A stretch of DNA of 64,000 nucleotides from Escherichia phage vB_EcoM-pEB20, in the sequence record OP114733. The stretch is one strand, 5' to 3'. Within the stretch, counting starts at the first letter, position 1; every line of letters starts with the position of its first letter. The notes under the pieces were generated by a model. That model saw nothing but the letters and a program-made list of their open reading frames with translations. It had not been told where the DNA came from and did no database searches. Position numbers and translations under genes: made by a program. This document shows, one piece after another, positions 1 to 64,000 of the stretch.

Positions 1-4
1 TGTT

Positions 5-1288
5 TTATTCATCAACAATAATTTTTGGTAGCTTAACACCTAATAAAACAGACAAATCTGAACGTCCTGCCATTTTATCCATGTCCCCACCATCAATTAT
101 TCTCGCTTCTTTTTCATCTTTTGCTACTGTGTAAGGATTTGCTGATAAAGCATATCTAACCAATAATCCGATAGACGGTTGCAAGCTTTCTGGATCAACT
201 ACAACTTTAAAAGCACCAACATGTTCCGGGTCATCTAAATCTACTCCTTCAGTGTATGGAGCATAAAAGATGGACCCTACAATTTCTTTTTCGCCGATAT
301 TTTCTACAACACCCACAATAACATAATCTAATGGACTGTTGGTATCGCAGTAAAGAGGTAATCCATTTGCCAAGAATCCATAAGCATTTTGTGAAAGATA
401 CTTGTCATCTTCTGGCTTATGTTTTAACCAACCGGAAGCAGCAAGAATAGCAGCTGCACGAGCTGAGGCTACACAAAACGTTGCAGTATAAGTTGTCTCT
501 TTTTGAATGTGTGATACCATTTCACACACCATTCGATATAATGAACGACCTGCTTCTGGAGCGGATGCATAGCTCAAGTCAATAAATCCGGTGTCAGTAA
601 TTCCAGTAACTTTATAACGTTTCGATACAGTAATTAAAGACTGAAGAATATCTTTATTAATTTCATCAGCCATTTCAGTAGCAAGCAAATCCTCTAAGAA
701 GTTAGGGGCATCAAATCCATTCGCTTCCAAATCTTGCGCTAATTCAACCGTGAGACCAGTTTTAAGTTTGCGAGATTTGACTGAAGTTTGCCATTTATTA
801 ATCTGGAATCTTGCATCAGAAATTTCGCTATCAGAGCTTTCAAATTTGCTTGTTACCGCTGCATCTGAAAATAACCGTACCTTTAAATGAACGACTGCAA
901 TCTGAAGAGCTAATTCTAGATCACTTTCTTGAATATCTGCAAATGGTGTATCTTCTAACACTTTATAGACGATATTATTATATTTGAAAAAATCACCTTT
1001 ATTTAGTGTGACTTTTGATTCTTCTGTGAGCTCAGTAATTTTTTCTCGGTCTACATATCCAACTTCGCCAGCATAAGTAGCACCAGTTTTAAATGTAAAT
1101 TCATTGTCTGGGTTAAGATATTTAATACCATAAAAAGCAGCAACAGGTTGATTAGTTCTTTGTGTTGCTACAATGTCAGAATATATTAATTTAGTCGTAG
1201 CGCGAGTCAAAGCAACGAGATTTGGGCGGCCAATTGAGTTGCTAGTAGACGTTGTAGATTCACGCAATAATTTTTGGATTTTACTCAT
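5..1288 (-). CDS. 24: capsid vertex protein gp24
   Basis: 427 aa ORF, same length as T4 gp24; sits directly before gene 23 in T4 order. Confidence 0.85.
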   Translation of the reverse strand: MSKIQKLLRESTTSTSNSIGRPNLVALTRATTKLIYSDIVATQRTNQPVAAFYGIKYLNPDNEFTFKTGATYAGEVGYVDREKITELTEESKVTLNKGDFFKYNNIVYKVLEDTPFADIQESDLELALQIAVVHLKVRLFSDAAVTSKFESSDSEISDARFQINKWQTSVKSRKLKTGLTVELAQDLEANGFDAPNFLEDLLATEMADEINKDILQSLITVSKRYKVTGITDTGFIDLSYASAPEAGRSLYRMVCEMVSHIQKETTYTATFCVASARAAAILAASGWLKHKPEDDKYLSQNAYGFLANGLPLYCDTNSPLDYVIVGVVENIGEKEIVGSIFYAPYTEGVDLDDPEHVGAFKVVVDPESLQPSIGLLVRYALSANPYTVAKDEKEARIIDGGDMDKMAGRSDLSVLLGVKLPKIIVDE

Positions 1289-1315
1289 TGCATTTTTTCC
1301 TTATGTGATATAGAT

Positions 1316-1323
1316 TATTTATA
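1316..1323 (-). promoter_or_regulatory. late promoter TATAAATA for gene 24
   Basis: plus-strand tatttata (rc TATAAATA) about 28 bp upstream of gene 24 ATG. Confidence 0.6.
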
Positions 1324-1329
1324 AAGATT

Positions 1330-1359
1330 GTTTACAACGTATTTGGTATGTGATACTAT
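1330..1359 (+). promoter_or_regulatory. T4-type early promoter (GTTTAC -35, TACTAT -10)
   Basis: GTTTAC then about 18 bp then TACTAT, 30 bp upstream of the ORF at 1390. Confidence 0.45.
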
Positions 1360-1389
1360 AGACTTATCAACTACAGAGGAGTAAACAAA

Positions 1390-1659
1390 ATGACTAAAGC
1401 ACGTTTCTTACGAGATACTTTAAAAGTTCTAGAAGCTGAAGCAGTTAAGTTAGTAGAAAAATATGGTGCAAAAGTTAATGGTAATGCCTTCAACAAAGTA
1501 TGGATGAAAGTTGATTCTGAAGCTCGAGCTAAAGGTTATTGGGCCACTGATAAACTTGCATCATTCAAAAACAAAGATGGTTCTCCGGCATATGTCCAAG
1601 AAGGTATGCCTAATTGGCAAAATATTTTGAAAACTTACATCAAAATTGCACAGAAATAA
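1390..1659 (+). CDS. hypothetical protein (early cassette between genes 24 and 23)
   Basis: 89 aa ORF with GAGGAG SD; opposite strand to flanking late genes; occupies the position of segD in T4. Confidence 0.55.
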   Translation: MTKARFLRDTLKVLEAEAVKLVEKYGAKVNGNAFNKVWMKVDSEARAKGYWATDKLASFKNKDGSPAYVQEGMPNWQNILKTYIKIAQK

Positions 1660-1668
1660 AACCAAAAA

Positions 1669-1688
1669 TGGGAGACCGAAGTCTCCCA
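1669..1688 (-). terminator. hairpin terminator downstream of gene 23
   Basis: tgggagac-cgaa-gtctccca stem-loop followed on minus strand by TTTTTGG. Confidence 0.6.
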
Positions 1689-1711
1689 AAATAAGATTTA
1701 ATCAATTAAGA

Positions 1712-3280
1712 TTAGATGCCTTTTACATATACACGGCGGAAGTAAGCGTTCTTACCAAGGCTGTTCAGGATAGACGGCATACCGGACTGGATGCGAGCAC
1801 CTGGAGCCTGCAGGGAACTTTCAGCAAACGGGTTAACACCGATACCGTAACGAGTTTTAAAGCCCATTACCGGCTGGAAGTTCTTAGGATCGGAACCACG
1901 CAGTGGGGTAAGTGCAACGTAAGGAGCATAGTAAATACCTGCATCCATTTCGTTAGCGCCTTTGTAACCAACGGTGAAGTAATCCTGTTTAGCATACTGG
2001 TCGATGTATACGCGGTATTTACCACCAAGTACACCGGCAAATACAGACTTAGTAGTGTCGGTATTAAAACCAGAAGCCAGACCCTGTGCAGCGTAAGAAA
2101 TACCAGTATCAACTGAAGCCAGTACGTTAACTACGTTACGGGAAGCGATAATGAAGTTACCTTCACCACGACCGGTTTGACGAGCAATTTCAACTGCTTC
2201 TTTATCAATCTGGAACAACAGAGCTTTAAAGCTTTCGCCGGCCCAACGAGCACCACGGATATCAATCGGGTCCTGGAAGTCAAATACACCAGCTTTAGAA
2301 CCAACGATATTAGTCATACCAGATTTACCAACCTGAGCGGAGTAGTTAATCCAGTCAACAACTTCACGGTTGATTTCCAGCATAATTTCAGTAGCAAGAA
2401 TACCACTCAGTTCAGCATCAGCATCCATACCGTGTACTGCACGGAGGTCTTGTGCCAATTCGATAGAGTAAGCTGCTTTCAGCTGACGAGATTTAGCTTC
2501 AATAACTTGTTTGTCGATACGGAAGCCCATTTCGTTCCACGGGTTGTCGGTAGAACCATTGAAGCCTTCCTGAAGTTCAGCGATAGAAGTAGCCATACCT
2601 TCAGCGATTTCTACCAGTGCGCCAGCTTCCATTTGTTTGATAATTTCTGCATCTAATTTAGCTGCATCATCAGCACTTGAACTAATTGTTACTTGAGCAG
2701 AAGCTTGCAGATATACAGTACCAGTTTCCTGGAAGAAGTGAGTATAGATATCACCTACTGTGGTTTGTGTGCTAGCAGCCAGAGCTGGGAATTTCTTAGC
2801 AGCACCCTGACCAGAGAACATCGCATCTGGAGCATACATCGGATGGAAAGCTTCTTTAGCGCCAGCAGCGATAGGGTCTTTACCATATACTGCACGGAGA
2901 GCAAATACCTGACCGGTAGGGCTGTTCATAGGCTGAACACCACAAATATCAAAAGCGATCAGATTAGGAATAGCACGACGAACCATACCCATAACTGCTG
3001 GCCCAATCTGGGTTACTGCACCAGAGGTTTGACCTGCTGCGATGTTCTGAGCATTATAACCATGGTCACCACCAATTTCAGCTTCGGTCAAGAAAGAACC
3101 AAATGCCTGAGCGATTTTCTCGTCTTTATATTCAGGGGATACTTCGAAATCTTTTTCCTGGTTTTCGAAGATTTTAGCGATAATAGCCTGCTTGCTATTA
3201 GCGATTTCCGGCAGGCCTTCACCTTCCAGCAGTTCTTTCCATTTGTCTACGAGCTGAGCTTTAGTTTTGATAGTAGTCAT
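1712..3280 (-). CDS. 23: major capsid protein gp23
   Basis: 522 aa; N-terminus MTTIKTKAQLVDKWKELLEGEGLPEIANSKQA matches T4 gp23 from memory. Confidence 0.95.
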   Translation of the reverse strand: MTTIKTKAQLVDKWKELLEGEGLPEIANSKQAIIAKIFENQEKDFEVSPEYKDEKIAQAFGSFLTEAEIGGDHGYNAQNIAAGQTSGAVTQIGPAVMGMVRRAIPNLIAFDICGVQPMNSPTGQVFALRAVYGKDPIAAGAKEAFHPMYAPDAMFSGQGAAKKFPALAASTQTTVGDIYTHFFQETGTVYLQASAQVTISSSADDAAKLDAEIIKQMEAGALVEIAEGMATSIAELQEGFNGSTDNPWNEMGFRIDKQVIEAKSRQLKAAYSIELAQDLRAVHGMDADAELSGILATEIMLEINREVVDWINYSAQVGKSGMTNIVGSKAGVFDFQDPIDIRGARWAGESFKALLFQIDKEAVEIARQTGRGEGNFIIASRNVVNVLASVDTGISYAAQGLASGFNTDTTKSVFAGVLGGKYRVYIDQYAKQDYFTVGYKGANEMDAGIYYAPYVALTPLRGSDPKNFQPVMGFKTRYGIGVNPFAESSLQAPGARIQSGMPSILNSLGKNAYFRRVYVKGI

Positions 3281-3297
3281 TTGTGTTAACCTTTAAA

Positions 3298-4110
3298 TTA
3301 GAAACGAGATGCGACTTTCGCATATAAACTTACATTAGAATTCTGTTCTACCTGAGTTGTGGTAGTGTCAACTGCTTCGGCAACAAAATTAAGACCGGCA
3401 GCGTCATTGTCAACTGTATTTATACTTTCGGTAATAGCGGCTTCTTCTTTAGTAGAACCTTTAACCATTTCTACAATAGCAGTTAACTTAGTACCAAATG
3501 CGTCAGAATAATCCATACCTTCAACCAGGCCAATAACTTTTTCTTTCTGAGATTCAGTCAGGTCTTTTACGCTTTCATTAATAGCGGTTTCACGCTGAAC
3601 GTAATTGATATATGCATCACGTTTGGTAACTTCTTCGAACAAACGAGCGGTTTCTTCTTTATGTTCGGCCAGCTCTTCTTCCATTTCTGCTACAACATCT
3701 ACAGATTCTTCTGGAACAACAACGTTATGTTCAACAAACAGTTCTTTCAGACCACCAAGCATGGATTCGAACAAATCAGCTTTAATGCCTTTATCAACTG
3801 CGATTTGGTTTTCTGCGAGCCATTCTTTTGCAAGATGGTCCAGGAATTTAGAAGCTTGTTCAGCCAATTTTTTATCAGCTTTCTCTTCAGCATCTTCTTT
3901 AGCCTTTTCAACTTCTTCTTCGGCCTTTTCGGCGATGGCTTTGATATGAGATTCAGCCAGTTTGACTGCTTCCTGCTTAACGGTGGCTTCGAATACAGTG
4001 CTGAAATTAGCTTTAACGTCCGGAGACAGTTCTACTGATTCGAAAACACTATTAAGAGCAACTGAAGTCTCGATGTTCTGAGCTTCTTTCAAAAGTTGTT
4101 CTTTGATCAT
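3298..4110 (-). CDS. 22: prohead scaffolding core protein gp22
   Basis: 270 aa acidic, Glu/Lys-rich coiled-coil protein between 21 and 23. Confidence 0.85.
   Translation of the reverse strand: MIKEQLLKEAQNIETSVALNSVFESVELSPDVKANFSTVFEATVKQEAVKLAESHIKAIAEKAEEEVEKAKEDAEEKADKKLAEQASKFLDHLAKEWLAENQIAVDKGIKADLFESMLGGLKELFVEHNVVVPEESVDVVAEMEEELAEHKEETARLFEEVTKRDAYINYVQRETAINESVKDLTESQKEKVIGLVEGMDYSDAFGTKLTAIVEMVKGSTKEEAAITESINTVDNDAAGLNFVAEAVDTTTTQVEQNSNVSLYAKVASRF
3417..3424 (-). promoter_or_regulatory. candidate late promoter for gene 23 inside 3' end of gene 22
   Basis: rc TATAAATA about 137 bp upstream of gene 23 ATG; no closer match found. Confidence 0.3.
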
Positions 4111-4140
4111 TTTAGTGTCCTGTGGTTTAGATTACATTAT

Positions 4141-4148
4141 TATTTATA
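4141..4148 (-). promoter_or_regulatory. late promoter TATAAATA for gene 22
   Basis: rc TATAAATA 31 bp upstream of gene 22 ATG, overlapping gene 21 stop. Confidence 0.5.
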
Positions 4149-4785
4149 ATGCTTTTAAACTCTCTGCGAGAGCTTTAAATGCTTCGTCAGCACTGTTTTT
4201 GGTGATTTCCACCGAATTTTCTGATTCTGATATTTGTTTAGGAGTAACCCAAGCATCTGGAGCAGAAGGTCCCCATACGGCATCTACGCCGACGGTTAAT
4301 TTAAATCCTTCGTTCACGATACGGTACCCTTTATTGGTGTCGGTTAAAGAACCAAGACCACGAGAGGAAACACCTGGAATCCAACCAGCTCGTATATTAG
4401 CAGCTAATTTATCGCCGGGACCATGGTCGCCTTCAATAATTCTAGCACGTCCATATACATCGTTTCCTTTCCACCACATATCTTCAATAATGATAGCGGC
4501 TTGCATAGGGTCAACATTTGCACGAGGTGGATGATTTAATTCTCCAAGGGCTTGTTTGGTTGCGACTTGTTCTTTAATATAGTCGCTTACGGCTTTTTCC
4601 AAAACGCGTTTAGGATATAAACGTTTATTTCGGTTAACAACCTCTGCCTGAAGAAAAATACCTTCTATATAAAGCCCTGGTTTTAAGCCAGAATCTTTTC
4701 CATCATGAGATTCCAACATTGGAACGCCATCAATAATCTCACCGGGTTGACCCCAAGTTTCAATAAGTAACTCGGGTTTATTCAT
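4144..4785 (-). CDS. 21: prohead core protease gp21
   Basis: 213 aa; position and length match T4 gp21 (212 aa). Confidence 0.85.
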   Translation of the reverse strand: MNKPELLIETWGQPGEIIDGVPMLESHDGKDSGLKPGLYIEGIFLQAEVVNRNKRLYPKRVLEKAVSDYIKEQVATKQALGELNHPPRANVDPMQAAIIIEDMWWKGNDVYGRARIIEGDHGPGDKLAANIRAGWIPGVSSRGLGSLTDTNKGYRIVNEGFKLTVGVDAVWGPSAPDAWVTPKQISESENSVEITKNSADEAFKALAESLKAL

Positions 4786-5210
4786 TAGCTTAATCCTAAT
4801 GCTTTACGACGTTTAAGAGCCTTTTTACGCTTACGCAAGCCTTTAACTTGGCCTGAAGGGTTAGCTTTTTTAGCTTTAACGACCTTACGAGCGATTTGTC
4901 TACGTTTTGCTTTAGAAAGACCAGTTGTTTGGAACGCGTTACGTTCACGAGTTTTACGGTCTTTAGTGCGGGTGACTTCACCACGAGAAGAAACATGTTT
5001 AACGATAAACTCATTTAACTGTTCTTCATTAATAATGGAAGCCATTGCAACAGCTAAATCCGTTTCAGTTTCAAGCATGTTCTCGATAATAGTATTTATA
5101 TCGTCAATATCGAGAGCAGAAGACAATGCATCGATTCGGCCCTGTGCTTCAGGAATAAGTGCTTCGACATTTTCGAGTACCAATTCATAAGATTCAGGGA
5201 TAAGATACAT
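4785..5210 (-). CDS. 68: prohead core protein gp68
   Basis: 141 aa with basic C-terminus; same length and position as T4 gp68. Confidence 0.75.
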
Positions 5211-5440
5211 TATTCATCGTCCTCATCATCTTCGTCTTCGTCGTCATCGCCTTCATCAGCGTCGTCTTCCGAAGCTTTCTTTTCTTCTTCAGGTTCTTCG
5301 CCTTCAATCAAAAATTGAGACGCGATTTCTGCTTTGCGTGCTTCAATCAAACGAACCGTTTTTTCTGCCATTGCACTTTCAAAAAACTTTCGAGTAGCAA
5401 CGAGGTCGTTTGATTTAATAGCTTGAATTAAATCGTCCAT
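5210..5440 (-). CDS. 67: prohead core protein gp67
   Basis: 76 aa with poly-acidic C-tail [18 protein letters not shown]; position as T4 gp67. Confidence 0.75.
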
Positions 5441-7011
5441 TAAAAATCCTCTTGTTCTTGGTCGGGGTCTTGGAAACGAGCCTCTTTCGACTCTTCTTCA
5501 ATTTGCTTAGCCTCTTGTTCAATTTCCTCGTCAGACATCTGAAGAATATCTTTCATAGCTGTTCTGTGAGAAATATATTTACCAATAAATGGTTCGGCCA
5601 TCTGAAGCATATTAATGCGACGCTCCAGAATCTCAGCATCCTTTAATTCCGAGAAATAACTATCCCGATGAAATTTTATCTTAATATTATTTATTTCATC
5701 ATTCCACTCATCTTCTGTAATAATTCCTTTAAGAATTAAATTAGTTTTAAGCGGGTCTAGGAATATCTCTTCAAATTTATGTTGCAGCTCACGAATAAAT
5801 TTACCAAATGATAATTCATCTCGTGTAATAGAAGTACCAGCATCAAACTGTATACCACCTTGGTCACTTGGAATACGGGTAATAGGAATACGTAAAGCCA
5901 TATAAAGCGCATTACGGAACCAACGTACATCTTCCATATTTCCAGTATTATCTGCACCCGGTAATGTGTCAACTTCTGTTACTGCTTTACCATCACGTCG
6001 TTGTAACCAATAATCTTCGGTCATCGACATAATATGCTGTTGGTTTTTAATCTTGCCTGTAGTAGCATCATATGCAATACGGTTTTTCATCGTATTCATA
6101 ACATGTTGCATATGTTCTGCTGCTTTTCTTGAAGGCATATTACCTGTATCAACGTACCATACACGACGATCAGGAGCACGAGTAATACGATAAATTACTA
6201 CGGCATCTTCAAGAAGTTTTAATTGGTTCGCTGGCTTAATAGCCCGATGCAAATAACCGATGATATTTTTACCACAACAATCAACTAAACCAGAATGGGC
6301 ATAAACAATCGCAGCTTTAGGGATTTTTATTTTTGTGCCAGCTTCATATATGCGTCCATCACAAGCATAAGATTCGTGTGATGTGTCATAAATGAAATAT
6401 TCTTTATAACCCTTGACTATTTTAACACCGGCTTCAGTGGTTGTAATAACTTCACGGACGTATTGAACTTGACGTGGGTCTAAACGACGAAGCTCTTTAA
6501 TACCTTCTTTAGGGCGTTTAGGGTCAATAATTTTATGGAAGAAAATTCGAGAATCTACATACCAACGCCTAAAATGGTCTGAACCTTTACGTTGGAAAGA
6601 TAAATGATTCAACACTTCGTTAAATTCATCCAACATCATTGATTTTATATTTGGACTAAATTTTGTGTTGTCTAAATTTATAGAAACGACTTCTGTATCA
6701 TCTTCATATACGATAGCATCAGAAACTATTTCAGAGACTGCATTATCTACTTCATAGTTCGTCATCAAATTTCGATACGTATCGATTAATTCACGGGTTG
6801 ATTTGAGCCCTGGTTCTTGACTACCGAACATTCTCTGAAACATAGCATTATATGTTTGCTGTGCTTCATTTTCAGATACTTCATATTCTTTAGCGCCGTC
6901 GTCCAATTTTGGTGCGGTGATAGATTCTAAATTTTCTTTTTCTTGGTCTTTGTAATCACGTTCGTCCATTTTTGCCCATGGAGCAAACAAACTTAAGATA
7001 TTAAATTTCAT
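5440..7011 (-). CDS. 20: portal vertex protein gp20
   Basis: 523 aa; length and position match T4 gp20. Confidence 0.9.
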
Positions 7012-7039
7012 TGTATTCTCCGAATGGGAATTATAGTTA

Positions 7040-7047
7040 TATTTATA
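7040..7047 (-). promoter_or_regulatory. late promoter TATAAATA for gene 20
   Basis: rc TATAAATA about 30 bp upstream of gene 20 ATG. Confidence 0.55.
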
Positions 7048-7095
7048 TGGACTTCTCCGTCATCACGGGAAGCTGGGGATTTCTCCCCAACCAGA

Positions 7096-7587
7096 TTATT
7101 CCCACCAATCAAGAGCAAGAGTTACTTCGAACGTTTCAATCTCGTTATTGCTGTCCCAGTCAAGAGATACTTCGCCAACGTTAGTAGGCCACAAGCCGAC
7201 AATTTCAACTTCTTTGGTGACCGTTTTAGCATCACGGGCAAATTGACGAACGATAGCAGACTTTTTATATTCAGCAGGTTTACCACCGGTAATTTCATTA
7301 CCTTGTCCTGCTGCAATACCTTGCCAATCAACAAATTTCTGACGAATGCTATGAGCATCATCGTTCATTACTGTAATAGTCCAATCATCGAATGTACGAT
7401 CACCGGCCACGTTAATTTTACGGTTCATATAAGAAACAGGAACCTTTTCAACGATCGCAGCAGGAAGAGCCGTAGCACGACACTGGAAGCTAAAGTTTTG
7501 CCCAAGATAAGAGATTTCTACTTCGAACAGGTTAGGGCGAGCAAAATCACCTGATTCGAAGGCACGAGTTACGTCATCTACAAACAT
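7096..7587 (-). CDS. 19: tail tube protein gp19
   Basis: 163 aa, same length as T4 gp19; between 20 and 18. Confidence 0.9.
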   Translation of the reverse strand: MFVDDVTRAFESGDFARPNLFEVEISYLGQNFSFQCRATALPAAIVEKVPVSYMNRKINVAGDRTFDDWTITVMNDDAHSIRQKFVDWQGIAAGQGNEITGGKPAEYKKSAIVRQFARDAKTVTKEVEIVGLWPTNVGEVSLDWDSNNEIETFEVTLALDWWE

Positions 7588-7659
7588 ATTAGCCTCTGTA
7601 GTAATATGGGCTTAGGATTAACCGGAGGCCCATAGAATTAATTTTTAAACGATATAGTA

Positions 7660-7667
7660 TATTTATA
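7660..7667 (-). promoter_or_regulatory. late promoter TATAAATA for gene 19
   Basis: rc TATAAATA in the 18-19 intergenic region. Confidence 0.5.
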
Positions 7668-7688
7668 TGGGCTACCGAAATAGCCCAT
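7667..7688 (-). other. stem-loop downstream of gene 18
   Basis: atgggcta-ccgaaa-tagcccat inverted repeat; no U-run on minus strand. Confidence 0.35.
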
Positions 7689-7699
7689 CAGGCGTCTTA

Positions 7700-9682
7700 T
7701 TAGGCACCTACAGCACCAATTAGTTCGTCGAAATCGGCACCCGTTGCTGTTGCTACAAAGTTCAACGTAATATAATTTATCGATCTCGCAGGTTGTAAGT
7801 AGAAAGTAGCTACAAATTCATTACGGTCTATAACTGCTGGTGTGTTATTGGTAGTATCACAAACAACTTTAAAGTTATATACACCACCGAGAGCTTTAAT
7901 ACCCTGTAGATATTGAGAAGTCTCTGTACGGAAAGAAGAACGGGTAAACGCGTTGTTCAATTCAAACAGGCGATATTTGGATGCTGAACCAATGTTCGTT
8001 TTAACCATATTGAACAAACGACGAACGTTAATACGGTCAAATGGTGAAGGAACAGAAGTGGCAGTTTTATCACCGTACAGAACATACCCATCACCACCGG
8101 TACCAGTAACAGGGTTAATAGCTTCCTGATACAAACGATCACGCTGCGCTTGGCGAGTTTCAATTGCAAGCTTAATAACGTTAAGAATTTGTCCACGGTT
8201 ATAACCGGCAGGAGACATCCAAGGCTGAGAAATATTGTCTGTGCGAGCACAAAGACCGGCAATATCAGCAGCTAATGGAACCCAACGATTCACGTCATTA
8301 TATTTGTCATATTGATATTTATAGTTACCGTCAATAGCAGCATAAGTAGAACTTACATTAAAGTTATTATCAGTGTAAGTTCCTGATGCAGTACGCCAAT
8401 CAACCAGATTATCAACTGCACGATTAACAGGAATACCGACTATAGTTGCACGTGGTGGTGAGCAAAGAACCAAGCAATCTTGGCGAGAATCACCAATTGC
8501 TACAACATGTTTCTGAACTGTAGAAGCAACTTCTAAAGATTCACCTGCACAAGAACCAGCAATAAACAACTGCGCATTAACAGATTCGCGGTCAGCAAAC
8601 AAATCCCAAGCTTCCATTAAATCACCAGCGTCAACCGTTTCATTAGATGATAAGCCACCACCCAGTTTGATTACGCCAGAGAAACCTTTTGGCCAACCTT
8701 GTGCAGTAGCGAAAATATAATTGCTTGCGCCTTTAGCAAAGAAATCATCAATAAAGATATTACTACCATAAATATCGCGTTCACCGCGTTTAGTAGAAAG
8801 AACTACACTCTGGACTACAGCATCGTTACGACGAACGATAATTGCATATTGGTCATCAGACTGTGGGCCATATCCAAAGATTGCTTTAGCAGTAGATGCA
8901 CGAGTACCACCATCAGGATAAATTTTTAACTGGGCTGAAGCACCTTTGTCATAGTCTGCTTTAGATACGATTTCAATTTCGAGCTGGTCGCCAAGTTCAC
9001 CAGGATAAAGAGCAACTACGCCCGGGACACCATATTTTTTAATAGATTCTTGGAAAGTTAGAGAAGTAATAGCTTCTTCAGAAGTTTCAACTTCAGTTAA
9101 CAGAATACCCGAATCGGTTACGATAGAACCAATTGTAATAACGCCAGAGAGACCAGAAGAAGAACTGGCAACTTCGGCGGTCCAGTTAGAACCCAATGCC
9201 GGATATTCATTAATTTCTTTTGCACGAGCAATAATTTTACCGGTTGGGATATAAATGTTAAGAATTTTACCATCGACATCAACCGAAGTGACATAACCAT
9301 CTGCTTCAACAGTTTCGGTCAAATACTTAACGATAATTTTATCACCAACTGCATAGTTACTACCAGCAGCAGAGATTGTGAATTCAATATTGCCTGCTAC
9401 AGGAGATGAGTTCTTAGCAGTATCACGGTCAACTGCGCGTACAACACGAAGGTCATTACCATATTGAAGGAAGTTCATAGCAGACATGAAATAATCTGCT
9501 GTATCCGTATTAGGAGTACCAAACATATCAACTAATGCAACTTCATCAGTGATTTGTTTAATCTGGAATGCAGGTCCCCATTGGAATTTTCCAGCCAGGG
9601 CAGCAGTACCAGTGGAGTTATTAACTACAGTACTCTGTACGGTAGTTTCTTTGAGCTCAACGCCCGGAGAGAGAAGTGCCAT
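7700..9682 (-). CDS. 18: tail sheath protein gp18
   Basis: 660 aa; length and order match T4 gp18. Confidence 0.9.
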   Translation of the reverse strand: MALLSPGVELKETTVQSTVVNNSTGTAALAGKFQWGPAFQIKQITDEVALVDMFGTPNTDTADYFMSAMNFLQYGNDLRVVRAVDRDTAKNSSPVAGNIEFTISAAGSNYAVGDKIIVKYLTETVEADGYVTSVDVDGKILNIYIPTGKIIARAKEINEYPALGSNWTAEVASSSSGLSGVITIGSIVTDSGILLTEVETSEEAITSLTFQESIKKYGVPGVVALYPGELGDQLEIEIVSKADYDKGASAQLKIYPDGGTRASTAKAIFGYGPQSDDQYAIIVRRNDAVVQSVVLSTKRGERDIYGSNIFIDDFFAKGASNYIFATAQGWPKGFSGVIKLGGGLSSNETVDAGDLMEAWDLFADRESVNAQLFIAGSCAGESLEVASTVQKHVVAIGDSRQDCLVLCSPPRATIVGIPVNRAVDNLVDWRTASGTYTDNNFNVSSTYAAIDGNYKYQYDKYNDVNRWVPLAADIAGLCARTDNISQPWMSPAGYNRGQILNVIKLAIETRQAQRDRLYQEAINPVTGTGGDGYVLYGDKTATSVPSPFDRINVRRLFNMVKTNIGSASKYRLFELNNAFTRSSFRTETSQYLQGIKALGGVYNFKVVCDTTNNTPAVIDRNEFVATFYLQPARSINYITLNFVATATGADFDELIGAVGA

Positions 9683-9712
9683 TTTAATTCCTCTTAATTT
9701 GCTTTATTTTAT

Positions 9713-12026
<2,314 letters not shown>

Positions 12027-12035
12027 ATTTACCTC

Positions 12036-12860
12036 TTATTGTTTTCTAGGACCAGGAGGGGTTGGTGGAGTCGGGATTGGAATATCATGAGTATAAGTTT
12101 GTTCAACTTCACCATTCCAATCTTGTGCTTCAACGTCTCTCGGTTTAATTTCTGTATCAACTGATTCAAAAACACTGGCGGCTGTTTGAAGGTCTCGTTC
12201 ATTAGCATGAAAATCAAGATAAGTCGTTTTAATAAGGCCTTCTGCTGCGCCTACCGGAGGATACATCCATCCATTTACTTCAAATGTTAATGACCACTCT
12301 AAACGTCGACGAGATAAATTATCACCGTCTATTTGTTCATCCATTGCTGCTGCCATCCATACGACTTTAATATCCCTTTCAAATGGAATATCCTGCCCAT
12401 ATTGCTCAATCATAGTCGTATTAAAATGCGGCTGAAAATATGGAATAATTTGCTCAACGATTTGGAACATATCATCTTCATAACGAGTAAAGATGCTCAG
12501 TTCAAAAATCATTTTAATTGGTGATGGGTTGTATTGGTCTACAATATCCTTAGTTGATTTACTCAAAAGAGAGTTATTCAATATATTCGTTTTAAACGTT
12601 GGGTTATAAACGAAATCTACCATTTGGAGATTTATACGTGGTAGAATAGTTTCGACTTTAGCCACATCTTCTTGTGAGTTTATAGAGGTCCATTTATTAA
12701 GTTTCATCATAAAGTGCTCTTTAGATGCATACGTAATAGGAACTCTAATTAATTTATTGCCTGTAGACAATTGACGGTTAACTTGGATATTTGAAAACAA
12801 ATCGCCCATCATTGTGATATATCGCCTGAACGACGAGTTGTAAAAATAGCCAAACATCAT
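12036..12860 (-). CDS. 15: tail completion / sheath stabilizer gp15
   Basis: 274 aa; position between 16 and 14. Confidence 0.85.
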   Translation of the reverse strand: MMFGYFYNSSFRRYITMMGDLFSNIQVNRQLSTGNKLIRVPITYASKEHFMMKLNKWTSINSQEDVAKVETILPRINLQMVDFVYNPTFKTNILNNSLLSKSTKDIVDQYNPSPIKMIFELSIFTRYEDDMFQIVEQIIPYFQPHFNTTMIEQYGQDIPFERDIKVVWMAAAMDEQIDGDNLSRRRLEWSLTFEVNGWMYPPVGAAEGLIKTTYLDFHANERDLQTAASVFESVDTEIKPRDVEAQDWNGEVEQTYTHDIPIPTPPTPPGPRKQ

Positions 12861-12909
12861 TTCTCCTAACCGGCCTTTCGACCGGTGTTTGCTTTATCTT
12901 ATCTATTTA

Positions 12910-13674
12910 TTAATTCATAAACCCATCGTCAAATGGTGAATTTTGTCTACCACGGTTGTTAACTACTACATACGGCTCAACGTATTCACTTGCCTCTGAA
13001 TTGATTTGCTCAACTTCAGAATATTCATCGATATTAATGTCATGGATACCGTCAAGATTTCTAACAGGGTTAAGTTCCAAGTCACTAAATTCAGGTATAT
13101 TGATACCTTCATTTTTCTGAAGCACCGGATTGATTTCTTCGCCAGAGTAAATAAACTTGCCTGCAGTAATTTTACGAATCGCATTTTTACCTACTTGATA
13201 GAATGGGTCATATGGTTCAACCCAGTTAATCTCAAACAAACTGTTGTCCATCGGGAAGTATATTAAATCACCTTCCTTGGGCTCCTGATTGTTGACCTGG
13301 TGTTTGAAAAGACCTGGGTTAATAGATAATGTAACTTCGTCTTGAACTTGCATTCCGAAGTTGCTGAAGAACGATTTCGCTCCTTCATAACCTTCAAAAG
13401 AGTTCAGATATGCAGCAAATTTCCATGCTTTAGTAAATTTATTTTTAAGGTCCTCACCAAAGATAAGGTCCACAGCAACATATTCACGTGGAACATAAAA
13501 ACATTCAATACCGCGCATCTGTATGCTTTCTGCCACTAGAACATCGGCTAATGTCTGACTATTCTCATAGTTATTAAAATTGATAAATGGATTGAGGATT
13601 TCAGTCTCATTTGTCTGAGAATACCCACCACGATTTTCTAGCTTGGCGAAAAGATTTTTATCATAAGTTGCCAT
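12910..13674 (-). CDS. 14: neck protein gp14
   Basis: 254 aa; position and size as T4 gp14. Confidence 0.85.
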
Positions 13675-13675
13675 A

Positions 13676-14602
13676 TTAACCTACCAAAATACCTGCAGGA
13701 GGGTCCAGTAAATATAACTCTTCTCGTAAAGCTTCTTTCTCTAAACGAGCTTCTTCAATTAATCGAACACCATCAACAGTGACGCCACCCGGTAACATCA
13801 TACCTTGATGTTTAGCAAGAATTTGTCCATTAAGCTCTTTAGCTAATGCAGTTGCATAATCTTTAACCCAGCGGTTGTTATATGCGCCTTGTTTAGTTGC
13901 AGGATCTTCACCAACTCGACGTCCAACCAAATTATGGTCTGGATTATCATAACGTTCAGAAATAGACCATGAATCACGAGGACCGACCTGTCCGTACCCT
14001 ACTGTATTTCCTACCATCTTATGGGTCTCGATATAAGAGCGAACATACGATTCAACGATAATGACATCTTTCTGTCTAAAGTTACCCATTACTTTTAATT
14101 GCTCGTTTGCAGAGTTAAACCAAAAATCTGGAAGAGGAGCAATCATATCTTGAAGCATACCCATATAAGATACTAATTGAGAATAATACCCGAGGTCAGC
14201 GCCAAAAGCGTTCGGACCGTAGAATTTACCACAATTACTACCCATACCACCTGAAACACCAGCCATTCCTAAAAGGAAATCGGTGAACCATGGATAAGTT
14301 GCATTACCATCCATTGAAGTAATAGAGCCAACGTTTGTTCTTATAATTCTTGTTACAGCAAATACATTAGAACCACGCATATCAAATACGCCGTGACGGT
14401 ATTTTTCTTCGTCATCAACAAAAAATACATGGAAACCTTTATTCAACCCGTCAAAATGGTATTCGCCATAAAGTTCTAACGCTCGTGAAATACAATCATA
14501 AATTTGGTCTGTAGTTAATTCAACATTTACAATAGGAGCGCCTAAACGACGTAATATTACATCCTTTAATTCTTTAGGGTTTTGTGCATTATAACCTGAC
14601 AT
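13676..14602 (-). CDS. 13: neck protein gp13
   Basis: 308 aa; position and size as T4 gp13. Confidence 0.85.
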
Positions 14603-14613
14603 ATAAATCCTTT

Positions 14614-14629
14614 AGGGCCCGAAGGCCCT
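14614..14629. other. GC hairpin between wac and gene 13
   Basis: agggcc-cgaa-ggccct; T-run follows on plus strand only. Confidence 0.35.
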
Positions 14630-14634
14630 TTTCA

Positions 14635-16083
14635 TTAAGCTGTAGGAAGTTCAACCCATGCACCATCTTTGCGAACATAGAATTTACCGTCTGAAGGAGC
14701 ATCTTCAATATATCCAGCGTCCTTAAGAGTTTGGATTTCAGCTTCTGCAGCGGCCAAATCAGTTTCAAGAGTAGCAATTCTAGAAGTTAAACCATTAATT
14801 GTCGTATCATGACTTTTAACTGTAGGCAATATACCGCGTTCTTCAACAGTTGAACCATTTGGGTTGGTGCCATTTATAAGAGTATTTAATGTGTTTACAG
14901 AACCCTTAATTCCTGTGGAATTAGTCCCAACATCAGTTTGAATGTTCTGAATGTCATTACTCAGCCCACCGATAGTTCCTTCGAGCTCTCGAGTACGATA
15001 AAGCAAAGAGCCGTCTGGTTCCGGTTTCCCACCTGAAGCGTCAACACCAACTACGTTATTTAACCATGACACATTAAAACGCAGTCCTGACGAAGAATCA
15101 GAGCCGACAACAGTGTTCAATGCTCCGATAGCATCAGTATTGAGTTTAATACGTCCTTGGATTGTAGTAGGCAAATCATCAGCGCCAATGGCAGTTTCTA
15201 CTGTAGTCAAACGAGGTTTAATACCACCTGATTGATTGAGCTCAAGATTAATGTCGTTTATTGCTGAACTATTTGCATTAGTGGTAGTAATAATAGAAGT
15301 CGTATTAGGATACCCAATAGACTGTTTAATGCCATCCAAGTCAGCATTTTGACGCGACAAAGTTAAATCAATACTGGAAAGACGACTAAACACTGGAGTA
15401 GTGAAAGAAGTGCGAGGTCCCATTTCTTCGCGCAAGTGTTCAACTTCAATAGTTAAAGAGCCGACGTCAGAATCAGCAAATTTAGTTTCTAGATCAGTTA
15501 ATCGAACACCATGGTCAACAATTACTGAGCTATTAGTCATAATACGGCGTTTCATACCAGTGCTATCATTTCCTGGAGTAGGAACCCCATTAATATCTTG
15601 ACCAGTATATTGTCCTAATTCATTTTTAATCCAAAGCAGGTCATTACGAACCGTTCTATAAACTGAATCTGTTTCCTGATTATAAACACCAATATCATCA
15701 GTATTCGCATCAATATGTTCATTCAAATCATTCAATTCACTAGCATGGGTTTGAACTGTGACTTTAATGACATCAATATCTTGGGTGTTCTGGCCTATCT
15801 GTGCAAGAGCATCAATATCCCCAGAAACATCTAAAATGCCTTGAATAACTTTGATATCTTCATTGGCCGTATTCAAAGAAGATGCTATAGTTTTAATATT
15901 AACATCTAACGCTTCTACGTTACGTTGAACTTCAACAATAGGACGGTTCATTACACCTTCAGAACCGTATTTTGTGTCAGCACCTGTTATTTCTTCATCG
16001 TTTTTAATCCATTCAATACGACTCTGACCCGCTTCTGGCGGGCCGTCAACATATGGTAAATCTACCAGAGATATATCAGCCAT
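14635..16083 (-). CDS. wac: fibritin (whisker) Wac
   Basis: 482 aa segmented coiled-coil protein with foldon-like C-terminus YVRKDGAWVEL. Confidence 0.88.
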   Translation of the reverse strand: MADISLVDLPYVDGPPEAGQSRIEWIKNDEEITGADTKYGSEGVMNRPIVEVQRNVEALDVNIKTIASSLNTANEDIKVIQGILDVSGDIDALAQIGQNTQDIDVIKVTVQTHASELNDLNEHIDANTDDIGVYNQETDSVYRTVRNDLLWIKNELGQYTGQDINGVPTPGNDSTGMKRRIMTNSSVIVDHGVRLTDLETKFADSDVGSLTIEVEHLREEMGPRTSFTTPVFSRLSSIDLTLSRQNADLDGIKQSIGYPNTTSIITTTNANSSAINDINLELNQSGGIKPRLTTVETAIGADDLPTTIQGRIKLNTDAIGALNTVVGSDSSSGLRFNVSWLNNVVGVDASGGKPEPDGSLLYRTRELEGTIGGLSNDIQNIQTDVGTNSTGIKGSVNTLNTLINGTNPNGSTVEERGILPTVKSHDTTINGLTSRIATLETDLAAAEAEIQTLKDAGYIEDAPSDGKFYVRKDGAWVELPTA

Positions 16084-17666
16084 TATTTTACCTTAATGAT
16101 ATAGTTTAAAGAAATATTCCATGGGCGAGTTTCATTTCCAATTAATTCTGGACGATTCATGGTATATCTAGAGTTACGCTGAGACGCTGGATCAATTTCA
16201 TATCCTTCGTTAGTAAAATATGAACGGTTATCCCAGTCAAGTCCTTTACGAGTACCAACAAAGTTTGAACGACGAGTATTACCAAATGCACCGGAATCGT
16301 CATATTCGCCAAAACCGCCTGCGTGTTTATGATATGACATCTGTTGTTTTTGCACTTCACCAACATATCCACCGGTACAACCAACTCCTAAACGAGGTTT
16401 ACCAAATTGGTCATTACCATTAACATTAGGGTTAGTTAAATGTGTACCACGACCTGAGCCGCGAACAAATAATCCACGCATATCAGGCAAGCCCGGGTTA
16501 GAAGAGCTACCACCATATCGTGTCCCAATTCTGGAAGCATATACCGGACATTCTGAAGCAGAAACGGTCCCACCGTGACAGAAGCGCCAGTCAGAACTCG
16601 GTAAACTATCTGCAGCCCACATTGTAATAGAGCCAACTGGAAGAATTCTGTCTAATTCATTTTGAGTCACAATACGATTGCCTTGAATATAACCACCAGT
16701 CATATTGACATTACCAGTTATATTAGCGCCACCGGAACCAACCGTCAGCGTATTATTAATGCGAAGAGTGCCATTAATAGTTTGTCCGCCTCGTTGGTGG
16801 ATAACATCAGCATTCCAAGCAAGAGCAGAAGAACCATCGCCACCTGATTGGCTACCCGCTTGTGTAGTTAAACGAACAACTCCACGTAAAGAAGTTGTAG
16901 CACCACGCCCGTTTAATGTTGCGCCGGTCACTACAACTGAAGAGTTGTTACTATTTACTTCAGTCTGTGTCCCTAGTTTAACGACACCTTTATTAGTTTC
17001 TGATGCTACTGAATTCATAAAGGTATAAGGTGAAATTGCATAGCCTTCACGCAGGGTGCCTTGTTGTGCTTGAGCGACTGTAGCCAAACGAACAACACCG
17101 GTAATAGATTCGCTGGCGTCACTATTATTTGGAGCAATTTGTGAAATAAGTTTAATTGCTAATTGCTGGGTTTTTAACGGGGTCATTGCCGTTGTATCGT
17201 CAGAACCAGCTAATGCCGCAGCAGAAGTTGAAATTTTAATTACACCATTTGTTGCTTCTGTTGATACTTTTGTCTGGAATACATTGTCTATTTTTTGATT
17301 CAATTTAAGCGGAGTAATTGATGCATCGTCAATAGTTCCTGTTACTGCTTCATCTTCAGTAGCATAACGAGTTAAGCCATATTGAGTTTCGGTTGCATTA
17401 GGATATTGTAGACGAGCATTCAGTGTTGCCGGAGTAACAGCTTTACTATTATCTAATCCATCAATAACTTCTTGTGGAGTAGCTATTTGAATAATTCCTG
17501 GTGTAGTAGTTGTTGCTTCTGGTACACCATTAACACCTGAAGGAGAAATAGCAGCTAATGCGGCTTGGACATTAGTGACTGTATCTGGAAAATTCGACCC
17601 CGTAGGGTCGAATTCAACGTAAATGGATTCGTTTGAAACGTGTTGGTATGTATTGTTATTACTCAT
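16083..17666 (-). CDS. 12: short tail fiber gp12
   Basis: 527 aa, same as T4 gp12; Gly/Thr/Asn-rich repeats. Confidence 0.88.
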
Positions 17667-18322
17667 GAGGCTCTCACAAAGTGGTAGAAAACGGTAGGAG
17701 TATTATGGTTATCAAGAGTAACCGTTTGGGCACCCAATAAATTCCATGTTCCGTATCCGGATTTTGCTTCAGACAAAATTTCTTGCGAAATTGTTACACC
17801 AAACGAAGCATATGTTGGCAACACATGACGTTGGTTATCTAAATATGTCACCTGAAGTTTATTACCTTCGGACGGATGGTCTTTATAAGAAGAAATAGCG
17901 ATTTGATTAGCAATGGCTTCTTGTAAAGCTATACGAACTTGTGCCGTTAATTCGTTATCAGTCATACCGATTGTTGCTTTAACCGCAAGTCCAAATACAT
18001 TAATAACGACCGGCGTTCCAGGGGCCAAAGTATCGTCGAGAACATCACCAGAAAAAGTCCAATAATCAACTTGTGCTGTACCTTCAGGCGATATGCCTGA
18101 AGTGTTTGTGACAACAGTACCAATATCAGCTCGTGCCATATTATGGACATCATTTATTGCAGATTCTACGTTAGCATCATAAAAACCACGAGCTAACTGA
18201 GAAATAGTCACGGAACCTACAGCTTGGTTGTTTAAAACATCAATTTGAGCTGGATTTTTTCTGTAATTCAAAAAATCAGCATGACGGGAAATAACTCCCG
18301 CCTTTGTATTAAGTACAGTCAT
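17663..18322 (-). CDS. 11: baseplate wedge / short-fiber attachment gp11
   Basis: start trimmed to [12 protein letters not shown], giving 219 aa as in T4; TAATG overlap with gene 10. Confidence 0.85.
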
Positions 18323-20127
18323 TATGCAATCCTTACCCAACGGTATACAGTTATAGATGGCTGAATATTAGTTATAGAACGCGCTGGAACATGAGATCCA
18401 TTAGTCTTTGCATGGTCTTCACGATATTTAGTGTAAATAGGACCTTCTTCATCCGGGTCGTATTGGCAACCGCCTATAATTACTGTACCATTATCATCAG
18501 AAATAAGAACCTTTTCGTCGGTTTGTGTAGCCGGTAAATCAGCATTTTCTAATGTGATGGTTGTTACACCAACGGTACCACCTGCGGTATGAGTAGGGTT
18601 ACCATTGACGTCAAGGTCATTATTATTTAATGCAAAATTAGGATCCGACGCGTCGTCATTCCAACCTGCTAATACTTTGCCTTGTCCCCAAATTTTCCAC
18701 GAACCAAAACCTAAATAAGTGGCCGGATTATTAGGGTTAACCGCATTTTCGTAAATAGTCCCGACAGGATAAATTGTATCAAATATTGCTGAGATAGTCG
18801 AGAATTCACGTTCATACTTAGGAACAGGTTCTACATTAGGCCATCCAATTTTATCGAAATCAGTTAATGCAACGTCACCAGTAATTTCAATGTTAGACCC
18901 TTGAGAAACATATTTCTCATCAGCGACATCAAGGATTTCTTCCATTTCAAGAAGAGTTCCTAAATCGTTATTAAACCATGTGATGGTAATAATGTCTTGG
19001 TCTTCAAATTGACGGTCAAACAGAATTGCGCTAGGGATATTATCAGTATATTCAATCGCATAATCTGTATACGATTGAGTCCATGTCCCACCGAGATTAG
19101 CGCATGACTCTTCAGAATCAGCATCCACGCCTTCACAACGGAAAATAGGAGTTCCAACAGTACCAGCTAATTCTTGGAGAATACCATTGAAGCGAACTTC
19201 TAATGAATTCGGGTTAGGTGGTTCCGTAGGATTAATACCAAATGCTGTAAATGGAATAGACCGGAACGTACTCAAATCAGTGACGTAAATACTTCCGTCA
19301 ATAGACTTTTTAGCAGTCAATTTACTATCTAAAATGCGAACTTGGCGACGAGTATATGAACTACGCCACTGAGAAACACCGTCTAGGAATGTCTCAATTT
19401 GTACAGTGTCGCCAACATTACATGGTTGACGTAATCTAATATTAAATCCATCAAGTGCAACCAGTTCACCAGGATTAGCGCCTGGAGAACCAAAATCACT
19501 ATTATCACTGAATACATCACCATAATACAATTCGTTGCCACGATGTTTTACGCGAATGTTGTTAACGTTATAAGAGGTCCCGTTAAAAACATCCATGAAA
19601 TCGGTCTGACCTTGGGTTTCAACCAGATATTCTCTACGAGCAACATTACTAATGTCAGAGCTAACTATTTTATCAATTTGTTTGTTCTTGATGTATTCCC
19701 AACGTCCAGGAGCACAATAAACTAATTCTAAATCAGAGAACTGAACGTTAATTTCTACCGGAGATGAAGAACCTTTAATCGTGTCTCCGTTTGCCGGAAT
19801 TAAAGTAACAGGGTTAATGTTCCAAGTTGCAAATACGTCACGAGCACGAATAACTTTATTATAGTCTGCAATTGTCCCTTTAGGAAGATTTACCGAAACT
19901 CGTCCAGAAGTAGTATTAATTGCATAAGATTTACCCCAAGCAGCCTTAAGATTAAGACCATCAGCCGCATCATAAGTCTTCCATGCACCAGCTGCATAAG
20001 GAACTTCACCATCACCTAATTCATAATAGATTTCGTCAAAGTTCTCATTTATTTTTTCACCACCTCGACGAAGGTAATCGCCTTGTCCGTCATCAACGAC
20101 GTTACCAATTTTAATATTTTGTTTCAT
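18322..20127 (-). CDS. 10: baseplate wedge protein gp10
   Basis: 601 aa; order 9-10-11. Confidence 0.88.
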
Positions 20128-20999
20128 TATTGAGCGACCCCAATTTTCTGAGTTGAGATAATTTTAACTGCCGAACGTAATCCAATAATATCGGATGTAA
20201 TCGTCATAGTAGCAAAGTTGTTAATAATACTAAAGCTAATATTAGCAATCTCGTCGGTTTCATCTACATTACCAACTCGCATTACTGCAAATTCGGTAGA
20301 AAGAACTTCTGAGTTAATTGTATCTATTAGAATATTTATTTCGCATGTTTTTATTTTTCTACCGTCAGCAGATTGGCATGTAACAAGCAATTTAGCCATG
20401 TTATAATCTGTGCGATAAAACAGAGGAATAGAAACTGTGTTTCCTGTAAGACTCCAAGTTCCATCGACAGGAGATTCTTTCTGCCCAAACATGCTATCAG
20501 TAGAATAATTCCATACTGAAGTTGGCCCATTAAGTTCAACACAACGAAGAACAACATGGGTATAAGGGGTGGAAATAACAAGATTATTAAGAACACCTTT
20601 AATCGAACCATCGGTTACTTGGATACTTAAAGGATTGTTAACAGAAATAGACCCATTAGAGTTTATGAATTCTACAGAGTCACCTAATTCAGGACGGTCA
20701 ATAATAACAATCACACCACCATCAGAAGCATCAATATCATGCATAGTGCCTGGTTTAATAGGAGTTTGATAATCGACCGCCTTTCCTTTTTGATAATAAC
20801 CTGTGGCATGAATAGTTTGACCTGTAGGTCCGGTTCCATCTGCTACGGCCATTTTACGTTGATCGCCAAATGCATTGTAAATAGCGTTGATATCGTCATT
20901 TATTTTATTACCACCGTCGAATAAGATATCACCTGTTGAGGCATTACCAATTTCGCCGGTATCGATTAATTGTTTAGGAGTTTGCTTAAAAAATGCCAT
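20127..20999 (-). CDS. 9: baseplate wedge protein gp9 (long tail fiber socket)
   Basis: 290 aa; position before gene 10. Confidence 0.85.
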   Translation of the reverse strand: MAFFKQTPKQLIDTGEIGNASTGDILFDGGNKINDDINAIYNAFGDQRKMAVADGTGPTGQTIHATGYYQKGKAVDYQTPIKPGTMHDIDASDGGVIVIIDRPELGDSVEFINSNGSISVNNPLSIQVTDGSIKGVLNNLVISTPYTHVVLRCVELNGPTSVWNYSTDSMFGQKESPVDGTWSLTGNTVSIPLFYRTDYNMAKLLVTCQSADGRKIKTCEINILIDTINSEVLSTEFAVMRVGNVDETDEIANISFSIINNFATMTITSDIIGLRSAVKIISTQKIGVAQ

Positions 21000-21032
21000 A
21001 ATTCTGCCTTTTGTTGTCCGATATTATATTCT

Positions 21033-21040
21033 ATTTATAG
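21033..21040 (-). promoter_or_regulatory. late promoter TATAAATA for gene 9
   Basis: rc TATAAATA 34 bp upstream of gene 9 ATG. Confidence 0.55.
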
Positions 21041-21050
21041 ATACAAAAAT

Positions 21051-21068
21051 GGGAGCCCGAAGGCTCCC
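21051..21068 (-). terminator. hairpin terminator after gene 8
   Basis: gggagcc-cgaa-ggctccc followed by TTTTT on minus strand. Confidence 0.6.
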
Positions 21069-21071
21069 TAA

Positions 21072-22076
21072 TTAAAACATAAACAAAATGTTAATTTCTT
21101 CTGTTTGGTCCATTGCCATAATAACAGGTGGTCGGTTTTCCATATAAATCATTTCACCGGAATGACGTTGCAGGTCTCTAGGGTCGTAATAATCCTTTTC
21201 TGCTTTAACATTAGGGTCATTTGGATTTTTCTTAGCTTCTAACGGGTTTGCGATAATTGATATCTGTCTAAAACCCTTGTTACCAGGCAAAGCTGCCTCA
21301 GGGAAATAAACAGAATCAAAATATGCTTTAAACCGCATCGTATTAGCTTTAACACGGTAAATCAAACCGTAGTCATCTTGTTGCCAAGTTAAGTTATTTT
21401 CATATCCCCAACGGGTGGGGTCTTCTTTAATTTCTTCCGGCCATGGAACTACAAGATATTCGTTAGTGCAACGGTTAATTGACACATCGGCAGGAATCTC
21501 ATAAAGGTATTCCCAAATATATCCATCACCGGTTTCGATAACCCCATTAGCATCGCCTCTGCCTTCAGGAGGAGACATAGAACGAACAGACGGAGTCCAT
21601 TTACCACCCAATTTAAGACATTCATCTTTATTATCTAAAGATTCTATTGAACAGAGCCCTACGTCAGGGACATCTAAACAACGGTAAATTAACCAACCGG
21701 CTCCAACTTCTGTCGCGTTGTACGGAGCAGTATTACATGCGACTATATCGTTAATTCTAAACGTGTAAGGGTCTGGATATCGCACATCTCCCCAATCACG
21801 TCTAGGAATAACAGAATCTAACATTGAAGGTAAAACTTTAACGGTACCCATCATATGGGTCCACATATCAGTAACACCAAGAACAGAATCTGTAGGATAA
21901 GGTGGGGCGAAGCCCACCTCATTTTCATTTGACGCCCAAGGCTCTGAACGTCCAAACGTAATATAAATGGAGTTCTTATCATCTCCATCCCCAACTGAAT
22001 TATAAAAATTCAGCATTTTCTCTGTTCTAAATTTTGATGTAACTATTGCACGATAGATAACACTTGAATCATTCAT
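21072..22076 (-). CDS. 8: baseplate wedge protein gp8
   Basis: 334 aa, same as T4 gp8. Confidence 0.88.
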   Translation of the reverse strand: MNDSSVIYRAIVTSKFRTEKMLNFYNSVGDGDDKNSIYITFGRSEPWASNENEVGFAPPYPTDSVLGVTDMWTHMMGTVKVLPSMLDSVIPRRDWGDVRYPDPYTFRINDIVACNTAPYNATEVGAGWLIYRCLDVPDVGLCSIESLDNKDECLKLGGKWTPSVRSMSPPEGRGDANGVIETGDGYIWEYLYEIPADVSINRCTNEYLVVPWPEEIKEDPTRWGYENNLTWQQDDYGLIYRVKANTMRFKAYFDSVYFPEAALPGNKGFRQISIIANPLEAKKNPNDPNVKAEKDYYDPRDLQRHSGEMIYMENRPPVIMAMDQTEEINILFMF

Positions 22077-25000
22077 CTAATTTAACCTGTGGTGGATTCA
22101 CGGGGTCTCTTGGATTTCCTACATTATCGATTAACCGTTGTTCAACCAAATCTCTAAATCTAGAGAATGTTGTTCCGGACGCATCAAATAATGGGCTCAT
22201 CAGTTTACGTCGTTCCGATGGAAGTTGACCTTGAAATATGGAGTTATTGTTTTCAGCGTTATAATCTTCAGGCAATGGATAATCTTGACCAGCCATAGGG
22301 CCTATTTCATATATCGCTTTACCTGTAATAGGATCAAACTCAACATTTCCTTGTGGGTCTAATTTAGCCACTCGGTCTGCATATTTAGTCGGTAATCCAG
22401 AATCCCACTTATAGTTTTTGTATTTATTAATAATGGTTTCAACATGTTTAAGTGTTAATCCGGTGTTAATAAACATTGTGAGAAGGGTAATTGCGATAAA
22501 TCCAAATCCAACCGGATGAACAAAACGTAATACGTCTGATTTCCAACGAGATGATGGAAGTTTAGATTTAATCTTCATTACGTAGTATGCTCTACCACGA
22601 TTTATGTAATCGATGTTGTTCTGAGAAAGCTCTTTACCTTTAATACCACGAACAATTTCACCTTCAAAACCAGGGAGTCTTTCAGCTTTAACTTCCTGTC
22701 CTTGGATTAAACGACCTAAGAGGTTGTGAATTGTTACAGTCCATTGTAATTTACCTTTAGAGTAACTTCTCTCGATATACGTTACATTACAACGTCCTGT
22801 AGCGGTGTATATGGTTTGTCCGACCAAATCTTCTGTCAACGAATCAGATTCAATGATGATATCATATTCGGTCCCGGAACTAGATTCAATTTCAATTTCA
22901 ACATCTTCGTTATAAAGCACTTTAAACAAGAATTTATATGACGCTTCGGTTCCTTTAGTTGAATAGAAGTCATAACTTCTTGATTCAAAGAAACGAGACA
23001 CTAAATCGCGTTTTTCGGCATTTAAGTAAATGTTTCGTTTATAAATCTCAGACCATAAATATTCCCACGCATGTTCTTCGCGCGGATATTGATTTTTAAT
23101 AAGATTTAAAAGGTTGTTATAATGGGTCCCATAACCGTCAGAAAGATACTGAATATAAGCCTCGCAGAATGCTTCAAAGTTTGTATTATCTAAAAGATAA
23201 GACTCCGGCATCATTGTAGTGAGCAATGGTCGTAAATCTGGGTCTGCAATACCGTCCTCTTCTACAGGAGTCCATGTGGTATCTTTTTCTTGGTTTTGTA
23301 ATGATGCTGTTAAGAATATATTAGTAGGCTTCCAAATTATAGAAACATTATCTCTAACACGATAACTAAAATCATAATAAGAAATAATCTCACCTGATGA
23401 TTTATAGAAAATCATGCCGGATGCATATTTTTTAAATCCGGTGAAATCTACGTTAGGCATCACTATTGTACAGTCACCGTCCTTCCAATATTCATGAACT
23501 TCACGGTCTGAAGAACTAAGTGGATGATTCTCAATAACCTTAGTGTAAAGTAAATCAGAATAAATTACAACGGCCTTGTCTGAGTTATTAATCCAACAAC
23601 GAGTACCAGACTTTCTAGAATAACTAAAGAATGGCTCAGCATAGTATTCCATTGGTTGGGGAGTGAACGATTCCCATTGAGAGTCTTCAGTTGAAATAAA
23701 TGCCATCATATGATAATGTTTATCAGCCAGCCATTCACGAGGATACTCATATTTAACAGCACCGATTAAACCGTACTTGACTTGTGTTTTTGGGTCGTCA
23801 ACAATATCTGATTCTAGAAATTTAAAATTACTAGATGAAATAGATAACTCAACACCATCAGTAGACATACTGGTGTACCCAGGTTCAATACGACGGCGTT
23901 CTTCTTCAGTATTACCAAACACACGTTTAAATGTGCCAGCATCATGGTCTAGAACGTAAACACCCTTATCAGCAGAATCAACAATAGGAGTGGTCCTCGG
24001 GTCGTCATTAAGATTAACAACTTCACCGATAATCAGTGCAAATATTTTACCACCGACAGAATCCATTTTATAGCAAACTGCCTTAGGGTTACCTGTGATG
24101 TTAAATGTTTCTTGTTCAAACAAACGTTCGGAATATGTCGGAGATAACGGGTCTGAATCAATAGGGGCATTACTAGTTTTAATAAAACGAACTTTATCTC
24201 GAGCAGCAACGTATACATAATCGTCATTGCAAACGATAGCTTCTGCAATACGTGATACGTTAGCAGGTAATGATGCGTAGTTACCAAATATTTCTACATC
24301 AAATCCTAAATTTAACTGGTCACCAATTTTAGCAAATGTTATATCTTGAGAACTAAATCTAACATCATCAGCAGACCAACGAACGTCAGTTGATTTACGG
24401 CCGTAAAATAATTTATCATACCCAAGAACATACGTGGTGTAATCTGTCTGGTAATACACTGTTCTTGATACAGGGTACCCTACACGGTCATTAAACAATT
24501 TAACCGATTTCCAGGTTTGTCCCTTATCATTAGAGACTTTAACCACAGGCTGATACCGTTCAAACAAATAAAGAATTCCTTCGGATTCCATCAAATAAAC
24601 ACGGTTTATATCATGACACACCTGTTGAATCGAACCTTGAATTTCATGATACTCGTTTTCGCCAATAATGAAATTTTTAATAGATGAAATATCCGCATAA
24701 GCAGGGCTAAATTGGAACGATTCATTCATTAGAGCTGCCATTATAGTGTCGTTATTAAAATCGACATAAGCCATGTTGTTATTTGTAAATTTTTCTCTAA
24801 TAAAAGTGTTAGCCAATTGCATTTCAATCATATGTTGAAATGTATACGCGTTAGTCTGAAATGATTCAAATATTTCGGTATATACCCAATCAGATCTCTC
24901 AAAGCCTTCAGCGGCAGTTGATACACGAATAATATAAGAAGTTAATGGGTCTAAACTATTTTCGAACCAGTTGCTATTAGGGGTATATCCTAAATTTATC

Positions 25001-25167
25001 CATCTGTAGCTGGCAGGGGGAATTATTCCCCCGTCTGCCGTTTTAGTCTCAGCGATTTCTACGAAATAGTAGAAATTAGCACCAACGTCATCCCAGCGTA
25101 TTTGAACTTGGTTAGCGGACAACTTGGATATTCTGAGACTTGTGACTGCTGGCGCTTTTACTGTCAT
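22069..25167 (-). CDS. 7: baseplate wedge protein gp7
   Basis: 1032 aa, same as T4 gp7. Confidence 0.9.
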   Translation of the reverse strand: MTVKAPAVTSLRISKLSANQVQIRWDDVGANFYYFVEIAETKTADGGIIPPASYRWINLGYTPNSNWFENSLDPLTSYIIRVSTAAEGFERSDWVYTEIFESFQTNAYTFQHMIEMQLANTFIREKFTNNNMAYVDFNNDTIMAALMNESFQFSPAYADISSIKNFIIGENEYHEIQGSIQQVCHDINRVYLMESEGILYLFERYQPVVKVSNDKGQTWKSVKLFNDRVGYPVSRTVYYQTDYTTYVLGYDKLFYGRKSTDVRWSADDVRFSSQDITFAKIGDQLNLGFDVEIFGNYASLPANVSRIAEAIVCNDDYVYVAARDKVRFIKTSNAPIDSDPLSPTYSERLFEQETFNITGNPKAVCYKMDSVGGKIFALIIGEVVNLNDDPRTTPIVDSADKGVYVLDHDAGTFKRVFGNTEEERRRIEPGYTSMSTDGVELSISSSNFKFLESDIVDDPKTQVKYGLIGAVKYEYPREWLADKHYHMMAFISTEDSQWESFTPQPMEYYAEPFFSYSRKSGTRCWINNSDKAVVIYSDLLYTKVIENHPLSSSDREVHEYWKDGDCTIVMPNVDFTGFKKYASGMIFYKSSGEIISYYDFSYRVRDNVSIIWKPTNIFLTASLQNQEKDTTWTPVEEDGIADPDLRPLLTTMMPESYLLDNTNFEAFCEAYIQYLSDGYGTHYNNLLNLIKNQYPREEHAWEYLWSEIYKRNIYLNAEKRDLVSRFFESRSYDFYSTKGTEASYKFLFKVLYNEDVEIEIESSSGTEYDIIIESDSLTEDLVGQTIYTATGRCNVTYIERSYSKGKLQWTVTIHNLLGRLIQGQEVKAERLPGFEGEIVRGIKGKELSQNNIDYINRGRAYYVMKIKSKLPSSRWKSDVLRFVHPVGFGFIAITLLTMFINTGLTLKHVETIINKYKNYKWDSGLPTKYADRVAKLDPQGNVEFDPITGKAIYEIGPMAGQDYPLPEDYNAENNNSIFQGQLPSERRKLMSPLFDASGTTFSRFRDLVEQRLIDNVGNPRDPVNPPQVKLDE

Positions 25168-27137
25168 TGTGAAATAGGCTCCAAATCTATAGTTAAGTAC
25201 TGAGGACGTAAGTCATTTTCGAATACGATTAACGAACCATCCTTTGTAAAAATAATATCATCTGCAGGGTCGGAATAAAGTTCAATTGTTTGAACTTCAA
25301 AACGGTCTGAAGTGAGGTCAATTTTAGCAATGTTCCAATAAATCGAATCGGCAGGATAATTCACTTCACCAATTGAATAGTATTTGTTTCGTCCGTCAGT
25401 AACAGTAAGTTTATTAAAATCATTACCTGTATAAGGTTGTATATTTTCGTTTTCAACAACATCGCCATCTGCAAATGGACCAATAATAACTTGACCTATG
25501 CCACGGTCATTACGGTCAGAAGATACTATGCGAACACCATATTTAATAGTTTCGTTTGCATTTTCTGGATTAGGTCTGTGCGAATCAAACGAGAATATAT
25601 TAGATTCCATCGATCTATCTTTAATCTGATTATTGTATTTAATACCGGCCTCAGGCGTTTTATAGAAGTTTTGTACTTCTCGAACCATTTGAATAGTAGC
25701 TGAAGAACCAATAATAGAAATATCTGCGTCATCGACATAAGTTAGCATTTTAGATTTTGCAAACGATGAGTTAAAAATTTCTACATCTTCAATATAATAA
25801 CGGTCAATTTTATTAATAATTTGCCCTTCAAGATATTGTTCTGATTCTTGGAGTTTATTCAACGCGTATGTAACTTTGATATTCATTTTGATAAACAAAT
25901 AATCAGGCGAAATAACAACAGGTGTAATAGTCCCTAAGTTATAATCATTCAAATAGTTTTTGATATCATCACGTTGGACAGAAGTCAAATACAATCCAGA
26001 TTTAGGCTTAGCAGCAATATATGCGTACCCGGGTTTAGATGAATCTGTGAATGTTTGAACTGCTTGAATAATAGAACCAAACCGCTCAGAGACGAATGTG
26101 TCATAGTCGGAAGCGGTTACACAACGTTGTTGAGTTTCGCGTTTAATTGTGCCTAATTCTCTAATACGTTCAATATCTTCAGGGTCTCCGCCACCATCGG
26201 CCCCAACAAAGTCTGGGTTATTGCTAGGGTTCTCATTAATATCGATTACCGTGATATTAGCTAATGTATCAGCATAAGAAAATCCTACAGCACCGTTAGC
26301 ATCTGCGCCATTAGTAGAAATATACTCAATTACGATTTTAGAACCCTGAACAGGTTTAAGGCCACCAATATAGTTAGATGTTAACGCACCTTCTGACGTG
26401 TTAATAGAGATTTCGCCTTCACCAAAATAAAATTCGGTGTTCCCATCAACTGTTTCACGCATATAATAGATTGTTGACGTAGAACCAGCGTGAACCATCG
26501 ACTTACGAGTCCAGTTAATCCATTCTGCTCCGTCAACATACAACTTAACCAAATTACGGTCAATATTCTTATCACGAATAATGATAGGTTTTAATCTATC
26601 AAATGTTAATTCAGTGCGAACAATACGTCCTTGAGCTAATCGAAGACGTGGAAAATATTGGTTATTTTTGTCTTTAACTACAATGACATCTTCAGTAGAA
26701 ACAAAGTTATATGGGTTAACAGAAGTATCTTTAGCGTATGCTAAGAAACGAGTGCCACGTGGAATGGTGATATAGTTTCTATTCAAAGCGTCAGTACACG
26801 TAAGCATGATTTCTGTTTGTGCAGCCGATTTGGATGCAGGCAGATATCCGTTATCTTGAGCCGCTTGTACAACAGAACTACGCAAGTTTGCAGTACGCAT
26901 AAAACTTTCATACACTGCACTATTACTAAACTGTTGGATGTAAAGAGTGTTATATGCTAAAAGGTCGCACAATACGTTTAAGCGTGAACCTTCAAAATCG
27001 TAATCAAGAAATTCATTCTGCCCGTTGAGCCATTCTATAATGTTCTGTTTGATTTCGGCAAATGTGCCCCCGATAAAAATCTCGGGAATAGCATTCGCTG
27101 TTCGGGTTAATTGATAATTTACAGGAGTGTTTGCCAT
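25164..27137 (-). CDS. 6: baseplate wedge protein gp6
   Basis: start trimmed to MANTPVNYQLTRTANAIPEIF as in T4 gp6; about 657 aa. Confidence 0.9.
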   Translation of the reverse strand: MANTPVNYQLTRTANAIPEIFIGGTFAEIKQNIIEWLNGQNEFLDYDFEGSRLNVLCDLLAYNTLYIQQFSNSAVYESFMRTANLRSSVVQAAQDNGYLPASKSAAQTEIMLTCTDALNRNYITIPRGTRFLAYAKDTSVNPYNFVSTEDVIVVKDKNNQYFPRLRLAQGRIVRTELTFDRLKPIIIRDKNIDRNLVKLYVDGAEWINWTRKSMVHAGSTSTIYYMRETVDGNTEFYFGEGEISINTSEGALTSNYIGGLKPVQGSKIVIEYISTNGADANGAVGFSYADTLANITVIDINENPSNNPDFVGADGGGDPEDIERIRELGTIKRETQQRCVTASDYDTFVSERFGSIIQAVQTFTDSSKPGYAYIAAKPKSGLYLTSVQRDDIKNYLNDYNLGTITPVVISPDYLFIKMNIKVTYALNKLQESEQYLEGQIINKIDRYYIEDVEIFNSSFAKSKMLTYVDDADISIIGSSATIQMVREVQNFYKTPEAGIKYNNQIKDRSMESNIFSFDSHRPNPENANETIKYGVRIVSSDRNDRGIGQVIIGPFADGDVVENENIQPYTGNDFNKLTVTDGRNKYYSIGEVNYPADSIYWNIAKIDLTSDRFEVQTIELYSDPADDIIFTKDGSLIVFENDLRPQYLTIDLEPISQ

Positions 27138-27145
27138 TTTAATTC

Positions 27146-27439
27146 CTATTTTATAAAGACTTTTGACGAGGCCTGAGAAACAGTATCCCCGCATGAAATT
27201 GGGTCAGCCATTTGAACGGCCTTTTTACCGGTGACGTATACTTTAGATGTACGAGGTTCAGTAACACCTCCATGAGTCTCGTATGGTTTTTTAATTTCTG
27301 TATGAGGTGTTATTTGGTCTCCTGCCACAAGAACAGGAATACCGCCGGTGAACACTTTAGATTGGGAAGCATTTATTACAGTAGGAGGCCATGCTTCATG
27401 ACCTGCTGTAACGCACTTGTCGTAACTTAAGCCAGACAT
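27146..27439 (-). CDS. 5.4: PAAR-repeat spike tip protein gp5.4
   Basis: start trimmed to [21 protein letters not shown]; 97 aa as T4 gp5.4. Confidence 0.85.
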
Positions 27440-27441
27440 TT

Positions 27442-27957
27442 TCACGGCCTCACATAAACATAGTTTCGTAATTGATGAGCCCATTTGCTCCAATTTCCTA
27501 CTATAGTTTTTGTATAAACCTTAGTAAGAGTTTTTTGTACTGGAGCCGGTGGAGGTTCTGTACCAGAGTCACTTCTAGAACCGCCTGATGAATTTTCTTC
27601 TTGGTAGTTATAAATCATTTCAACCGTATAACTAAACACTTTACGAAGATTCTGAGGAGCTCTCCACAAATATAACTGTGTGGATTCATCTTTTGGTAAA
27701 TCATCCCATGAAGATGCGGTTTCAAAATCATCATTTAATCGGTATTTCAATGCATTTGAAGAAAAGCTAAACACACTTTCATATGTTCCATATAAACGAT
27801 TGCCATCTACCGTAATGCCTTGTGTCGGTTCATAATCTGTTATATTTATTGACACTAAAGTTTCGGTTGTTTCTAACTGTGGAGTAAAAAGGACGTCAAT
27901 AGACGCCCCTTCCATGTCTTCTCCTAAGTCGGTATTTAAAGGAAGTATTTGTGCCAT
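27442..27957 (-). CDS. conserved baseplate-region protein (5.1-like, by position)
   Basis: 171 aa ORF between gene 5 and 5.4. Confidence 0.55.
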
Positions 27958-27960
27958 ATA

Positions 27961-29694
27961 TTACCCAATATCAATACGAGATCCGTCAACGGTGTATTGT
28001 CCTGAAGCTACTGAGCTCATTGTAGACATTGTTTCCGCCCAATCCCCGGCAACAGTTATATCAACATTACCATTAACAGTCCATTTAACGTTTCCGTTGA
28101 CGGTGTAATCATGATTCCCTTCGACCTGAGTTTTAGCATCACCTTTAACAAGAATATCTGCATTTCCGTCAACAACTATTTTGATATTACCCTTAACGTA
28201 AAGAGTTCCATCGCCTTCAACAGTTTTAGATTGGTTACCACGAATAAAGATTGTGTCATTGCCGTCTATTTGATGGAGGCGGTCTGCCATGTTATAATAT
28301 ATTTCATTAGCACCAACGTTAACAAGCTTATCGCCAGAAATCAAAAAGTTCCCATCACCATTAGTGATGTCAAAAAGGTCTTCTACAGTTTTACGAGTAC
28401 GACGGCCGGATGGAGAAACTTCCTCATATGACCCTGTTGGATGAACTAAGCGATAACGTTCATTACCTGGAGTATCGTCAAATTCTTGGATATGACCACT
28501 TTCTGTTTCCATAGCATGAACGTATGGATACTCACCACGATAACTTGATTCTGGTTCTTTAAAAAGGATGCGTGAATCTAATGGAACAGGAGGACCAGCC
28601 GGGTCTTCCGGATCGGTATTTCTAGTAACTAAATCGGCACCAACTCCTGGTGAAGGCGGCGTTTTAACAGGGACACCGTATGATTCCATGTTACCGGTTA
28701 AAATAATTGTTGTTACACGTGAAGCGCGTCCTTTAGTCTGTTGGAACCATAATGAATCGCGTCCAGATTTGTATGCAGTTTTCCAATCGCCTGTGGCCAT
28801 TGCTTTAAGCATAGTATTGAATTTTGCTACGCCACCAACGCCCATTTGGAAGCACATGTTTTCTAATGCCATTTGGCGAGATCTGTTCATTTTAGCATAA
28901 ACAGGACCTACTTTAGAATTAGAACGAATGTCTTTCTGCATCTTAGCAAGGTCTTTCTCAAATAACGCTGTTGCTTCTTCTAATGTAATAGTTCCGGGAT
29001 TTCCTGTTACTTCACGCCCTACTTGATCGGATAACAATTTATTAATTCGAGACATATCTCGGGTCTTTTCCATTACGATAAGGTGTCCAATACCTACTGT
29101 AGGATACCCGAGATGGTCCCAATACACTTTATCACGAAGACCTTCGTCACGACGTAACATTTCTGTTATTGTAAAATTAGGGTCATCATCTTCTGGAATA
29201 TTTGCTAAATCTGTATCGTCTGGGTTTATACCATAATCCAAGTTGTTATCTTGAATTACGTTAGAGTTCGAATAATAACCAGCTTCACCACCTTGGTTTA
29301 ATACGTTCGTATCATTACCTAAACGTCGCGGATACTGGCCTGTCGGGTCTGAAAAACCTTCAAGTCTATTAGGCTTTTCACGTACGATTCCGCCGTATGT
29401 ACCAAGTACGATCCCGTTTGTTTTCCATTTGTCTAAGAAATGACCATATACTCGAGTTCCTTCAACAGGACCTGTAACAGAACCACCAATACCTGACATT
29501 GATGCAGACGTAATAGGTTGAATAACAGTCATCCATGGAAGTTTTTCAGTAGGAATACCCTGCACATCGCCTTGTACTCTCTGTGCGGGATGAAGACCAA
29601 CGACTCGAACTCGAACTCGCCCTTGTTTTAATGGGTCCATTCTGTCCTCGACAACACCCACGAACCAATTAAGGCTACTGCTAATCATTTCCAT
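27961..29694 (-). CDS. 5: baseplate hub / tail lysozyme gp5
   Basis: 577 aa; N-term MEMISSSLNWFVGVVED; lysozyme motif GYPTVGIGHLI; C-terminal VxGxxxV beta-helix repeats. Confidence 0.93.
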   Translation of the reverse strand: MEMISSSLNWFVGVVEDRMDPLKQGRVRVRVVGLHPAQRVQGDVQGIPTEKLPWMTVIQPITSASMSGIGGSVTGPVEGTRVYGHFLDKWKTNGIVLGTYGGIVREKPNRLEGFSDPTGQYPRRLGNDTNVLNQGGEAGYYSNSNVIQDNNLDYGINPDDTDLANIPEDDDPNFTITEMLRRDEGLRDKVYWDHLGYPTVGIGHLIVMEKTRDMSRINKLLSDQVGREVTGNPGTITLEEATALFEKDLAKMQKDIRSNSKVGPVYAKMNRSRQMALENMCFQMGVGGVAKFNTMLKAMATGDWKTAYKSGRDSLWFQQTKGRASRVTTIILTGNMESYGVPVKTPPSPGVGADLVTRNTDPEDPAGPPVPLDSRILFKEPESSYRGEYPYVHAMETESGHIQEFDDTPGNERYRLVHPTGSYEEVSPSGRRTRKTVEDLFDITNGDGNFLISGDKLVNVGANEIYYNMADRLHQIDGNDTIFIRGNQSKTVEGDGTLYVKGNIKIVVDGNADILVKGDAKTQVEGNHDYTVNGNVKWTVNGNVDITVAGDWAETMSTMSSVASGQYTVDGSRIDIG

Positions 29695-30269
29695 TATGCA
29701 ATCTCCATCTCACGAATCAAATCAGTAATAAACGAGTTTATATCTTCTTTTGCAACAATTTTTATTTTACGAAGTTTTTCGTTATCTAATACTGCCGCTT
29801 CATAAATATCTACTGCAGCTAAAGGTCCTTTATATTGTGGATACTTACGAGCTTCATCACCTTTATCGTACCACACTAAAGGCTCGTCAGGATATGAAAC
29901 CAAATTGTAAAATTTCTCACGGTTCTCATTAATATGGTAAAGAACTTGGTCGCCGCCTGCATTAGCATATTTCTGAATAGAAGCTTGATACGCTGCTTCC
30001 TGAGATGTAATCCAACCATAATACGGGTCGTAGTTATCGTTGCACATCAAAAGAACCCAGTATAATTGAGGGTTGCCATAAATGATATTCGCTAGTTCTT
30101 CAGGACGCGGAGAGCCTTTAATATAATAAGAACGTAATCTATAATTGGCAGCAACACGCTTAAAGTACTCTTTATAGTTACGAAATATGTCTGTCATAGG
30201 AATAGTAGGTGCATTCTTATCAACTGTTTTAGCACTATATCCTATTGGGTCGAAGAATGTAAATAACAA
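29694..30269 (-). CDS. 53: baseplate wedge protein gp53
   Basis: 191 aa; N-term MLFTFFDPI; adjacent to gene 5. Confidence 0.85.
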   Translation of the reverse strand: MLFTFFDPIGYSAKTVDKNAPTIPMTDIFRNYKEYFKRVAANYRLRSYYIKGSPRPEELANIIYGNPQLYWVLLMCNDNYDPYYGWITSQEAAYQASIQKYANAGGDQVLYHINENREKFYNLVSYPDEPLVWYDKGDEARKYPQYKGPLAAVDIYEAAVLDNEKLRKIKIVAKEDINSFITDLIREMEIA

Positions 30270-30296
30270 GATAGTCTCCTTCCAATATGAAATTGG

Positions 30297-30304
30297 TATA
30301 AATA
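30297..30304 (+). promoter_or_regulatory. late promoter TATAAATA for gene 4
   Basis: TATAAATA 27 bp upstream of gene 4 ATG, followed by AAGGAGG. Confidence 0.55.
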
Positions 30305-30311
30305 ATAATAC

Positions 30312-30319
30312 TATTTATA
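30312..30319 (-). promoter_or_regulatory. late promoter TATAAATA for gene 53
   Basis: rc TATAAATA back-to-back with the gene 4 promoter. Confidence 0.45.
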
Positions 30320-30330
30320 AGGAGGACAAC

Positions 30331-30780
30331 ATGGCCTACTCTGGTAAATGGGTCCCAAAAAATTTAAAAAAATACCGTGGAGACCATACCAAAATAACGT
30401 ATCGTTCAAACTGGGAAAAATTCTTTTTCGAATGGTTGGATAAAAATCCAGAAATTATTGCATGGGGTAGTGAAACAGCAGTAATTCCATATTTTTGTAA
30501 TGCTGAAGGTAAGAAACGTCGATACTATATGGACATATGGATGAAAGATGCATCAGGCCAAGAGTTCTTTGTAGAAATAAAACCAAAGAAAGAAACTCAG
30601 CCACCTATTAAACCGGTGAATCTTACAACTGCGGCTAAGAAACGTTATATGAATGAAATCTACACGTGGTCTGTGAACTGTGACAAATGGAAAGCTGCTT
30701 CTGCTGTTGCAGAAAAGAGAAATATAAAATTTCGAGTTCTTACCGAAGACGGACTTAGGAAACTCGGATACAAGGGGTAA
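30331..30780 (+). CDS. 4: head completion protein gp4
   Basis: start at [12 protein letters not shown] after strong SD; 150 aa as T4 gp4. Confidence 0.88.
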
Positions 30781-30782
30781 TT

Positions 30783-31604
30783 ATGAGCATATTCCAAATT
30801 ATATCTGAAGGCGTACAAGCCCCTAAGATTGCTCAGTCTATGAATGAAAGAAAATGGATTGAGATAGGATTAGAATACAAGAAAGCTAAAGAGAAAGGAA
30901 TCACTGCAAAAGCATTTGCAGAATCAAAAGGAATAAAATATTCATCGTTTACATCTGCAATGTCTAGATATGCCTCGTCTATTAAAACTGCCCAGAAAAT
31001 TGAAACGCTTGAATCTAAACCTAAAAATAAACTCAATAAGCAAGAACGTCAACTTCTGATGATAAACTCGTTTCGTAGTTCAATACGAGAAAAGATTAGA
31101 AACGAAGGCGCAGCAGTAAACAACAAATCATCTAAGTGGTTTGCTGAAACGATTAAGAAAAGTGTAAAAGGTCATAAAGTAGTCAAGCCTACACCAGGCA
31201 AAATTTATACTTACGTGTATGATGCTAAACATAAAGATACTCTGCCGTATTGGGACAGATATCCTTTGATTATTTATTTAGGATTAGGTAAACATAATTT
31301 GATGTATGGGTTAAACTTGCACTATATCCCACCTAAAGCACGTCAACAGTTTCTTGAAGAATTGCTGAAGCAATATGCTAGCACAACTACTATTACTAAT
31401 AACACAAAGTTGAAGATAGACTGGAGCAAGGTGAAAGGATTTCAAGGTGCTGATAAAATGATTAAAGCGTACCTGCCTGGTCATATTAAGGGAACAATAA
31501 CAGAAATCGCTCCTAAAGACTGGGCCAACATAATCATGTTACCTACTCAGCAGTTTATGTCAAAAGGAAAACGTTTCTCGGCGAATACTGTTTGGAAATC
31601 TTAA
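30783..31604 (+). CDS. 2: DNA end protector protein gp2
   Basis: 273 aa; order 4-2-3-1 as in T4. Confidence 0.85.
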
Positions 31605-31706
31605 TTCTATTCTCTTCCGTTCTTCTGATATTCTGTTGAACCGGATTAATGGAAGAGACCTAAAACCATTATACTGCATTTTTATTAAAGCGTTTTTGAG
31701 GTGCTT

Positions 31707-32291
31707 ATGACTCGTCCAACGAGACAGATTTTTAACCAAACAAATATAACAAACTTTGTTGTAGATATCCCAGATAGTACACGAACTTCAGGTTTTGTGC
31801 TCAATGCCCAAACGGCTCCACTACCTGGTGTGAGAATTCCTGTTGTTGAAACAGTGACCGGCACGATGGGGTTAGGACGTGCAATGCGTGCAGGCACCAC
31901 ATTTGAATATGACCCTTTTGTTGTACGATTTATAGTTGATGAAGACATGACGTCCTGGATGAACATGTATAAATGGATGCTCAGCACTAATAACTATATA
32001 ACCGGACATAATACGGCACACTCCGATGGTCCTGAGTTTGTTACTTTGCACATTTTAAACAACAATAAGACAGAAGTAGTTTTGACGGCGAATTTCTATA
32101 AACCATGGATTTCTGATTTGAGTGAAATTGAATTTAGTTACACTGAAGATTCTGACCCTGCCGTTACGTGCGTAGCAACTATTCACTACGCGTATATGAC
32201 GATAGAAAAGGATGGCGAAGTCATTGTATCTCAACAACCGCGTCAAGCGGTCGAATCTAAATCCATTTCTAGACACCCTTCCTTGCGTTAA
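31707..32291 (+). CDS. 3: tail tube terminator gp3
   Basis: ATG MTRPTRQIF after GAGGTG; position between 2 and 1. Confidence 0.8.
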   Translation: MTRPTRQIFNQTNITNFVVDIPDSTRTSGFVLNAQTAPLPGVRIPVVETVTGTMGLGRAMRAGTTFEYDPFVVRFIVDEDMTSWMNMYKWMLSTNNYITGHNTAHSDGPEFVTLHILNNNKTEVVLTANFYKPWISDLSEIEFSYTEDSDPAVTCVATIHYAYMTIEKDGEVIVSQQPRQAVESKSISRHPSLR

Positions 32292-32344
32292 TCGCTTCTA
32301 GCTCCGTATGTTATAATCGCTCATAAATTATATGAGGAAAACCT

Positions 32345-33079
32345 ATGGAGCTAATCTTTTTAAGTGGCATCAAACGTAGTGGTAAAGACACTACTGCTGA
32401 TTACATCAATTCAAACTTTAAATCTGTAAAATATCAATTAGCATATCCAATTAAAGACGCTTTAGCAATTGCCTGGGGTCGTAGGCATGCTGAAAATCCT
32501 GATGTATTCACAGAGTTGAAATACGAATACTTTGAAGGCATTGGATACGACCGTGAAACACCATTAAATCTCAATAAGTTGGATGTTATTGAATTATTGG
32601 AAGAAGCGCTAATTTATTTGCAAAGTCAATATTTGCCGATTAATAATGTTAAAGTATTATCATCGTTAGAAGGTGGATATTCGTATCTAGATATTAAACC
32701 ATATGAAGCCCTGCGTGAAGCTATAAATAATATCAACGACACATGGTCAATCCGCCGTCTTATGCAAGCCCTCGGTACGGATGTTGTCGTTAATTTATTT
32801 GACCGTATGTATTGGGTTAAACTTTTTGCATTAAACTATATGGATTATATTGGAAGTGATTTCGATTACTATGTTGTAACCGATACACGCCAAGTCCATG
32901 AAATGGAAACCGCTAGAGCGATGGGTGCTACAGTTATTCATGTGGTTCGCTCTGGTACGGAATCCACCGATAAACATATTACAGAAGCTGGGTTGCCTAT
33001 TGAAGAAGGCGATTTAGTTATTACAAACGACGGCTCTTTAGAAGAGCTTTATTCTAAAATTGAAACAATCTTAAGGTAA
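32345..33079 (+). CDS. 1: deoxynucleoside monophosphate kinase gp1
   Basis: 244 aa; P-loop GIKRSGKDT. Confidence 0.9.
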   Translation: MELIFLSGIKRSGKDTTADYINSNFKSVKYQLAYPIKDALAIAWGRRHAENPDVFTELKYEYFEGIGYDRETPLNLNKLDVIELLEEALIYLQSQYLPINNVKVLSSLEGGYSYLDIKPYEALREAINNINDTWSIRRLMQALGTDVVVNLFDRMYWVKLFALNYMDYIGSDFDYYVVTDTRQVHEMETARAMGATVIHVVRSGTESTDKHITEAGLPIEEGDLVITNDGSLEELYSKIETILR

Positions 33080-33083
33080 TAAA

Positions 33084-33769
<686 letters not shown>

Positions 33770-33783
33770 TTTTCACAAAAACA

Positions 33784-33813
33784 GTTTACATAAGGATGAT
33801 GGTGTGTTACTAT
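33784..33813 (+). promoter_or_regulatory. T4-type early promoter
   Basis: GTTTACA then spacer then gtgTTACTAT upstream of 33850. Confidence 0.4.
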
Positions 33814-33849
33814 CATCCTATCAAATAAACAAACCAAACGGAAAAACAA

Positions 33850-34161
33850 ATGAAAACTTATCAAGAGTTTATCGCTGAAGCTACTAAAGCCGATAAAAAT
33901 TTTATTATTAACACCACCGGTCCGTTAGATGATGAATACGCTAATGCTATTATTAAGTCAATTTCTAATCAAGGCGTTGAAGTAACAAATTTCGAATATA
34001 AGAAAAATGATACTTATATGGTAATTAGTATCAAAAAAGGTTCAAAGGCTAAAATTAAATCTGCATTTGGTGTTATGCGAGTTGACCAAATTGATAACCA
34101 TGATTTTTCACAAACAGGGGTCAAACGCCAGAATACTATTTCATCTAAAGGCATAAAATAA
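33850..34161 (+). CDS. internal protein with capsid-targeting sequence
   Basis: N-terminus MKTYQEFIAE matches the T4 internal-protein CTS. Confidence 0.7.
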   Translation: MKTYQEFIAEATKADKNFIINTTGPLDDEYANAIIKSISNQGVEVTNFEYKKNDTYMVISIKKGSKAKIKSAFGVMRVDQIDNHDFSQTGVKRQNTISSKGIK

Positions 34162-34190
34162 TTTACAACACGATAGGACTATGTTATAGT
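34161..34190 (+). promoter_or_regulatory. early promoter in stem-loop cassette (PeSL-like)
   Basis: ATTTACA -35; 9-bp inverted repeat ataggacta/tagtcctat around the -10. Confidence 0.4.
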
Positions 34191-34222
34191 AGTCCTATCA
34201 AAACAACAAAATGGAACCTAAA

Positions 34223-34486
34223 ATGAAAACTTTCAACGAATTCATCTCAGAATCGTCTGGTATGAAAATTAACAAAGCGGTCAATCAGGTTATTGCTGAT
34301 ATTCTTAATTTGTATAACATTGACTTAACTCCGCATATCACGCTTGGTAACAAACGAAACTTTTTCGTATTTGACACATCCGAACTTGATGAAAATCAGT
34401 TCAATAACATTCAACGTTTTGCGAATGATAAAGGTCTTCGACACGAGCCTGGTGGCTATAAAAAATACGCAATATATTTGAAATAA
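34223..34486 (+). CDS. internal-protein-like (CTS variant)
   Basis: N-terminus MKTFNEFISE. Confidence 0.55.
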   Translation: MKTFNEFISESSGMKINKAVNQVIADILNLYNIDLTPHITLGNKRNFFVFDTSELDENQFNNIQRFANDKGLRHEPGGYKKYAIYLK

Positions 34487-34555
34487 AGGTATACAAGCCT
34501 ATAGGGATATGTTATAGTAGTCCTATCAAAACAAATGAGTAAATGGAGAAATAAA

Positions 34556-34741
34556 ATGAAACGCGCTGAACTGATTCGTAATGTTGCTGTAGTAATTGCT
34601 TCAATGGCTTTTAGCTTTTCAATGTTTGTAGGATTCATTTGTGGACTACTGACAACAACTGAAAACTCTATCTCATTGGTAGTAGCATTTCTAATCGGCT
34701 TAATCGCTATCGTTATGGATAAAATTGCAAAAGGTGAGTAA
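34556..34741 (+). CDS. small membrane protein
   Basis: about 61 aa with two hydrophobic helices; in-frame ATG also at 34535. Confidence 0.5.
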   Translation: MKRAELIRNVAVVIASMAFSFSMFVGFICGLLTTTENSISLVVAFLIGLIAIVMDKIAKGE

Positions 34742-34742
34742 A

Positions 34743-35105
34743 ATGAAATATCACGTATATGCTGATTTTGAAGCAAATCCTTCTAAAGACCCTGATTGCC
34801 GTTTGATACGCAGACCATTTGATTCAGCGGCTCAAGCATGGGCTTGGATTAAAACTTGTACTCCTTCTTACACTTTCTTTGAAGTGGTAGACGATAACGG
34901 TGTTCTGCATCCGGAACCTACAGAAACTATTAATTTCCTTCTGTTTGCTGGTTACGATTGTTATCCTCTTGGCGGTATTGATGATCTTGTTGCTACAGGA
35001 AAAACTGTTGAGGCTCTTCGCGAAATTTATAAAAACGCAGAAGAAAATTTTGACTGGTATCATATTGTTGATGCTCATACCTTTGAAGTGGTGGAACATT
35101 CATGA
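34743..35105 (+). CDS. hypothetical protein
   Basis: ORF with AAGGTGAG SD. Confidence 0.5.
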   Translation: MKYHVYADFEANPSKDPDCRLIRRPFDSAAQAWAWIKTCTPSYTFFEVVDDNGVLHPEPTETINFLLFAGYDCYPLGGIDDLVATGKTVEALREIYKNAEENFDWYHIVDAHTFEVVEHS

Positions 35106-35392
35106 TTCTTTATGCTAAAGTGTCATCTATTGAGAACGGATACGAAAGCGATCAACGTGCAGCTAAAGCACTAGTCGATGACTACGGTATTCTGACTAAC
35201 TTTGAGGTTGAAAAGGTTTACATCGACCGTTCGTCTTCACAGGTCAAATTACTATGGGAAGACCGTAAATTTAATACAGTGAACTTTGATTTCTTTATTG
35301 AAACTGAATCAGGTCCAATGGAATATAATATTTTCAAGAATCCTTTGAAATTACGTTGCATTGAATATAATTACATTAATATGGTACGGTGA
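35102..35392 (+). CDS. hypothetical protein
   Basis: 96 aa ORF, ATGA overlap with upstream. Confidence 0.5.
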   Translation: MILYAKVSSIENGYESDQRAAKALVDDYGILTNFEVEKVYIDRSSSQVKLLWEDRKFNTVNFDFFIETESGPMEYNIFKNPLKLRCIEYNYINMVR

Positions 35393-35396
35393 GTAA

Positions 35397-35912
35397 ATGA
35401 ATATTTGTTTAGGCAGTACAATTCCTAAGGGTTACGTAATTGATGTCACCACTTCGGAAAATGATGGTGACAACTATAAAACTAAAACGTTGTTTGGTGT
35501 AGAAGAGCATGAGCTCCAACAGTTTAAATATCTCTTGAAGAAATTTAAGAGTCGTCATTCTAGCACTAAAGCTGAACATTACTGTGGTAATACACCATTC
35601 AGTGATTGCTCGCTTTTAATCTATGAATACTTGGTTGAAGGACTGTTCTCAGACCAGCTTTATCCAGAATTCATTAAAAAGGTCTTTGATATTGAAGTCG
35701 ACCTCGGTAATAAATCTGAAGAAGATGAATCACGTGTATTTGACCTGTTCCGTGAGAATGGATATTTGGTATCAGAAGGTCTCATTGATATTCTCGGCCA
35801 TGCTTCTGAATATTATGATTATGATTTCTTGCGTGTAGTTGAATGTGTTGAATTTGCTTATATTGAAGAAGAAATCGTTTTGCCGACTGTTAAAATGATT
35901 GATTTGCTTTAA
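35397..35912 (+). CDS. hypothetical acidic protein
   Basis: 171 aa ORF. Confidence 0.5.
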   Translation: MNICLGSTIPKGYVIDVTTSENDGDNYKTKTLFGVEEHELQQFKYLLKKFKSRHSSTKAEHYCGNTPFSDCSLLIYEYLVEGLFSDQLYPEFIKKVFDIEVDLGNKSEEDESRVFDLFRENGYLVSEGLIDILGHASEYYDYDFLRVVECVEFAYIEEEIVLPTVKMIDLL

Positions 35913-35991
35913 GAATTATGTGTTATTATTAATTCATACCCTCTATTACCAAAGGTGCTCTAAAGTGCCTTTCATAATAGAAAGTTATTTA

Positions 35992-36065
35992 GGCCCTGTA
36001 GCTCAACGGTTAGCAGCAGTCCCCTCATAAGGGAAAGGTTACCAGTTCGAATCTGGTCTGGGTCA
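35992..36065 (+). tRNA. tRNA with anticodon CAU (Ile2/Met type)
   Basis: cloverleaf folded by hand; anticodon loop CTCATAA; T-arm ACCAG-TTCGAAT-CTGGT; CCA not encoded. Confidence 0.7.
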
Positions 36066-36071
36066 TATATT

Positions 36072-36148
<77 letters not shown>

Positions 36149-36166
36149 ACTTTAAGTGAGGAAAAT

Positions 36167-36511
36167 ATGAAAGGCAATATTTATCTGGTAGTTCATGATT
36201 TAACGTTTTATTTTAACGAACATGATACAGTTATTTCAGGCCGATTGATTAATTTGTTATACCAACACGCAGATTACATCTATGTTCAAAATGAATTCGG
36301 CCATTGGAAGTTCATTAAAAACCGTTCCAGGTTAACTAGTTTTGAATACTTTGACCGTAAAGACCTTTTAAACGAAATTCCATTGCAACATCGGTTCCAG
36401 AAACGCGAATCATTATATTATTGCCGTCATATACCAAACGCCGAATGTGTTAATGAAGCGATTAATCTATGGCGTCGGCGTCGAGAGCAAATTGATGATA
36501 TGCCAAAATAA
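36167..36511 (+). CDS. hypothetical protein
   Basis: ATG MKGNIYL after GAGGAAAA; the longer track ORF would overlap tRNA-Arg. Confidence 0.5.
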   Translation: MKGNIYLVVHDLTFYFNEHDTVISGRLINLLYQHADYIYVQNEFGHWKFIKNRSRLTSFEYFDRKDLLNEIPLQHRFQKRESLYYCRHIPNAECVNEAINLWRRRREQIDDMPK

Positions 36512-36822
36512 GAAGCCGGGTCGCTACCGGCAAGTCGTCGGACTGATGTTCCCTGGGTAAGGACTAGCCTTAATAAATCTTTATGTTTTGTTAATGCTCC
36601 CTTACATCACAGCAGAAACGGCGCACAGAATTATCGATTCGAGGAAATATCTTTGCCGTAAGCCGAGTAGCGTTTTTGACGGAACGTTCGGATATGGTCG
36701 AGATATGGCCTTTTAAAAATATTAAGTAGCGTCAACTACTTAATAACCAGGTTCAAATCCCGGCGTTTCGTACAAACACTTGCCTTAGCAGGTGGAACCC
36801 CGACAAGGTTGCCGCAAGGCTT

Positions 36823-36853
36823 AGCCCCTTCCGAAAGGTTGGGGCTTTTTTTT
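36823..36853 (+). terminator. rho-independent terminator
   Basis: agcccc-ttccgaaaggtt-ggggct followed by TTTTTTTT. Confidence 0.7.
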
Positions 36854-36897
36854 GCATAATAATAAATAGATAAGTTAATTAACTTAGGAAAAGTAAC

Positions 36898-37362
36898 ATG
36901 AAATCATATGCAGAATTTTTGACTGAACAATCTAGTTCAGATGTAAAAGCCGCTGCGATTGCAGCAATTCAAGCAGGTAAATATTCTTACAAAGACGCCT
37001 CTGATGAAGAACGTTTCCGTTTTATTAGAGATTTTAAAGCCGAAGGTTTTACTAATGCTAATACTGTTAGCCGAGTTTTTAAAAGCCTAGCTGCGTCAGG
37101 TGAATTGTTCCAGAAAGCTACAGGTAAAGCACCTGCGCCAAAAACAGACCCTAAAGCAGCTCAAGAAAAAAATATCGCCAAAGGAATTATTTCTAAGTAT
37201 GAAGCAATTCTTAAAGAGCTTTTAGTAATCAAAACAGAAGGCCAGAAACTGGCACGAGCACATAGCTTCAAAGATAATCCTCACGCTCATAGCCTTGAGT
37301 ATGTTGAAGATATCCAAAAACTTATTAAAGACCGTATCTGGTCTGCTAAACAAATTAAATAA
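36898..37362 (+). CDS. internal protein (IPIII-like) with capsid-targeting sequence
   Basis: N-terminus MKSYAEFLTE; 154 aa Ala/Lys-rich. Confidence 0.65.
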   Translation: MKSYAEFLTEQSSSDVKAAAIAAIQAGKYSYKDASDEERFRFIRDFKAEGFTNANTVSRVFKSLAASGELFQKATGKAPAPKTDPKAAQEKNIAKGIISKYEAILKELLVIKTEGQKLARAHSFKDNPHAHSLEYVEDIQKLIKDRIWSAKQIK

Positions 37363-37367
37363 TAGAA

Positions 37368-37396
37368 TGCCCCTTCCTTATGGTTGGGGCCTTTTG
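37368..37396 (+). terminator. rho-independent terminator
   Basis: gcccc-ttccttatggtt-ggggc then CTTTTGG; same hairpin family as 36823 and 52604. Confidence 0.6.
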
Positions 37397-37428
37397 GTAT
37401 CTAGGGCATAAAAATATTTCATAAAGTT

Positions 37429-37458
37429 GTTTACTTCTTCCCTAGATGTGTTACTATA
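37429..37458 (+). promoter_or_regulatory. T4-type early promoter
   Basis: ataaagttGTTTAC then spacer then gtgTTACTAT; same architecture as 1330. Confidence 0.45.
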
Positions 37459-37485
37459 GACCTATCAAAACATGAGGAGAATATT

Positions 37486-37791
37486 ATGAGTCTTTACACT
37501 GAACTGAATAAAAAATCTGAAGAATCTGCTGAAACTATTTTTAAAAACGTGCAAAAGCGTATTTTAGAAAAGATGTATAACACCGCAGCTAAAGGTGAAA
37601 AATCTTGCCGGTTCCCGATGAGGTGTTCTTCCGATTTATGCGCAAATACTATTGAATGGCTGGAAAGTGAAGGTCTTACGGTAGAGAAAAACCCGGCGAC
37701 TTCTATTGACAGCGAATCATATATTAGTATTTCTTGGGATAAACCTCGTATGAATGAAGGACACTACAAGTTGTTAAGTTGGAAAAATTAA
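37486..37791 (+). CDS. hypothetical protein
   Basis: 101 aa ORF after SD GAGGAG. Confidence 0.5.
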   Translation: MSLYTELNKKSEESAETIFKNVQKRILEKMYNTAAKGEKSCRFPMRCSSDLCANTIEWLESEGLTVEKNPATSIDSESYISISWDKPRMNEGHYKLLSWKN

Positions 37792-37859
37792 AAATAATGA
37801 TGTACAAGCACCAAGGATGGTGATACTATAGACTTATCAACTACAGAGGAGTAAACAAA

Positions 37860-38024
37860 ATGACTACTTTAATTATTTGGTTTGATGAAAATGAAGAAAC
37901 ATACTGTGTGAATATTGGTGAAAGTCCAATGCCTGAATTTGAATCCTCGGATAAAAACTCTGTTGTATCTTGGGCTGAAGGTTATAAAGCAGCTAAAGGT
38001 GACGTTGAAATAATTTACATCTAA
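37860..38024 (+). CDS. small hypothetical protein (54 aa)
   Basis: manually found; leader and first two codons identical to the ORF at 1390. Confidence 0.4.
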   Translation: MTTLIIWFDENEETYCVNIGESPMPEFESSDKNSVVSWAEGYKAAKGDVEIIYI

Positions 38025-38070
38025 GTAAGTTTATGTTATAGTAATCACAACAAATCAAGAGGAAAACAAA

Positions 38071-38298
38071 ATGGCTAAAGTTAGTATTGATGTCGTTGAT
38101 TATGAATACACTGAAGAAGTTATTCGCAACCGTCACCCTGAAGTTCGTATCGATTCAGTCCAAGATTCCAAGTTCTGGACAACCGAGCTTAATCTGAGTG
38201 GTCCTTATGAAGCTGTTAAGAAGTTCATGGTTGAAGAATACTGCGAAGGCATGCACCCCGAAGACGCCAAGTTTTATGTCAATTTGATTAAAAAATAA
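38071..38298 (+). CDS. hypothetical protein
   Basis: 75 aa ORF. Confidence 0.5.
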   Translation: MAKVSIDVVDYEYTEEVIRNRHPEVRIDSVQDSKFWTTELNLSGPYEAVKKFMVEEYCEGMHPEDAKFYVNLIKK

Positions 38299-38335
38299 TT
38301 TACAAACTCTTGAGAGCAGAGTATAATGCTCTCAT
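38298..38335 (+). promoter_or_regulatory. early promoter with -10 inside a stem-loop
   Basis: ATTTACA then spacer then TATAAT; inverted repeat gagagca/tgctctc flanks the -10. Confidence 0.45.
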
Positions 38336-38368
38336 TGGATAATAAACCACCAATTGAAAGGTAATAAT

Positions 38369-38962
38369 ATGAACACACTGAAGAAACTTGTTGAATTCAT
38401 CCGCACTAAACTGGGTACTGCTATGGCTAAAAATCTGACTGTCGAAGAACAGTATAACGCAGCTGCAGATAAGTTGATTACCCAAATCAAAGAACTAAAA
38501 ACAGCTTCTGTTAAATCTATTAATGAAGAAAAACGTATTCGCGAACTTGTTAATGAAAAGAACAAGCAAGCCGCTTCTAAGGAACGTGAAATTCGTAAGC
38601 TCTTGGCTGAAGGACAAGATGTTACCATGCATGCTAAGCTTGGTCTTCTGTATCGTCGAACTGCCGAACAACTTAATACAAAAGCTGACGGATATGCCGC
38701 TATGCGAATTGAAATTGCTCGTAAGGTGGTTGAACTTGACGATGCTCGTCAGAACCTGGCAATCAAACTCGAATACATTCGTGAAACTCGAGCAGCCAAT
38801 GCCCTTGGTATCTCTACGGCCGATGATGTAATTGAAATCGCTGCACTGACTAAGGTTGATATCGAAGACACTCTGACTCGTGTTGAAACGTTCAATGGCA
38901 CTCCAGTCGGCGTCGAAACCACTTCTGCTGATGTACAAGAATATATTAACTCTTTGAAATAA
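38369..38962 (+). CDS. coiled-coil protein (possible PspA/IM30-like fold)
   Basis: about 197 aa of heptad-like helical sequence. Confidence 0.5.
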
Positions 38963-38968
38963 AATAAT

Positions 38969-38990
38969 ACGGAGGACTCCGGTCCTCCTT
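38969..38990 (+). terminator. rho-independent terminator
   Basis: ggaggac-tccg-gtcctcc followed by TTTT. Confidence 0.65.
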
Positions 38991-39011
38991 TTGGATAATA
39001 AAGGAGTTAAC

Positions 39012-39614
39012 ATGCGAAACCAAAATAATGATATTGACTCAATGTTCGAAGAGTTCCGAGATAAGGTAAATCCACCTACGTCTTTAGTTGATTCATTACG
39101 ATATGTTGCAACCGGACGTAAATGGTACTGGTCGTCTTCTTATGAGACCGCCGAGAAAACGGCTAGCCATAGCAGAAAATCTTTATTAGCCCCAGGTATT
39201 ATGATTCATGATATCGGAGCTATTGCTAAACTAGTTGCAGACCATGATATTAGATTCACTGATTTCGTTGCTCCTACGTGGTCTGTTTGTTGTTTAAACA
39301 CTGAATGGGAATATATCAGCGAACGCTCTGAAGATTATTATGGTTTTAGAGATAAGCTTCTGAGGTCTAATATGTTTTATATCGATACAGAAGTTCTAGT
39401 CGATAATAAAAAATATTACTTTACGTTAATCATCGATTCTGAAACTATGTATGAAGGCAAGCCTTTGCTTAAAAGAGTTGATGCTTTAAGTGCTATTGAT
39501 GCGCTTTATGAAACTATGGTTGTTAGTCCTAATTTCACTAACAATTTAATCCTTGAGCAATTTATTATGGAATGTAGAGAATATGTCAAAGCCAACCCTA
39601 TACATGCCAAGTAA
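39012..39614 (+). CDS. hypothetical protein
   Basis: ATG MRNQNN after AAGGAG; C-terminus contains EQFIMECREY. Confidence 0.55.
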   Translation: MRNQNNDIDSMFEEFRDKVNPPTSLVDSLRYVATGRKWYWSSSYETAEKTASHSRKSLLAPGIMIHDIGAIAKLVADHDIRFTDFVAPTWSVCCLNTEWEYISERSEDYYGFRDKLLRSNMFYIDTEVLVDNKKYYFTLIIDSETMYEGKPLLKRVDALSAIDALYETMVVSPNFTNNLILEQFIMECREYVKANPIHAK

Positions 39615-39978
39615 GCCCTGGGCATACGAATACAAACGTAAATTAATCCCAAATGAAGTACTATTTGGCCCTATTTTAGCTTTAGCATTTTTAATCTTTA
39701 TGATTATAGGAGCTATTTTAGATTCTAGTGAAGTTATATCGTCTGATGCAGTGTTTTTACTTATTATAGTCGGGTCGTTTATTGTGCCATTTTTATTAAT
39801 GCCTATTAATTGGGTAGGATATTGGCACCAAGGCCGTCATCACAGAGCCCGATTAAGAGAATGGAAAGTTCAGTGCGCAAAAGCCCAAGCTCAGTATGAT
39901 GAAGCTGTTAAAAAGTATGAATATGAAGAAGCTATGGAATTCGTTAAGGAAATAAGATGCAAAAGCCTCAACTCTTAA
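39583..39978 (+). CDS. membrane protein
   Basis: two hydrophobic helices; C-terminal EFVKEIRCK. Confidence 0.5.
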   Translation: MSKPTLYMPSKPWAYEYKRKLIPNEVLFGPILALAFLIFMIIGAILDSSEVISSDAVFLLIIVGSFIVPFLLMPINWVGYWHQGRHHRARLREWKVQCAKAQAQYDEAVKKYEYEEAMEFVKEIRCKSLNS

Positions 39979-40316
39979 CCGTATGGCCTTCTCTTGGTGA
40001 GAACATTCTAATTTTTATTATGAGTATTGGCATGGGATTTGCCTTTGGATTAGTTGGATTTCTTATTGACGGCGTTGTGTTAGGATTTATAGGGAACACT
40101 GGTGGATTCACAGACCAATGGCAGGACTTACGATATACTCAAGCCTTTGCATCCATTGCATCATTTTGTACTATAGTCTATTTTTACTACGATTTTATAA
40201 ACCATAACAAGAAAAATAAAAAGGTTTACGCTTCTCAAATGATTAGTTATAATGAACTCCTAGCTAGACGTGAAAATGAAACAATCGAAAACTTTATTAA
40301 GGAATGTAGAAAATGA
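39957..40316 (+). CDS. membrane protein
   Basis: 119 aa, two transmembrane helices; C-terminal ENFIKECRK. Confidence 0.55.
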   Translation: MQKPQLLTVWPSLGENILIFIMSIGMGFAFGLVGFLIDGVVLGFIGNTGGFTDQWQDLRYTQAFASIASFCTIVYFYYDFINHNKKNKKVYASQMISYNELLARRENETIENFIKECRK

Positions 40317-40618
40317 GTAAGATTATTGAAATTAAAGTACCAGAGTTTAATGATGCCAAATCCGCTTCAGATGCAATTTATAAACTTCTGAATCAAGCTG
40401 AACGTATCGAAGAAGAAGCAACAAAGATCGCAGACCAATATGCCGTATCATTTTCTGTAGGTGATTATGGTAGCGGTCGTACTTATTATCCTAAGGGTGA
40501 AATCGTATCCCAGTGGATGAAAGATGAAATTGAAAATAATGGTGGCGATGTTAAGCGTGAAGGTAATGGTTACGTTATTACTGAAGGTGCTTGGGTTTCG
40601 TCTTCTGCGTTGTGCTAA
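40313..40618 (+). CDS. small protein, GWVSSSxxC family, paralog 1
   Basis: 101 aa ending GAWVSSSALC. Confidence 0.55.
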   Translation: MSKIIEIKVPEFNDAKSASDAIYKLLNQAERIEEEATKIADQYAVSFSVGDYGSGRTYYPKGEIVSQWMKDEIENNGGDVKREGNGYVITEGAWVSSSALC

Positions 40619-40627
40619 GGAATCATT

Positions 40628-40900
40628 ATGTCTAAAGAACAAACCGAACTGGCTGAAGCTGTAGCAAAAATCTATGCAGCTATTGAGGCTGCCAAAGAAA
40701 TTGCTGATAAACAAAACACAACATTCGACTTGTACCCAGCTTATGGTATGGGTGGAACCTATCATTCACCCGGACATCTTAAAGCCGATCTTGAACGTTG
40801 TACAAAAAACGGCTATGCTGAATGGGCTGACGTTTACCAATACGACTACAACCTGAGCCTTGAAGATGGCGGTTGGGTTGCATCTTCTCACACTTGCTAA
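40628..40900 (+). CDS. small protein, GWVSSSxxC family, paralog 2
   Basis: 90 aa ending GGWVASSHTC. Confidence 0.55.
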   Translation: MSKEQTELAEAVAKIYAAIEAAKEIADKQNTTFDLYPAYGMGGTYHSPGHLKADLERCTKNGYAEWADVYQYDYNLSLEDGGWVASSHTC

Positions 40901-40909
40901 GGAAACAAT

Positions 40910-41107
40910 ATGTCTCGTGAATTAGATTGTGCTGTACGTACGGCAGTAGCTGCTCTGGAAAACCTGTTCCAAATTGCAACAGAAGAACGCGAAGAAGTTA
41001 CATTATGGATTGAAGATAACGCAGGTCTGAATCTCCAGGACGCGATCTCATTATCCCACAATAGTATCACTGTTCAAGGCTGGGTATCATCTAGTTATTC
41101 TTGCTAA
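40910..41107 (+). CDS. small protein, GWVSSSxxC family, paralog 3
   Basis: 65 aa ending QGWVSSSYSC. Confidence 0.55.
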   Translation: MSRELDCAVRTAVAALENLFQIATEEREEVTLWIEDNAGLNLQDAISLSHNSITVQGWVSSSYSC

Positions 41108-41111
41108 AACA

Positions 41112-41140
41112 GTTTACAACAAGATAGGGCTATGTTATAG
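41112..41140 (+). promoter_or_regulatory. early promoter in stem-loop cassette (PeSL-like)
   Basis: GTTTACA; inverted repeat atagggcta/tagtcctat around the -10. Confidence 0.45.
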
Positions 41141-41169
41141 TAGTCCTATCAAAACAAATGGAGTCCACA

Positions 41170-41409
41170 ATGATTTATTACGAAAGTATCGGAACCAAAG
41201 TGGTTGGTAAAACCATTACTCGTGAAAAGTTTGCAAAGATATTCGATATGCGTTATAAAAAATCTGAACACAAAGGCATCCGATTCGAAGATGCGCACTG
41301 TACAATTTGCCCTTATAATGAAGACATAAACGGTACAATCGTTCCATTGGTAGAGGCTTCACATGATGACCTCTGGGATGAATATGATATCGCATGTCGT
41401 GAAATTTAA
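41170..41409 (+). CDS. hypothetical protein
   Basis: ATG MIYYESIG after AAATGGAG. Confidence 0.5.
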   Translation: MIYYESIGTKVVGKTITREKFAKIFDMRYKKSEHKGIRFEDAHCTICPYNEDINGTIVPLVEASHDDLWDEYDIACREI

Positions 41410-41437
41410 GTTAATGAATTAATCCGAGGAAAATATT

Positions 41438-42394
41438 ATGATGTTGGTTATTGGTTCTCGTGCACTTCACTATCACGGTCTTATTGATTCTAGCGCTATT
41501 AAAAATAGTGATTGGGACTTTATTGCGGACCAATGTTCTTGGAATGCATTCAAAAATCAAATGATGGGTGTATATGTTCACCAAGATAACCCTGATGTCC
41601 AAGTTTTCAAATGCTTCCATAATGGACGCGAAACTCATTTTGAAGCATATATTGTTCCGGCAATCACTAATGTCCGTGAATTAGTCGGTGAACTCACTCC
41701 TGAAGATTTCACGTCTTCTTATGACCTTTTAAAATACGCCAAGAAAAATTTGACTAAAGACCGTTTGAACGGGTTTTACTGGGCAACTCCTGAGATATGT
41801 CTTGCAATTAAGATGTCTCATCGTTTCAAGAAAAATAATCCATTCTTTTTAAAGACTATGAACCATATTCAGTATCTTCGTGGTAAAGGTGTTACACTGG
41901 ACGATGAACTTACTGAAATTATGCTGAAACGCCAGAAAGAAACCTTGAATTATGCTCACCCAGTTCTTGACACTTCTAAAAGTGCGTTCTTTAAAGATGA
42001 CATCTATACATATGACCATGATACTATTCATGAAGCCATTGCACTAACAGACCGTCCAGCGTATACATTTTACATGAAAGATGGTTCTGAAGTCATGACC
42101 TCACGCGAGAAGTTCGAATCATTACCAGAAATGGTCAAATTGGCTGGTGTATACGAAGAATCATGTGTACTAGCGTTAGAACGTTCTCAGATTCCTAATA
42201 ACTTTGAAATCCATCCACGTGATAGTTTTATGATGGCTCTTGAAAAGGTCTGTACTTCAATCACATCAGGTTGGTTCCGTGAATACGCCTGGGAAAACCA
42301 CAGCAAAGTAGTAAGTATGTACCAAAGCTTAGGACATGACGATTACGTCAAACGTTTCAAACAAAATTTCCATATGGTAAAACCTTTCAAATAA
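41438..42394 (+). CDS. hypothetical protein with weak nucleotidyltransferase-like N-terminus
   Basis: 318 aa; N-terminal GS...DWDF resembles a GS-x-DxD motif with non-canonical spacing. Confidence 0.5.
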   Translation: MMLVIGSRALHYHGLIDSSAIKNSDWDFIADQCSWNAFKNQMMGVYVHQDNPDVQVFKCFHNGRETHFEAYIVPAITNVRELVGELTPEDFTSSYDLLKYAKKNLTKDRLNGFYWATPEICLAIKMSHRFKKNNPFFLKTMNHIQYLRGKGVTLDDELTEIMLKRQKETLNYAHPVLDTSKSAFFKDDIYTYDHDTIHEAIALTDRPAYTFYMKDGSEVMTSREKFESLPEMVKLAGVYEESCVLALERSQIPNNFEIHPRDSFMMALEKVCTSITSGWFREYAWENHSKVVSMYQSLGHDDYVKRFKQNFHMVKPFK

Positions 42395-42406
42395 TTTCGC
42401 AAAACT

Positions 42407-42436
42407 GTTTACATCTTGATAGGACTATGTTATAGT
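42407..42436 (+). promoter_or_regulatory. early promoter in stem-loop cassette (PeSL-like)
   Basis: GTTTACA; ataggacta/tagtcctat inverted repeat. Confidence 0.45.
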
Positions 42437-42464
42437 AGTCCTATTAAAACATGAGGAGAATATT

Positions 42465-42770
42465 ATGAAATTAGGCGAAACCAACCGAATTGGTCTTTTA
42501 ACAATATTTGTATCACTTTTTTACGCAGCTCTTTCTGTTGCAGTATTACAAAAGGCTTACAGTATGGATGGTGTTCCTGGTTTTGTATTCTTATCGCCGT
42601 TTTTGCTATTCGTTGGAGCATTGTTATTATATGCCACGACTAGTTTCGACCATAATGTCTGGGTCAATTATAAATGTAAATTGTCTGAAGAAGAACACGC
42701 AGAAGCTCGTAAAAAAGCTATTGAATCTACCAATCTAGAAAATTTCATTAAAGAATGTCGAGGAAAATAA
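42465..42770 (+). CDS. membrane protein
   Basis: 101 aa, two transmembrane helices; C-terminal ENFIKECRGK. Confidence 0.55.
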   Translation: MKLGETNRIGLLTIFVSLFYAALSVAVLQKAYSMDGVPGFVFLSPFLLFVGALLLYATTSFDHNVWVNYKCKLSEEEHAEARKKAIESTNLENFIKECRGK

Positions 42771-42771
42771 T

Positions 42772-43458
42772 ATGAATAGTTCTAAAGTGTTTAATAGTCA
42801 AGCTCGTGCAGTAGGTGGTTTTGCTCATGCGATTAAAAATGACCAGATTAAAAACGAGCCTATGTTCTTTAACTGCGATTTGAATTTTGCTTTTGATAAT
42901 GGCGGCCCAATTACTCGTAGCTTTATCCAAAATCTTCCTGACGATTGGAAAGACTCGGATGTAGTATTTGATTCACGAGTCCACATGTTGATGCCTGGTT
43001 GGTATCCTGCTATCCCAGGTTATCACCATGACGATGTACCACGCCCGGATATTCCGGTTGGTCAACATTTTATTACTGCAGGACAACCTGACTATGACAA
43101 CCCTCGTTACCATTCTGAACATATTCTTGGTCTTGTTAACGCTGATGTGTGTCCTACTCATTTTGCAACAGGAACTGCAGAGTTCAGTCAGATTCCTGAT
43201 GGCGAACTTATCTATCGCCAGTGGCACAAAGAAGTCCTCGAAAAAATTGAAAAAGGTGAACTAGAGAAATGGGAAGCTCCAGACCGTACTCTTCTTCAGT
43301 TTGATTGGCAAACATGGCACACTGGCTCTCATGCAATTAGTAATGGATGGCGTTGGTTCGGACGTGTATCTCGTAATACAGACCGAGTTAAAAAGATTAC
43401 CAATGAAATTCGTGTCAATGCTCAAGTTTATCTGGAATTCCCTATGGAAGGCTGGTAA
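42772..43458 (+). CDS. hypothetical protein with His/Asp cluster
   Basis: 228 aa; segment HMLMPGWYPAIPGYHHDDV could be a metal site. Confidence 0.5.
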   Translation: MNSSKVFNSQARAVGGFAHAIKNDQIKNEPMFFNCDLNFAFDNGGPITRSFIQNLPDDWKDSDVVFDSRVHMLMPGWYPAIPGYHHDDVPRPDIPVGQHFITAGQPDYDNPRYHSEHILGLVNADVCPTHFATGTAEFSQIPDGELIYRQWHKEVLEKIEKGELEKWEAPDRTLLQFDWQTWHTGSHAISNGWRWFGRVSRNTDRVKKITNEIRVNAQVYLEFPMEGW

Positions 43459-43949
43459 TGATTAACAAAACATATTGGTCTAATATTGACGACGGCAATG
43501 AAGGTATTTCGTACTATTCAGTGGATTGGACAGGATGTCCATCCTACTTAGTGAAACATATTTGCCAAGAATTTAAAATCGACCAGCCAGCAGGTATTAT
43601 TGTGAACAGATACATTAATGGATATCAACCTATCGATGAAGTAATACGAACAACTCAAGCTGAGCTTGAAAAGTTTTTCAATAAGTGCCAATGGATAACA
43701 GGATGGATTATATTTGTACCGTCGGTATGGTTTTTTAGTACTAAGGTGAGTTCTTTCGGTTTTGTTGATATTACTGCTATCTTATTAGCATCTAGTATCA
43801 TAAGTGTTGTTGGTGGCATCATTGGCGGCGGTGCCGCCGCTATCATTATTAATCTTATTAAAAGTAGTTTACAAGAACGTAAAGACAAGATAAAAGCCAA
43901 GAATAATGAAGTTGAACGTTTTATTACCGAATGCAGGAATTTGAGATGA
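43458..43949 (+). CDS. membrane protein
   Basis: 163 aa with hydrophobic core; C-terminal ERFITECRNLR. Confidence 0.55.
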   Translation: MINKTYWSNIDDGNEGISYYSVDWTGCPSYLVKHICQEFKIDQPAGIIVNRYINGYQPIDEVIRTTQAELEKFFNKCQWITGWIIFVPSVWFFSTKVSSFGFVDITAILLASSIISVVGGIIGGGAAAIIINLIKSSLQERKDKIKAKNNEVERFITECRNLR

Positions 43950-44182
43950 GTATAGCAATTTACATTAAATCAGAATCATGTGATAGTTATCTGTACACAT
44001 ACGATAAAGATGTGTCAGAAGAAAAAATCAAAGACGACCTTAATATGGACCTTGATATGTTCTGTCCTATTGCAGATTACAAACTTGCGGTCTCTAATAG
44101 TGAAAGTCCATCTAAAGAAACGCGCATTGAAGAATTTATGTCCGAATTAATGGCCAAATCATGGGACCGAGATGATGAGTAA
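43946..44182 (+). CDS. hypothetical protein
   Basis: ATGA overlap with upstream stop; about 78 aa. Confidence 0.45.
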   Translation: MSIAIYIKSESCDSYLYTYDKDVSEEKIKDDLNMDLDMFCPIADYKLAVSNSESPSKETRIEEFMSELMAKSWDRDDE

Positions 44183-44630
44183 GAAAAATAAAGTGAAAGA
44201 ACTATCAGCCGGTATTATTTTCCTTACCGAAGATAAAGAATTATTCATGGGGCGTGTAACTGGTTCTCGTCCTAAAGGTTCTTTAGCTCATCGGTGGGAT
44301 ATTCCTAAAGGACGTGTCGAGCCCGGTGAATCTCCTATTGAAGCCGCTATTCGCGAATGCGAAGAAGAAACTGGGTTTACACAATATGACCCTGCCTTCC
44401 TGAAAGACCTAGGTGAACATCATTACTCAGACAATAAGAATATTCATCTGTTCCTATATACCATCCCTGTAGAGCACGAGCAATTCAGAAACAGTGTTTG
44501 TAATTCCTATCATACATTCCCAGACGGACGACAGATTCCTGAATTTGATGCATTCGCTTTAATTAAACCTTCTCAATGGGAATATGTAATGGGCAAATCA
44601 TTATATAGGGTGCTCACTACCCTCCTATAA
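44172..44630 (+). CDS. nudE: Nudix hydrolase NudE (e.1)
   Basis: Nudix box GRVEPGESPIEAAIRECEEETGF; adjacent to lysozyme e. Confidence 0.85.
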   Translation: MMSKKNKVKELSAGIIFLTEDKELFMGRVTGSRPKGSLAHRWDIPKGRVEPGESPIEAAIRECEEETGFTQYDPAFLKDLGEHHYSDNKNIHLFLYTIPVEHEQFRNSVCNSYHTFPDGRQIPEFDAFALIKPSQWEYVMGKSLYRVLTTLL

Positions 44631-44638
44631 GTAATAAA

Positions 44639-44662
44639 TACCTCCTATAAACATGGGAGGTA
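44639..44662 (+). promoter_or_regulatory. stem-loop sequestering the lysozyme ribosome-binding site
   Basis: tacctcc-tataaacatg-ggaggta pairs the SD GGAGG 5 nt before the e ATG. Confidence 0.6.
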
Positions 44663-44664
44663 TT

Positions 44665-45153
44665 ATGAATATATTTGAAATGCTTCGTAATGACGAAGGT
44701 CTTAGACTGACTTTATACAAAGACACTGAAGGCTTTTGGACGATTGGCATCGGCCATTTAGTAACAAAGAACCCGTCTTTAGCCGTAGCTAAAGCTGAAC
44801 TTGACAGAATGATCGGTCGTAAATGCAACGGTACAATTACCCTTGATGAGGCTGAAAAGCTATTTAATGAAGACGTTGATAAAGCCGTCCGCGGAATCTT
44901 GGGTAATGCTAAACTTAAACCGGTATATGATTCTTTAGATGCGGTTCGTCGATGCGCATTGGTTAATATGGTCTTCCAAATGGGTGTATCAGGCGTCGCC
45001 GGTTTTACTAATTCTCTTCGTATGCTTCAACAGAAACGTTGGGATGAAGCGGCAGTAAATCTAGCCCAATCTAAATGGTATCGTCAGACACCTAATCGTG
45101 CGAAACGCGTAATCTCAACATTTAAAACAGGAACTTGGAAAGCGTATATATGA
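44665..45153 (+). CDS. e: lysozyme (endolysin) e
   Basis: [32 protein letters not shown] matches T4 lysozyme; 162 aa by coordinates. Confidence 0.95.
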
Positions 45154-45431
45154 AAACATATAGTGAATTTTTATCAGAATCTATTCTTAACGAAGCTACT
45201 GACACATTTGCAACTAAGCTAGGTGCAGCTTTGGTTGAAGCTGAAAGTCTATTAGCACGTATTTCTGAACTTGCTAGTAAGATAGATACTCGCAAATTTG
45301 AACGTACCAGCGATATCGCTAAGCTTGAAGCCTTGTTACGTATGTGCGATAAACCGGAAGAAATCGCTAAGAACGGCTCGCTAATGAAACAACGTCTTGA
45401 AAAATATATTTCAGGCGCTTCGGAAAAATAG
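45150..45431 (+). CDS. internal protein with capsid-targeting sequence
   Basis: N-terminus [10 protein letters not shown]; ATGA overlap with e stop. Confidence 0.65.
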
Positions 45432-45432
45432 T

Positions 45433-45462
45433 GTTTACTTCCTCCAAGGACTTTGATACTAT
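45433..45462 (+). promoter_or_regulatory. early promoter with flanking inverted repeat
   Basis: GTTTAC; cctccaag ... cttggagg inverted repeat spans the -10 and includes the denV SD. Confidence 0.45.
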
Positions 45463-45489
45463 ACATTCATCAACTACTTGGAGGAAATT

Positions 45490-45903
45490 ATGACCCGTAT
45501 CAATTTAACACTTGTTTCTGAACTGTCCGACCAACATCTTATGGCTGAGTATCGTGAATTACCACGCGTATTTGGTGCAGTCCGTAAACATGTTCAAAAC
45601 GGTAAACGTGTAAAGGATTTTAAAATCTCTCCAACATTTATCTTAGGCACAGGTCACGTAACATTCTTTTACGACAAACTCGAATTTTTACGTTTACGAC
45701 AAATCGAGCTAATCGCTGAATGCTTGAAACGTGGTTTCAAAATCAAGGACACGACTGTCCAGGATATTTCCGACATCCCTGCCGAATTTCGTAATAATTA
45801 TGTCCCGTCCGAAGCGTCCATTGCGATAAGTCAAGCACGCTTAGATGAAAAAATTGCTCAACGTCCGACTTGGTACAAATACTATGGTAAATCAATTTAC
45901 TAA
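45490..45903 (+). CDS. denV: endonuclease V (pyrimidine dimer DNA glycosylase) DenV
   Basis: [12 protein letters not shown]...[17 protein letters not shown] matches T4 DenV; 137 aa. Confidence 0.95.
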
Positions 45904-45910
45904 GGAAAAA

Positions 45911-46171
45911 ATGAAAATGTATCAAGAATTTATCACTGAAGCAGATGCCAAAGGTCCTAAATTTAAAGTTAAAGCTTTCATTGGTGATGCGGAAGACTTT
46001 GGCTCATTAAAACGTAATGGGTATTCTTTCTTAGGTGGCAATGGTAAAGAAATCAACACCTATGCAAAACGTAGTGAAATTGCTTATGTTGTAGCAAGCC
46101 CTAAAGTAGATGTTGACGATATTGGATACGATTTTAACAACTTCGGAATTATTTCTGGCGGTAAAGATTAA
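45911..46171 (+). CDS. internal protein (IPII-like) with capsid-targeting sequence
   Basis: N-terminus MKMYQEFITE; about 86 aa. Confidence 0.65.
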   Translation: MKMYQEFITEADAKGPKFKVKAFIGDAEDFGSLKRNGYSFLGGNGKEINTYAKRSEIAYVVASPKVDVDDIGYDFNNFGIISGGKD

Positions 46172-46174
46172 ATT

Positions 46175-46204
46175 GTTTACGCTTAAGTATTAATATGGTA
46201 TAAT
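46175..46204 (+). promoter_or_regulatory. T4-type early promoter
   Basis: GTTTAC then about 18 bp then TATAAT. Confidence 0.5.
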
Positions 46205-46235
46205 TACTCTATCAAAACAAACAAGGAAACAAAAA

Positions 46236-46550
46236 ATGAAAACGTATAAAGAATTTATTGCAGAATCCGCCAACCAACGCGTTGAAGGTGGTTATATTTG
46301 GATTGAACAAGTTGAGCCACCGAGCCGCACTTCTACAGGTAAATGGAAAATTACTGTTGACGGTCCTGGCGGTAAACGTAGGACTCTTAAAGAAATTAAC
46401 GGGTACTATGAAGAAGCTCTTTCGGATGCAGGAACTTACATGATGCAAATCATGATTAAAAACCCTGAAAACCGTTTTGCAGCTAAAGTCTTCCGCCGTA
46501 TTGGTAATAAACTTTATGATGCATACTCTAAAAACTTCCCTAAAGAATAA
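46236..46550 (+). CDS. internal protein with capsid-targeting sequence
   Basis: N-terminus MKTYKEFIAE. Confidence 0.65.
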   Translation: MKTYKEFIAESANQRVEGGYIWIEQVEPPSRTSTGKWKITVDGPGGKRRTLKEINGYYEEALSDAGTYMMQIMIKNPENRFAAKVFRRIGNKLYDAYSKNFPKE

Positions 46551-46575
46551 CATAAATTAAAACAATAGGAACAAA

Positions 46576-46905
46576 ATGAAAACATATCAGGAGTTTATCA
46601 CTGAAGTTACATTATCTGCGGAACAGAAAGCTGCTATCGAAGAAGGTAAAAATCCCAAAGTAACATATAAAGTAAATAGTAAAGGCGTTTTTGATGGCTT
46701 GGTTCAAGACCCTGAATTGAAAAAAGCTCTTTCTAAAACTAATGCGTACTTTGCTCCTAAATTTAACACAGCCGGTGTACTTATTGGATTGGATGTATTC
46801 AACTCTAAAGGTGTTCTATCTAATGCCTTTGGTTATGCCGCTAACAAAATTACCAAAGCCGCATGGGAATCCAATACCAAACAAGCTCAAAAGCCTAGAG
46901 TATAA
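46576..46905 (+). CDS. internal protein with capsid-targeting sequence
   Basis: N-terminus MKTYQEFITE. Confidence 0.65.
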   Translation: MKTYQEFITEVTLSAEQKAAIEEGKNPKVTYKVNSKGVFDGLVQDPELKKALSKTNAYFAPKFNTAGVLIGLDVFNSKGVLSNAFGYAANKITKAAWESNTKQAQKPRV

Positions 46906-47077
46906 TTCTTGCCTAATAAATGGAAACGCAACCTCTCCTCATGAACGTCGAGTCCTCTGAGTGATGTACCTTTTCCAACCTGTAATAAGGTCGAGCGCAA
47001 TGCGGTAATGGGTTTACATAGCGAGTCGAAGGACCTAACATGTGCCACGGAATGGCCCAAACCTTAAGAGAAATAAT

Positions 47078-47617
47078 ATGAGAACATTTTTAACTGGACC
47101 TTATCTATCCCTGATGAATGCTTTTACACACCATTCTGATGCTAGAGTAGAAGAAATTTGTAAGAACGGTTATGTCCCGCCATTTGAAGACGTACTCAAG
47201 CAGTACTGCACACTTCGTTTAGACGGCGGCCGACAATCAGGTAAATCAATTGCTGTGACTAACTTTGCTGCTAATTGGCTGTATGATGGTGGAACAGTTA
47301 TTGTTCTTTCTAATACTTCAGCTTATGCTAAAATTTCTGCTGGCAACATTAAAAAAGAATTTTCTCGTTATTCTAGCGATGATATTCGATTCCGTTTATT
47401 TACTGATTCTGTTCGTAGTTTTATTGGCAATGAAGGTTCTAAATTCCGTGGATTAACGCTTTCTCGTATTCTGTATATAATTGACGAGCCTATTAAAGCT
47501 CCTGATATGGATAAGATTTACAATGTACATATTAAAACAGTCCAACACTGTTGCAAAAGCAAATATTGCATCGGCGGTAATGCTCGTCCTCAATTTTTTG
47601 TGATTGGAATGCAATGA
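47078..47617 (+). CDS. small P-loop NTPase
   Basis: Walker A GGRQSGKS and Walker B-like ILYIIDEP; about 179 aa. Confidence 0.55.
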   Translation: MRTFLTGPYLSLMNAFTHHSDARVEEICKNGYVPPFEDVLKQYCTLRLDGGRQSGKSIAVTNFAANWLYDGGTVIVLSNTSAYAKISAGNIKKEFSRYSSDDIRFRLFTDSVRSFIGNEGSKFRGLTLSRILYIIDEPIKAPDMDKIYNVHIKTVQHCCKSKYCIGGNARPQFFVIGMQ

Positions 47618-47922
47618 TGACAACTATTGAAGTTTTTGAGTATTGTTATAACAGCCCAGTATGCAATAAAAGGGCTCTTGTAGAAAATTACGAGATTTAC
47701 CATTTTAAACCTAAACGATACCGTTTGACTAAAGGTCCGTTCGCAGGGCAGCAGGTTCTTTGTACTGCTCCTAATGCACGGTTGATGACTAGTATTCCGC
47801 ATTTCAAAATGGAATTTATTGACGGGCCATTTAAGGGATTAATCACTCAAAGTTTAATGGCGTTTAATTCCGACCCATTTTTGATTAAAGAAAAAACTTG
47901 GATAAATTTATTTTCTAATTGA
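47614..47922 (+). CDS. hypothetical protein
   Basis: 102 aa, ATGA-coupled to the P-loop ORF. Confidence 0.5.
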   Translation: MMTTIEVFEYCYNSPVCNKRALVENYEIYHFKPKRYRLTKGPFAGQQVLCTAPNARLMTSIPHFKMEFIDGPFKGLITQSLMAFNSDPFLIKEKTWINLFSN

Positions 47923-47928
47923 GGTTAT

Positions 47929-48291
47929 ATGAAAGCATATCAAATTCTTGAAGGTACACATAAAGGCACTATTTATTTTGAAGATGGTACTCAAGCCCGG
48001 ATTATTGTCTCTAAAACTTTTAAAGAAGACGCTATTGTAGACCCAGAAATTTTCTACGGTTTGCATGCCCGTGAAATTGAAATTGAACATCAACCTAAAG
48101 TTAAAATTGAAGGTGGTCAACATCTGAATGTTAACGTTCTGCGTCGTGAAACTCTAGAAGATGCAGTTAAGCATCCGGAAAAATATCCGCAGCTGACCAT
48201 CCGTGTATCCGGTTATGCAGTTCGCTTTAACTCTCTGACTCCGGAACAGCAGCGCGACGTTATCGCTCGCACCTTTACTGAGAGTCTATAA
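47929..48291 (+). CDS. autonomous glycyl-radical cofactor (GrcA/YfiD-like; T4 Y06I-like)
   Basis: glycyl-radical motif RVSGYAVRF; C-terminal 60 aa resemble E. coli GrcA from memory. Confidence 0.8.
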
Positions 48292-48515
48292 TGGCTAAAT
48301 TGATTATAGAAGGGTCTGAAGATGTTTTAAAATGTTTTGCCGCCTGGTTTAGTTGCTCAGGCGAGCAATCATTCACTGAAGCATTTAGAACGGGTGATAT
48401 TACTGGAAAATATCCGACAACCGATATCACTGTACGTGGATATGGTATTAATGAGCCTATCCAATTGGTCGAATATGACCTTGCCACCGATGAGGAAATT
48501 CCTTATGTCGATTGA
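48291..48515 (+). CDS. hypothetical protein
   Basis: 74 aa ORF. Confidence 0.45.
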   Translation: MAKLIIEGSEDVLKCFAAWFSCSGEQSFTEAFRTGDITGKYPTTDITVRGYGINEPIQLVEYDLATDEEIPYVD

Positions 48516-48771
48516 AGACATCAAAGGCTACAAGCCGCATACCGATGATAAAATCGGTAAAGTGAACGCTATTAAAGATGCAGAAGTCCGTCTTGGATTG
48601 TTGTTTGATGCTCTGATTGAAGAAGCATATATCTTGAAAGAAAATGAAACAGAGCAACAAACCAAAGAAGATATGGATGCAGTGCAGGCTCTTAAGTATG
48701 CTAAGCAACATCTAAAAGAAGCCAGCATGTGGGCGTGTCGTGCAGTATTTCGACCTGAGGAAAAATACTAA
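48505..48771 (+). CDS. hypothetical protein
   Basis: ATG MSIEDIKGYK inside a longer track ORF. Confidence 0.45.
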   Translation: MSIEDIKGYKPHTDDKIGKVNAIKDAEVRLGLLFDALIEEAYILKENETEQQTKEDMDAVQALKYAKQHLKEASMWACRAVFRPEEKY

Positions 48772-48986
48772 TGGCTTCTACTATTACTGGGTTATTGGAC
48801 TTTCAAGAAAAGGTCAACAAAATTTGTAGTGAATACTTAAAGTATCTTGAAGAAGACCTTGAAGATTGTAAGGAAGAAGGCGAAGAAGACTATGCTGACC
48901 AGCGTCGACGCCAAATCGAAGAGATGAGGCATTTCGCCAATATAGTATCTAAAGAATCTTGGGCTTTAACTCCATTTTATCAATAA
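48771..48986 (+). CDS. hypothetical protein
   Basis: 71 aa ORF. Confidence 0.45.
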   Translation: MASTITGLLDFQEKVNKICSEYLKYLEEDLEDCKEEGEEDYADQRRRQIEEMRHFANIVSKESWALTPFYQ

Positions 48987-48990
48987 AGTA

Positions 48991-49020
48991 GTTTACTTCT
49001 CCTCTAGTTGTGTTACTATA
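48991..49020 (+). promoter_or_regulatory. early promoter with flanking inverted repeat
   Basis: GTTTAC; cctctagttg ... caactagagg flanks the -10 and includes the regB SD. Confidence 0.45.
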
Positions 49021-49047
49021 GACCTGTCAACTAGAGGAGAAATCAAA

Positions 49048-49506
49048 ATGACTATCAATTCAGACGTTTTTATCCGCCGTAATAAACTCCGTCGAATCTT
49101 TGAAACGGAGTTCCGCAAAATAAATGCCGGTATAAAAGATGCTGCAAAGTCTCTTGGACTACCAGGCTTTCATATCAAGTATTCTCAACATCTCTTAGAT
49201 CGTGCCATCCAGAGAGAAATAGATGAGAATTACGTTTTTGAATTATTTCATAAAGTAAAAAATCACGTTAAAGAAGTTGCAGAATTTTTGTCAATGCCGG
49301 CACGTCCAGATGTTGATGAAGATTTTGTCGAAGGTGTCGAGTATCGTCCAGGCCGTTTAGAAATAACTGACGGAAATCTTTGGTTAGGACTTACAGTTTG
49401 TCGCGAAAATCCGGCATTCAAAATGAAGACTCTTCAATGCAGAATGGCTATTATTAACAGTAAACGACTACCAGGAAAAGCTTCTAAAGCAGTGATTAAA
49501 ATCTAG
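49048..49506 (+). CDS. regB: RegB site-specific endoribonuclease
   Basis: 152 aa; MTINSDVFIRRNKLRR...KYSQHLLDRAIQREIDE...RLPGKASKAVIK matches T4 RegB. Confidence 0.92.
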   Translation: MTINSDVFIRRNKLRRIFETEFRKINAGIKDAAKSLGLPGFHIKYSQHLLDRAIQREIDENYVFELFHKVKNHVKEVAEFLSMPARPDVDEDFVEGVEYRPGRLEITDGNLWLGLTVCRENPAFKMKTLQCRMAIINSKRLPGKASKAVIKI

Positions 49507-49514
49507 AGGTAAAC

Positions 49515-50057
49515 ATGAGAAAAGCACTACTCGCTGGTCTATTTGCTCTTTCATTATCAGCACATAGCTCCGAGCATACTTTTAGTAATGTCCAACTCGA
49601 TAACTTGAATTATGCTTATCAGTTTGGGGAACAGTTTTCTAAGGACGGAAAATTTAAAACGCATGAAAATATGCATAAGAAAGGACTTGGATACATAATG
49701 GCCGCAATACTATGGCAGGAATCATCCGCCGGTATTAATCTTAAAGATAAGAAAGGTCACCATGCGTATGGAATGTTCCAAAATTATCTACCAACAATGA
49801 GGGCAAGAATTAACCAGCTTGGTTATAATATGACTGATGCCCAAATTAAGAAAATGCTATCTAAGCGGTCTAATTCAGCCAGATGGGCTTATATCGAATT
49901 TTCTTATTGGTTAAATATACATAACGGGGATATAAGAAAAGCTATATCCTCATATAATGCGGGATGGAAGACAAGTGCTGGAAGTAAATATGCTTCTGAA
50001 GTCCTAGAAAAGGCTAATTACCTTAAATCAAATAAACTACTGGAAATAAAAGAATGA
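49515..50057 (+). CDS. secreted lytic transglycosylase-like protein (SLT motifs)
   Basis: signal peptide MRKALLAGLFALSLSAHS; motifs WQESS, AYGMFQ, SYNAGW. Confidence 0.65.
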   Translation: MRKALLAGLFALSLSAHSSEHTFSNVQLDNLNYAYQFGEQFSKDGKFKTHENMHKKGLGYIMAAILWQESSAGINLKDKKGHHAYGMFQNYLPTMRARINQLGYNMTDAQIKKMLSKRSNSARWAYIEFSYWLNIHNGDIRKAISSYNAGWKTSAGSKYASEVLEKANYLKSNKLLEIKE

Positions 50058-50401
50058 CCAAAATGTTGGCTTTAATAGTTGGCTTGGTTTCATTTAACGC
50101 TCTTGCTAATACTACATATACTGATGTAACGGAGTATACAAACAGAACGGCGTCTGATTATTGCGGTAAAAGTCAAGAGTGTAAAGTAGATTTTTCACAA
50201 AAATTGTTATATGCGTATAAAGACGGAGAAAAAGATGGGGCGTCTAGTAGGTTCAAGGCGTCTACCTTAATTAAAAGATACTATAAAAAATGGCAAATAT
50301 TAGAATGCTCGGTGGCGGAACCTAAAGATAAGGCAGCATGCAATTCTATGGTGGACCGTCTAGTTGACTCTTATAATAGAGGACTTGCAGCAAGTGATTA
50401 A
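50054..50401 (+). CDS. small secreted protein
   Basis: 115 aa with N-terminal signal peptide; ATGA-coupled to the SLT-like gene. Confidence 0.55.
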   Translation: MTKMLALIVGLVSFNALANTTYTDVTEYTNRTASDYCGKSQECKVDFSQKLLYAYKDGEKDGASSRFKASTLIKRYYKKWQILECSVAEPKDKAACNSMVDRLVDSYNRGLAASD

Positions 50402-50861
50402 AAACTATATCAAGGGCGATATTGTCGCCCTGTTTTCTAAAGGTAATAATATTGCTCACGGGTGTAATTGTTTTCATACAATGGGCGCCGGTGTAGCAGG
50501 CCAATTAGCAAAGGCTTATCCAAAAATTTTAGAAGCCGATAAACTTCAAACCGAATTCGGAGACGAGTCTAAACTCGGGACTTATTCGGTTTATGAAAAA
50601 TATTTTAAGACCCATAAAGCTTATTGCTTTAATCTTTATACACAGTTTGAGCCGGGACCTAATTTTGAGTACTCTGCTTTAATGAATTGTATAATAGAAT
50701 TAAATGAATTCGGAAAGAATAAGATAACAAAGCCTGTAATTTATATGCCAAGAATTGGTGCAGGTATTGGTGGTGGAAACTGGGATGTCATCGAAGAGAT
50801 TTTAGATACGTATTCCACTAAACTAGAAATTGTGATTGTTGATTGGGAACCGTTATTATGA
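50394..50861 (+). CDS. macro domain protein (TARG1/DarG-type ADP-ribose hydrolase fold)
   Basis: GTG start assumed; motifs KGDIVALF, HGCNCFHTMGAGVAG, MPRIGAGIGGGNW. Confidence 0.7.
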   Translation: MIKNYIKGDIVALFSKGNNIAHGCNCFHTMGAGVAGQLAKAYPKILEADKLQTEFGDESKLGTYSVYEKYFKTHKAYCFNLYTQFEPGPNFEYSALMNCIIELNEFGKNKITKPVIYMPRIGAGIGGGNWDVIEEILDTYSTKLEIVIVDWEPLL

Positions 50862-51070
50862 ATATACATTATCCACATCCATATGATCCAAAGAATAAGG
50901 CAGTAATTATTCGTCAATGGGAACGCATTTGTCGTACTAAATGTCCAATTAATAGTCCACATGATGTAGATAAAGACTACATCGGAACATTCGTTGAATA
51001 TACCTTTATTGATAAGAAAGGCCGTAAACAACATGTAGAAGAATATTGCTTAAAGGTGACATGGCTATGA
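50858..51070 (+). CDS. hypothetical protein
   Basis: ATGA overlap with macro gene stop. Confidence 0.45.
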   Translation: MNIHYPHPYDPKNKAVIIRQWERICRTKCPINSPHDVDKDYIGTFVEYTFIDKKGRKQHVEEYCLKVTWL

Positions 51071-51273
51071 GTCAAACAAAAATTCTTACAGGTGCTAAAT
51101 GCGAAAAATGCGAATGGCCTGTAGTTTTTGCTTTATGCAATGACGAAATGGCTTGTGATTTTGATTATTGGTGTTACTGTTCGAACAAAGGTTGTAGCAA
51201 TCATAAAGGTGAAGGGTTTTACTCAGGATTTTACCCTTACCCAGATTTCGTTAAAGAAGGTGAACCTAAATGA
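51067..51273 (+). CDS. cysteine-rich (zinc-binding?) small protein
   Basis: 68 aa with CEKCEW ... CDFDYWCYCSNKGC. Confidence 0.5.
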   Translation: MSQTKILTGAKCEKCEWPVVFALCNDEMACDFDYWCYCSNKGCSNHKGEGFYSGFYPYPDFVKEGEPK

Positions 51274-51452
51274 AATTGACTAAAGAAGAGAAAGCTAAAC
51301 TGTTCGAACTTATCCATGACCTATTGGATGAGCAAGCAGCCACCAATGCGTACGATGAATATGCTCCTTTAACAGATGAAGAATATAATGCATTGATGGA
51401 ATCATTTGACAGGAAAGAACAAGAACTCATTGACTACGTGAATTCACTATAA
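51270..51452 (+). CDS. hypothetical acidic protein
   Basis: 60 aa. Confidence 0.45.
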   Translation: MKLTKEEKAKLFELIHDLLDEQAATNAYDEYAPLTDEEYNALMESFDRKEQELIDYVNSL

Positions 51453-51461
51453 AGGACTCTT

Positions 51462-52043
51462 ATGGCTAGTTTAATTTTTACCTATGCCGCTATGAACGCT
51501 GGTAAGTCTGCTTCATTACTTACTGCCGCACATAACTATAAAGAACGTGGCATGGGTGTATTAGTTCTTAAACCGGCTATTGATACTCGCGATTCAAAAG
51601 GTGAAATAGTCTCTCGTATTGGTATTCGTCAGGATGCCAATATAATTACAAAAGACATGGATATCTTTGAATTCTATAAATGGGCTGCAGCACAAAAGGA
51701 TATTCACTGTGTATTTGTTGACGAAGCTCAGTTCTTAACTACTGAAAAGGTGTATCAACTTAGTCGTATTGTTGACGTATACAATGTGCCGGTAATGGCA
51801 TATGGACTACGAACAGATTTTAAAGGTAATCTATTTGAAGGTTCTCAAGCATTAATGGCTATTGCCGATAAGCTTGTTGAACTTAAAGGTGTCTGTCATT
51901 GTGGTAAAAAGGCCACAATGGTAGCTAGAGTCACGGAAGACGGACTTCCAATTACAGATGGCAGTCAAATTGAAATTGGTGATACAGATAGATACGTGTC
52001 ATTATGCCGGAAGCATTGGAACGATTTGACAGGGTTGTTATAA
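51462..52043 (+). CDS. tk: thymidine kinase
   Basis: 193 aa; P-loop AAMNAGKSASLL; C-terminal zinc knuckle CHCGKKA...CRKH. Confidence 0.93.
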   Translation: MASLIFTYAAMNAGKSASLLTAAHNYKERGMGVLVLKPAIDTRDSKGEIVSRIGIRQDANIITKDMDIFEFYKWAAAQKDIHCVFVDEAQFLTTEKVYQLSRIVDVYNVPVMAYGLRTDFKGNLFEGSQALMAIADKLVELKGVCHCGKKATMVARVTEDGLPITDGSQIEIGDTDRYVSLCRKHWNDLTGLL

Positions 52044-52070
52044 ATACTAATATCTAACCAAGAGGTATAT

Positions 52071-52283
52071 ATGCAGCAATTAAACGAAAGACAACTTCGT
52101 AATCTTACTGTAACCCAATTGGATGAAATCCGAAGAGAATTAGGACATTCTATTTCTCATTTAAACGAGGATATCCGTCAAACTGGTTCTAAAGCTGATT
52201 ATACACGCAAGCGCAAGCTGGAAAAATACCTCACAGATGTTAAGGCCGTCCAAAGGCGAAAAATAAATACTGGCCAAAATTAA
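52071..52283 (+). CDS. hypothetical protein (rI.-1 position)
   Basis: 70 aa between tk and rI. Confidence 0.5.
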
Positions 52284-52295
52284 CAGGAGGCCTAT

Positions 52296-52598
52296 ATGGC
52301 CTTAAGAGCGATAGCTGTCATGGCGATGCTGGGGTTTTTTGCAGCAACAACTCCTATCGTTGGTACTGCATATATCGACCCATATTTTGATAACTTTATG
52401 GAATCAGGGATTAAAAACGTATATACTTTGTTTGAAATTCAAAATGTCGAGAATTCTGAAAAATTCTATAAGTATATGGCAAAGCATTACAAAAATAGCC
52501 CCTGTGATGATGCATTTGAATGTCATGAACAAGGCATAAAAACTGCCAGACAATTTGCTGAGTTCATGAAAATAAAATTAGAGCCTACATCTATCTAA
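52296..52598 (+). CDS. rI: lysis inhibition regulator RI (antiholin)
   Basis: 100 aa; signal-anchor MALRAIAVMAMLGFFAATT then DPYFDNFMESGIKNVY; matches T4 RI. Confidence 0.88.
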   Translation: MALRAIAVMAMLGFFAATTPIVGTAYIDPYFDNFMESGIKNVYTLFEIQNVENSEKFYKYMAKHYKNSPCDDAFECHEQGIKTARQFAEFMKIKLEPTSI

Positions 52599-52603
52599 TT
52601 TAC

Positions 52604-52633
52604 TAGCCCCTTCCTTATGGTTGGGGCTTTTTG
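52604..52633 (+). terminator. rho-independent terminator
   Basis: agcccc-ttccttatggtt-ggggct followed by TTTTTGG. Confidence 0.65.
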
Positions 52634-52643
52634 GCATCTATCA

Positions 52644-52672
52644 GTTTACTTCTCCTCAGGTTGTGTTATAGT
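52644..52672 (+). promoter_or_regulatory. T4-type early promoter
   Basis: GTTTAC; -10 gtgTTATAGT; partial inverted repeat ctcctc ... gaggag. Confidence 0.4.
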
Positions 52673-52699
52673 AGTCCTTACTTACTAGAGGAGAACGTT

Positions 52700-52879
52700 A
52701 TGACACGTAAAGAAAAGATTTCTAAGTTAATGTTTTTGATTGAAGAGTACGCTAATGCGGTATCTGATTGGGAAAATGCCCATGGTTGCGAAGATGGAGA
52801 CATCGACATTAACAGAGCTATGAAAAAGATGGCCGAAGCCCACACCGAATTGCAAATGTATGTTAACGAGATTATGTGA
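52700..52879 (+). CDS. hypothetical protein (rI.1 position)
   Basis: ATG MTRKEKISKL after GAGGAGAA. Confidence 0.5.
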   Translation: MTRKEKISKLMFLIEEYANAVSDWENAHGCEDGDIDINRAMKKMAEAHTELQMYVNEIM

Positions 52880-52886
52880 GGATATT

Positions 52887-53093
52887 ATGCTTTACGATTA
52901 TACTGGAAAATCTGAAGACGGTGTACTTGAACTTTTACCTGAAAGCGCTGAAGATGATGATATGGTGGTGATGTTTTGTAAAAATGGTCCTGGGGATAAG
53001 GGATGGATTTATCTTCGCCAAGAAAATGACCTAATTGTTTTGGACCCTAAACAAGTTGAAGAACTTTATCAACATTTAAAACATAATCGGTAG
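52887..53093 (+). CDS. hypothetical acidic protein
   Basis: ATG MLYDYTGK. Confidence 0.45.
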   Translation: MLYDYTGKSEDGVLELLPESAEDDDMVVMFCKNGPGDKGWIYLRQENDLIVLDPKQVEELYQHLKHNR

Positions 53094-53122
53094 TTTACAT
53101 GCTAATAGGACTATGATATAGT
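53093..53122 (+). promoter_or_regulatory. early promoter in stem-loop cassette (PeSL-like)
   Basis: GTTTACA; ataggacta/tagtcctat inverted repeat. Confidence 0.45.
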
Positions 53123-53150
53123 AGTCCTATCAAATCAATTGGAGAACAAA

Positions 53151-53261
53151 ATGAAACTTTTGCTTATCGCTTATGTTGTAGTACAATACAATTATCCGAT
53201 GTTTACTTATAACATGGTAAACGGCATAGTGAATCTTATTGAAACGAGTATGGTAAAATGA
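53151..53261 (+). CDS. very small hydrophobic ORF (36 aa)
   Basis: ATG after TTGGAGAA; MKLLLIAYVVVQY...; found manually. Confidence 0.3.
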   Translation: MKLLLIAYVVVQYNYPMFTYNMVNGIVNLIETSMVK

Positions 53262-53373
53262 CCCGTGAACAAGCTAATAAATTGATGGACCTTATTTAAT
53301 TTTTATAGAAATCAGGTTGATGCTCGTCAGAATGATTTGGTGAATTTTGTTGAAACTTTAATTGGTGAATAAT

Positions 53374-53904
53374 ATGAAAACTGTAATTGAAACGACTGAG
53401 TTGTTTGGTGATTTATGTATCGAAAAACGTGGTTATGCGTACGTTCTGACGCAAGAAGATGATGTTGTTACTATTCTTCCTATGGAACTAGACAAGATTT
53501 TGAAACTCAATCCACCCGGCCATGCATCTGTAATTAACATTGATGAAGACCTTCAAGTTCGTTTTTATCACAGTCTTTATAGTGGGGTTAATATCGAAAC
53601 AGAAGATGAATGCCTTTCTATCAATAATTGGAAAACATTCGTCACTAAGGTGAAAGAATTCATAGAATCTGAAACAGCCAAAAAGGCCAAACTTCAATGG
53701 GCTAAATGCCGTAATGCTTTTATTACAAATCAGGACCGCCCTGACTATACAACAGTCCTAGGCGTTAATCCTTCTTATGAAGACGGTGATGTCGTAGTTA
53801 TTCGCCAAATTGATGACCTTCGTCAGCATATCATTACATTAGACAAAGATGAAGCAGTTGCTCTTAAAGCTTATCTCGATTCTATTATCCCGACTTTGAA
53901 ATAA
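53374..53904 (+). CDS. hypothetical protein
   Basis: MKTVIETTEL...; 176 aa. Confidence 0.5.
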   Translation: MKTVIETTELFGDLCIEKRGYAYVLTQEDDVVTILPMELDKILKLNPPGHASVINIDEDLQVRFYHSLYSGVNIETEDECLSINNWKTFVTKVKEFIESETAKKAKLQWAKCRNAFITNQDRPDYTTVLGVNPSYEDGDVVVIRQIDDLRQHIITLDKDEAVALKAYLDSIIPTLK

Positions 53905-53913
53905 GGAATTATT

Positions 53914-54387
53914 ATGATTATCAATGAAAACTCTTGGCATTTTAAAATTTATGCCGCGTTCAATAGTACATGGAATCGCCCGAAAACGTTGTGTGCTTAT
54001 TTTTGGAAAACGTTAATCCCAGTATTGGCTGTTTCAATTATTGGATTTGCGATTTTAGCAGCAGTCACAATCATTGGCCATGAAATTTTAACTAAATTCT
54101 TTGTTTTTAGCAGTCTATGGACATTAGTTCCAGCCTCAATTGGTGTAGGCATTTTATTGGTAGCAGTCATGGCTTTTATTTCTACCGGGTTGGTAATTGG
54201 TCCGTCTTGGTTGTTAGACAAATATAACGACAGAAAATATTATAAAGAAATTGAGCTCATTGCACAAAACCAAGAACGAATTAAAAATGGACTTGAGCCT
54301 ATTGAACGTAAGAAATCATTAATAGGCGAATACCTTAAAGCTCGTAAAGAAAAAGTCTGTCCTACTCTTGAATATAAGGCTAAATGA
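53914..54387 (+). CDS. membrane protein
   Basis: 157 aa with three predicted transmembrane helices. Confidence 0.55.
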   Translation: MIINENSWHFKIYAAFNSTWNRPKTLCAYFWKTLIPVLAVSIIGFAILAAVTIIGHEILTKFFVFSSLWTLVPASIGVGILLVAVMAFISTGLVIGPSWLLDKYNDRKYYKEIELIAQNQERIKNGLEPIERKKSLIGEYLKARKEKVCPTLEYKAK

Positions 54388-55373
54388 TGAAAACAATTAT
54401 GAAAGGCTACTTTGGTAGCCACCTTTATGGAACGTCTACCCCAGAATCTGACGTTGATTTTAAAGAAATTTATGTCCCTCATGCTCGTGATATCTTGACC
54501 GGTAACGTTAAAGAACATATGAGCAAGAACACGAATAACACATCTTCTAAGAACACAAAAGACGACGTGGACCATGAGTTATATAGTCTCAAATATTTCT
54601 TTAAACTAGCTGCGGATGGTGAAACTGTCGCATTAGATATGCTTCACACTCCACCAAGTCTAGTAGTTAAATCTGATTTGCCTGATGTATGGAAGTATAT
54701 TCAAGATAACAGGTCTCGTTTCTATACCACTAACATGAAATCTTATTTAGGGTATGTCCGTAAGCAAGCTTCTAAATATGGTGTCAAGGGTTCTCGACTG
54801 GCTGTTCTTCGTCAAGCCCTTAAACGTTCTAATGAATGGGGACAATACTTTGATAACGGTGCAGTAATTCGTTTATCACATATGAAGAATGTTCTGCCTG
54901 TAGGTGAATTTGCTTCATGGGTTGAAATCGAAAACGAGAAAACAGGTAAGCAAACATTCTATAATCTGTTAGACCGTAAATTCCAAGACACGTTAACCAA
55001 TAAAGAGTTCAATGCCATCCTGGTTAAACTGGAAGAGAACTATGGTGAACGTGCTCGTAAGGCAGAAGCTAACGAAGGTATTGACTGGAAAGCATTGAGT
55101 CATGCATGTCGTGGTGGACTTCAATTATTGGAAATTTACAAAACCGGCGACCTGGTTTACCCACTTCAGGATGCTCCATTTATTCTCGATGTTAAGCTTG
55201 GTAAACATACGTTTAAAACTGTACAAGAATTCCTAGAAGATATCGTTGACCAAGTTGAACATGCGTCAGAACAAGCTGCCAAGAATGGTATGCAACAAAA
55301 AGTAGATATGAGTTTCTGGGATGATTTCCTTGAGCAGGTCTATCTCGAAAATCATAATTCTTACTATAAATAA
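54384..55373 (+). CDS. polymerase-beta superfamily nucleotidyltransferase-like protein
   Basis: N-terminal GSHLYGTSTPESDVDF fits the GS-x9-13-DxD motif; 329 aa. Confidence 0.6.
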   Translation: MMKTIMKGYFGSHLYGTSTPESDVDFKEIYVPHARDILTGNVKEHMSKNTNNTSSKNTKDDVDHELYSLKYFFKLAADGETVALDMLHTPPSLVVKSDLPDVWKYIQDNRSRFYTTNMKSYLGYVRKQASKYGVKGSRLAVLRQALKRSNEWGQYFDNGAVIRLSHMKNVLPVGEFASWVEIENEKTGKQTFYNLLDRKFQDTLTNKEFNAILVKLEENYGERARKAEANEGIDWKALSHACRGGLQLLEIYKTGDLVYPLQDAPFILDVKLGKHTFKTVQEFLEDIVDQVEHASEQAAKNGMQQKVDMSFWDDFLEQVYLENHNSYYK

Positions 55374-55404
55374 ATAGATAAATAACCATTAACTTGAGGT
55401 AAAT

Positions 55405-55686
55405 ATGAAAAAATTAGTAATTGGTTTATTCGCAGTAATGATGGCATTCTCTGTTGGTGCTACCACGGGTTCAGCCAGCGGTAGTGCAGGAACTGGTGGT
55501 AACCAGTCTTCTGGGCCTTCCAACGGTTCGGTAAATGCATCACATTCTCAGGGTATTGAGAATATCAAATCAAGCTATATTAATAGCACGGCCGGACAAG
55601 CAACTGAAGCATGGTCAAAGGGTCGAGTAGTTACACGCTCCGTATTCTGTGATATGCCTAATTATGTTGCTAAGTGCGATAAGTAA
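55405..55686 (+). CDS. small secreted Gly/Ser-rich protein
   Basis: signal peptide MKKLVIGLFAVMMAFSVGA; two C-terminal Cys. Confidence 0.55.
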   Translation: MKKLVIGLFAVMMAFSVGATTGSASGSAGTGGNQSSGPSNGSVNASHSQGIENIKSSYINSTAGQATEAWSKGRVVTRSVFCDMPNYVAKCDK

Positions 55687-55690
55687 ATGT

Positions 55691-55710
55691 GGGGACCTTC
55701 GGGTCCCTTT
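55691..55710 (+). terminator. rho-independent terminator
   Basis: gggacc-ttcg-ggtccc followed by TTT. Confidence 0.55.
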
Positions 55711-55737
55711 AGGGGGTTAAAATATTTTTAAAAAGTG

Positions 55738-55768
55738 GTGTACATGCTTTTAGGATATGTTATTATAG
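55738..55768 (+). promoter_or_regulatory. candidate early promoter
   Basis: GTGTAC -35 variant; -10 TATTATAG; downstream tagacctatc motif. Confidence 0.35.
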
Positions 55769-55804
55769 ACCTATCGAAACGAAATGAGTAAATTGGAGAA
55801 TAAA

Positions 55805-56785
55805 ATGTTCAACGTTCAAATCAAAAAAGGTATCTATCGTAATAACGAAATCTCTGGTTCTTATGTTGCCACAAAGACCTGGTTCCCGGCAAAGCTTAAT
55901 CCTGAATGTTCCCACTTAGGTGATGGTAAAATTTTCGTTATGATTGATGGTTCTGAACGTGGAGTATGGGTCTTCAAATCAGACATCGTAATGGAAGGAG
56001 TTGAGACGTCACCGGTTGCAGTTGTTGAAAGCACTGAAGATATGAAAACTCGTATCAACAAACGCTTTAAAGTAATGAACATGATGACGAATGGTATTAT
56101 CGATGGCAAAATTCGTTCACTCATTATTTCAGGTGCAGCCGGTATCGGTAAGACGTATTCTCTGGATAAAGCACTTAATAGTGCTAATGATAACGGTTTC
56201 ATCAAATACAAAAGCATTAATGGTAAAATCTCTGGTATTGGCCTTTACGAACAACTTTGGCTCAACCGTGATGCAGACAGCGTTCTCTTAATCGACGACG
56301 TTGATGTATTCTCAGATATGGATATCTTGAACCTTCTTAAAGCAGCATTAGATACCGGTGATAAACGCAAAGTTTGTTGGAGCACTGCGTCATCTTATCT
56401 TGATGATAAGGGTATTGATAAAGAATTTGAGTTTGAAGGTACTATCGTTTTCATTACAAACGTTGATATTGATAAAGAGTTAGAACGCGGTTCGAAACTT
56501 GCTCCGCACCTTCAAGCTTTAGTATCTCGTTCAGTGTATCTCGACCTTGGAGTACACTCTAATGAAGAGATTATGGTTCGAGTTGAAGATGTAATATTAT
56601 CTACTGACATGATGCAGAAACGTGGCTTGACTGATGCTGAAACGTACAAAGCATTGTCCTGGATGAAGGCTAACGTATCTCGTCTTCGCAATGTATCATT
56701 ACGTACGGCTCTTTATGTAGCAGATTTTATTTCAACTGATAAAGATGGTTGGGAGGAAATCTCTGAAGTAACTTTACTGAAATAA
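55805..56785 (+). CDS. AAA+/P-loop ATPase
   Basis: Walker A ISGAAGIGKT, Walker B VLLIDDVD, sensor-like FITN; about 326 aa. Confidence 0.65.
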   Translation: MFNVQIKKGIYRNNEISGSYVATKTWFPAKLNPECSHLGDGKIFVMIDGSERGVWVFKSDIVMEGVETSPVAVVESTEDMKTRINKRFKVMNMMTNGIIDGKIRSLIISGAAGIGKTYSLDKALNSANDNGFIKYKSINGKISGIGLYEQLWLNRDADSVLLIDDVDVFSDMDILNLLKAALDTGDKRKVCWSTASSYLDDKGIDKEFEFEGTIVFITNVDIDKELERGSKLAPHLQALVSRSVYLDLGVHSNEEIMVRVEDVILSTDMMQKRGLTDAETYKALSWMKANVSRLRNVSLRTALYVADFISTDKDGWEEISEVTLLK

Positions 56786-56923
56786 GCTTATAGGAAGTTC
56801 TGAGGTAACAAAAGCCATAAAGATGAATAATCATATGGCTTACCTCAAAGAAGGACACCAGGAACCTACTGAGGGCATAGAAATATTTAAAAATAATGAT
56901 GTACAAATCAAAGAGGATATGTT

Positions 56924-57211
56924 ATGGATTTTATGCAAAAAATTAAAGCCGCAGTCGAACTGTATGCTCATCGTATGGTTAGTTCTACAATGCAATATAG
57001 CGAGGAGGTTCGCCAGGACTCTTCCTTGAAAGGAAAAACTAAAGCCTTAATTACCTTAGATCGTTTGCAAAAGAATGCCATAGAGATGCTCCAGTACGAC
57101 AAGGGTGTATATAAGAAAGAACAGGAAGAGAAACTTAAATCTGAAAAATTACAAAAAATCCCGAAGTCTGTTTGGTTCAGTGGAAAAAATACCGAAAAAA
57201 GTTTCTTTTAG
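56924..57211 (+). CDS. hypothetical Lys/Glu-rich protein
   Basis: 95 aa; chosen over overlapping frame 56823-57029 on composition. Confidence 0.4.
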   Translation: MDFMQKIKAAVELYAHRMVSSTMQYSEEVRQDSSLKGKTKALITLDRLQKNAIEMLQYDKGVYKKEQEEKLKSEKLQKIPKSVWFSGKNTEKSFF

Positions 57212-57213
57212 TT

Positions 57214-57245
57214 GTTTACAAGGTCTATGGTTATGTTATTATAGA
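57214..57245 (+). promoter_or_regulatory. T4-type early promoter
   Basis: GTTTACA; -10 TTATTATAG; tagacctatcaa downstream. Confidence 0.4.
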
Positions 57246-57269
57246 CCTATCAACTACTGGAGGTAAAAC

Positions 57270-57797
57270 ATGAACGCTAAAGATATTTTCAACCTGGTAA
57301 ATTATAACGACGGTAAATTTAAATCTGAAGCACAAAGCAAGTTCTTTAATGACGTTGCTTATGGTAACGAGATTACCGTGGACGGAGGTCAGATTTTCAA
57401 ATCTCGCTGGAATTGGATTGTTATCATCGATTCAGTTGGAATTGTGGAAGTCTACAAAAACACTAACAAAAAACGTACATTATTCTGGTCTCGTGAAACT
57501 AACGAGCAGTACAAAAAGGATAAAGCATCTCGTTTATCCAAAGTAACCCAGGAAGATATCGAGTTTATCAAGAAAGATATCGAGATGTACGAAAATTTAA
57601 TCGCTGAAGACCAGGCAGTACTCGATAAGTTTGATGAAATTAAAGCTTCTCGTGAAATCCCTGACTTCATGAAAGAATCAGTAAACGAACGATACGCTCT
57701 CACTTCAGAACGTATTGCAAACTATACAAAACAGAAAGCAGAACGTATTAGTACTCTTCGGAAATTTGAAGAACGTTTAAAGACGGTTCACGCATAA
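57270..57797 (+). CDS. hypothetical protein
   Basis: 175 aa after SD GGAGGT. Confidence 0.5.
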   Translation: MNAKDIFNLVNYNDGKFKSEAQSKFFNDVAYGNEITVDGGQIFKSRWNWIVIIDSVGIVEVYKNTNKKRTLFWSRETNEQYKKDKASRLSKVTQEDIEFIKKDIEMYENLIAEDQAVLDKFDEIKASREIPDFMKESVNERYALTSERIANYTKQKAERISTLRKFEERLKTVHA

Positions 57798-57859
57798 ACG
57801 CTTTACCCAAGGACGGGTTATAATGGTTCTGAGTTCCAATTCAATCTGAGGAAATAGTT

Positions 57860-58855
57860 ATGAGCATTACATCTGATGCGGTAAAACATGAAATTAACGG
57901 TTTATGTGCTTCACAGATTAAAGTGTGGTTTAAAGACCATAATGATCGCAGAGCACTTAATTATGAACAAATTGCTATCCAAGTTCATCAATTACTGGTT
58001 AGTAAATTTGATTTTCATATGCCGTCTGAAATCTATACTAATCTGCCGCGAGCACTTATTAAAGCGTGTAAAGGTTATGGAAAATCAATGGCTGATGGAA
58101 TCTTCAGCGCGCTGAATAAACTTAACGTTCTGTCGATGATTAACTCTAACAACATCCTTCGTAATCTAGGACGTACTGATTTGTTCGGTCGTGAACAGGG
58201 TAAAATGCCTTTGAAATGGATTGTTGCTCATCTTAACGAGAACCAAACACGTTTTATGGCCGTAACAGCACGCTTACAAATGGGCCTAGATCGTCAGATG
58301 AACTTTAAAACTCATCCACGTTATTCAGGTTCAACTGACTTTTATAAATGTGAGCTTCAAAAGGTTGCAGGTAAAACTGTCTTAGTAGTTCGTGTAACGT
58401 TTGAAGGACGACGTCAAGGATATTTTGACATAATCGGCTCCGGGCTTAAACATTGTGGATTTATCGACGAAGTTGATATCAAGCGAGACGGCATTGGATA
58501 CCGTATTGGATATGTTTGTACTCTTAAAGAAGAGATTTCAGGACCAGCACCAGGACTAAAAGACGTTAGATATAAAGACGAGCTCATTGAAGAAATAAAA
58601 GAAGTTGAATATGATATCAACCAAGAAGATGCTCTTAAAGACCTTATTGACGAACTAAACCAAGACTTTATTCCGGTTCAGAAATTTGAATCAAAACATG
58701 CTGAGCAAATCAAATACTTTGAAGCTTTGATTAACGAACTTAATGTAACTATTCAACAGACCGACGATGAAATCTCACGATTAGCAGGCTTAAATGGTAA
58801 AAATAAAACAGAACGAGCTAATCTTATTCAAGTAGTAAAACTTCTTAAGGAATGA
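57860..58855 (+). CDS. hypothetical protein with C-terminal coiled coil
   Basis: 331 aa. Confidence 0.55.
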   Translation: MSITSDAVKHEINGLCASQIKVWFKDHNDRRALNYEQIAIQVHQLLVSKFDFHMPSEIYTNLPRALIKACKGYGKSMADGIFSALNKLNVLSMINSNNILRNLGRTDLFGREQGKMPLKWIVAHLNENQTRFMAVTARLQMGLDRQMNFKTHPRYSGSTDFYKCELQKVAGKTVLVVRVTFEGRRQGYFDIIGSGLKHCGFIDEVDIKRDGIGYRIGYVCTLKEEISGPAPGLKDVRYKDELIEEIKEVEYDINQEDALKDLIDELNQDFIPVQKFESKHAEQIKYFEALINELNVTIQQTDDEISRLAGLNGKNKTERANLIQVVKLLKE

Positions 58856-58864
58856 TGTACAACC

Positions 58865-58894
58865 AAGGAAGGTTGGAGTATAATAAATTTTTCA
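58865..58894 (+). promoter_or_regulatory. T4-type early promoter
   Basis: ATGTACA -35 variant; ccaaggaaggttgg then TATAAT; near-duplicate of 59851. Confidence 0.45.
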
Positions 58895-58910
58895 ACATGA
58901 GGAATATAAA

Positions 58911-59846
58911 ATGGCTTCTATTACACGTAGAGAACTTATCAAAGAATTTACCTCGAACGCATATACCCCAGGACCTAATCCTATCCGTATGCCTGTAAAG
59001 ACTCCTGAAGAGATTGAGGAAATCTGTTCATATTATGGGATTAATTCTCGTAAGTTTACTCAATTTGAATGCGTTACTAACACACCCGTTAAAGAGTTCA
59101 TTAAAAATGGTGAGTTCAGCCGTTTATTAGCCAAACAGAAACTTCGTAATTTTTGTATCGGCGGTTACGGACAATATTTCGCTAAGCAGTTCCGGAATAA
59201 CCTTAACAATCTGATGGCCATTGCTTCTCGTATTCGTCCTCAAGCAATTAACATGAAACATTTGAAATATACTTACGATAAGTTGGAAATCATGGTTATC
59301 AGTGAGAATGAGTTCACTCTCACGTATAAACCTAAGAATGATAACGTTGCTCGTGTATTCCACCAAGCGTTGGAAGTGTTAGGTGATAATATTCACCAGA
59401 TTAAAGCAATTTATTCTCGTGAGCTTAATATTATCAACCCTATCAAGAATAAGGGCCATATCGCTATCCAGGCTCGTGTATCTATTGGTAAAAAGGTTCC
59501 TGCGCCATGGTGGCACAAAGACTCTGAATACTATCAAAATCTTAAAAAGGAAAATGCAACGTTCGAAGCGTCAATTACTGCAACACCAATTGGCCATGCT
59601 GAAGTTCTAGGTGCATATTCTACTGCTCCATCTATACACATTTCACCGTCGACTAAACTGGAAATCTCTAACGGTCTTCTTCCTGCCGAAGATTACCATT
59701 ATAATCAAATCAAGGCCACTGTAGACCAACTATCCGTTGAACTTGACAAAGCACAAGCTAAGCTTCGTGATGCTCAACAAGTAGTTACCAAGCTCCAGTT
59801 GCAGTACTCTAAACTTTTTAACGCAATGAATGCGTTAAAATCATAA
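58911..59846 (+). CDS. hypothetical protein with C-terminal coiled coil
   Basis: 311 aa. Confidence 0.55.
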   Translation: MASITRRELIKEFTSNAYTPGPNPIRMPVKTPEEIEEICSYYGINSRKFTQFECVTNTPVKEFIKNGEFSRLLAKQKLRNFCIGGYGQYFAKQFRNNLNNLMAIASRIRPQAINMKHLKYTYDKLEIMVISENEFTLTYKPKNDNVARVFHQALEVLGDNIHQIKAIYSRELNIINPIKNKGHIAIQARVSIGKKVPAPWWHKDSEYYQNLKKENATFEASITATPIGHAEVLGAYSTAPSIHISPSTKLEISNGLLPAEDYHYNQIKATVDQLSVELDKAQAKLRDAQQVVTKLQLQYSKLFNAMNALKS

Positions 59847-59850
59847 ATCA

Positions 59851-59880
59851 GTTTACAACCAAGGATGGTTGGAGTATAAT
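59851..59880 (+). promoter_or_regulatory. T4-type early promoter
   Basis: GTTTACA then 18 bp (accaaggatggttggag) then TATAAT. Confidence 0.55.
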
Positions 59881-59908
59881 GAATTTATCTTAACGAGAGG
59901 AAAATATT

Positions 59909-60859
59909 ATGACACGTTCACATTACATTGAATACTTTGCAGGTCTTATCGCTAACGTTCATGCCCAACGTGCTTCTGGTGCACTAGGATTTGATGTTCC
60001 ACACCGAGATGTAGTAAGTGGTATTCTTCGCGATTTTGGTACATACACAGGCCAAGAAAATCATATCTGTAAAGATACTCAGAATGCGTATTCTCATTCA
60101 TTAGGGACGCTGCTTCAATGGTTCAAACGTTCTCGTTTATTATCTTCTACTGTAGCTCGCGATAACATTAAAAACTTTATGAAACCGAGCTTTATTAAAT
60201 CTGTGACATCTAAAACTGATTTGGTTGAATTCACTATTGTTAATGATGTTAAAAAGACTCATTTGGCTGATTGGTTATCTACCATTCCTGAAACTAAATT
60301 TGCTGATAAATTTGCTTGTGAATTCAATAAACAAGTGAATATGCTTTTTAAACATTCTCGTAAATTATTCACTGGCGGTGATGGCCGTACAAATAAAGTT
60401 CATGTTAAAGATTGGGTTACTGCAGTATTCAAACCAACTGGTAATGGTAACGCATCATTATCAATTGATATCCAGGTTCCTTATTACTACTCACGTAATC
60501 TCGGTACCATGAAAGCCGAAGAAATTAATAAGCACAACAAAACTATTCGTTCGTTGTCTTATAAACTTATTACATTGTTAGAGACTATGGATGTTGTTGA
60601 AACGTTCGACGAATCCGAAGATAACGGTTCAATGTTATATAGTTCTCGTACCCGAATTAAGTTGAAGAACCCTAACGAGTATAAACTTAAGACTATTAAA
60701 GAACCTAAAGTAGAAAAGGTTGATATCATGGCTGAAGAACGTGAATATCTCAAATCTCGTCTGAAAGAAGTCGAAGCCCAGATTGCAGAACAAACTAAAT
60801 CGTTAAAAGCTCTGAATGCGAAAGCGGATGGTTTACGAAATGCCATTGAGGTGTTATAA
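59909..60859 (+). CDS. hypothetical protein with C-terminal coiled coil
   Basis: 316 aa. Confidence 0.55.
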   Translation: MTRSHYIEYFAGLIANVHAQRASGALGFDVPHRDVVSGILRDFGTYTGQENHICKDTQNAYSHSLGTLLQWFKRSRLLSSTVARDNIKNFMKPSFIKSVTSKTDLVEFTIVNDVKKTHLADWLSTIPETKFADKFACEFNKQVNMLFKHSRKLFTGGDGRTNKVHVKDWVTAVFKPTGNGNASLSIDIQVPYYYSRNLGTMKAEEINKHNKTIRSLSYKLITLLETMDVVETFDESEDNGSMLYSSRTRIKLKNPNEYKLKTIKEPKVEKVDIMAEEREYLKSRLKEVEAQIAEQTKSLKALNAKADGLRNAIEVL

Positions 60860-61164
60860 TGAGCCTACGTCTTTTAGAGGATATTGATATGAGCACTAAT
60901 CATGACTTGGTTAAGTTTATTGACGATAGTTCAAAGATTGAATTTGTTCAGCGAGATAAAATCCACGGTGAAGAAGAGTTCGTTCCTCCGGCATGGAACG
61001 AAATAATGAAAATGGTTGAACGACGTGAAAATGCTGCCAAATCGGCAGCAAAACATCCATGCCCGGAATGTGGAACTATCCAAGTCCAACTGGTTAACTG
61101 GACCACTGATAACTTGAAATTGAAATGCCGTAAATGCTTCCACAAATTTGAGAGAACATTATAA
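60859..61164 (+). CDS. zinc-ribbon protein
   Basis: 101 aa; CPECG ... CRKC four-Cys motif. Confidence 0.5.
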   Translation: MSLRLLEDIDMSTNHDLVKFIDDSSKIEFVQRDKIHGEEEFVPPAWNEIMKMVERRENAAKSAAKHPCPECGTIQVQLVNWTTDNLKLKCRKCFHKFERTL

Positions 61165-61577
61165 TGAGATATAGCCTTCGTTGTTTTATCGCAGCTTTAG
61201 TTTTTGCTATTATTCCATTCATTTGGAACAGCCAGAATACTTACATGGAAACTAAAGTAATTCCTGTGGAGGTAGTGGAATTAATCTCAGGCCAATCTAC
61301 AGGAAAATATTCTAAATTAGAATTTATTGCAGTCTATAAAGATGAGCAAGGACGAGTTTTTGACAGGCGTGTATCACCGTCGTTTTATACGCTTCTGAAT
61401 AAAGGTGATACGATAGCTATAGAAATTCGTGAGATGGATATCAAACAAACTACTAAAGATAACTTGATTTGGTTCTTTGGTACGGTGTTGTTGGTTTCTA
61501 TCTGTATCACAGGTTTTATTACATGTATTGTATTTGGCATTGCATATTTAATCGATGAAAGGAAAAATAATGTTTAA
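61164..61577 (+). CDS. membrane protein
   Basis: 137 aa; N- and C-terminal transmembrane helices. Confidence 0.5.
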   Translation: MRYSLRCFIAALVFAIIPFIWNSQNTYMETKVIPVEVVELISGQSTGKYSKLEFIAVYKDEQGRVFDRRVSPSFYTLLNKGDTIAIEIREMDIKQTTKDNLIWFFGTVLLVSICITGFITCIVFGIAYLIDERKNNV

Positions 61578-61833
61578 AGTGTACGGGTATGACTCTACTA
61601 TTCATAAATGCATTTATTGTGATAATGCGAAACGATTGCTGACTGTTAAGAAACAGCCGTTCGAATTCATTAACGTGATGCCAGAAAAAGGTGTTTTTGA
61701 TGATGAGAAAATTGCTGAGCTTCTGGTTAAGCTTGGACGTGAATCACAAGTCGGATTGACTATGCCTCAAGTGTTTGCTCCTGACGGAAGTCACATTGGT
61801 GGATTTGATCAACTGCGAGAATATTTTAAATGA
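61570..61833 (+). CDS. nrdC: thioredoxin/glutaredoxin NrdC
   Basis: MFKVYGYDSTIHKCIYCDNAKRLL matches T4 NrdC; redox site CIYC. Confidence 0.92.
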   Translation: MFKVYGYDSTIHKCIYCDNAKRLLTVKKQPFEFINVMPEKGVFDDEKIAELLVKLGRESQVGLTMPQVFAPDGSHIGGFDQLREYFK

Positions 61834-62045
61834 TGCTTGAAGGAACTGATTATATCCATGACTACCGCGGAAGCGCGGTATATGTAGGTGATGAAGTTGC
61901 AGTTTATTATGGGTATGGAACTTTGATGACAGCCAAGGTTATTCAAATTAAAAATAATCGTGCTAAACTCGAAGTTTATTATTCTAATGGCGAAAAGTCT
62001 ATTTCTAAATGGAAATACGGCGATTGCATGGTCAAACTGGGGTAA
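61830..62045 (+). CDS. hypothetical protein
   Basis: 71 aa, ATGA-coupled to nrdC. Confidence 0.5.
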   Translation: MMLEGTDYIHDYRGSAVYVGDEVAVYYGYGTLMTAKVIQIKNNRAKLEVYYSNGEKSISKWKYGDCMVKLG

Positions 62046-62047
62046 AT

Positions 62048-62218
62048 ATGATTTACGATATTAGTGCAGCAAGAGCTCCATCAATGGTTACTATTCCTGT
62101 TGAAGAATTAGATCGTCTTCAGAAAATTGAAGAGCTTCTTTGGGAAATTGAATCTGATTTGCCATCTGGGCTAGAATCCTGGATTGATTATGAAGAACTT
62201 AATAAGCTCCGCGGTTAA
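62048..62218 (+). CDS. hypothetical protein
   Basis: ATG MIYDISAAR. Confidence 0.4.
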   Translation: MIYDISAARAPSMVTIPVEELDRLQKIEELLWEIESDLPSGLESWIDYEELNKLRG

Positions 62219-62267
62219 ACCATGGTATTCGGCTCGATGGGAGACGGTCGAGCCAGACGTCGAAACA

Positions 62268-62297
62268 GTTTACAACGACGAAGAAACGTGTTATGAT
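62268..62297 (+). promoter_or_regulatory. candidate early promoter
   Basis: GTTTACA; -10 gtgTTATGAT; preceded by hairpin ggctcga ... tcgagcc at 62230-62253. Confidence 0.35.
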
Positions 62298-62346
62298 GAA
62301 CCTTCAATAAATGAATTAATTGATATGGAAATGGGAAGAGATTATT

Positions 62347-62517
62347 ATGCAAGTTAAATTATTGTACCGTTTATTAAAAAATGGCAAGCATGATTGGTAT
62401 TTGCTTATTAAAACCGATCCGAATTTTTTCTCTGGACAACCATTTACAGTTCGTCCTACTAAACGTCAGCTTCGCAAAGCTAAACGTTCTCATCGTAACT
62501 TTTATAGAGAATATTGA
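62347..62517 (+). CDS. small basic protein
   Basis: MQVKLLYRLLKNGKHDWYLL...; 56 aa. Confidence 0.4.
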   Translation: MQVKLLYRLLKNGKHDWYLLIKTDPNFFSGQPFTVRPTKRQLRKAKRSHRNFYREY

Positions 62518-62518
62518 T

Positions 62519-62944
62519 ATGAATATTTCTGAAACTCGCGGTAAATGGTTCAAGATTGTTAAAGAAGATGAAGAACTACAAGTCAAGTTTCCTGAATTAA
62601 AGAAAGGAACAATCATCAAGGTAATTGGTACTACGACCGAAGATGGTTATGGCGACCATGGCATTATTGAAGTGATGTTGAACACTGGTGAGAAACTTTG
62701 CATCTATGACCGTGATACTTCTCTTTGGTGCTTCTGGGAATCACATTCAATAGATGAACTCGAAGAAATTGATTCGGCTGATATTGCGGATGTGCTAGGT
62801 AGTAAACTTGGCGAATTCGAAGGTGAACGTATTTCTTATGCATTAGCTAAATTAGCCGGACAAGAAAATAACGACGGCTATGAAGGTAACCTGATGCAAG
62901 CAGCCGCAGAATACATTGAATATTTAGAAAGACGTTTAAGTTAA
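62519..62944 (+). CDS. hypothetical protein (at the position of T4 pin)
   Basis: MNISETRGKW...; 141 aa immediately upstream of gene 49. Confidence 0.5.
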   Translation: MNISETRGKWFKIVKEDEELQVKFPELKKGTIIKVIGTTTEDGYGDHGIIEVMLNTGEKLCIYDRDTSLWCFWESHSIDELEEIDSADIADVLGSKLGEFEGERISYALAKLAGQENNDGYEGNLMQAAAEYIEYLERRLS

Positions 62945-62979
62945 TAAATACCCTTATCTATTTAAGGTAAGGGTTTATC

Positions 62980-63453
62980 ATGTTATTATCAGGCGCAAAA
63001 TATAAAGAAGAAAAACAAAAATTTTATGATGCACAGAACGGTAAGTGTCCTATTTGCCACCGTGAATTAGACCCTGATGTTCAAGGTAACCATCTTGACC
63101 ACGACCACGAATTAAACGGGCCAAAAGCAGGTAGAGTTCGTGGGTTACTCTGTTCTCTGTGCAACGCAGCAGAAGGTCAAATGAAGCATAAGTTCAACCG
63201 TTCCGGTCTTAAAGGTCGTGATGTCAACTACCTAGAATGGCTTGAAGCTCTTCTTGCTTATTTGAAACAAGATTATTCTGATAATAATATCCATCCTAAT
63301 TTTGTTCCAGACAAAACTAAAGAGTTCTCAAGACTAGGTAAAGAGGAAATGATGGCCGAGATGCTTCAAAGAGGATTTGAATATAATGAATCTGATACTA
63401 AAACACAATTAATAGCTTCATTCAAAAAGCAGCTTAGAAAGAGTTTAAAATGA
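62980..63453 (+). CDS. 49: endonuclease VII (Holliday junction resolvase) gp49
   Basis: 157 aa; MLLSGAKYKEEKQKFYDAQNGKCPICHREL...HLDHDHELNGPKAGRVRGLLC matches T4 EndoVII. Confidence 0.93.
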   Translation: MLLSGAKYKEEKQKFYDAQNGKCPICHRELDPDVQGNHLDHDHELNGPKAGRVRGLLCSLCNAAEGQMKHKFNRSGLKGRDVNYLEWLEALLAYLKQDYSDNNIHPNFVPDKTKEFSRLGKEEMMAEMLQRGFEYNESDTKTQLIASFKKQLRKSLK

Positions 63454-64000
63454 AAATTGAAAAAGAAATTGAAGGATTAATTCATAAAACTAATAAAGAT
63501 CTTTTGAACGAGAACGCTAATAAAGATTCTCGTGTTTTTCCAACTCAACGGGACCTTATGGCTGGTATTGTGTCTAAGCACATTGCCAAAAATATGGTCC
63601 CGTCTTTTATTATGAATGCGCATGAAAGCGGAATCATTCACATGCATGATATTGATTATTCTCCTGCTCTTCCGTTTACCAATTGCTGTTTAGTCGATTT
63701 AAAGGGGATGCTTGAGAATGGATTTAAATTAGGCAATGCTCAAATTGAAACGCCTAAATCTATTGGTGTTGCTACTGCAATTATGGCACAAATTACTGCA
63801 CAAGTTGCTTCACACCAGTATGGCGGAACTACATTTGCGAATGTCGATAAAGTTCTTTCTCCTTATGTTAAACGCACATACGCTAAACATGTTGAAGATG
63901 CAGAAAAATGGCAAATCGCTGATGCGTTGAATTATGCTCAATCCAAAACAGAAAAAGATGTCTATGACGCGTTCCAAGCTTATGAATATGAAGTAAATAC
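63450..64000 (+). CDS. nrdD: anaerobic ribonucleotide reductase NrdD (5' part, truncated by window end)
   Basis: MKIEKEIEGLIHKTNKDLLNENANKDSRVFPTQRDLMAGIVSKH matches T4 NrdD N-terminus; ATGA overlap with gene 49. Confidence 0.9.
   Translation, partial: MKIEKEIEGLIHKTNKDLLNENANKDSRVFPTQRDLMAGIVSKHIAKNMVPSFIMNAHESGIIHMHDIDYSPALPFTNCCLVDLKGMLENGFKLGNAQIETPKSIGVATAIMAQITAQVASHQYGGTTFANVDKVLSPYVKRTYAKHVEDAEKWQIADALNYAQSKTEKDVYDAFQAYEYEVN

Follow-up and report, generated by a model that had tools for sequence, protein, structure and literature searches.

Does a phage protein annotated as the modifier of a cytoplasmic tRNA synthetase act in the periplasm instead, together with the peptidoglycan-directed enzyme encoded directly upstream? 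This question is raised by two overlapping genes at positions 49515-50401 of a 64,000-nt stretch of the genome of Escherichia phage vB_EcoM-pEB20 (OP114733; hereafter the window), which comes from a T4-like Mosigvirus and is 99% identical in DNA sequence to Mosigvirus genomes. The first ORF (49515-50057, plus strand) is the ortholog of T4 vs.1 (P13311) and the second (50054-50401, plus strand) is the ortholog of T4 vs (P13310), annotated as 'valyl-tRNA synthetase modifier'. Both are already known T4-type genes, annotated long ago, and the similarity of vs.1 to SLT proteins was published in 2006 (PMC1524935); the question concerns the site of Vs action. The textbook label, by which Vs modifies the cytoplasmic valyl-tRNA synthetase (ValRS), conflicts with the predicted export-type N-terminus of the protein. 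An initial annotation of the window had described a secreted SLT-like protein coupled to a second secreted protein in an early operon, and it missed both the identity of the second gene as vs and the ValRS-modifier label, which implies a cytoplasmic role. As possible functions of the pair it had suggested superinfection exclusion, cell-wall remodelling or an enzyme and its inhibitor.

The two genes lie in a tightly packed block, regB-vs.1-vs-tk.4, with the same order in T4, IME08 and NBG1. The regB endoribonuclease gene (49048-49506, plus strand; Pfam REGB_T4, 6e-69), which provides the context of the block and stands outside the vs.1/vs pair, is separated from vs.1 by an 8-nt gap. The vs.1 gene encodes a 180-aa precursor and vs a 115-aa precursor (family profile phrog_1256, 1.8e-35 over residues 1-112). 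As the initial annotation had noted, the two ORFs share an ATGA (50054-50057, plus strand), in which the start codon of vs and the stop codon of vs.1 overlap, as would fit translational coupling. The block is closed by the macro-domain gene tk.4 (50394-50861, plus strand; Pfam Macro, 2.2e-06), which starts with GTG in an 8-nt overlap with the vs stop and whose product from this start aligned with T4 Tk.4; the T4 protein is AdfM, with an anti-DarT2 role (bioRxiv 10.1101/2025.11.20.689424). The organization in T4 is closely similar, with Vs.1 and Vs of 181 and 115 aa and starts that overlap likewise, by 8 nt for vs.1 and vs; the GTG start of tk.4 is a further difference of the window from T4. 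Identity is about 83% between window Vs.1 and T4-type Vs.1 and 68% between the Vs proteins of the window and T4, a divergence that corresponds to Mosigvirus versus Tequatrovirus. Neither ORF is a chance reading frame, since tblastn gave matches to vs.1 in 2060 phage records and to vs in 795. In T4 both genes belong to the early-RNA/middle-protein class and both proteins have been detected, in line with the early operon suggested for the window. A promoter and terminator scan found promoter-like sites to be no more common than in shuffled sequences.

Vs.1 has a predicted mature form of 162 aa (18.7 kDa, pI 9.6). The three SLT motifs given in the initial annotation could each be read in the plus-strand sequence: the 'ES' motif E69-S70 (49719-49724), which lies in WQESSAG inside a Pfam SLT match covering residues 61-154, the GLMQ-like motif II GMFQ (G86-M-F-Q89; 49770-49781) and the AYNAG-like motif III YNAGW (Y147-N-A-G-W151; 49953-49967). 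Across 33 Vs.1 homologs, E69, S71, G86, Q89, N90, Y147, N148 and G150 are invariant and A149 reaches a conservation of at least 90%; E69 is the presumed catalytic glutamate. The window protein scores 18.8 bits (E 0.0013) against Pfam SLT (PF01464), below the gathering cut-off of 21.3, so that its assignment to SLT is based on evidence from the family and from structure. Pfam SLT is matched at E ≤ 0.01 by 30/33 homologs (best 1.3e-07), and many homologs carry a precomputed PF01464 match. The structure model of Vs.1 (pLDDT 86.6) revealed the helical fold of goose-type lysozymes and SLT domains, with identity to solved structures of only 13-18%. Its structural neighbours include GH23 enzymes that were crystallised with small proteinaceous partners (g-type lysozyme/PliG, Tse3/Tsi3 and EtgA/EscI).

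PDB sequence searches with Vs.1 alone, with a 33-sequence Vs.1 profile and with Vs returned nothing meaningful; the sole matches in the searches with Vs.1 and Vs were a weak metacaspase and an antibody light chain. NCBIfam gave no match for either protein, and a published assay of MurNAc-GlcNAc cleavage by Vs.1 was not found in the literature. Compared with the family-1 lytic transglycosylases (Slt70, MltC, MltE and MltF; PF01464, GH23), Vs.1 is a single domain without a lipid anchor or accessory domain and, unlike them, is phage-encoded and expressed early. It also differs from the transglycosylases of secretion machines (EtgA with EscI, VirB1, P19) in that no secretion machine is encoded near vs.1; Vs is unlike EscI or other known partners by Foldseek, and the partnership of Vs.1 is deduced from gene linkage only. 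The first product is thus an SLT/GH23-fold protein that carries a predicted export signal and is separate from both endolysin e and gp5, as had been proposed.

Judging from their N-termini, both products look exported to the periplasm. We applied a rule-based n/h/c test that asks for a positive n-region, an h-region made up of 10-15 hydrophobic residues without charge, and small residues at positions -3/-1. Residues 1-18 of Vs.1 (MRKALLAGLFALSLSAHS; 49515-49568, plus strand) were predicted to be a Sec signal peptide, with cleavage between AHS and SE and the sequence continuing as SEH. The same was predicted for residues 1-18 of Vs (MTKMLALIVGLVSFNALA; 50054-50107, plus strand), with cleavage between ALA and NT and the sequence continuing as NTT, in keeping with the initial assignment of the overlapping gene to a signal-peptide protein. 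Of the 93 window ORFs on the plus strand with 60 aa or more, the test flagged 5 (vs.1, vs, rI and two others), and it is crude, with false positives that include four macro-domain proteins.

Among 33 Vs.1 homologs, no N-terminus contains an acidic residue, 32 have K/R in the n-region and the maximal 10-aa hydropathy is at least 2.16, while identity is 0.29 in the signal region versus 0.51 in the remaining protein. Across these and 25 Vs homologs, the charge and hydrophobicity of the N-termini are kept and the sequence is not. The N-termini are also modelled at low pLDDT (56-60 for Vs.1 residues 1-20; <50 for Vs residues 1-7 and 9-13). All 56 adjacent Vs homologs passed the n/h/c test. In the Vs proteins of the Enterobacter phage CC31 group, the type-I-like signal is replaced by a lipoprotein lipobox, LSGC, which points to export, since a lipobox is meaningful only for an exported protein; the vs.1-vs locus of this group is matched by 33 GenBank records with an identity of ≥90%. 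T4 Vs shares the signal-like N-terminus and the four cysteines of the window protein and has an additional cysteine within the signal region, and in neither of the two is there an internal Met between residues 4 and 99 from which a signal-less form could start. When produced in the cytoplasm with a His tag, full-length T4 Vs was insoluble (PMC8076793), as would suit an exported protein. A cytoplasmic ValRS modifier should lack an export signal; Vs is predicted to carry one, because an export-type N-terminus was present in every examined homolog, a lipobox in one clade and no internal start was seen.

The predicted mature form of Vs is a protein of 97 aa (11.0 kDa), and all database homologs carry PF26829. 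The AF2 model of Vs (pLDDT 86.7) consists of four helices (residues 15-37, 41-64, 69-85 and 90-114). Its four cysteine codons span 50162-50341 on the plus strand (C37, 50162-50164; C43, 50180-50182; C85, 50306-50308; C96, 50339-50341), and in the model C37 and C43 flank the H1-H2 turn and C85 and C96 the H3-H4 turn. The several cysteines mentioned in the initial annotation proved to be family-wide: four are found in all 25 diverse homologs, with C37, C43 and C96 invariant in the alignment and the third cysteine present in every sequence, shifted by two or three alignment columns between the two subfamilies. Identity across the subfamilies is 20-30%, with Cys and Gly as the only residues conserved throughout, and within the T4-type subfamily the C-terminal helix SMVDRLVDSYNRGL is almost invariant. 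From their modelled position at one end of the helical bundle, the four cysteines could bind a metal as the Cys4 site of a cytoplasmic protein instead of forming disulfides.

A Foldseek comparison of the Vs model with the PDB gave generic helical bundles only (best E 0.4, TM ≤ 0.5). Homology of Vs to Spackle-like or PliG/Ivy-like proteins was considered and dropped, the same comparison having shown no resemblance. A profile search of 1.84 billion representatives recovered 7 clusters, all from T4-like phages, and a 25-sequence Vs profile searched against 5.8 billion proteins gave 18 matches, all PF26829, with no cellular homolog.

The coupling of the two genes turned out to be stronger than is visible from the window alone, as it holds across T4-like phages, from those of Escherichia to those of Acinetobacter. 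At 56 of 70 IMG/VR vs.1 loci, a Vs homolog starts -8 to +7 nt from the vs.1 stop, and at a further eight it lies 0.4-1.2 kb downstream, such that 64/70 loci have Vs within about 1.2 kb. Conversely, for the T4-type Vs sub-alignment, vs.1 lies directly upstream on the same contig at all 27 vs loci. In the non-T4-type subfamily, vs is in every case followed by the gene of a third predicted exported protein, phrog_4957, which overlaps it by 4 nt. The vs.1 gene occurs without Vs in Aeromonas phages and on two jumbo contigs, and Vs is truncated beside an intact vs.1 at two loci (L028 and L043), so that Vs is not an obligatory partner of vs.1. The apparent absence of vs in F31 was rejected as an annotation gap, the F31 vs ORF being intact. 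Tight adjacency is common in T4-like early regions and is no proof of interaction.

The gene identities, the folds, the motifs, the export-type N-termini and the conserved adjacency of vs.1 and vs are, in our view, best explained by a periplasmic module of an enzyme and its partner, to which we assign a probability of about 0.55. Vs.1 would be made with a Sec signal peptide and reach the periplasm as a single GH23 domain (SLT/goose-lysozyme fold) of ~18.7 kDa, where, with its active-site motif set and glutamate intact, it would most likely cut glycan strands as a lytic transglycosylase of the family-1 type. Given that vs starts in the ATGA that it shares with the end of vs.1, Vs is probably translated in step with Vs.1. 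Vs would then be exported, by a type-I signal peptide in the window phage and by a lipoprotein signal in the CC31 group, and would fold as an 11-kDa four-helix protein held by its four invariant cysteines. The two proteins would act together in the periplasm, with Vs most likely binding Vs.1 and regulating, localising or restraining the enzyme. We infer, in this model, export and signal-peptide cleavage, muralytic activity, the Vs-Vs.1 interaction and the direction of the regulation.

The annotation of vs may nevertheless be right, a reading that we regard as somewhat unlikely. Vs would be a cytoplasmic tau peptide that binds and modifies the ValRS of the host, its adjacency to vs.1 plain synteny and Vs.1 an independent periplasmic muralytic enzyme; the hydrophobic N-terminus of Vs would be unused for export, or Vs would be exported only in part. 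The ValRS-modifier label is carried in GenBank, PHROGs and Pfam, and the classical tau factor, which we take to be ~10 kDa, fits the 11.0 kDa predicted for mature Vs. Work by Neidhardt, Marchin and co-workers between 1966 and 1984 reportedly tied T4 vs mutations to altered host ValRS by genetics and biochemistry, and is also said to have described in vivo plating phenotypes on valS(ts) hosts. The near-invariant C-terminal helix of the T4-type subfamily would be expected for the binder of a conserved target. According to PMC8076793, which cites Muller & Marchin 1975/1977, the vs product binds ValRS. A T4 delta-vs mutant, from a study with a transposon screen, plates poorly on M9-glucose, and this defect, being specific to minimal medium, supports a cytoplasmic role as read by the authors, who interpret it in terms of translation and nutrient supply (bioRxiv 10.1101/2025.11.20.689424). 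Arguing against the tau peptide are the export-type N-termini of 56/56 adjacent homologs together with the CC31-group lipobox, the lack of an internal start for a signal-less form in window and T4 Vs, the four invariant cysteines and the strict linkage to vs.1 from Escherichia to Acinetobacter phages. Moreover, universal conservation limited to Cys and Gly at 20-30% identity is unusual for the binder of a highly conserved cytoplasmic enzyme. If the periplasmic module is real, the ValRS label could reflect a second activity in a minor cytoplasmic fraction; alternatively, the association with ValRS forms after cell breakage, or the tau factor has been misassigned to the vs ORF. It is a tentative possibility that the product of vs, labelled 'valyl-tRNA synthetase modifier' in ~800 T4-like records, is periplasmic (in some phages as a lipoprotein) and works with Vs.1 on the cell wall, ValRS modification being due to association after breakage or to another ORF. 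In that case, T4 delta-vs would owe its minimal-medium defect to the envelope and not to translation.

Two further readings keep Vs in the periplasm and differ in what it would do there. In the strong enzyme/inhibitor form, a special case of the enzyme-plus-partner module that we consider unlikely, Vs.1 would endanger the infected cell and Vs would be a dedicated periplasmic inhibitor against premature lysis. An enzyme gene followed by a small partner with overlapping codons fits this arrangement, as do the proteinaceous inhibitors and immunity proteins known for GH23 relatives of Vs.1. Such proteins for GH23 and GH22 enzymes, namely PliG, Ivy, MliC and Tsi3, are beta-rich, whereas Vs is modelled as all-helical, with no sequence or fold similarity found to any of them and no inhibitor-like fold detected on comparing the Vs model with the PDB by Foldseek. 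The harm caused by vs loss in minimal medium also suits an antidote (bioRxiv 10.1101/2025.11.20.689424), but insertions in vs.1 are under-represented as well, rather than neutral, which is a weak hint to the contrary: in T4 transposon libraries, mean insertion counts were 15-103 for vs and vs.1, compared with 634-652 for vs.3 and 290 for tk.4. An antidote is also difficult to reconcile with the truncated Vs beside intact vs.1 at two loci and with the Aeromonas and jumbo-phage vs.1 homologs that are entirely without Vs. The shared deficit hints at a common phenotype of vs and vs.1, which would favour joint action of the two proteins; polar effects could account for it.

Quite unlikely, in our estimate, is that both proteins are exported to separate targets, with Vs.1 remodelling or nicking the sacculus, Vs binding a host periplasmic or envelope protein (a host lytic transglycosylase, PBP or stress sensor, for example) or a component of a superinfecting phage, as in the case of T4 Spackle, and the two genes co-expressed merely as one envelope-directed set. 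The predicted export signals on both proteins are consistent with this possibility; phrog_4957 after vs in the non-T4-type subfamily suggests a broader periplasmic gene cluster, and fast evolution of Vs, with only Cys and Gly invariant, would be expected of a protein that tracks a variable host or phage target. T4, moreover, already encodes Spackle (gp61.3), a small protein with a signal peptide that acts in the periplasm and inhibits a muralytic enzyme, the gp5 tail lysozyme (PMC7650644). Spackle/gp5 is the closest functional precedent for Vs in the same phage. However, Spackle acts on the lysozyme of an incoming phage and not on a co-expressed enzyme, the Spackle and gp5 genes are unlinked, and by Foldseek the Vs model resembles neither Spackle nor any solved structure. 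Separate targets also sit poorly with the finding of Vs only beside or just downstream of vs.1, and the similar insertion deficit in the two genes fits a common pathway, subject to the same polar effects.

T4 is the reference lytic phage, and in Vs.1 it has, besides e and gp5, a third enzyme-like protein directed at peptidoglycan. The meaning of phage-induced ValRS modification is a question dating from the 1960s, and the predicted export signals and the lock to vs.1 merge it with the role of Vs.1 into a single testable question, namely where Vs is located and whether it binds Vs.1 or ValRS. The plating of T4 delta-vs on M9-glucose offers a clean phenotype and a ready assay. Should the ValRS annotation be correct, the locus holds no more than two known genes that lie side by side. 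A periplasmic Vs would make hundreds of database annotations misleading, and T4-like phages would then carry a conserved early module for envelope remodelling, which would bear on lysis timing, superinfection and phage engineering.

The ORFs at 49515-50057 (+, 180 aa) and 50054-50401 (+, 115 aa) correspond to vs.1 and vs of phage T4. They are preceded by regB (49048-49506, +; Pfam REGB_T4, 6e-69) and followed by tk.4, a macro-domain ORF (50394-50861, +; Pfam Macro, 2.2e-06) with a GTG start and an 8-nt overlap with the vs stop. The surrounding sequence (49000-51000) is 99.3% identical to that of Escherichia phage vB_EcoM_NBG1 (Mosigvirus), and 672 phage records match. As the identical four-gene block is annotated in T4 and is also present in Dhakavirus IME08, the finding is the vs.1/vs pair; both are ordinary genes, long known and widely annotated. 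The initial annotation correctly described signal-like N-termini on both products, ES, GMFQ and YNAGW motifs in the first, several Cys in the second and an ATGA overlap between the ORFs. Its interpretation is supported in part: the products fit a predicted exported SLT-type protein and an overlapping, also predicted exported Cys protein, but the identity of the two as vs.1 and vs was missed.

The match of the window Vs.1 to Pfam SLT is marginal (18.8 bits; gathering score 21.3), and searches of the PDB by sequence, profile included, returned no relative. Homologs fall into 128 clusters, however, and 30 of the 33 aligned family members matched PF01464 at E<=0.01, with E69, S71, G86, Q89, N90, Y147, N148, G150 and Y159 invariant across the 33. 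Foldseek with the AlphaFold2 model (pLDDT 86.6) placed GH23 enzymes on top, namely a Ralstonia GH23 chitinase, MltD and Slt. The SLT assignment is thus solid at the family level. The similarity was published by Nolan et al. (PMC1524935); no activity assay was found in the literature on Vs.1.

Export was examined using rule-based n/h/c-region criteria, which passed five of the 93 plus-strand ORFs in the window: vs.1, vs, the known periplasmic antiholin rI and two others. The test yields false positives, as four macro-domain proteins were also flagged. The two other window ORFs that pass are one of 93 aa at 55405-55686 (+) starting MKKLVIGLFAVMMAFSVGATTGSASG… and one of 101 aa with a hydrophobic N-terminal segment at 42465-42770 (+). 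In an alignment-wide view of 33 homologs of Vs.1 and 25 of Vs, the N-terminal ~18 residues retain K/R, lack acidic residues and contain an uncharged hydrophobic core (hydropathy >=1.9), while sequence conservation is lower at the N-terminus than in the rest of the protein (0.29 vs 0.51 for Vs.1, 0.26 vs 0.33 for Vs). This cross-homolog comparison argues more strongly for export than the n/h/c test alone. In the group of Enterobacter phage CC31 (L039-L041 and L064 among the IMG/VR loci), the Vs N-terminus is MKKLFVLLVVFALSGCK, where a lipoprotein lipobox replaces the type-I signal peptide; 33 GenBank records carry this type of vs.1-vs locus at >=90% identity. A lipobox has no meaning in a cytoplasmic protein. 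These lipobox-bearing proteins are still named 'valyl-tRNA synthetase modifier' in GenBank. No internal Met able to start a signal-less Vs was found in the window or T4 sequence. Mature Vs.1 and Vs are predicted to be 18.7 and 11.0 kDa, respectively, and His-tagged T4 Vs expressed in the cytoplasm was insoluble (PMC8076793).

Inspection of the gene following vs.1 at 70 IMG/VR loci revealed a Vs homolog (HMM E 1e-11 to 1e-51) at 56 of them, with its start placed -8 to +7 nt relative to the vs.1 stop codon and, in all 56, with a signal-like N-terminus. At eight further loci (RB43/CfP1-like) the homolog lies 0.4-1.2 kb downstream. Vs was missing only from the Aeromonas phages and from two jumbo contigs. 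Conversely, at all 27 T4-type vs loci the contig has vs.1 directly upstream. The pair therefore spans Tevenvirinae and Acinetobacter Twarogvirinae, in agreement with the ZZ1 genome paper, whose authors noted a 'putative vs' beside vs.1 (PMC4177764). Two loci, L028 and L043, have Vs shortened to 85 and 65 aa beside full-length vs.1; these are either true pseudogenes or assembly errors, and bear on whether Vs is required for tolerating Vs.1. The Aeromonas T4-like phages without Vs encode, 0.3-0.6 kb downstream of vs.1, a 146-aa ORF (L006:2299-2739; also L065, L067 and L076). Its N-terminus resembles that of a lipoprotein (MKKSIA…YGC…), and the product is a candidate for an analogous partner. In phages whose Vs belongs to the non-T4-type subfamily, the next gene is always phrog_4957, overlapping by 4 nt (L005:2282-2707, L007:2309-2707, L008:2315-2716 and 22 further loci). 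Its product (~135 aa, range 130-148) has two conserved Cys and its own signal peptide (…A followed by WEKLPGYP…), so the module in these phages comprises three exported proteins; no phrog_4957 homolog was found in the window.

Several neighboring features were also noted. tk.4, with a weak NCBIfam DarG match and an alternative, longer ORF call from a TTG at 50364 instead of the GTG at 50394, is the ortholog of the T4 anti-DarTG2 factor AdfM (2025 preprint, 10.1101/2025.11.20.689424). A terminator-like hairpin at 50413-50431 (+; a T-run preceded by an 8-bp stem with five GC pairs), which the NBG1 record lists as a terminator, lies 12 nt 3´ of the vs stop within tk.4 coding sequence. It may serve to attenuate transcription beyond vs, or it may be a chance occurrence, with two terminator-like sites observed and 1.2 expected. 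The counterpart of T4 vs.6 (47929-48291, +; 120 aa) ends with a GrcA/YfiD-like glycyl-radical motif (…RVSGYAVRF…), a likeness noted earlier (PMC1524935), and its relatives carry the label 'pyruvate formate-lyase' or 'autonomous glycyl radical cofactor'. The names 'endoribonuclease', 'site-specific RNA endonuclease' and 'RegB' have been given wrongly to several vs.1 homologs in UniRef and GenBank, apparently by spill-over from the adjacent regB, and in phage vB_Eco_F31 the vs ORF is intact but unannotated.

Vs is 68% identical to T4 Vs, and its family was confined to T4-like phages in database searches. The confident model (pLDDT 86.7) has four helices (15-37, 41-64, 69-85 and 90-114) after an unstructured segment (1-13), and nothing similar was found in the PDB. 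Four Cys are kept in all homologs; in the modeled bundle they occupy the H1-H2 and H3-H4 turns, which lie at one shared end. This placement fits two disulfides formed in an oxidizing compartment, though the residues may instead form a Cys4 metal site.

We favor, at a probability of roughly 0.55, a translationally coupled exported pair of a GH23 enzyme-like protein and a periplasmic partner. Vs.1 would be a single-domain lytic-transglycosylase-like enzyme, and Vs a small helical, Cys-stabilized protein that may regulate, localize or restrain it in the periplasm. Precedents among the structural neighbors of Vs.1 are g-type lysozyme with PliG, Tse3 with Tsi3 and EtgA with EscI, and T4 itself has the Spackle-gp5 pair (PMC7650644), but Vs has no homology to PliG, Tsi3, EscI or Spackle. 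In T4, vs.1 and vs belong to the early RNA and middle protein classes (PMC9697503) and are non-essential in LB. In M9-glucose, vs was the most depleted T4 gene and a vs knockout plated poorly (10.1101/2025.11.20.689424). Separately, in three tables of that preprint, vs had mean insertion counts of 27-103 and vs.1 of 15-76, compared to ~634-652 for vs.3 and 290 for tk.4. On one comparison sheet of the same preprint, where pseT was strongly depleted, the log2FC was -1.20 for vs.1 (adjusted p 0.015) and -1.04, not significant, for vs. The shared insertion shortage would be expected if the two genes act in one pathway or if insertions in vs.1 are polar on vs; a simple poison/antidote pair predicts otherwise.

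The main competing explanation is the annotation itself, in which Vs is the cytoplasmic tau factor modifying ValRS; Vs matches phrog_1256, 'valyl tRNA synthetase modifier', at 1.8e-35. We consider this less likely given the export signals, but do not dismiss it because papers from 1966-1984 reportedly described in-vivo plating phenotypes of vs on valS(ts) hosts, which speak for a ValRS modifier. The two views could be reconciled if a minor pool of Vs stays in the cytoplasm, if tau was wrongly assigned to the vs ORF, or if Vs associates with ValRS following cell breakage, which is conceivable because the classical modification assays were done on extracts. A more radical reading, that Vs is periplasmic with its real job on the cell wall with Vs.1 and that the ValRS label is artefactual or misassigned, is tentative.

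The export signals of Vs and its locking to vs.1 appear not to have been stated before in the searchable literature. Conserved across homologs, they contradict the ValRS-modifier label, a contradiction that can be tested directly through the published M9-glucose phenotype. A periplasmic muralytic enzyme with a small partner is the best-supported reading of the vs.1/vs locus.

What the first reader, a model, noticed from the sequence alone, without database searches (positions are those of the whole stretch)
50394..50861. Phage-encoded TARG1/DarG-type macro domain: candidate eraser of ADP-ribosylation
The motifs KGDIVALF...HGCNCFHTMGAGVAG and MPRIGAGIGGGNW resemble the TARG1/OARD1 and DarG macro domains, which remove ADP-ribose from proteins and from thymidine in DNA. 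Two roles are plausible: reversing DNA ADP-ribosylation by DarT-type defence toxins, or regulating the ADP-ribosylation placed by the phage's own Alt/ModA/ModB-type transferases. The likely start is a GTG overlapping the upstream stop.
Basis: partly seen in the sequence, partly recalled or inferred. Interest (0 to 1): 0.65.

Follow-up and report, generated by a model that had tools for sequence, protein, structure and literature searches.

The report
T4 Tk.4/AdfM-type phage macrodomain gene

Summary
The ORF is real: 50394..50861 on the + strand, GTG start, 155 aa. It has a Pfam Macro hit above threshold. The AlphaFold model has pLDDT 95.6, and its five best structural neighbours are BT1257/SCO6735, Poa1p, two DarG structures and TARG1.

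The window is a Mosigvirus (RB69-like T-even phage). The protein is 85% identical, without gaps, to T4 Tk.4 and sits in the same regB-vs.1-vs-tk.4-tk.3-tk.2-tk.1-tk block. A November 2025 preprint renamed T4 tk.4 adfM: it was the only T4 gene depleted on a DarTG2 host, and a clean deletion sensitised T4.

Two refinements:
- The TARG1/DarG catalytic Lys is an invariant Gln here (Q84), and TARG1 Asp125 is Gly/Ala. This resembles SCO6735, an active thymidine-ADP-ribose hydrolase in which Gln85 is essential.
- The same sequence family includes Adpp of Vibrio phage Gary (38% identity), a proven ADP-ribose-1''-phosphate phosphatase that works with NARP1. This phage lineage has no NARP1 genes.

A role in reversing Alt/ModA/ModB modification has no support. 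Removal of ADP-ribose from DNA by a Tk.4-type protein has not been shown biochemically.

The parts
50394..50861 (+). tk.4/adfM orthologue: 155-aa stand-alone macrodomain protein (GTG start, TGA stop)
   Evidence: ORF and sequence; Pfam Macro; 85% identical without gaps to T4 Tk.4; annotated 'macro domain-containing protein' in JK36 at the same coordinates; AF2 pLDDT 95.6.
50379..50383 (+). Shine-Dalgarno GAGGA, 10 nt upstream of the GTG
   Evidence: Read from the sequence; conserved in T4.
50394..50401 (+). 8-nt overlap of the tk.4 start with the end of vs (GTGATTAA), suggesting translational coupling
   Evidence: T4 has the equivalent ATGA overlap.
50457..50492 (+). H22-G-C-N25-C26 ... M30-G-A-G33: first ADP-ribose-binding loop. 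N25 aligns with N23 of PhiKZ AdfM, whose mutation reduces activity; H22 aligns with Poa1p H23.
   Evidence: In the set N25 is 115/116 and H22 114/116; C26 and G33 are invariant in the and sets; in the set N25 and C26 are 142/142, H22 139/142 and G33 141/142. PhiKZ alignment; PMC13309987; Poa1p alignment.
50631..50645 (+). N80-L-Y82-T-Q84 motif. Q84 (codon 50643-50645) occupies the position of TARG1 K84, DarG K80 and SCO6735 Q85.
   Evidence: Q84 is invariant in 116/116 and 142/142 relatives. HMMER profile alignment to TARG1. SCO6735 sequence and numbering with PMC9411070. A syntenic orthologue (L045) has Lys here.
50748..50783 (+). P119-R-I-G-A-G-I-G126-G-G-N-W130: second (diphosphate-binding) glycine-rich loop. 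G126 occupies the TARG1 D125 position.
   Evidence: P119, I121, G122 and G124 are invariant; G122 and G124 are 142/142, P119 141/142 and I121 139/142. Aligned to TARG1 MPRIGCGLDRLQW and SCO6735 LPRIGCGLAGGTW.
50858..50861 (+). ATGA overlap: tk.4 stop and tk.3 start
   Evidence: tk.3 = DUF7202.
50054..50401 (+). Upstream gene vs (valyl-tRNA synthetase modifier); synteny marker
51462..52043 (+). Downstream thymidine kinase tk; synteny marker
   Evidence: Pfam TK 7.3e-57.

Best explanation
The ORF is the Mosigvirus orthologue of T4 tk.4 (adfM), an early-region, stand-alone macrodomain enzyme that acts as an orphan antitoxin against DarTG2. Host DarT2 attaches ADP-ribose to thymidine in single-stranded phage DNA and blocks replication. 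The phage protein binds the ADP-ribose through its two glycine-rich loops and hydrolyses the C1''-N glycosidic bond, releasing ADP-ribose and restoring thymidine. Unlike DarG and TARG1, it has an invariant Gln (Q84) instead of the catalytic Lys, and no Asp partner. The chemistry is therefore most likely of the SCO6735 type: Gln positions the distal ribose and an activated water attacks, with no Lys-Schiff-base intermediate.

Shown here: the fold, the family placement, the orthology and synteny with T4 tk.4, and the active-site residues.
Shown elsewhere, for T4 only: the genetic requirement for DarTG2 resistance.
Inferred: the enzymatic removal of ADP-ribose from DNA by this protein, and the Gln-based mechanism.
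For: - 85% identity over all 155 residues to T4 Tk.4, with identical gene order regB-vs.1-vs-tk.4-tk.3-tk.2-tk.1-tk.
- T4 tk.4 was the single significant hit of a transposon screen on a DarTG2 host, and a clean knock-out sensitised T4 (bioRxiv 10.1101/2025.11.20.689424).
- T4 lacking adfA and adfN stays DarTG2-resistant, so another factor was expected (PMC11825919).
- High-confidence macro fold whose five nearest solved structures are all ALC1-like class members, including DarG.
- DarG is the only hit in NCBIfam (8.2e-8) and in PADLOC (9e-9).
- Q84 aligns with TARG1 K84 and SCO6735 Q85 and is invariant in 258 relatives.
- SCO6735 removes thymidine-linked ADP-ribose, and its Q85A mutant is inactive.
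- A syntenic T4-like orthologue (L045) carries Lys at this position and a DarG-like GCGIGGLEW loop, so Q and K interchange at this site in nature.
- An unrelated-lineage phage macrodomain (PhiKZ gp104) removes DarT2-placed ADP-ribose from DNA in vitro, so the strategy is established for phages.
Against: - No biochemical assay exists for any Tk.4-type protein. The preprint infers the mechanism from structural similarity.
- The genetic result is for T4, not for a Mosigvirus.
- The canonical DarG/TARG1 catalytic Lys is absent.
- ALC1, which binds but does not hydrolyse ADP-ribose (general knowledge), also has Gln at this position, so Gln alone does not prove catalysis.
- The closest biochemically characterised relative by sequence is an ADPR-1''-phosphate phosphatase (Gary Adpp, 38% identity), not a DNA glycohydrolase.
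- The loop after Q84 lacks the lysines that help SCO6735 bind DNA.
Confidence: 0.68

Rival explanations
1. Its main job is small-molecule processing. Like Adpp or yeast Poa1p, it would be an ADP-ribose-1''-phosphate phosphatase (or a hydrolase of another soluble ADP-ribose derivative) that counters NAD+-degrading defences such as aRES. Any DarTG2 effect would be secondary.
For: - Vibrio phage Gary Adpp (KNV71_gp137), which converts ADPR-1P to ADPR in vitro, belongs to the same sequence family: 38% identity, E=5e-24, with the shared motifs HxCNC, NxY(T/G)Q and PxIGxGxxGGxW.
- An Acinetobacter phage homologue sits directly after the Adps and Namat genes.
- Poa1p is among the top sequence and fold matches.
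- T4 Tk.4 has long been annotated 'A1pp phosphatase motif', and PHROG 335 is labelled 'phosphatase'.
Against: - Adpp is useful only together with NARP1. tblastn with two Adps and two Namat proteins finds nothing (all E>1) in the window or in the rest of the 99%-related JK36 genome.
- All 40 or so IMG/VR homologues with at least 50% identity lie in the regB-tk block with none of these genes nearby. Only one distant homologue (36% identity, long loop) has Namat nearby.
- NARP1-linked members carry a 7-residue insertion after the Gln that Tk.4-type proteins lack.
- The only phenotype reported for T4 tk.4 in that preprint is with DarTG2.
Confidence: 0.14
2. It neutralises DarT2 without catalysis, by binding the toxin or by shielding ADP-ribosylated DNA, as a stoichiometric inhibitor.
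For: - Catalytically dead SCO6735, DarG and TARG1 all inhibit DarT by interaction (PMC9411070).
- The canonical Lys is missing.
- ALC1 has Gln at this position and is a pure binder (general knowledge).
Against: - The protein lacks the C-terminal DarT-binding domain of DarG: it is 155 aa and matches only positions 4-146 of the 338-position DarG model.
- The whole substrate-pocket signature (N25, C26, D49, Y82, Q84, G122, G124) is invariant or nearly so (N25 115/116) across hundreds of diverged relatives. That pattern is typical of an enzyme active site.
- The family member Adpp is a proven enzyme.
Confidence: 0.07
3. It reverses or tunes protein or RNA ADP-ribosylation written by the phage's own Alt, ModA and ModB.
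For: The related phage JK36 encodes ModA, ModB and Alt. The gene lies in the early region. TARG1 and SCO6735 also act on protein substrates.
Against: - Alt, ModA and ModB modify arginine, and macrodomains are not known to cleave arginine-ADP-ribose; that is the work of ARH/DraG-type enzymes (general knowledge, not tested here).
- No linkage: alt, modA and modB lie 50-65 kb away in the genome.
- The family is abundant in phage groups such as T5-like Vibrio phages and Acinetobacter Saclayvirus, which as far as I know lack Alt/Mod enzymes (not tested here).
- tk.4 was non-essential in T4 on plain K-12.
Confidence: 0.04

Closest known systems
T4 Tk.4 = AdfM (anti-DarT factor Macrodomain; bioRxiv 10.1101/2025.11.20.689424)
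   Same: 85% identical over 155 residues with no gaps, the same length, the same neighbours and the same translationally coupled start. All family-invariant residues are shared.
   Different: Different genus (Mosigvirus versus Tequatrovirus); GTG instead of ATG start; 24 substitutions, including G127 for K127 in the second glycine loop. The DarTG2 phenotype has been tested only for T4.
Streptomyces coelicolor SCO6735 / Bacteroides BT1257 (ALC1-like macrodomains with catalytic Gln)
   Different: Only 24-32% identity. The loop after the Gln is 5 residues shorter and lacks the DNA-binding lysines. SCO6735 V25 is G23 here. The phage family has its own HGCNC and D49 signatures.
DarG antitoxin macrodomain (T. 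aquaticus, M. tuberculosis) and PhiKZ gp104 'AdfM'
   Different: DarG and PhiKZ gp104 carry the catalytic Lys (for example FPTKDNW in gp104). DarG also has a C-terminal DarT-binding domain and an adjacent darT. Similarity to PhiKZ gp104 is confined to a 23-residue stretch (E=6e-4). The name AdfM has been given independently to two non-orthologous proteins.
Human TARG1/OARD1
   Same: Fold, the N-terminal YxKGD and MGAG motifs, and the MPRIG-x-G loop. Profile E=1e-16.
   Different: The K84/D125 catalytic dyad is replaced by Q84/G126.
Adpp of Vibrio phage Gary (NARP1-AP) and yeast Poa1p, both ADP-ribose-1''-phosphate phosphatases
   Same: Same phage sequence family as Adpp (38% identity, E=5e-24), with shared HxCNC, D49 and NxY(T/G)Q motifs. 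Poa1p shares the HxCNC motif and the Asp.
   Different: No NARP1 partner genes in this phage. No 7-residue insertion after the Gln. Poa1p has Ser at the Q84 position by my own reading of the sequences.

Membership tests
Macro domain superfamily (Pfam PF01661) | Score above Pfam's gathering threshold | tested here: met
   28.3 bits against a cut-off of 22, E=1.9e-6, covering model positions 2-117 of 118.
Macro domain superfamily (Pfam PF01661) | Three-layer alpha/beta/alpha macro fold with two glycine-rich ADP-ribose-binding loops | tested here: met
ALC1-like macrodomain class (TARG1, DarG, SCO6735, Poa1p) | Closer in sequence and structure to class members than to MacroD-like, viral or PARG-like macrodomains | tested here: met
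T4 Tk.4/AdfM orthologous group | Full-length high identity to T4 Tk.4 | tested here: met
   131/155 identical, no gaps, E=7e-105.
T4 Tk.4/AdfM orthologous group | Conserved position between vs and tk.3, upstream of tk | tested here: met
   All IMG/VR homologues with at least 50% identity have regB and tk (and most also vs) within 8 kb.
T4 Tk.4/AdfM orthologous group | Required for phage growth on DarTG2-expressing hosts | not testable with these tools
   Reported for T4 only.
DarG antitoxin (NCBIfam NF048014) | Score at or above the equivalog cut-off | tested here: not met
   31.9 bits against a cut-off of 250.
DarG antitoxin (NCBIfam NF048014) | C-terminal DarT-binding domain | tested here: not met
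   The protein is 155 aa and matches only model positions 4-146 of 338 and 4-145 of 329 in PADLOC.
DarG antitoxin (NCBIfam NF048014) | Encoded next to a darT toxin gene | tested here: not met
   The neighbours are vs (no Pfam hit), vs.1 (weak SLT), tk.3 (DUF7202), tk.2 (zinc-binding) and tk.1 (DUF7438). None has a DarT domain hit.
DarG antitoxin (NCBIfam NF048014) | Catalytic lysine (T. aquaticus K80) | tested here: not met
   The equivalent position is Q84, established through the alignment to TARG1 K84 and the K84=K80=Q85 equivalence stated in PMC9411070.
TARG1/OARD1 | Lys84/Asp125 catalytic dyad | tested here: not met
   Q84 and G126 at the aligned positions; Q in 258/258 relatives and A or G at position 126.
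SCO6735-type Gln-dependent ADP-ribosyl-thymidine hydrolases | Gln at the catalytic position (Q85), essential for activity | tested here: met
   NLYTQ aligns with NMIGQ of SCO6735 and BT1257. Whether the Gln is essential in this protein was not tested.
SCO6735-type Gln-dependent ADP-ribosyl-thymidine hydrolases | Extended mobile loop with DNA-binding lysines after the Gln | tested here: not met
   8 residues (FEPGPNFE) between Q84 and Y93, against 13 in SCO6735 (HGMKTGSKGAPVR); no Lys in the loop.
Adpp (NARP1-associated ADPR-1''-P phosphatase) | Homology to the characterised Adpp of Vibrio phage Gary | tested here: met
   38% identity over 141 residues, E=5e-24.
Adpp (NARP1-associated ADPR-1''-P phosphatase) | Encoded within or next to a NARP1 operon (Adps plus Namat) | tested here: not met
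   No Adps or Namat homologue in the window or in the remainder of the JK36 genome; all tblastn hits have E>1.
Adpp (NARP1-associated ADPR-1''-P phosphatase) | ADPR-1''-P phosphatase activity | not testable with these tools
   Needs an enzyme assay.

The most novel reading that the evidence does not exclude
The phage HGCNC/NxYTQ macrodomain family could be a general hydrolase for leaving groups at the C1'' position of ADP-ribose, built around an invariant Gln. The same small enzyme would then strip ADP-ribose from DarT2-modified thymidine in DNA and also dephosphorylate ADPR-1''-phosphate made by aRES-type NADases. One gene would serve two unrelated NAD+-based counter-defences, with the loop after Q84 tuning the preference between DNA and small-molecule substrates.
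Probability: 0.25. Interest if true: 0.6.

Novelty: already known. Interest (0 to 1): 0.3.

Why it matters
The gene shows how T-even phages stack counter-measures against DNA ADP-ribosylation. T4 carries AdfA and AdfN for DarTG1, and this macrodomain covers DarTG2.

The result is useful for annotation. Hundreds of T4-like genomes label this gene 'phosphatase' or 'hypothetical protein'. It should be read as the AdfM orthologue.

One open point is worth an experiment. The family replaces the DarG/TARG1 catalytic lysine with an invariant glutamine and also contains a proven ADPR-1''-phosphate phosphatase. Its substrate range and chemistry are therefore unresolved.

Tried and rejected
- Longer TTG-50364 start: rejected. 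The T4 ATG and the N-termini of homologues align with the GTG at 50394.
- DarG membership: rejected on score, domain architecture, gene context and catalytic residue.
- TARG1-type dyad: absent.
- Adpp/NARP1-AP role: considered seriously because of the 38% identity to Gary Adpp, then down-weighted after finding no Adps or Namat in the window or in the rest of the JK36 genome and none near the syntenic homologues.
- sigma-70 promoter scan around the gene: no enrichment over shuffles (15 found, 18 expected), so no promoter was assigned.
- An 8-sequence MAFFT alignment (A4) misplaced the TARG1 K84 region. I relied instead on the 121-sequence alignment and the HMMER profile alignment.
- A regular-expression hit suggesting Lys at position 84 in L066 was a false match. 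Only L045 has it.
- I could not obtain model coordinates to inspect the pocket directly.
- I could not retrieve the LeRoux 2022 DarTG paper to confirm that RB69 is naturally DarTG2-resistant.

Full report
**What is there.**
The window is a T-even phage of the genus Mosigvirus (the RB69 group). The stretch 49500-52100 is 99% identical to Escherichia phages AV111 and SA79RD and to Shigella phage JK36.

The flagged ORF runs from a GTG at 50394 to a TGA at 50859-50861 on the + strand and encodes 155 residues.

The GTG start is well supported:
- It overlaps the stop of the upstream gene vs (GTGATTAA).
- A GAGGA ribosome-binding site lies 10 nt upstream.
- The JK36 record annotates the same start.
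- The ATG of the T4 orthologue aligns exactly with it.

The stop overlaps the start of the next gene (ATGA). The gene is therefore one link in a translationally coupled chain: vs, tk.4, tk.3, tk.2, tk.1.

**Identity.**
The gene order is regB, vs.1, vs, this ORF, three small ORFs (DUF7202, a phage zinc-binding domain, DUF7438), then thymidine kinase. This is the T4 order regB, vs.1, vs, tk.4, tk.3, tk.2, tk.1, tk.

The protein is 85% identical to T4 Tk.4 over all 155 residues with no gaps. It is the Mosigvirus orthologue of tk.4.

**Fold and family.**
- Pfam Macro scores 28.3 bits against a cut-off of 22. PHROG 335 ('phosphatase') scores 4.7e-67.
- An AlphaFold2 model built on 70 homologues has mean pLDDT 95.6 and pTM 0.91.
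- A family profile finds BT1257 at 4e-17, TARG1 at 1e-16, SCO6735 at 2.5e-14, Poa1p at 3e-13 and DarG at 8.5e-13, against 3e-4 for coronavirus Mac1.

The protein is roughly equidistant from all characterised members of that class.

**What is known about the orthologue.**
A November 2025 preprint (bioRxiv 10.1101/2025.11.20.689424) ran a transposon-insertion screen of T4 on a DarTG2-expressing host.
- tk.4 was the single significant hit.
- A clean knock-out sensitised T4 to DarTG2.
- The authors noted structural similarity to M. tuberculosis DarG, named the gene adfM, and inferred enzymatic removal of ADP-ribose from DNA.

This fills a gap noted earlier: T4 lacking both adfA and adfN remains DarTG2-resistant (PMC11825919). 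No biochemical data for a Tk.4-type protein were found.

**Active site.**
- In both a 121-sequence MAFFT alignment and a HMMER profile alignment, TARG1 K84 aligns with Q84 and TARG1 D125 aligns with G126.
- Q84 is invariant in 116 of 116 homologues down to about 39% identity, and in 142 of 142 further cluster representatives.
- Position 126 is always Ala or Gly.

The dyad is therefore absent, but this does not refute the function.
- SCO6735 of Streptomyces coelicolor also lacks both residues and carries Gln85 at the Lys position. It efficiently removes ADP-ribose from thymidine in DNA, and Q85A abolishes activity (PMC9411070).
- I recovered the SCO6735 and BT1257 sequences from PDB alignments. 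After subtracting an assumed 20-residue tag, the Gln of the NMIGQ motif is residue 85, and it aligns with the NLYTQ motif here.
- One syntenic T4-like orthologue from IMG/VR (L045, 44% identity) has NLYTK and a DarG-like GCGIGGLEW loop. Gln and Lys therefore interchange at this position in nature.

A caution: ALC1 also has Gln at this position, and by general knowledge it is a non-catalytic binder.

**A second characterised relative.**
A January 2026 preprint (bioRxiv 10.64898/2026.01.28.702374) showed that a macrodomain protein of Vibrio phage Gary (KNV71_gp137, Adpp) converts ADP-ribose-1''-phosphate to ADP-ribose. ADP-ribose-1''-phosphate is the product of the aRES defence NADase. The conversion lets the NARP1 pathway (Adps plus Namat) rebuild NAD+.

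I located that gene between the Adps and Namat genes. It belongs to the same sequence family as the window protein: 38% identity, E=5e-24, with shared motifs HxCNC, D49, NxY(T/G)Q and PxIGxGxxGGxW. An Acinetobacter phage homologue likewise follows Adps and Namat.

By sequence, this is the closest biochemically characterised relative, so it is the main rival. Context argues against it here:
- tblastn with two Adps and two Namat proteins finds nothing (all E>1) in the window or in the remaining parts of the JK36 genome.
- Among 80 IMG/VR loci, every homologue with at least 50% identity sits in the regB-tk block with an 8-residue loop after the Gln. Only one distant homologue (36% identity, long loop) has Namat nearby.
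- NARP1-linked members carry a 7-residue insertion in that loop.

The two activities are chemically close, because both remove a leaving group from C1'' of ADP-ribose. A dual-substrate enzyme cannot be excluded.

**Other rivals.**
- Non-catalytic inhibition of DarT2 is conceivable, because catalytically dead SCO6735, DarG and TARG1 all inhibit DarT. However, this protein lacks DarG's toxin-binding domain, and its pocket residues are conserved in the way expected of an enzyme.
- Reversal of the phage's own Alt/ModA/ModB marks has no support. Those genes exist in the related genome but lie far away. They target arginine, a linkage that macrodomains are not known to cleave (general knowledge, not tested here). 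The family is also common in phage groups that, as far as I know, lack Alt/Mod enzymes.

**Membership.**
- The protein is a member of the macro superfamily, of the ALC1-like class, and of the Tk.4/AdfM orthologous group.
- It is not a DarG: 31.9 bits against a cut-off of 250, no C-terminal domain, no adjacent darT, no catalytic Lys.
- It is not a TARG1-type enzyme, because the dyad is absent.
- It is not a context-defined Adpp, because there is no NARP1.
- It shares the catalytic Gln of SCO6735 but not its extended lysine-bearing loop.
- PhiKZ gp104 was also named AdfM and was shown to remove DarT2 marks in vitro (PMC13309987). It is a different, Lys-bearing, DarG-like lineage with only a 23-residue local match to this protein.

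**Distribution.**
tblastn finds relatives in 2,799 of 50,697 phage records. These are mostly large myoviruses of Enterobacteria, Vibrio, Acinetobacter, Aeromonas and Pseudomonas. A profile search of 1.84 billion cluster representatives finds 17,950 clusters at E<=1e-3 and 1,186 at E<=1e-30.

**Verdict.**
The gene is already annotated as a macrodomain protein in near-identical genomes, and its T4 orthologue already has a published (preprint) anti-DarTG2 role.

What this analysis adds:
- The family uses an invariant Gln rather than the DarG/TARG1 Lys.
- It shares a family with a proven ADPR-1''-phosphate phosphatase.
- The name AdfM covers two non-orthologous proteins.

Interest is modest.

Noticed in passing
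window 50413-50431 (+), tail to 50441: A terminator-like hairpin (AGGGCGATATTGTCGCCCT: 8-bp stem, 3-nt loop, followed by GTTTTCTAAA) lies 19 nt inside the tk.4 coding sequence, over the KGDIVALF codons. The stem-loop is identical in T4. Phage NBG1 annotates a 'terminator' in this stretch. An 81-nt fold has z=-2.5. It could attenuate transcription or modulate translation between vs and tk.4.
   Followed up: partly
L045 8001-8456 (IMGVR_UViG_2974573495_000001): A syntenic T4-like orthologue (44% identity) has Lys instead of the otherwise invariant Gln84 (NLYTK) and a DarG-like GCGIGGLEW second loop. This is a natural Q-to-K swap at the catalytic position.
   Followed up: partly
literature; PhiKZ gp104 versus T4 Tk.4: The name AdfM has been given independently to two non-orthologous phage macrodomains: PhiKZ gp104 (Lys-type, DarG-like, biochemically active) and T4 Tk.4 (Gln-type). 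Their pairwise similarity is a 23-residue match, E=6e-4.
   Followed up: yes
L005 3105-6135 (Vibrio phage Gary); L003 904-4474 (Acinetobacter phage 14/CRR8): Homologues of the window protein sit inside Adps-Adpp-Namat (NARP1-AP) operons. In the Acinetobacter phage the order is Adps, a small ORF, Namat, macro, rather than Adps, macro, Namat.
   Followed up: partly
whole window: The MotA-box-like core TGCTTNA occurs 88 times against 48 expected (0 of 100 shuffles reach 88), as expected for a T4-type genome with many middle promoters. Four copies lie on the + strand between 50625 and 51135, inside and just downstream of tk.4.
   Followed up: no
window 49515-50057 (+): The vs.1 orthologue (180 aa) has a signal-peptide-like N-terminus and a sub-threshold SLT transglycosylase match (E=0.0013, 18.8 bits against a cut-off of 21.3). 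In JK36 it is mis-annotated as 'endoribonuclease RegB'.
   Followed up: no
L006 26326-30433 (JK36, outside the window): The related Mosigvirus carries genes annotated as arabinose-5-phosphate isomerase, a GlmU-like bifunctional protein and a U32 peptidase next to dCMP hydroxymethylase. These may be the sugar-modification module for hydroxymethylcytosine in RB69-group phages.
   Followed up: no
window 50748-50783; T4 L002 3426-3890 (-): The second glycine loop reads GAGIGGGNW here and GAGIGKGNW in T4. Position 127 is Gly in more than 90% of relatives, so the tested T4 allele is the unusual one.
   Followed up: no

Follow-up and report, generated by a model that had tools for sequence, protein, structure and literature searches.

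What brings together three consecutive genes for proteins of similar size, each with a predicted coiled coil at the C-terminus and two of them behind almost the same promoter block, in the genome of Escherichia phage vB_EcoM-pEB20? The window, that is, the whole stretch of 64,000 nucleotides analyzed here (from record OP114733), contains these open reading frames (ORFs) at 57860-58855 (gene 1, 331 aa), 58911-59846 (gene 2, 311 aa), and 59909-60859 (gene 3, 316 aa), all on the plus strand, as the first-pass annotation of this DNA had described them, and each with a Shine-Dalgarno sequence of the GAGGAA type 6-8 nt upstream of the ATG. In the best explanation that we can offer for the locus as a whole, and that we favor with only a little more confidence than doubt, the three are anciently duplicated, fast-diverging paralogs, most likely involved in counter-defense.

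Gene order, divergence, and the anti-defense neighborhood

The locus is 98% identical at the DNA level to that of the T4-like Mosigvirus mogra, and its gene order is that of T4 (nrdC.11, nrdC, pin, 49). The three ORFs are homologs of T4 nrdC.6 (gene 1; BLASTP E 3e-18, 29% identity), nrdC.5 (gene 2; E 1e-8, 23% identity), and nrdC.3 (gene 3; E 2e-118, 57% identity); gene 3 also matches T4 nrdC.4, more weakly (BLASTP E 5e-5). The neighboring nrdC.8, nrdC.10, nrdC.11, and nrdC are 77-92% identical to their T4 counterparts by BLASTP, and thus the trio evolves much faster than the genes around it. Unlike T4, vB_EcoM-pEB20 lacks a copy of the nrdC.4 type at this locus, and both the presence and the copy number of the NrdC.3/4/5/6 family vary among genera; the distant T4-like genera that were sampled typically have a single family member, adjoining nrdC.2. 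Such adjacency to nrdC.2 was found in every genus examined. Here, the nrdC.2-like gene, which encodes a four-cysteine zinc ribbon (60859..61164, plus strand; identified from the sequence, BLASTP against T4, and annotation tables), starts with an ATG that shares bases with the gene 3 stop codon (TAATG), and a functional link between this gene and the family member appears plausible.

Gene 2 is a member of the DUF7235 family (PF23882), membership being defined as a full-length match above the gathering score of 30 bits: residues 15-310 align with profile positions 1-307 (384.5 bits, E 5e-115), and T4 NrdC.5 scores 420.6 bits (E 5e-126). The PF23882 search with genes 1 and 3 gave no match. Gene 1 belongs to phrog_2257, and its homologs carry the precomputed PF26899 annotation; gene 3 belongs to phrog_1435, with PF26897 precomputed. 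The product name 'thioredoxin' that appears in many GenBank records, a label derived from the gene names nrdC.N, was rejected, as the three sequences contain no CxxC and have no Pfam match to thioredoxin or glutaredoxin.

In T4, nrdC.5 has been described as an early gene, and it restores the ability to plate on hosts with Dsr1, a SIR2/TPR bacterial defense protein that is overcome by T4 NrdC.5 (Srikant et al. 2022, PMC9391042). Genes of the family are lost in evolved T4 clones (PMC9391042) and hence are non-essential in T4. The neighboring anti-defense factors include nrdC.1, which acts against Septu, and gp49.2, which acts against OLD. Because T4 NrdC.5 beats Dsr1 and other anti-defense genes lie nearby, an anti-defense role is the best-supported reading, and the trio is probably an immune-evasion set. 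The target of gene 2 may differ or may have been lost, given the 23% identity to T4 NrdC.5.

The genes could also be paralogs with some other early role, in host takeover or in housekeeping (for example, as a scaffold or adaptor), in which case the effect of NrdC.5 on Dsr1 would be indirect or specific to that paralog. No published mechanism of NrdC.5 was found in the literature searched, the family contains no inhibitor-like or enzymatic domain recognizable in Pfam, PHROGs, or NCBIfam, and the constant adjacency and translational coupling to nrdC.2 hint at a fixed partner. However, the combination of dispensability in T4 with loss in evolved clones, evolution much faster than that of the neighbors with variable copy number, and residence in a region that holds several proven anti-defense genes is the pattern of an arms race, and we regard the non-immune role as possible rather than probable.

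The genes are probably transcribed early, two of them from hairpin-bearing sigma-70 early promoters of the T4 type. Under the anti-defense reading, the proteins would already be present by the time host immune sensors fire and would bind and neutralize these sensors, individual paralogs being adapted to different host proteins, as T4 NrdC.5 would be to Dsr1.

Promoter-hairpin cassettes around gene 2

The near-duplicate promoter blocks noticed in the first-pass annotation hold up upon alignment: TACAACCAAGGA[A/T]GGTTGGAGTATAAT has exactly two occurrences in the 64 kb (58858-58884 and 59854-59880; 0 matches in 100 shuffles), which differ from each other by a single base, with the similarity extending to ...AATTT and the Shine-Dalgarno sequence in the alignment. 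Cassette A, upstream of gene 2 (58856..58884, plus strand; identified from the sequence and the fold, -6.2 kcal/mol, z -1.8), comprises a -35 box (TGTACA, 58856-58861), a hairpin (CAACC-AAGGAA-GGTTG, 58860-58875), GGAG (58875-58878), and a -10 box (TATAAT, 58879-58884), followed by the Shine-Dalgarno sequence GAGGAA (58899-58904). Cassette B, upstream of gene 3 (59852..59880, plus strand; identified from the sequence and the RNA fold, -6.9 kcal/mol), has the same layout, with TTTACA at 59852-59857, CAACC-AAGGAT-GGTTG at 59856-59871, GGAG at 59871-59874, and TATAAT at 59875-59880. Both rank near the top of the region's sigma-70-like sites (hexamer matches of 10/12 for A and 11/12 for B, with a 17-nt spacer); cassette B fits the early-promoter consensus TTTACW-N17-TAYWAT, and cassette A (TGTACA-17-TATAAT) has one mismatch to it.

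The 5-bp stem is the minimum-free-energy structure at 58860-58875 as well as at 59856-59871, and hairpin stability is low (-6 to -7 kcal/mol, z -1.3 to -1.8). A canonical intrinsic terminator was ruled out for them, as the stems are weak and there is no U-tract. Across phages, the AAGGAN loop is conserved and the stems covary (at least 8 covarying stems with that loop), and the hairpins fall on the transcribed strand in 61 instances and on the opposite strand in 3. In a known class of phage elements, the PeSLs (promoter-early stem-loops), a T4-type early promoter (TTTACW-N17-TAYWAT) lies in an intergenic region (Comeau et al. 2014, PMC4122927), and the stem-loop is positioned between -35 and -10 or overlaps -10 (Arbiol et al. 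2010, PMC2839356). The most fitting reading of the near-duplicate blocks is that of PeSL cassettes that flank gene 2, with putative promoter, terminator, and recombination activities.

Selection for one strong consensus, rather than duplication, gene conversion, or cassette exchange, could also have made the two blocks nearly identical, given the extended consensus of T4-type early promoters and the fact that the AAGGAN loop, together with the flanking CC/GG, is kept in all phages examined. Yet, the stems at equivalent positions in other phages differ (ATCC/GGAT, AGCC/GGCT, TGCCAC/GTGGTA, CTTCC/GGAGG), whereas the stems and flanks of the two cassettes are identical within the vB_EcoM-pEB20 genome. 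Furthermore, the T4 nrdC.6-nrdC.5 interval contains no cassette, so that T4 lacks a counterpart of the block that precedes gene 2, and this block instead matches that of the downstream neighbor. Taken together, these observations render consensus selection an unlikely explanation. The repeated cassettes supply homology, so recombination between them could exchange or remove gene 2 in one piece.

Gene 1 is preceded by a shortened relative of the cassette (57797..57824, plus strand; AAACGCTTTAC, related block TTTACCCAAGGACGGGTTATAAT; identified from the sequence and alignment), which is present also in the Mosigvirus loci L002-L004. It contains the hairpin ACCC-AAGGAC-GGGT (57805-57818, -5.8 kcal/mol) and TATAAT (57819-57824), with a spacing of just 11 nt from TTTACC to TATAAT. 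The sequence CGCTTTA, located 13 nt upstream of the -10 box, resembles a MotA box, and the block, therefore, may be a middle promoter.

Common ancestry and layout of the proteins

Pairwise BLASTP among the three window proteins found no similarity, and hhalign with shallow alignments (Neff 1.2-1.8) found no link among them. PHROGs and Pfam assign them to three separate families, and none of the libraries searched joins the NrdC.3, NrdC.4, and NrdC.6 ORFs with NrdC.5, a separation that may account for the absence of joint annotation. The null results of BLASTP and shallow hhalign are false negatives, which were resolved only with loci from other genera; a search for related loci in IMG/VR yielded 7 loci. 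The key is a bridging family (7 sequences only), made up of the related gene that adjoins nrdC.2 in more distant T4-like genera: in profile-profile comparisons, it matches the nrdC.3, nrdC.4, nrdC.5, and nrdC.6 families with probabilities of 95.5, 96.8, 97.6, and 96.1%, respectively (E 1.5e-8 to 3e-12, 149-230 columns; E 3e-9 by hhalign for nrdC.6, the family of gene 1). The nrdC.3 and nrdC.4 families match each other at 97.6-98% (hhalign, E 3e-13), and nrdC.4 matches nrdC.5 at 88% (E 3e-6). With body-only profiles, from which the last 65 residues, and with them the coil, were cut off, the probabilities were 95.3% for nrdC.6 and 96.5% for nrdC.4 against the bridging family, 90.5% for nrdC.4 against nrdC.5, and 97.8% for nrdC.3 against nrdC.4. 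Altogether, the body-only comparisons join all families in a connected network at 81-98% probability, and the controls (an unrelated 256-aa neighbor family, the nrdC.10 and nrdC.11 families, and reversed alignments) all stay at or below 4.5%. Direct comparisons of the nrdC.6 profile with those of nrdC.3, nrdC.4, and nrdC.5 were not significant, so that the link of nrdC.6 to these families is transitive, via the single bridging family. The nrdC.5-family and nrdC.6-family HMMs match the same IME523 protein (39.7 and 24.4 bits, respectively).

Superfamily and HMM alignments revealed a common order of motifs in all three window proteins, [FL]K...[LF]S...A...L.NF, F..EFN.....L....SRL..G..R, P-[VA]-E, and kL..A...LK, spread along the whole protein length; in gene 1, they are found as FSALNKLNVLSMINSNNILRNLG, IVAHLNENQTRFMAVTARLQMGLDR, PVQ, and NLIQVVKLLKE. 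All families close with ..kL..A...LK after the P-[VA]-E motif, and the C-terminal tail that had been proposed to be shared is, accordingly, homologous. Because the profile links persist without the coiled coil, the proteins form a single family rather than carrying one tail on unrelated heads: judged by their sequences, nrdC.3, nrdC.4, nrdC.5, and nrdC.6 make up one paralog family, old and fast-evolving, in which the tail is conserved. The diversification of one protein architecture suggested in the first-pass annotation is thus borne out by the profile links and shared motifs, but its 'different effector heads' are not, as the N-terminal bodies are homologous too. Cassette-wise or recent duplication within vB_EcoM-pEB20 fails as well, given that each gene has its own T4 ortholog, which rules out recent tandem duplication, and that the three have no mutual BLASTP match. 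That unrelated globular heads each gained the same oligomerization tail by domain shuffling would fit the lack of BLASTP or shallow-profile similarity and the split in PHROGs and Pfam, but is largely refuted, and in our view highly improbable, considering the body-only network with its clean controls and the matching order of body motifs and of predicted secondary structure.

A search of 1.84 billion representative proteins with the NrdC.3-profile HMM returned 7 matches only; one of these, a eukaryotic repeat protein, was rejected as spurious, and a NrdC.5 representative (E 4.9e-9) was aligned out of register and was not used as evidence.

A scan for heptad a/d positions (our own heuristic with shuffling, not COILS or Marcoil) found the top-scoring 28-residue window at the C-terminal end in all three proteins (residues 281-309 in gene 1, 2/300 shuffles; 259-311 in gene 2, 0/300; 280-307 in gene 3, 0/300), in line with the coiled coils predicted earlier. 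All three thus fit the coiled-coil pattern of successive heptads, hydrophobic at a/d, within a helix that lacks proline. In gene 2, codons 259-311 (59685..59843, plus strand) contain about six unbroken heptads (a/d positions V271, L274, L278, A281, L285, A288, V292, L295, Y299, L302, M306, and L309), and this tail is nearly invariant among homologs. In gene 3, the heptad helix at codons 275-316 (60731..60856, plus strand) coincides with a long terminal helix, 275-315, in the AF2 model (pLDDT 69-81). The tail of gene 1 (codons 281-330; 58700..58849, plus strand; delineated by the heptad scan, AF2 helices, and homolog alignment) has about four heptads, at 281-309, a Gly-containing break at AGLNGKNK, and a terminal helix with the conserved ending ..NLIQVVKLLKE. 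The helices in the low-confidence AF2 model are broken up (273-294, 302-308, and 316-330), and the coil of gene 1 thus appears to be shorter than the other two and interrupted at that point. Residues 283-330 of gene 1 are almost invariant among homologs as low as 69% identity; its linker, 226-250, has indels among homologs.

The AF2 models of genes 1 and 3 (monomers, with 5 and 30 sequences, respectively, of close homologs only as input) have secondary-structure elements in the same order at matching alignment positions, but their mean pLDDT is only 47.2 and 49.9, and the fold and the coiled coil, therefore, stay putative. Both models match BFVD entry E5EYP0; fold searches in BFVD yielded mostly their own homologs and weak full-length matches to proteins of ~320-370 aa from other T4-like phages. 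In profile searches of PDB sequences, no solved structure was matched (best E 0.18), NCBIfam returned nothing beyond sub-threshold coiled-coil noise, and no invariant residues of catalytic appearance were seen in the family. The predicted layout is a largely helical N-terminal body, a beta-beta-alpha-beta-beta unit, a hypervariable linker, and the conserved heptad helix, which probably makes the proteins oligomeric.

A bolder version of the counter-defense reading, in which we place little confidence, is that nrdC.3-nrdC.6 are a battery derived from one ancestor, with each paralog acting on its own defense target, Dsr1 being the only one known. In this scheme, the conserved tail would let the paralogs form homo- or hetero-oligomers, and the AAGGAN-loop cassettes would double as expression units and as joints for swapping alleles between co-infecting T-even phages.

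Relation to known systems

Phage therapy relies heavily on T-even phages, as does research on defense and counter-defense, and the tie to the anti-Dsr1 protein NrdC.5 yields three candidate counter-defense proteins per phage, NrdC.3, NrdC.4, and NrdC.6. With their fast divergence and variable copy number, these genes are plausible determinants of host range, and the cassette anatomy offers a concrete, PCR-testable path to allele swapping. Earlier publications cover the gene family, the PeSLs, and the phenotype of NrdC.5, and the known kinds of system are unchanged; the NrdC.3/4/5/6 superfamily is delineated in this analysis from sequence comparison.

Gene 2 resembles T4 NrdC.5 in its full-length PF23882 match, position in the gene order, size class, and C-terminal tail (..SKL.NA.NAL..) but differs in sequence, with 23% identity only, and in having a promoter cassette of its own in front of it, where T4 has none at that position; T4 NrdC.5 is also a remote paralog of genes 1 and 3. 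Genes 3 and 1 follow the same order along the genome as the uncharacterized T4 ORFs NrdC.3, NrdC.4, and NrdC.6. In contrast to gene 1, NrdC.6 of the T4 reference carries a frameshift and does not have the conserved tail. With DSAD1, an SPbeta-like phage inhibitor of DSR2 (PMC10973363), the analogy is functional only, that of a phage protein blocking a SIR2 NADase defense protein: no sequence relationship to the trio was detected, and the size and the defense target are different. By this analogy, NrdC.5 might bind Dsr1 directly. Compared with the described PeSLs (PMC2839356, PMC4122927), the locus has a short stem-loop (5 bp) that does not belong to the G-tract/C-tract or AGNA...TCNT type, but the cassettes are likewise intergenic, with a T4-type early promoter, a stem-loop between -35 and -10, and a 3' end that carries a Shine-Dalgarno sequence and a start codon, and the repeats likewise flank a variable, non-essential ORF.

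Locus identity and T4 counterparts

The 3.1-kb region shares 98% identity with Escherichia phage mogra and 95–97% with many other genomes of Mosigvirus, which are T4-like Straboviridae, and the gene order around the three genes is the same as in T4 (nrdC.11 → nrdC → pin → gene 49). Sequence inspection bears out the ORFs, sizes, and ribosome-binding sites of the first-pass annotation. In BLASTP searches against T4, the counterpart of gene 1 (57860–58855, 331 aa) is NrdC.6 (29% identity, E = 3e-18), that of gene 2 (58911–59846, 311 aa) is NrdC.5 (23%, E = 1e-8), and that of gene 3 (59909–60859, 316 aa) is NrdC.3 (57%, E = 2e-118), with a second, weaker match of gene 3 to NrdC.4 (E = 5e-5). The Pfam family DUF7235 covers the gene 2 product over its full length (E = 5e-115), as it does T4 NrdC.5 (E = 5e-126). 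The three proteins are new members of known, barely characterized T4 ORF families, with gene 2 belonging to the anti-Dsr1 NrdC.5 family. In many GenBank and phage genome records, nrdC.N genes are labeled 'thioredoxin', although only nrdC itself encodes one. A Pfam search and sequence inspection found neither a thioredoxin domain nor a CxxC motif in any of the three proteins, so this annotation was rejected; judging from the sequences, the label is a propagation artifact of the gene names.

Between the nrdC.11 and nrdC.10 homologs, where T4 has no gene, lies a 93-aa ORF (55405–55686); its product has an N-terminus resembling a signal peptide and a body rich in Gly, Ser, and Asn. Downstream, an nrdC.2-like gene (60859–61164) encodes a four-cysteine zinc ribbon, and its ATG overlaps the stop codon of gene 3 (60857–60861). 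All genera examined have a family member directly upstream of nrdC.2, and its stop codon usually overlaps the nrdC.2 start codon. The overlap and the constant adjacency point to translational coupling; the two genes may also work as a pair.

Kinship of the three proteins

Pairwise comparison detected no direct similarity among the three proteins, and profiles from close homologs only were too shallow to link them. Family alignments were built from the syntenic region of T4, other Tequatrovirus, Dhakavirus, Gaprivervirus, and IMG/VR contigs. NrdC.3 and NrdC.4 then appear as clear paralogs (hhalign probability 98%, E = 3e-13), and NrdC.4 and NrdC.5 as probable ones (88%, E = 3e-6).

More distant T4-like genera (Kanagawavirus, Mosugukvirus, Marfavirus, Jiaodavirus, and Tegunavirus were sampled) typically carry one 292–338-aa gene directly upstream of nrdC.2; the Tegunavirus locus probably contains a second family member. 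The IME523 copy is matched by both the NrdC.5-family (39.7 bits) and the NrdC.6-family (24.4 bits) HMMs, and the profile of this bridging family (seven sequences) matches NrdC.3, NrdC.4, NrdC.5, and NrdC.6 at 95.5, 96.8, 97.6, and 96.1%, respectively, spanning 149–230 columns. Grouping these four families together with the gene next to nrdC.2 in other genera is modestly new.

The first-pass annotation had suggested a shared oligomerization tail on different effector heads. The tail is indeed shared: in a heptad scan with shuffling, the a/d pattern is strongest at the C-terminus of each protein, as annotated (residues 281–309, 259–311, and 280–307 of the gene 1, 2, and 3 products, equaled in 2, 0, and 0 of 300 shuffles), and it is the best-conserved part within each family, preceded by a hypervariable linker with indels. 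The heads, however, are homologous too. With the last 65 residues removed, the family network stays connected (NrdC.6, NrdC.4, and NrdC.5 versus the bridging family, 95.3, 96.5, and 81%; NrdC.4 versus NrdC.5, 90.5%; NrdC.3 versus NrdC.4, 97.8%), whereas all profile controls, namely, the NrdC.10 and NrdC.11 families, reversed alignments, and an unrelated 256-aa neighbor family, remain at or below 4.5%.

The joint alignment contains collinear motifs along the whole length: N-terminal M.TR..I; [FL]K...[LF]S...A...L.NF; F..EFN.....L....SRL..G..R; a beta-rich segment; P-[VA]-E; and a terminal kL..A...LK. AlphaFold2 (AF2) models of the gene 3 and gene 1 products are poor (pLDDT 49.9 and 47.2, respectively) but, at this low confidence, show the same element order at matching alignment positions: five helices, a helix pair (~118–148), a beta hairpin (~162–181), a helix, a second hairpin, a linker, and a terminal helix. 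The last is the highest-confidence part of the gene 3 model (275–315) and is predicted to be broken in gene 1; both models match BFVD entry E5EYP0. Our conclusion is that one ancestral gene gave rise to all three as paralogs that have since diverged, with head and tail both homologous. Of the proposed duplication or diversification of one architecture, the diversification stands, but the duplication is old.

The NrdC.3 profile also matches an NrdC.5 representative (E = 4.9e-9, whole library) out of register (positions 35–136 on residues 161–271); this match, which could reflect an internal repeat or a scoring artifact, was set aside as evidence of kinship. Chosen as a negative control because profile comparison showed it to have no relation to the family, the neighbor is a well-conserved 256–263-aa protein of no known function, which the more distant genera encode a short way upstream of their single family member (L014, 14555–15325; L015, 15140–15928; L016, 16927–17718; L017, 2416–3186; L018, 1958–2743; L019, 1580–2353; L020, 1993–2763).

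Divergence and function

The three proteins share 23–57% identity with their T4 orthologs, compared to 77–92% for the neighbors NrdC.8, NrdC.10, NrdC.11, and NrdC. Copy content differs among phages: T4 has all four families, vB_EcoM-pEB20 lacks the NrdC.4 type, and the NrdC.3 type is missing from Dhakavirus and Gaprivervirus. The NrdC.3 profile has only 7 protein matches in 1.84 billion representatives, and tblastn searches found no family members outside T4-like phages. In phage G8 (L010, 8950–9982), nrdC.4 is broken up into two ORFs of 193 and 158 aa, and in Shigella phage Sf25 (L013, 6896–10623), the NrdC.6, NrdC.5, and NrdC.4 homologs reach 378, 424, and 416 aa through internally duplicated body segments; either genuine rearrangement or faulty assembly could account for these forms. 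The T4 reference nrdC.6 (NC_000866, ~52066–52140) encodes 275 aa, compared to 295 aa in relatives, and is frameshifted after ..QIEEL; another frame still codes for the conserved tail FRLSGLSSKAKSEREKLIKIVDLLKS, reaching 12 nt before nrdC.5. Either laboratory T4 truly carries this lesion, or the sequence is in error.

Further proven counter-defense genes lie in the flanking region: pin, as well as nrdC.1 and gp49.2, which act against Septu (bioRxiv 10.1101/2025.11.20.689424) and OLD (PMC13096335), respectively. The only experimental anchor for family function is T4 nrdC.5, described as an uncharacterized early gene, the loss of which blocks infection of ECOR17 or of K-12 with Dsr1, and the expression of which restores plating (PMC9391042). 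Dsr1 is a SIR2 NADase with a TPR sensor that, according to a 2026 preprint, recognizes the phage major capsid protein (PMC12803255). Taken together, the early expression, dispensability, fast divergence, and variable copy number of these genes, along with the genes around them, make counter-defense the best-supported role for the family overall, one toward which we lean slightly, more strongly for gene 2 and less so for genes 1 and 3. An oligomer of the family might bind host sensors directly and stoichiometrically.

Promoter cassettes and the AAGGAN hairpin

The near-duplication of the promoter blocks noted in the first-pass annotation is exact: the 27-mer TACAACCAAGGA[A/T]GGTTGGAGTATAAT occurs at 58858–58884 and 59854–59880, with no further copy in the 64 kb and none expected by chance. 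Upstream of gene 1 (57797–57824), the TTTACC-to-TATAAT spacing is only 11 nt, less than a sigma-70 promoter needs, and the MotA-box-like AAACGCTTTA lies 13 nt 5' of the -10 box; gene 1 may thus be under a middle rather than an early promoter.

Across phages, intergenic hairpins at equivalent positions combine a constant AAGGAN loop, usually CC/GG-flanked, with at least 8 different complementary stems (for example, ACCC/GGGT, CATCC/GGATG, CTTCC/GGAGG, AGCC/GGCT, TGCCAC/GTGGTA, TTATACC/GGTATAA, and CACC/GGTG). In 358 kb (the window and loci L001–L013, from T4 to Sf25), 61 such hairpins lie on the transcribed strand versus 3 on the opposite strand, including those at 37797–37831, 57805–57818, 58860–58875, and 59856–59871 of the window; in early-type promoters, they sit in the interval from -35 to -10 or overlap these boxes. 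The covariation of the stems argues that the hairpin is under selection. The conserved loop, a modestly new observation, resembles a Shine-Dalgarno core and includes GGA, the minimal RegB recognition triplet. Directly 3' of the two cassette hairpins, GGAGUAUAAUA (58875–58885) and GGAGUAUAAUG (59871–59881) agree with the RegB/S1 cleavage consensus GGAGRAYARAA (PMC1702504) at 9 and 8 of 11 positions. Speculatively, read-through transcripts might be cut at GGAGUAUAAUA, and in such transcripts the -10 box may also serve as the A-rich portion of an RNase site.

The two vB_EcoM-pEB20 cassettes have identical stems on either side of gene 2, and T4 lacks a cassette between nrdC.6 and nrdC.5, a pattern that fits, but does not prove, cassette-mediated exchange or gene conversion. 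By definition, promoter-early stem-loop (PeSL) elements combine an early promoter of the T4 type (TTTACW-N17-TAYWAT) with a stem-loop, in most cases located between -35 and -10; they end on the 3' side with a Shine-Dalgarno sequence and an ATG, and they recur around variable, non-essential ORFs (PMC2839356, PMC4122927). Both blocks match this arrangement, with the -35 box TGTACA/TTTACA, the 5-bp hairpin CAACC-AAGGA(A/T)-GGTTG, which is the predicted minimum-energy structure, yet weak (-6.2 and -6.9 kcal/mol), GGAG, and TATAAT; by these sequence features, the promoter repeats are PeSL-type cassettes.
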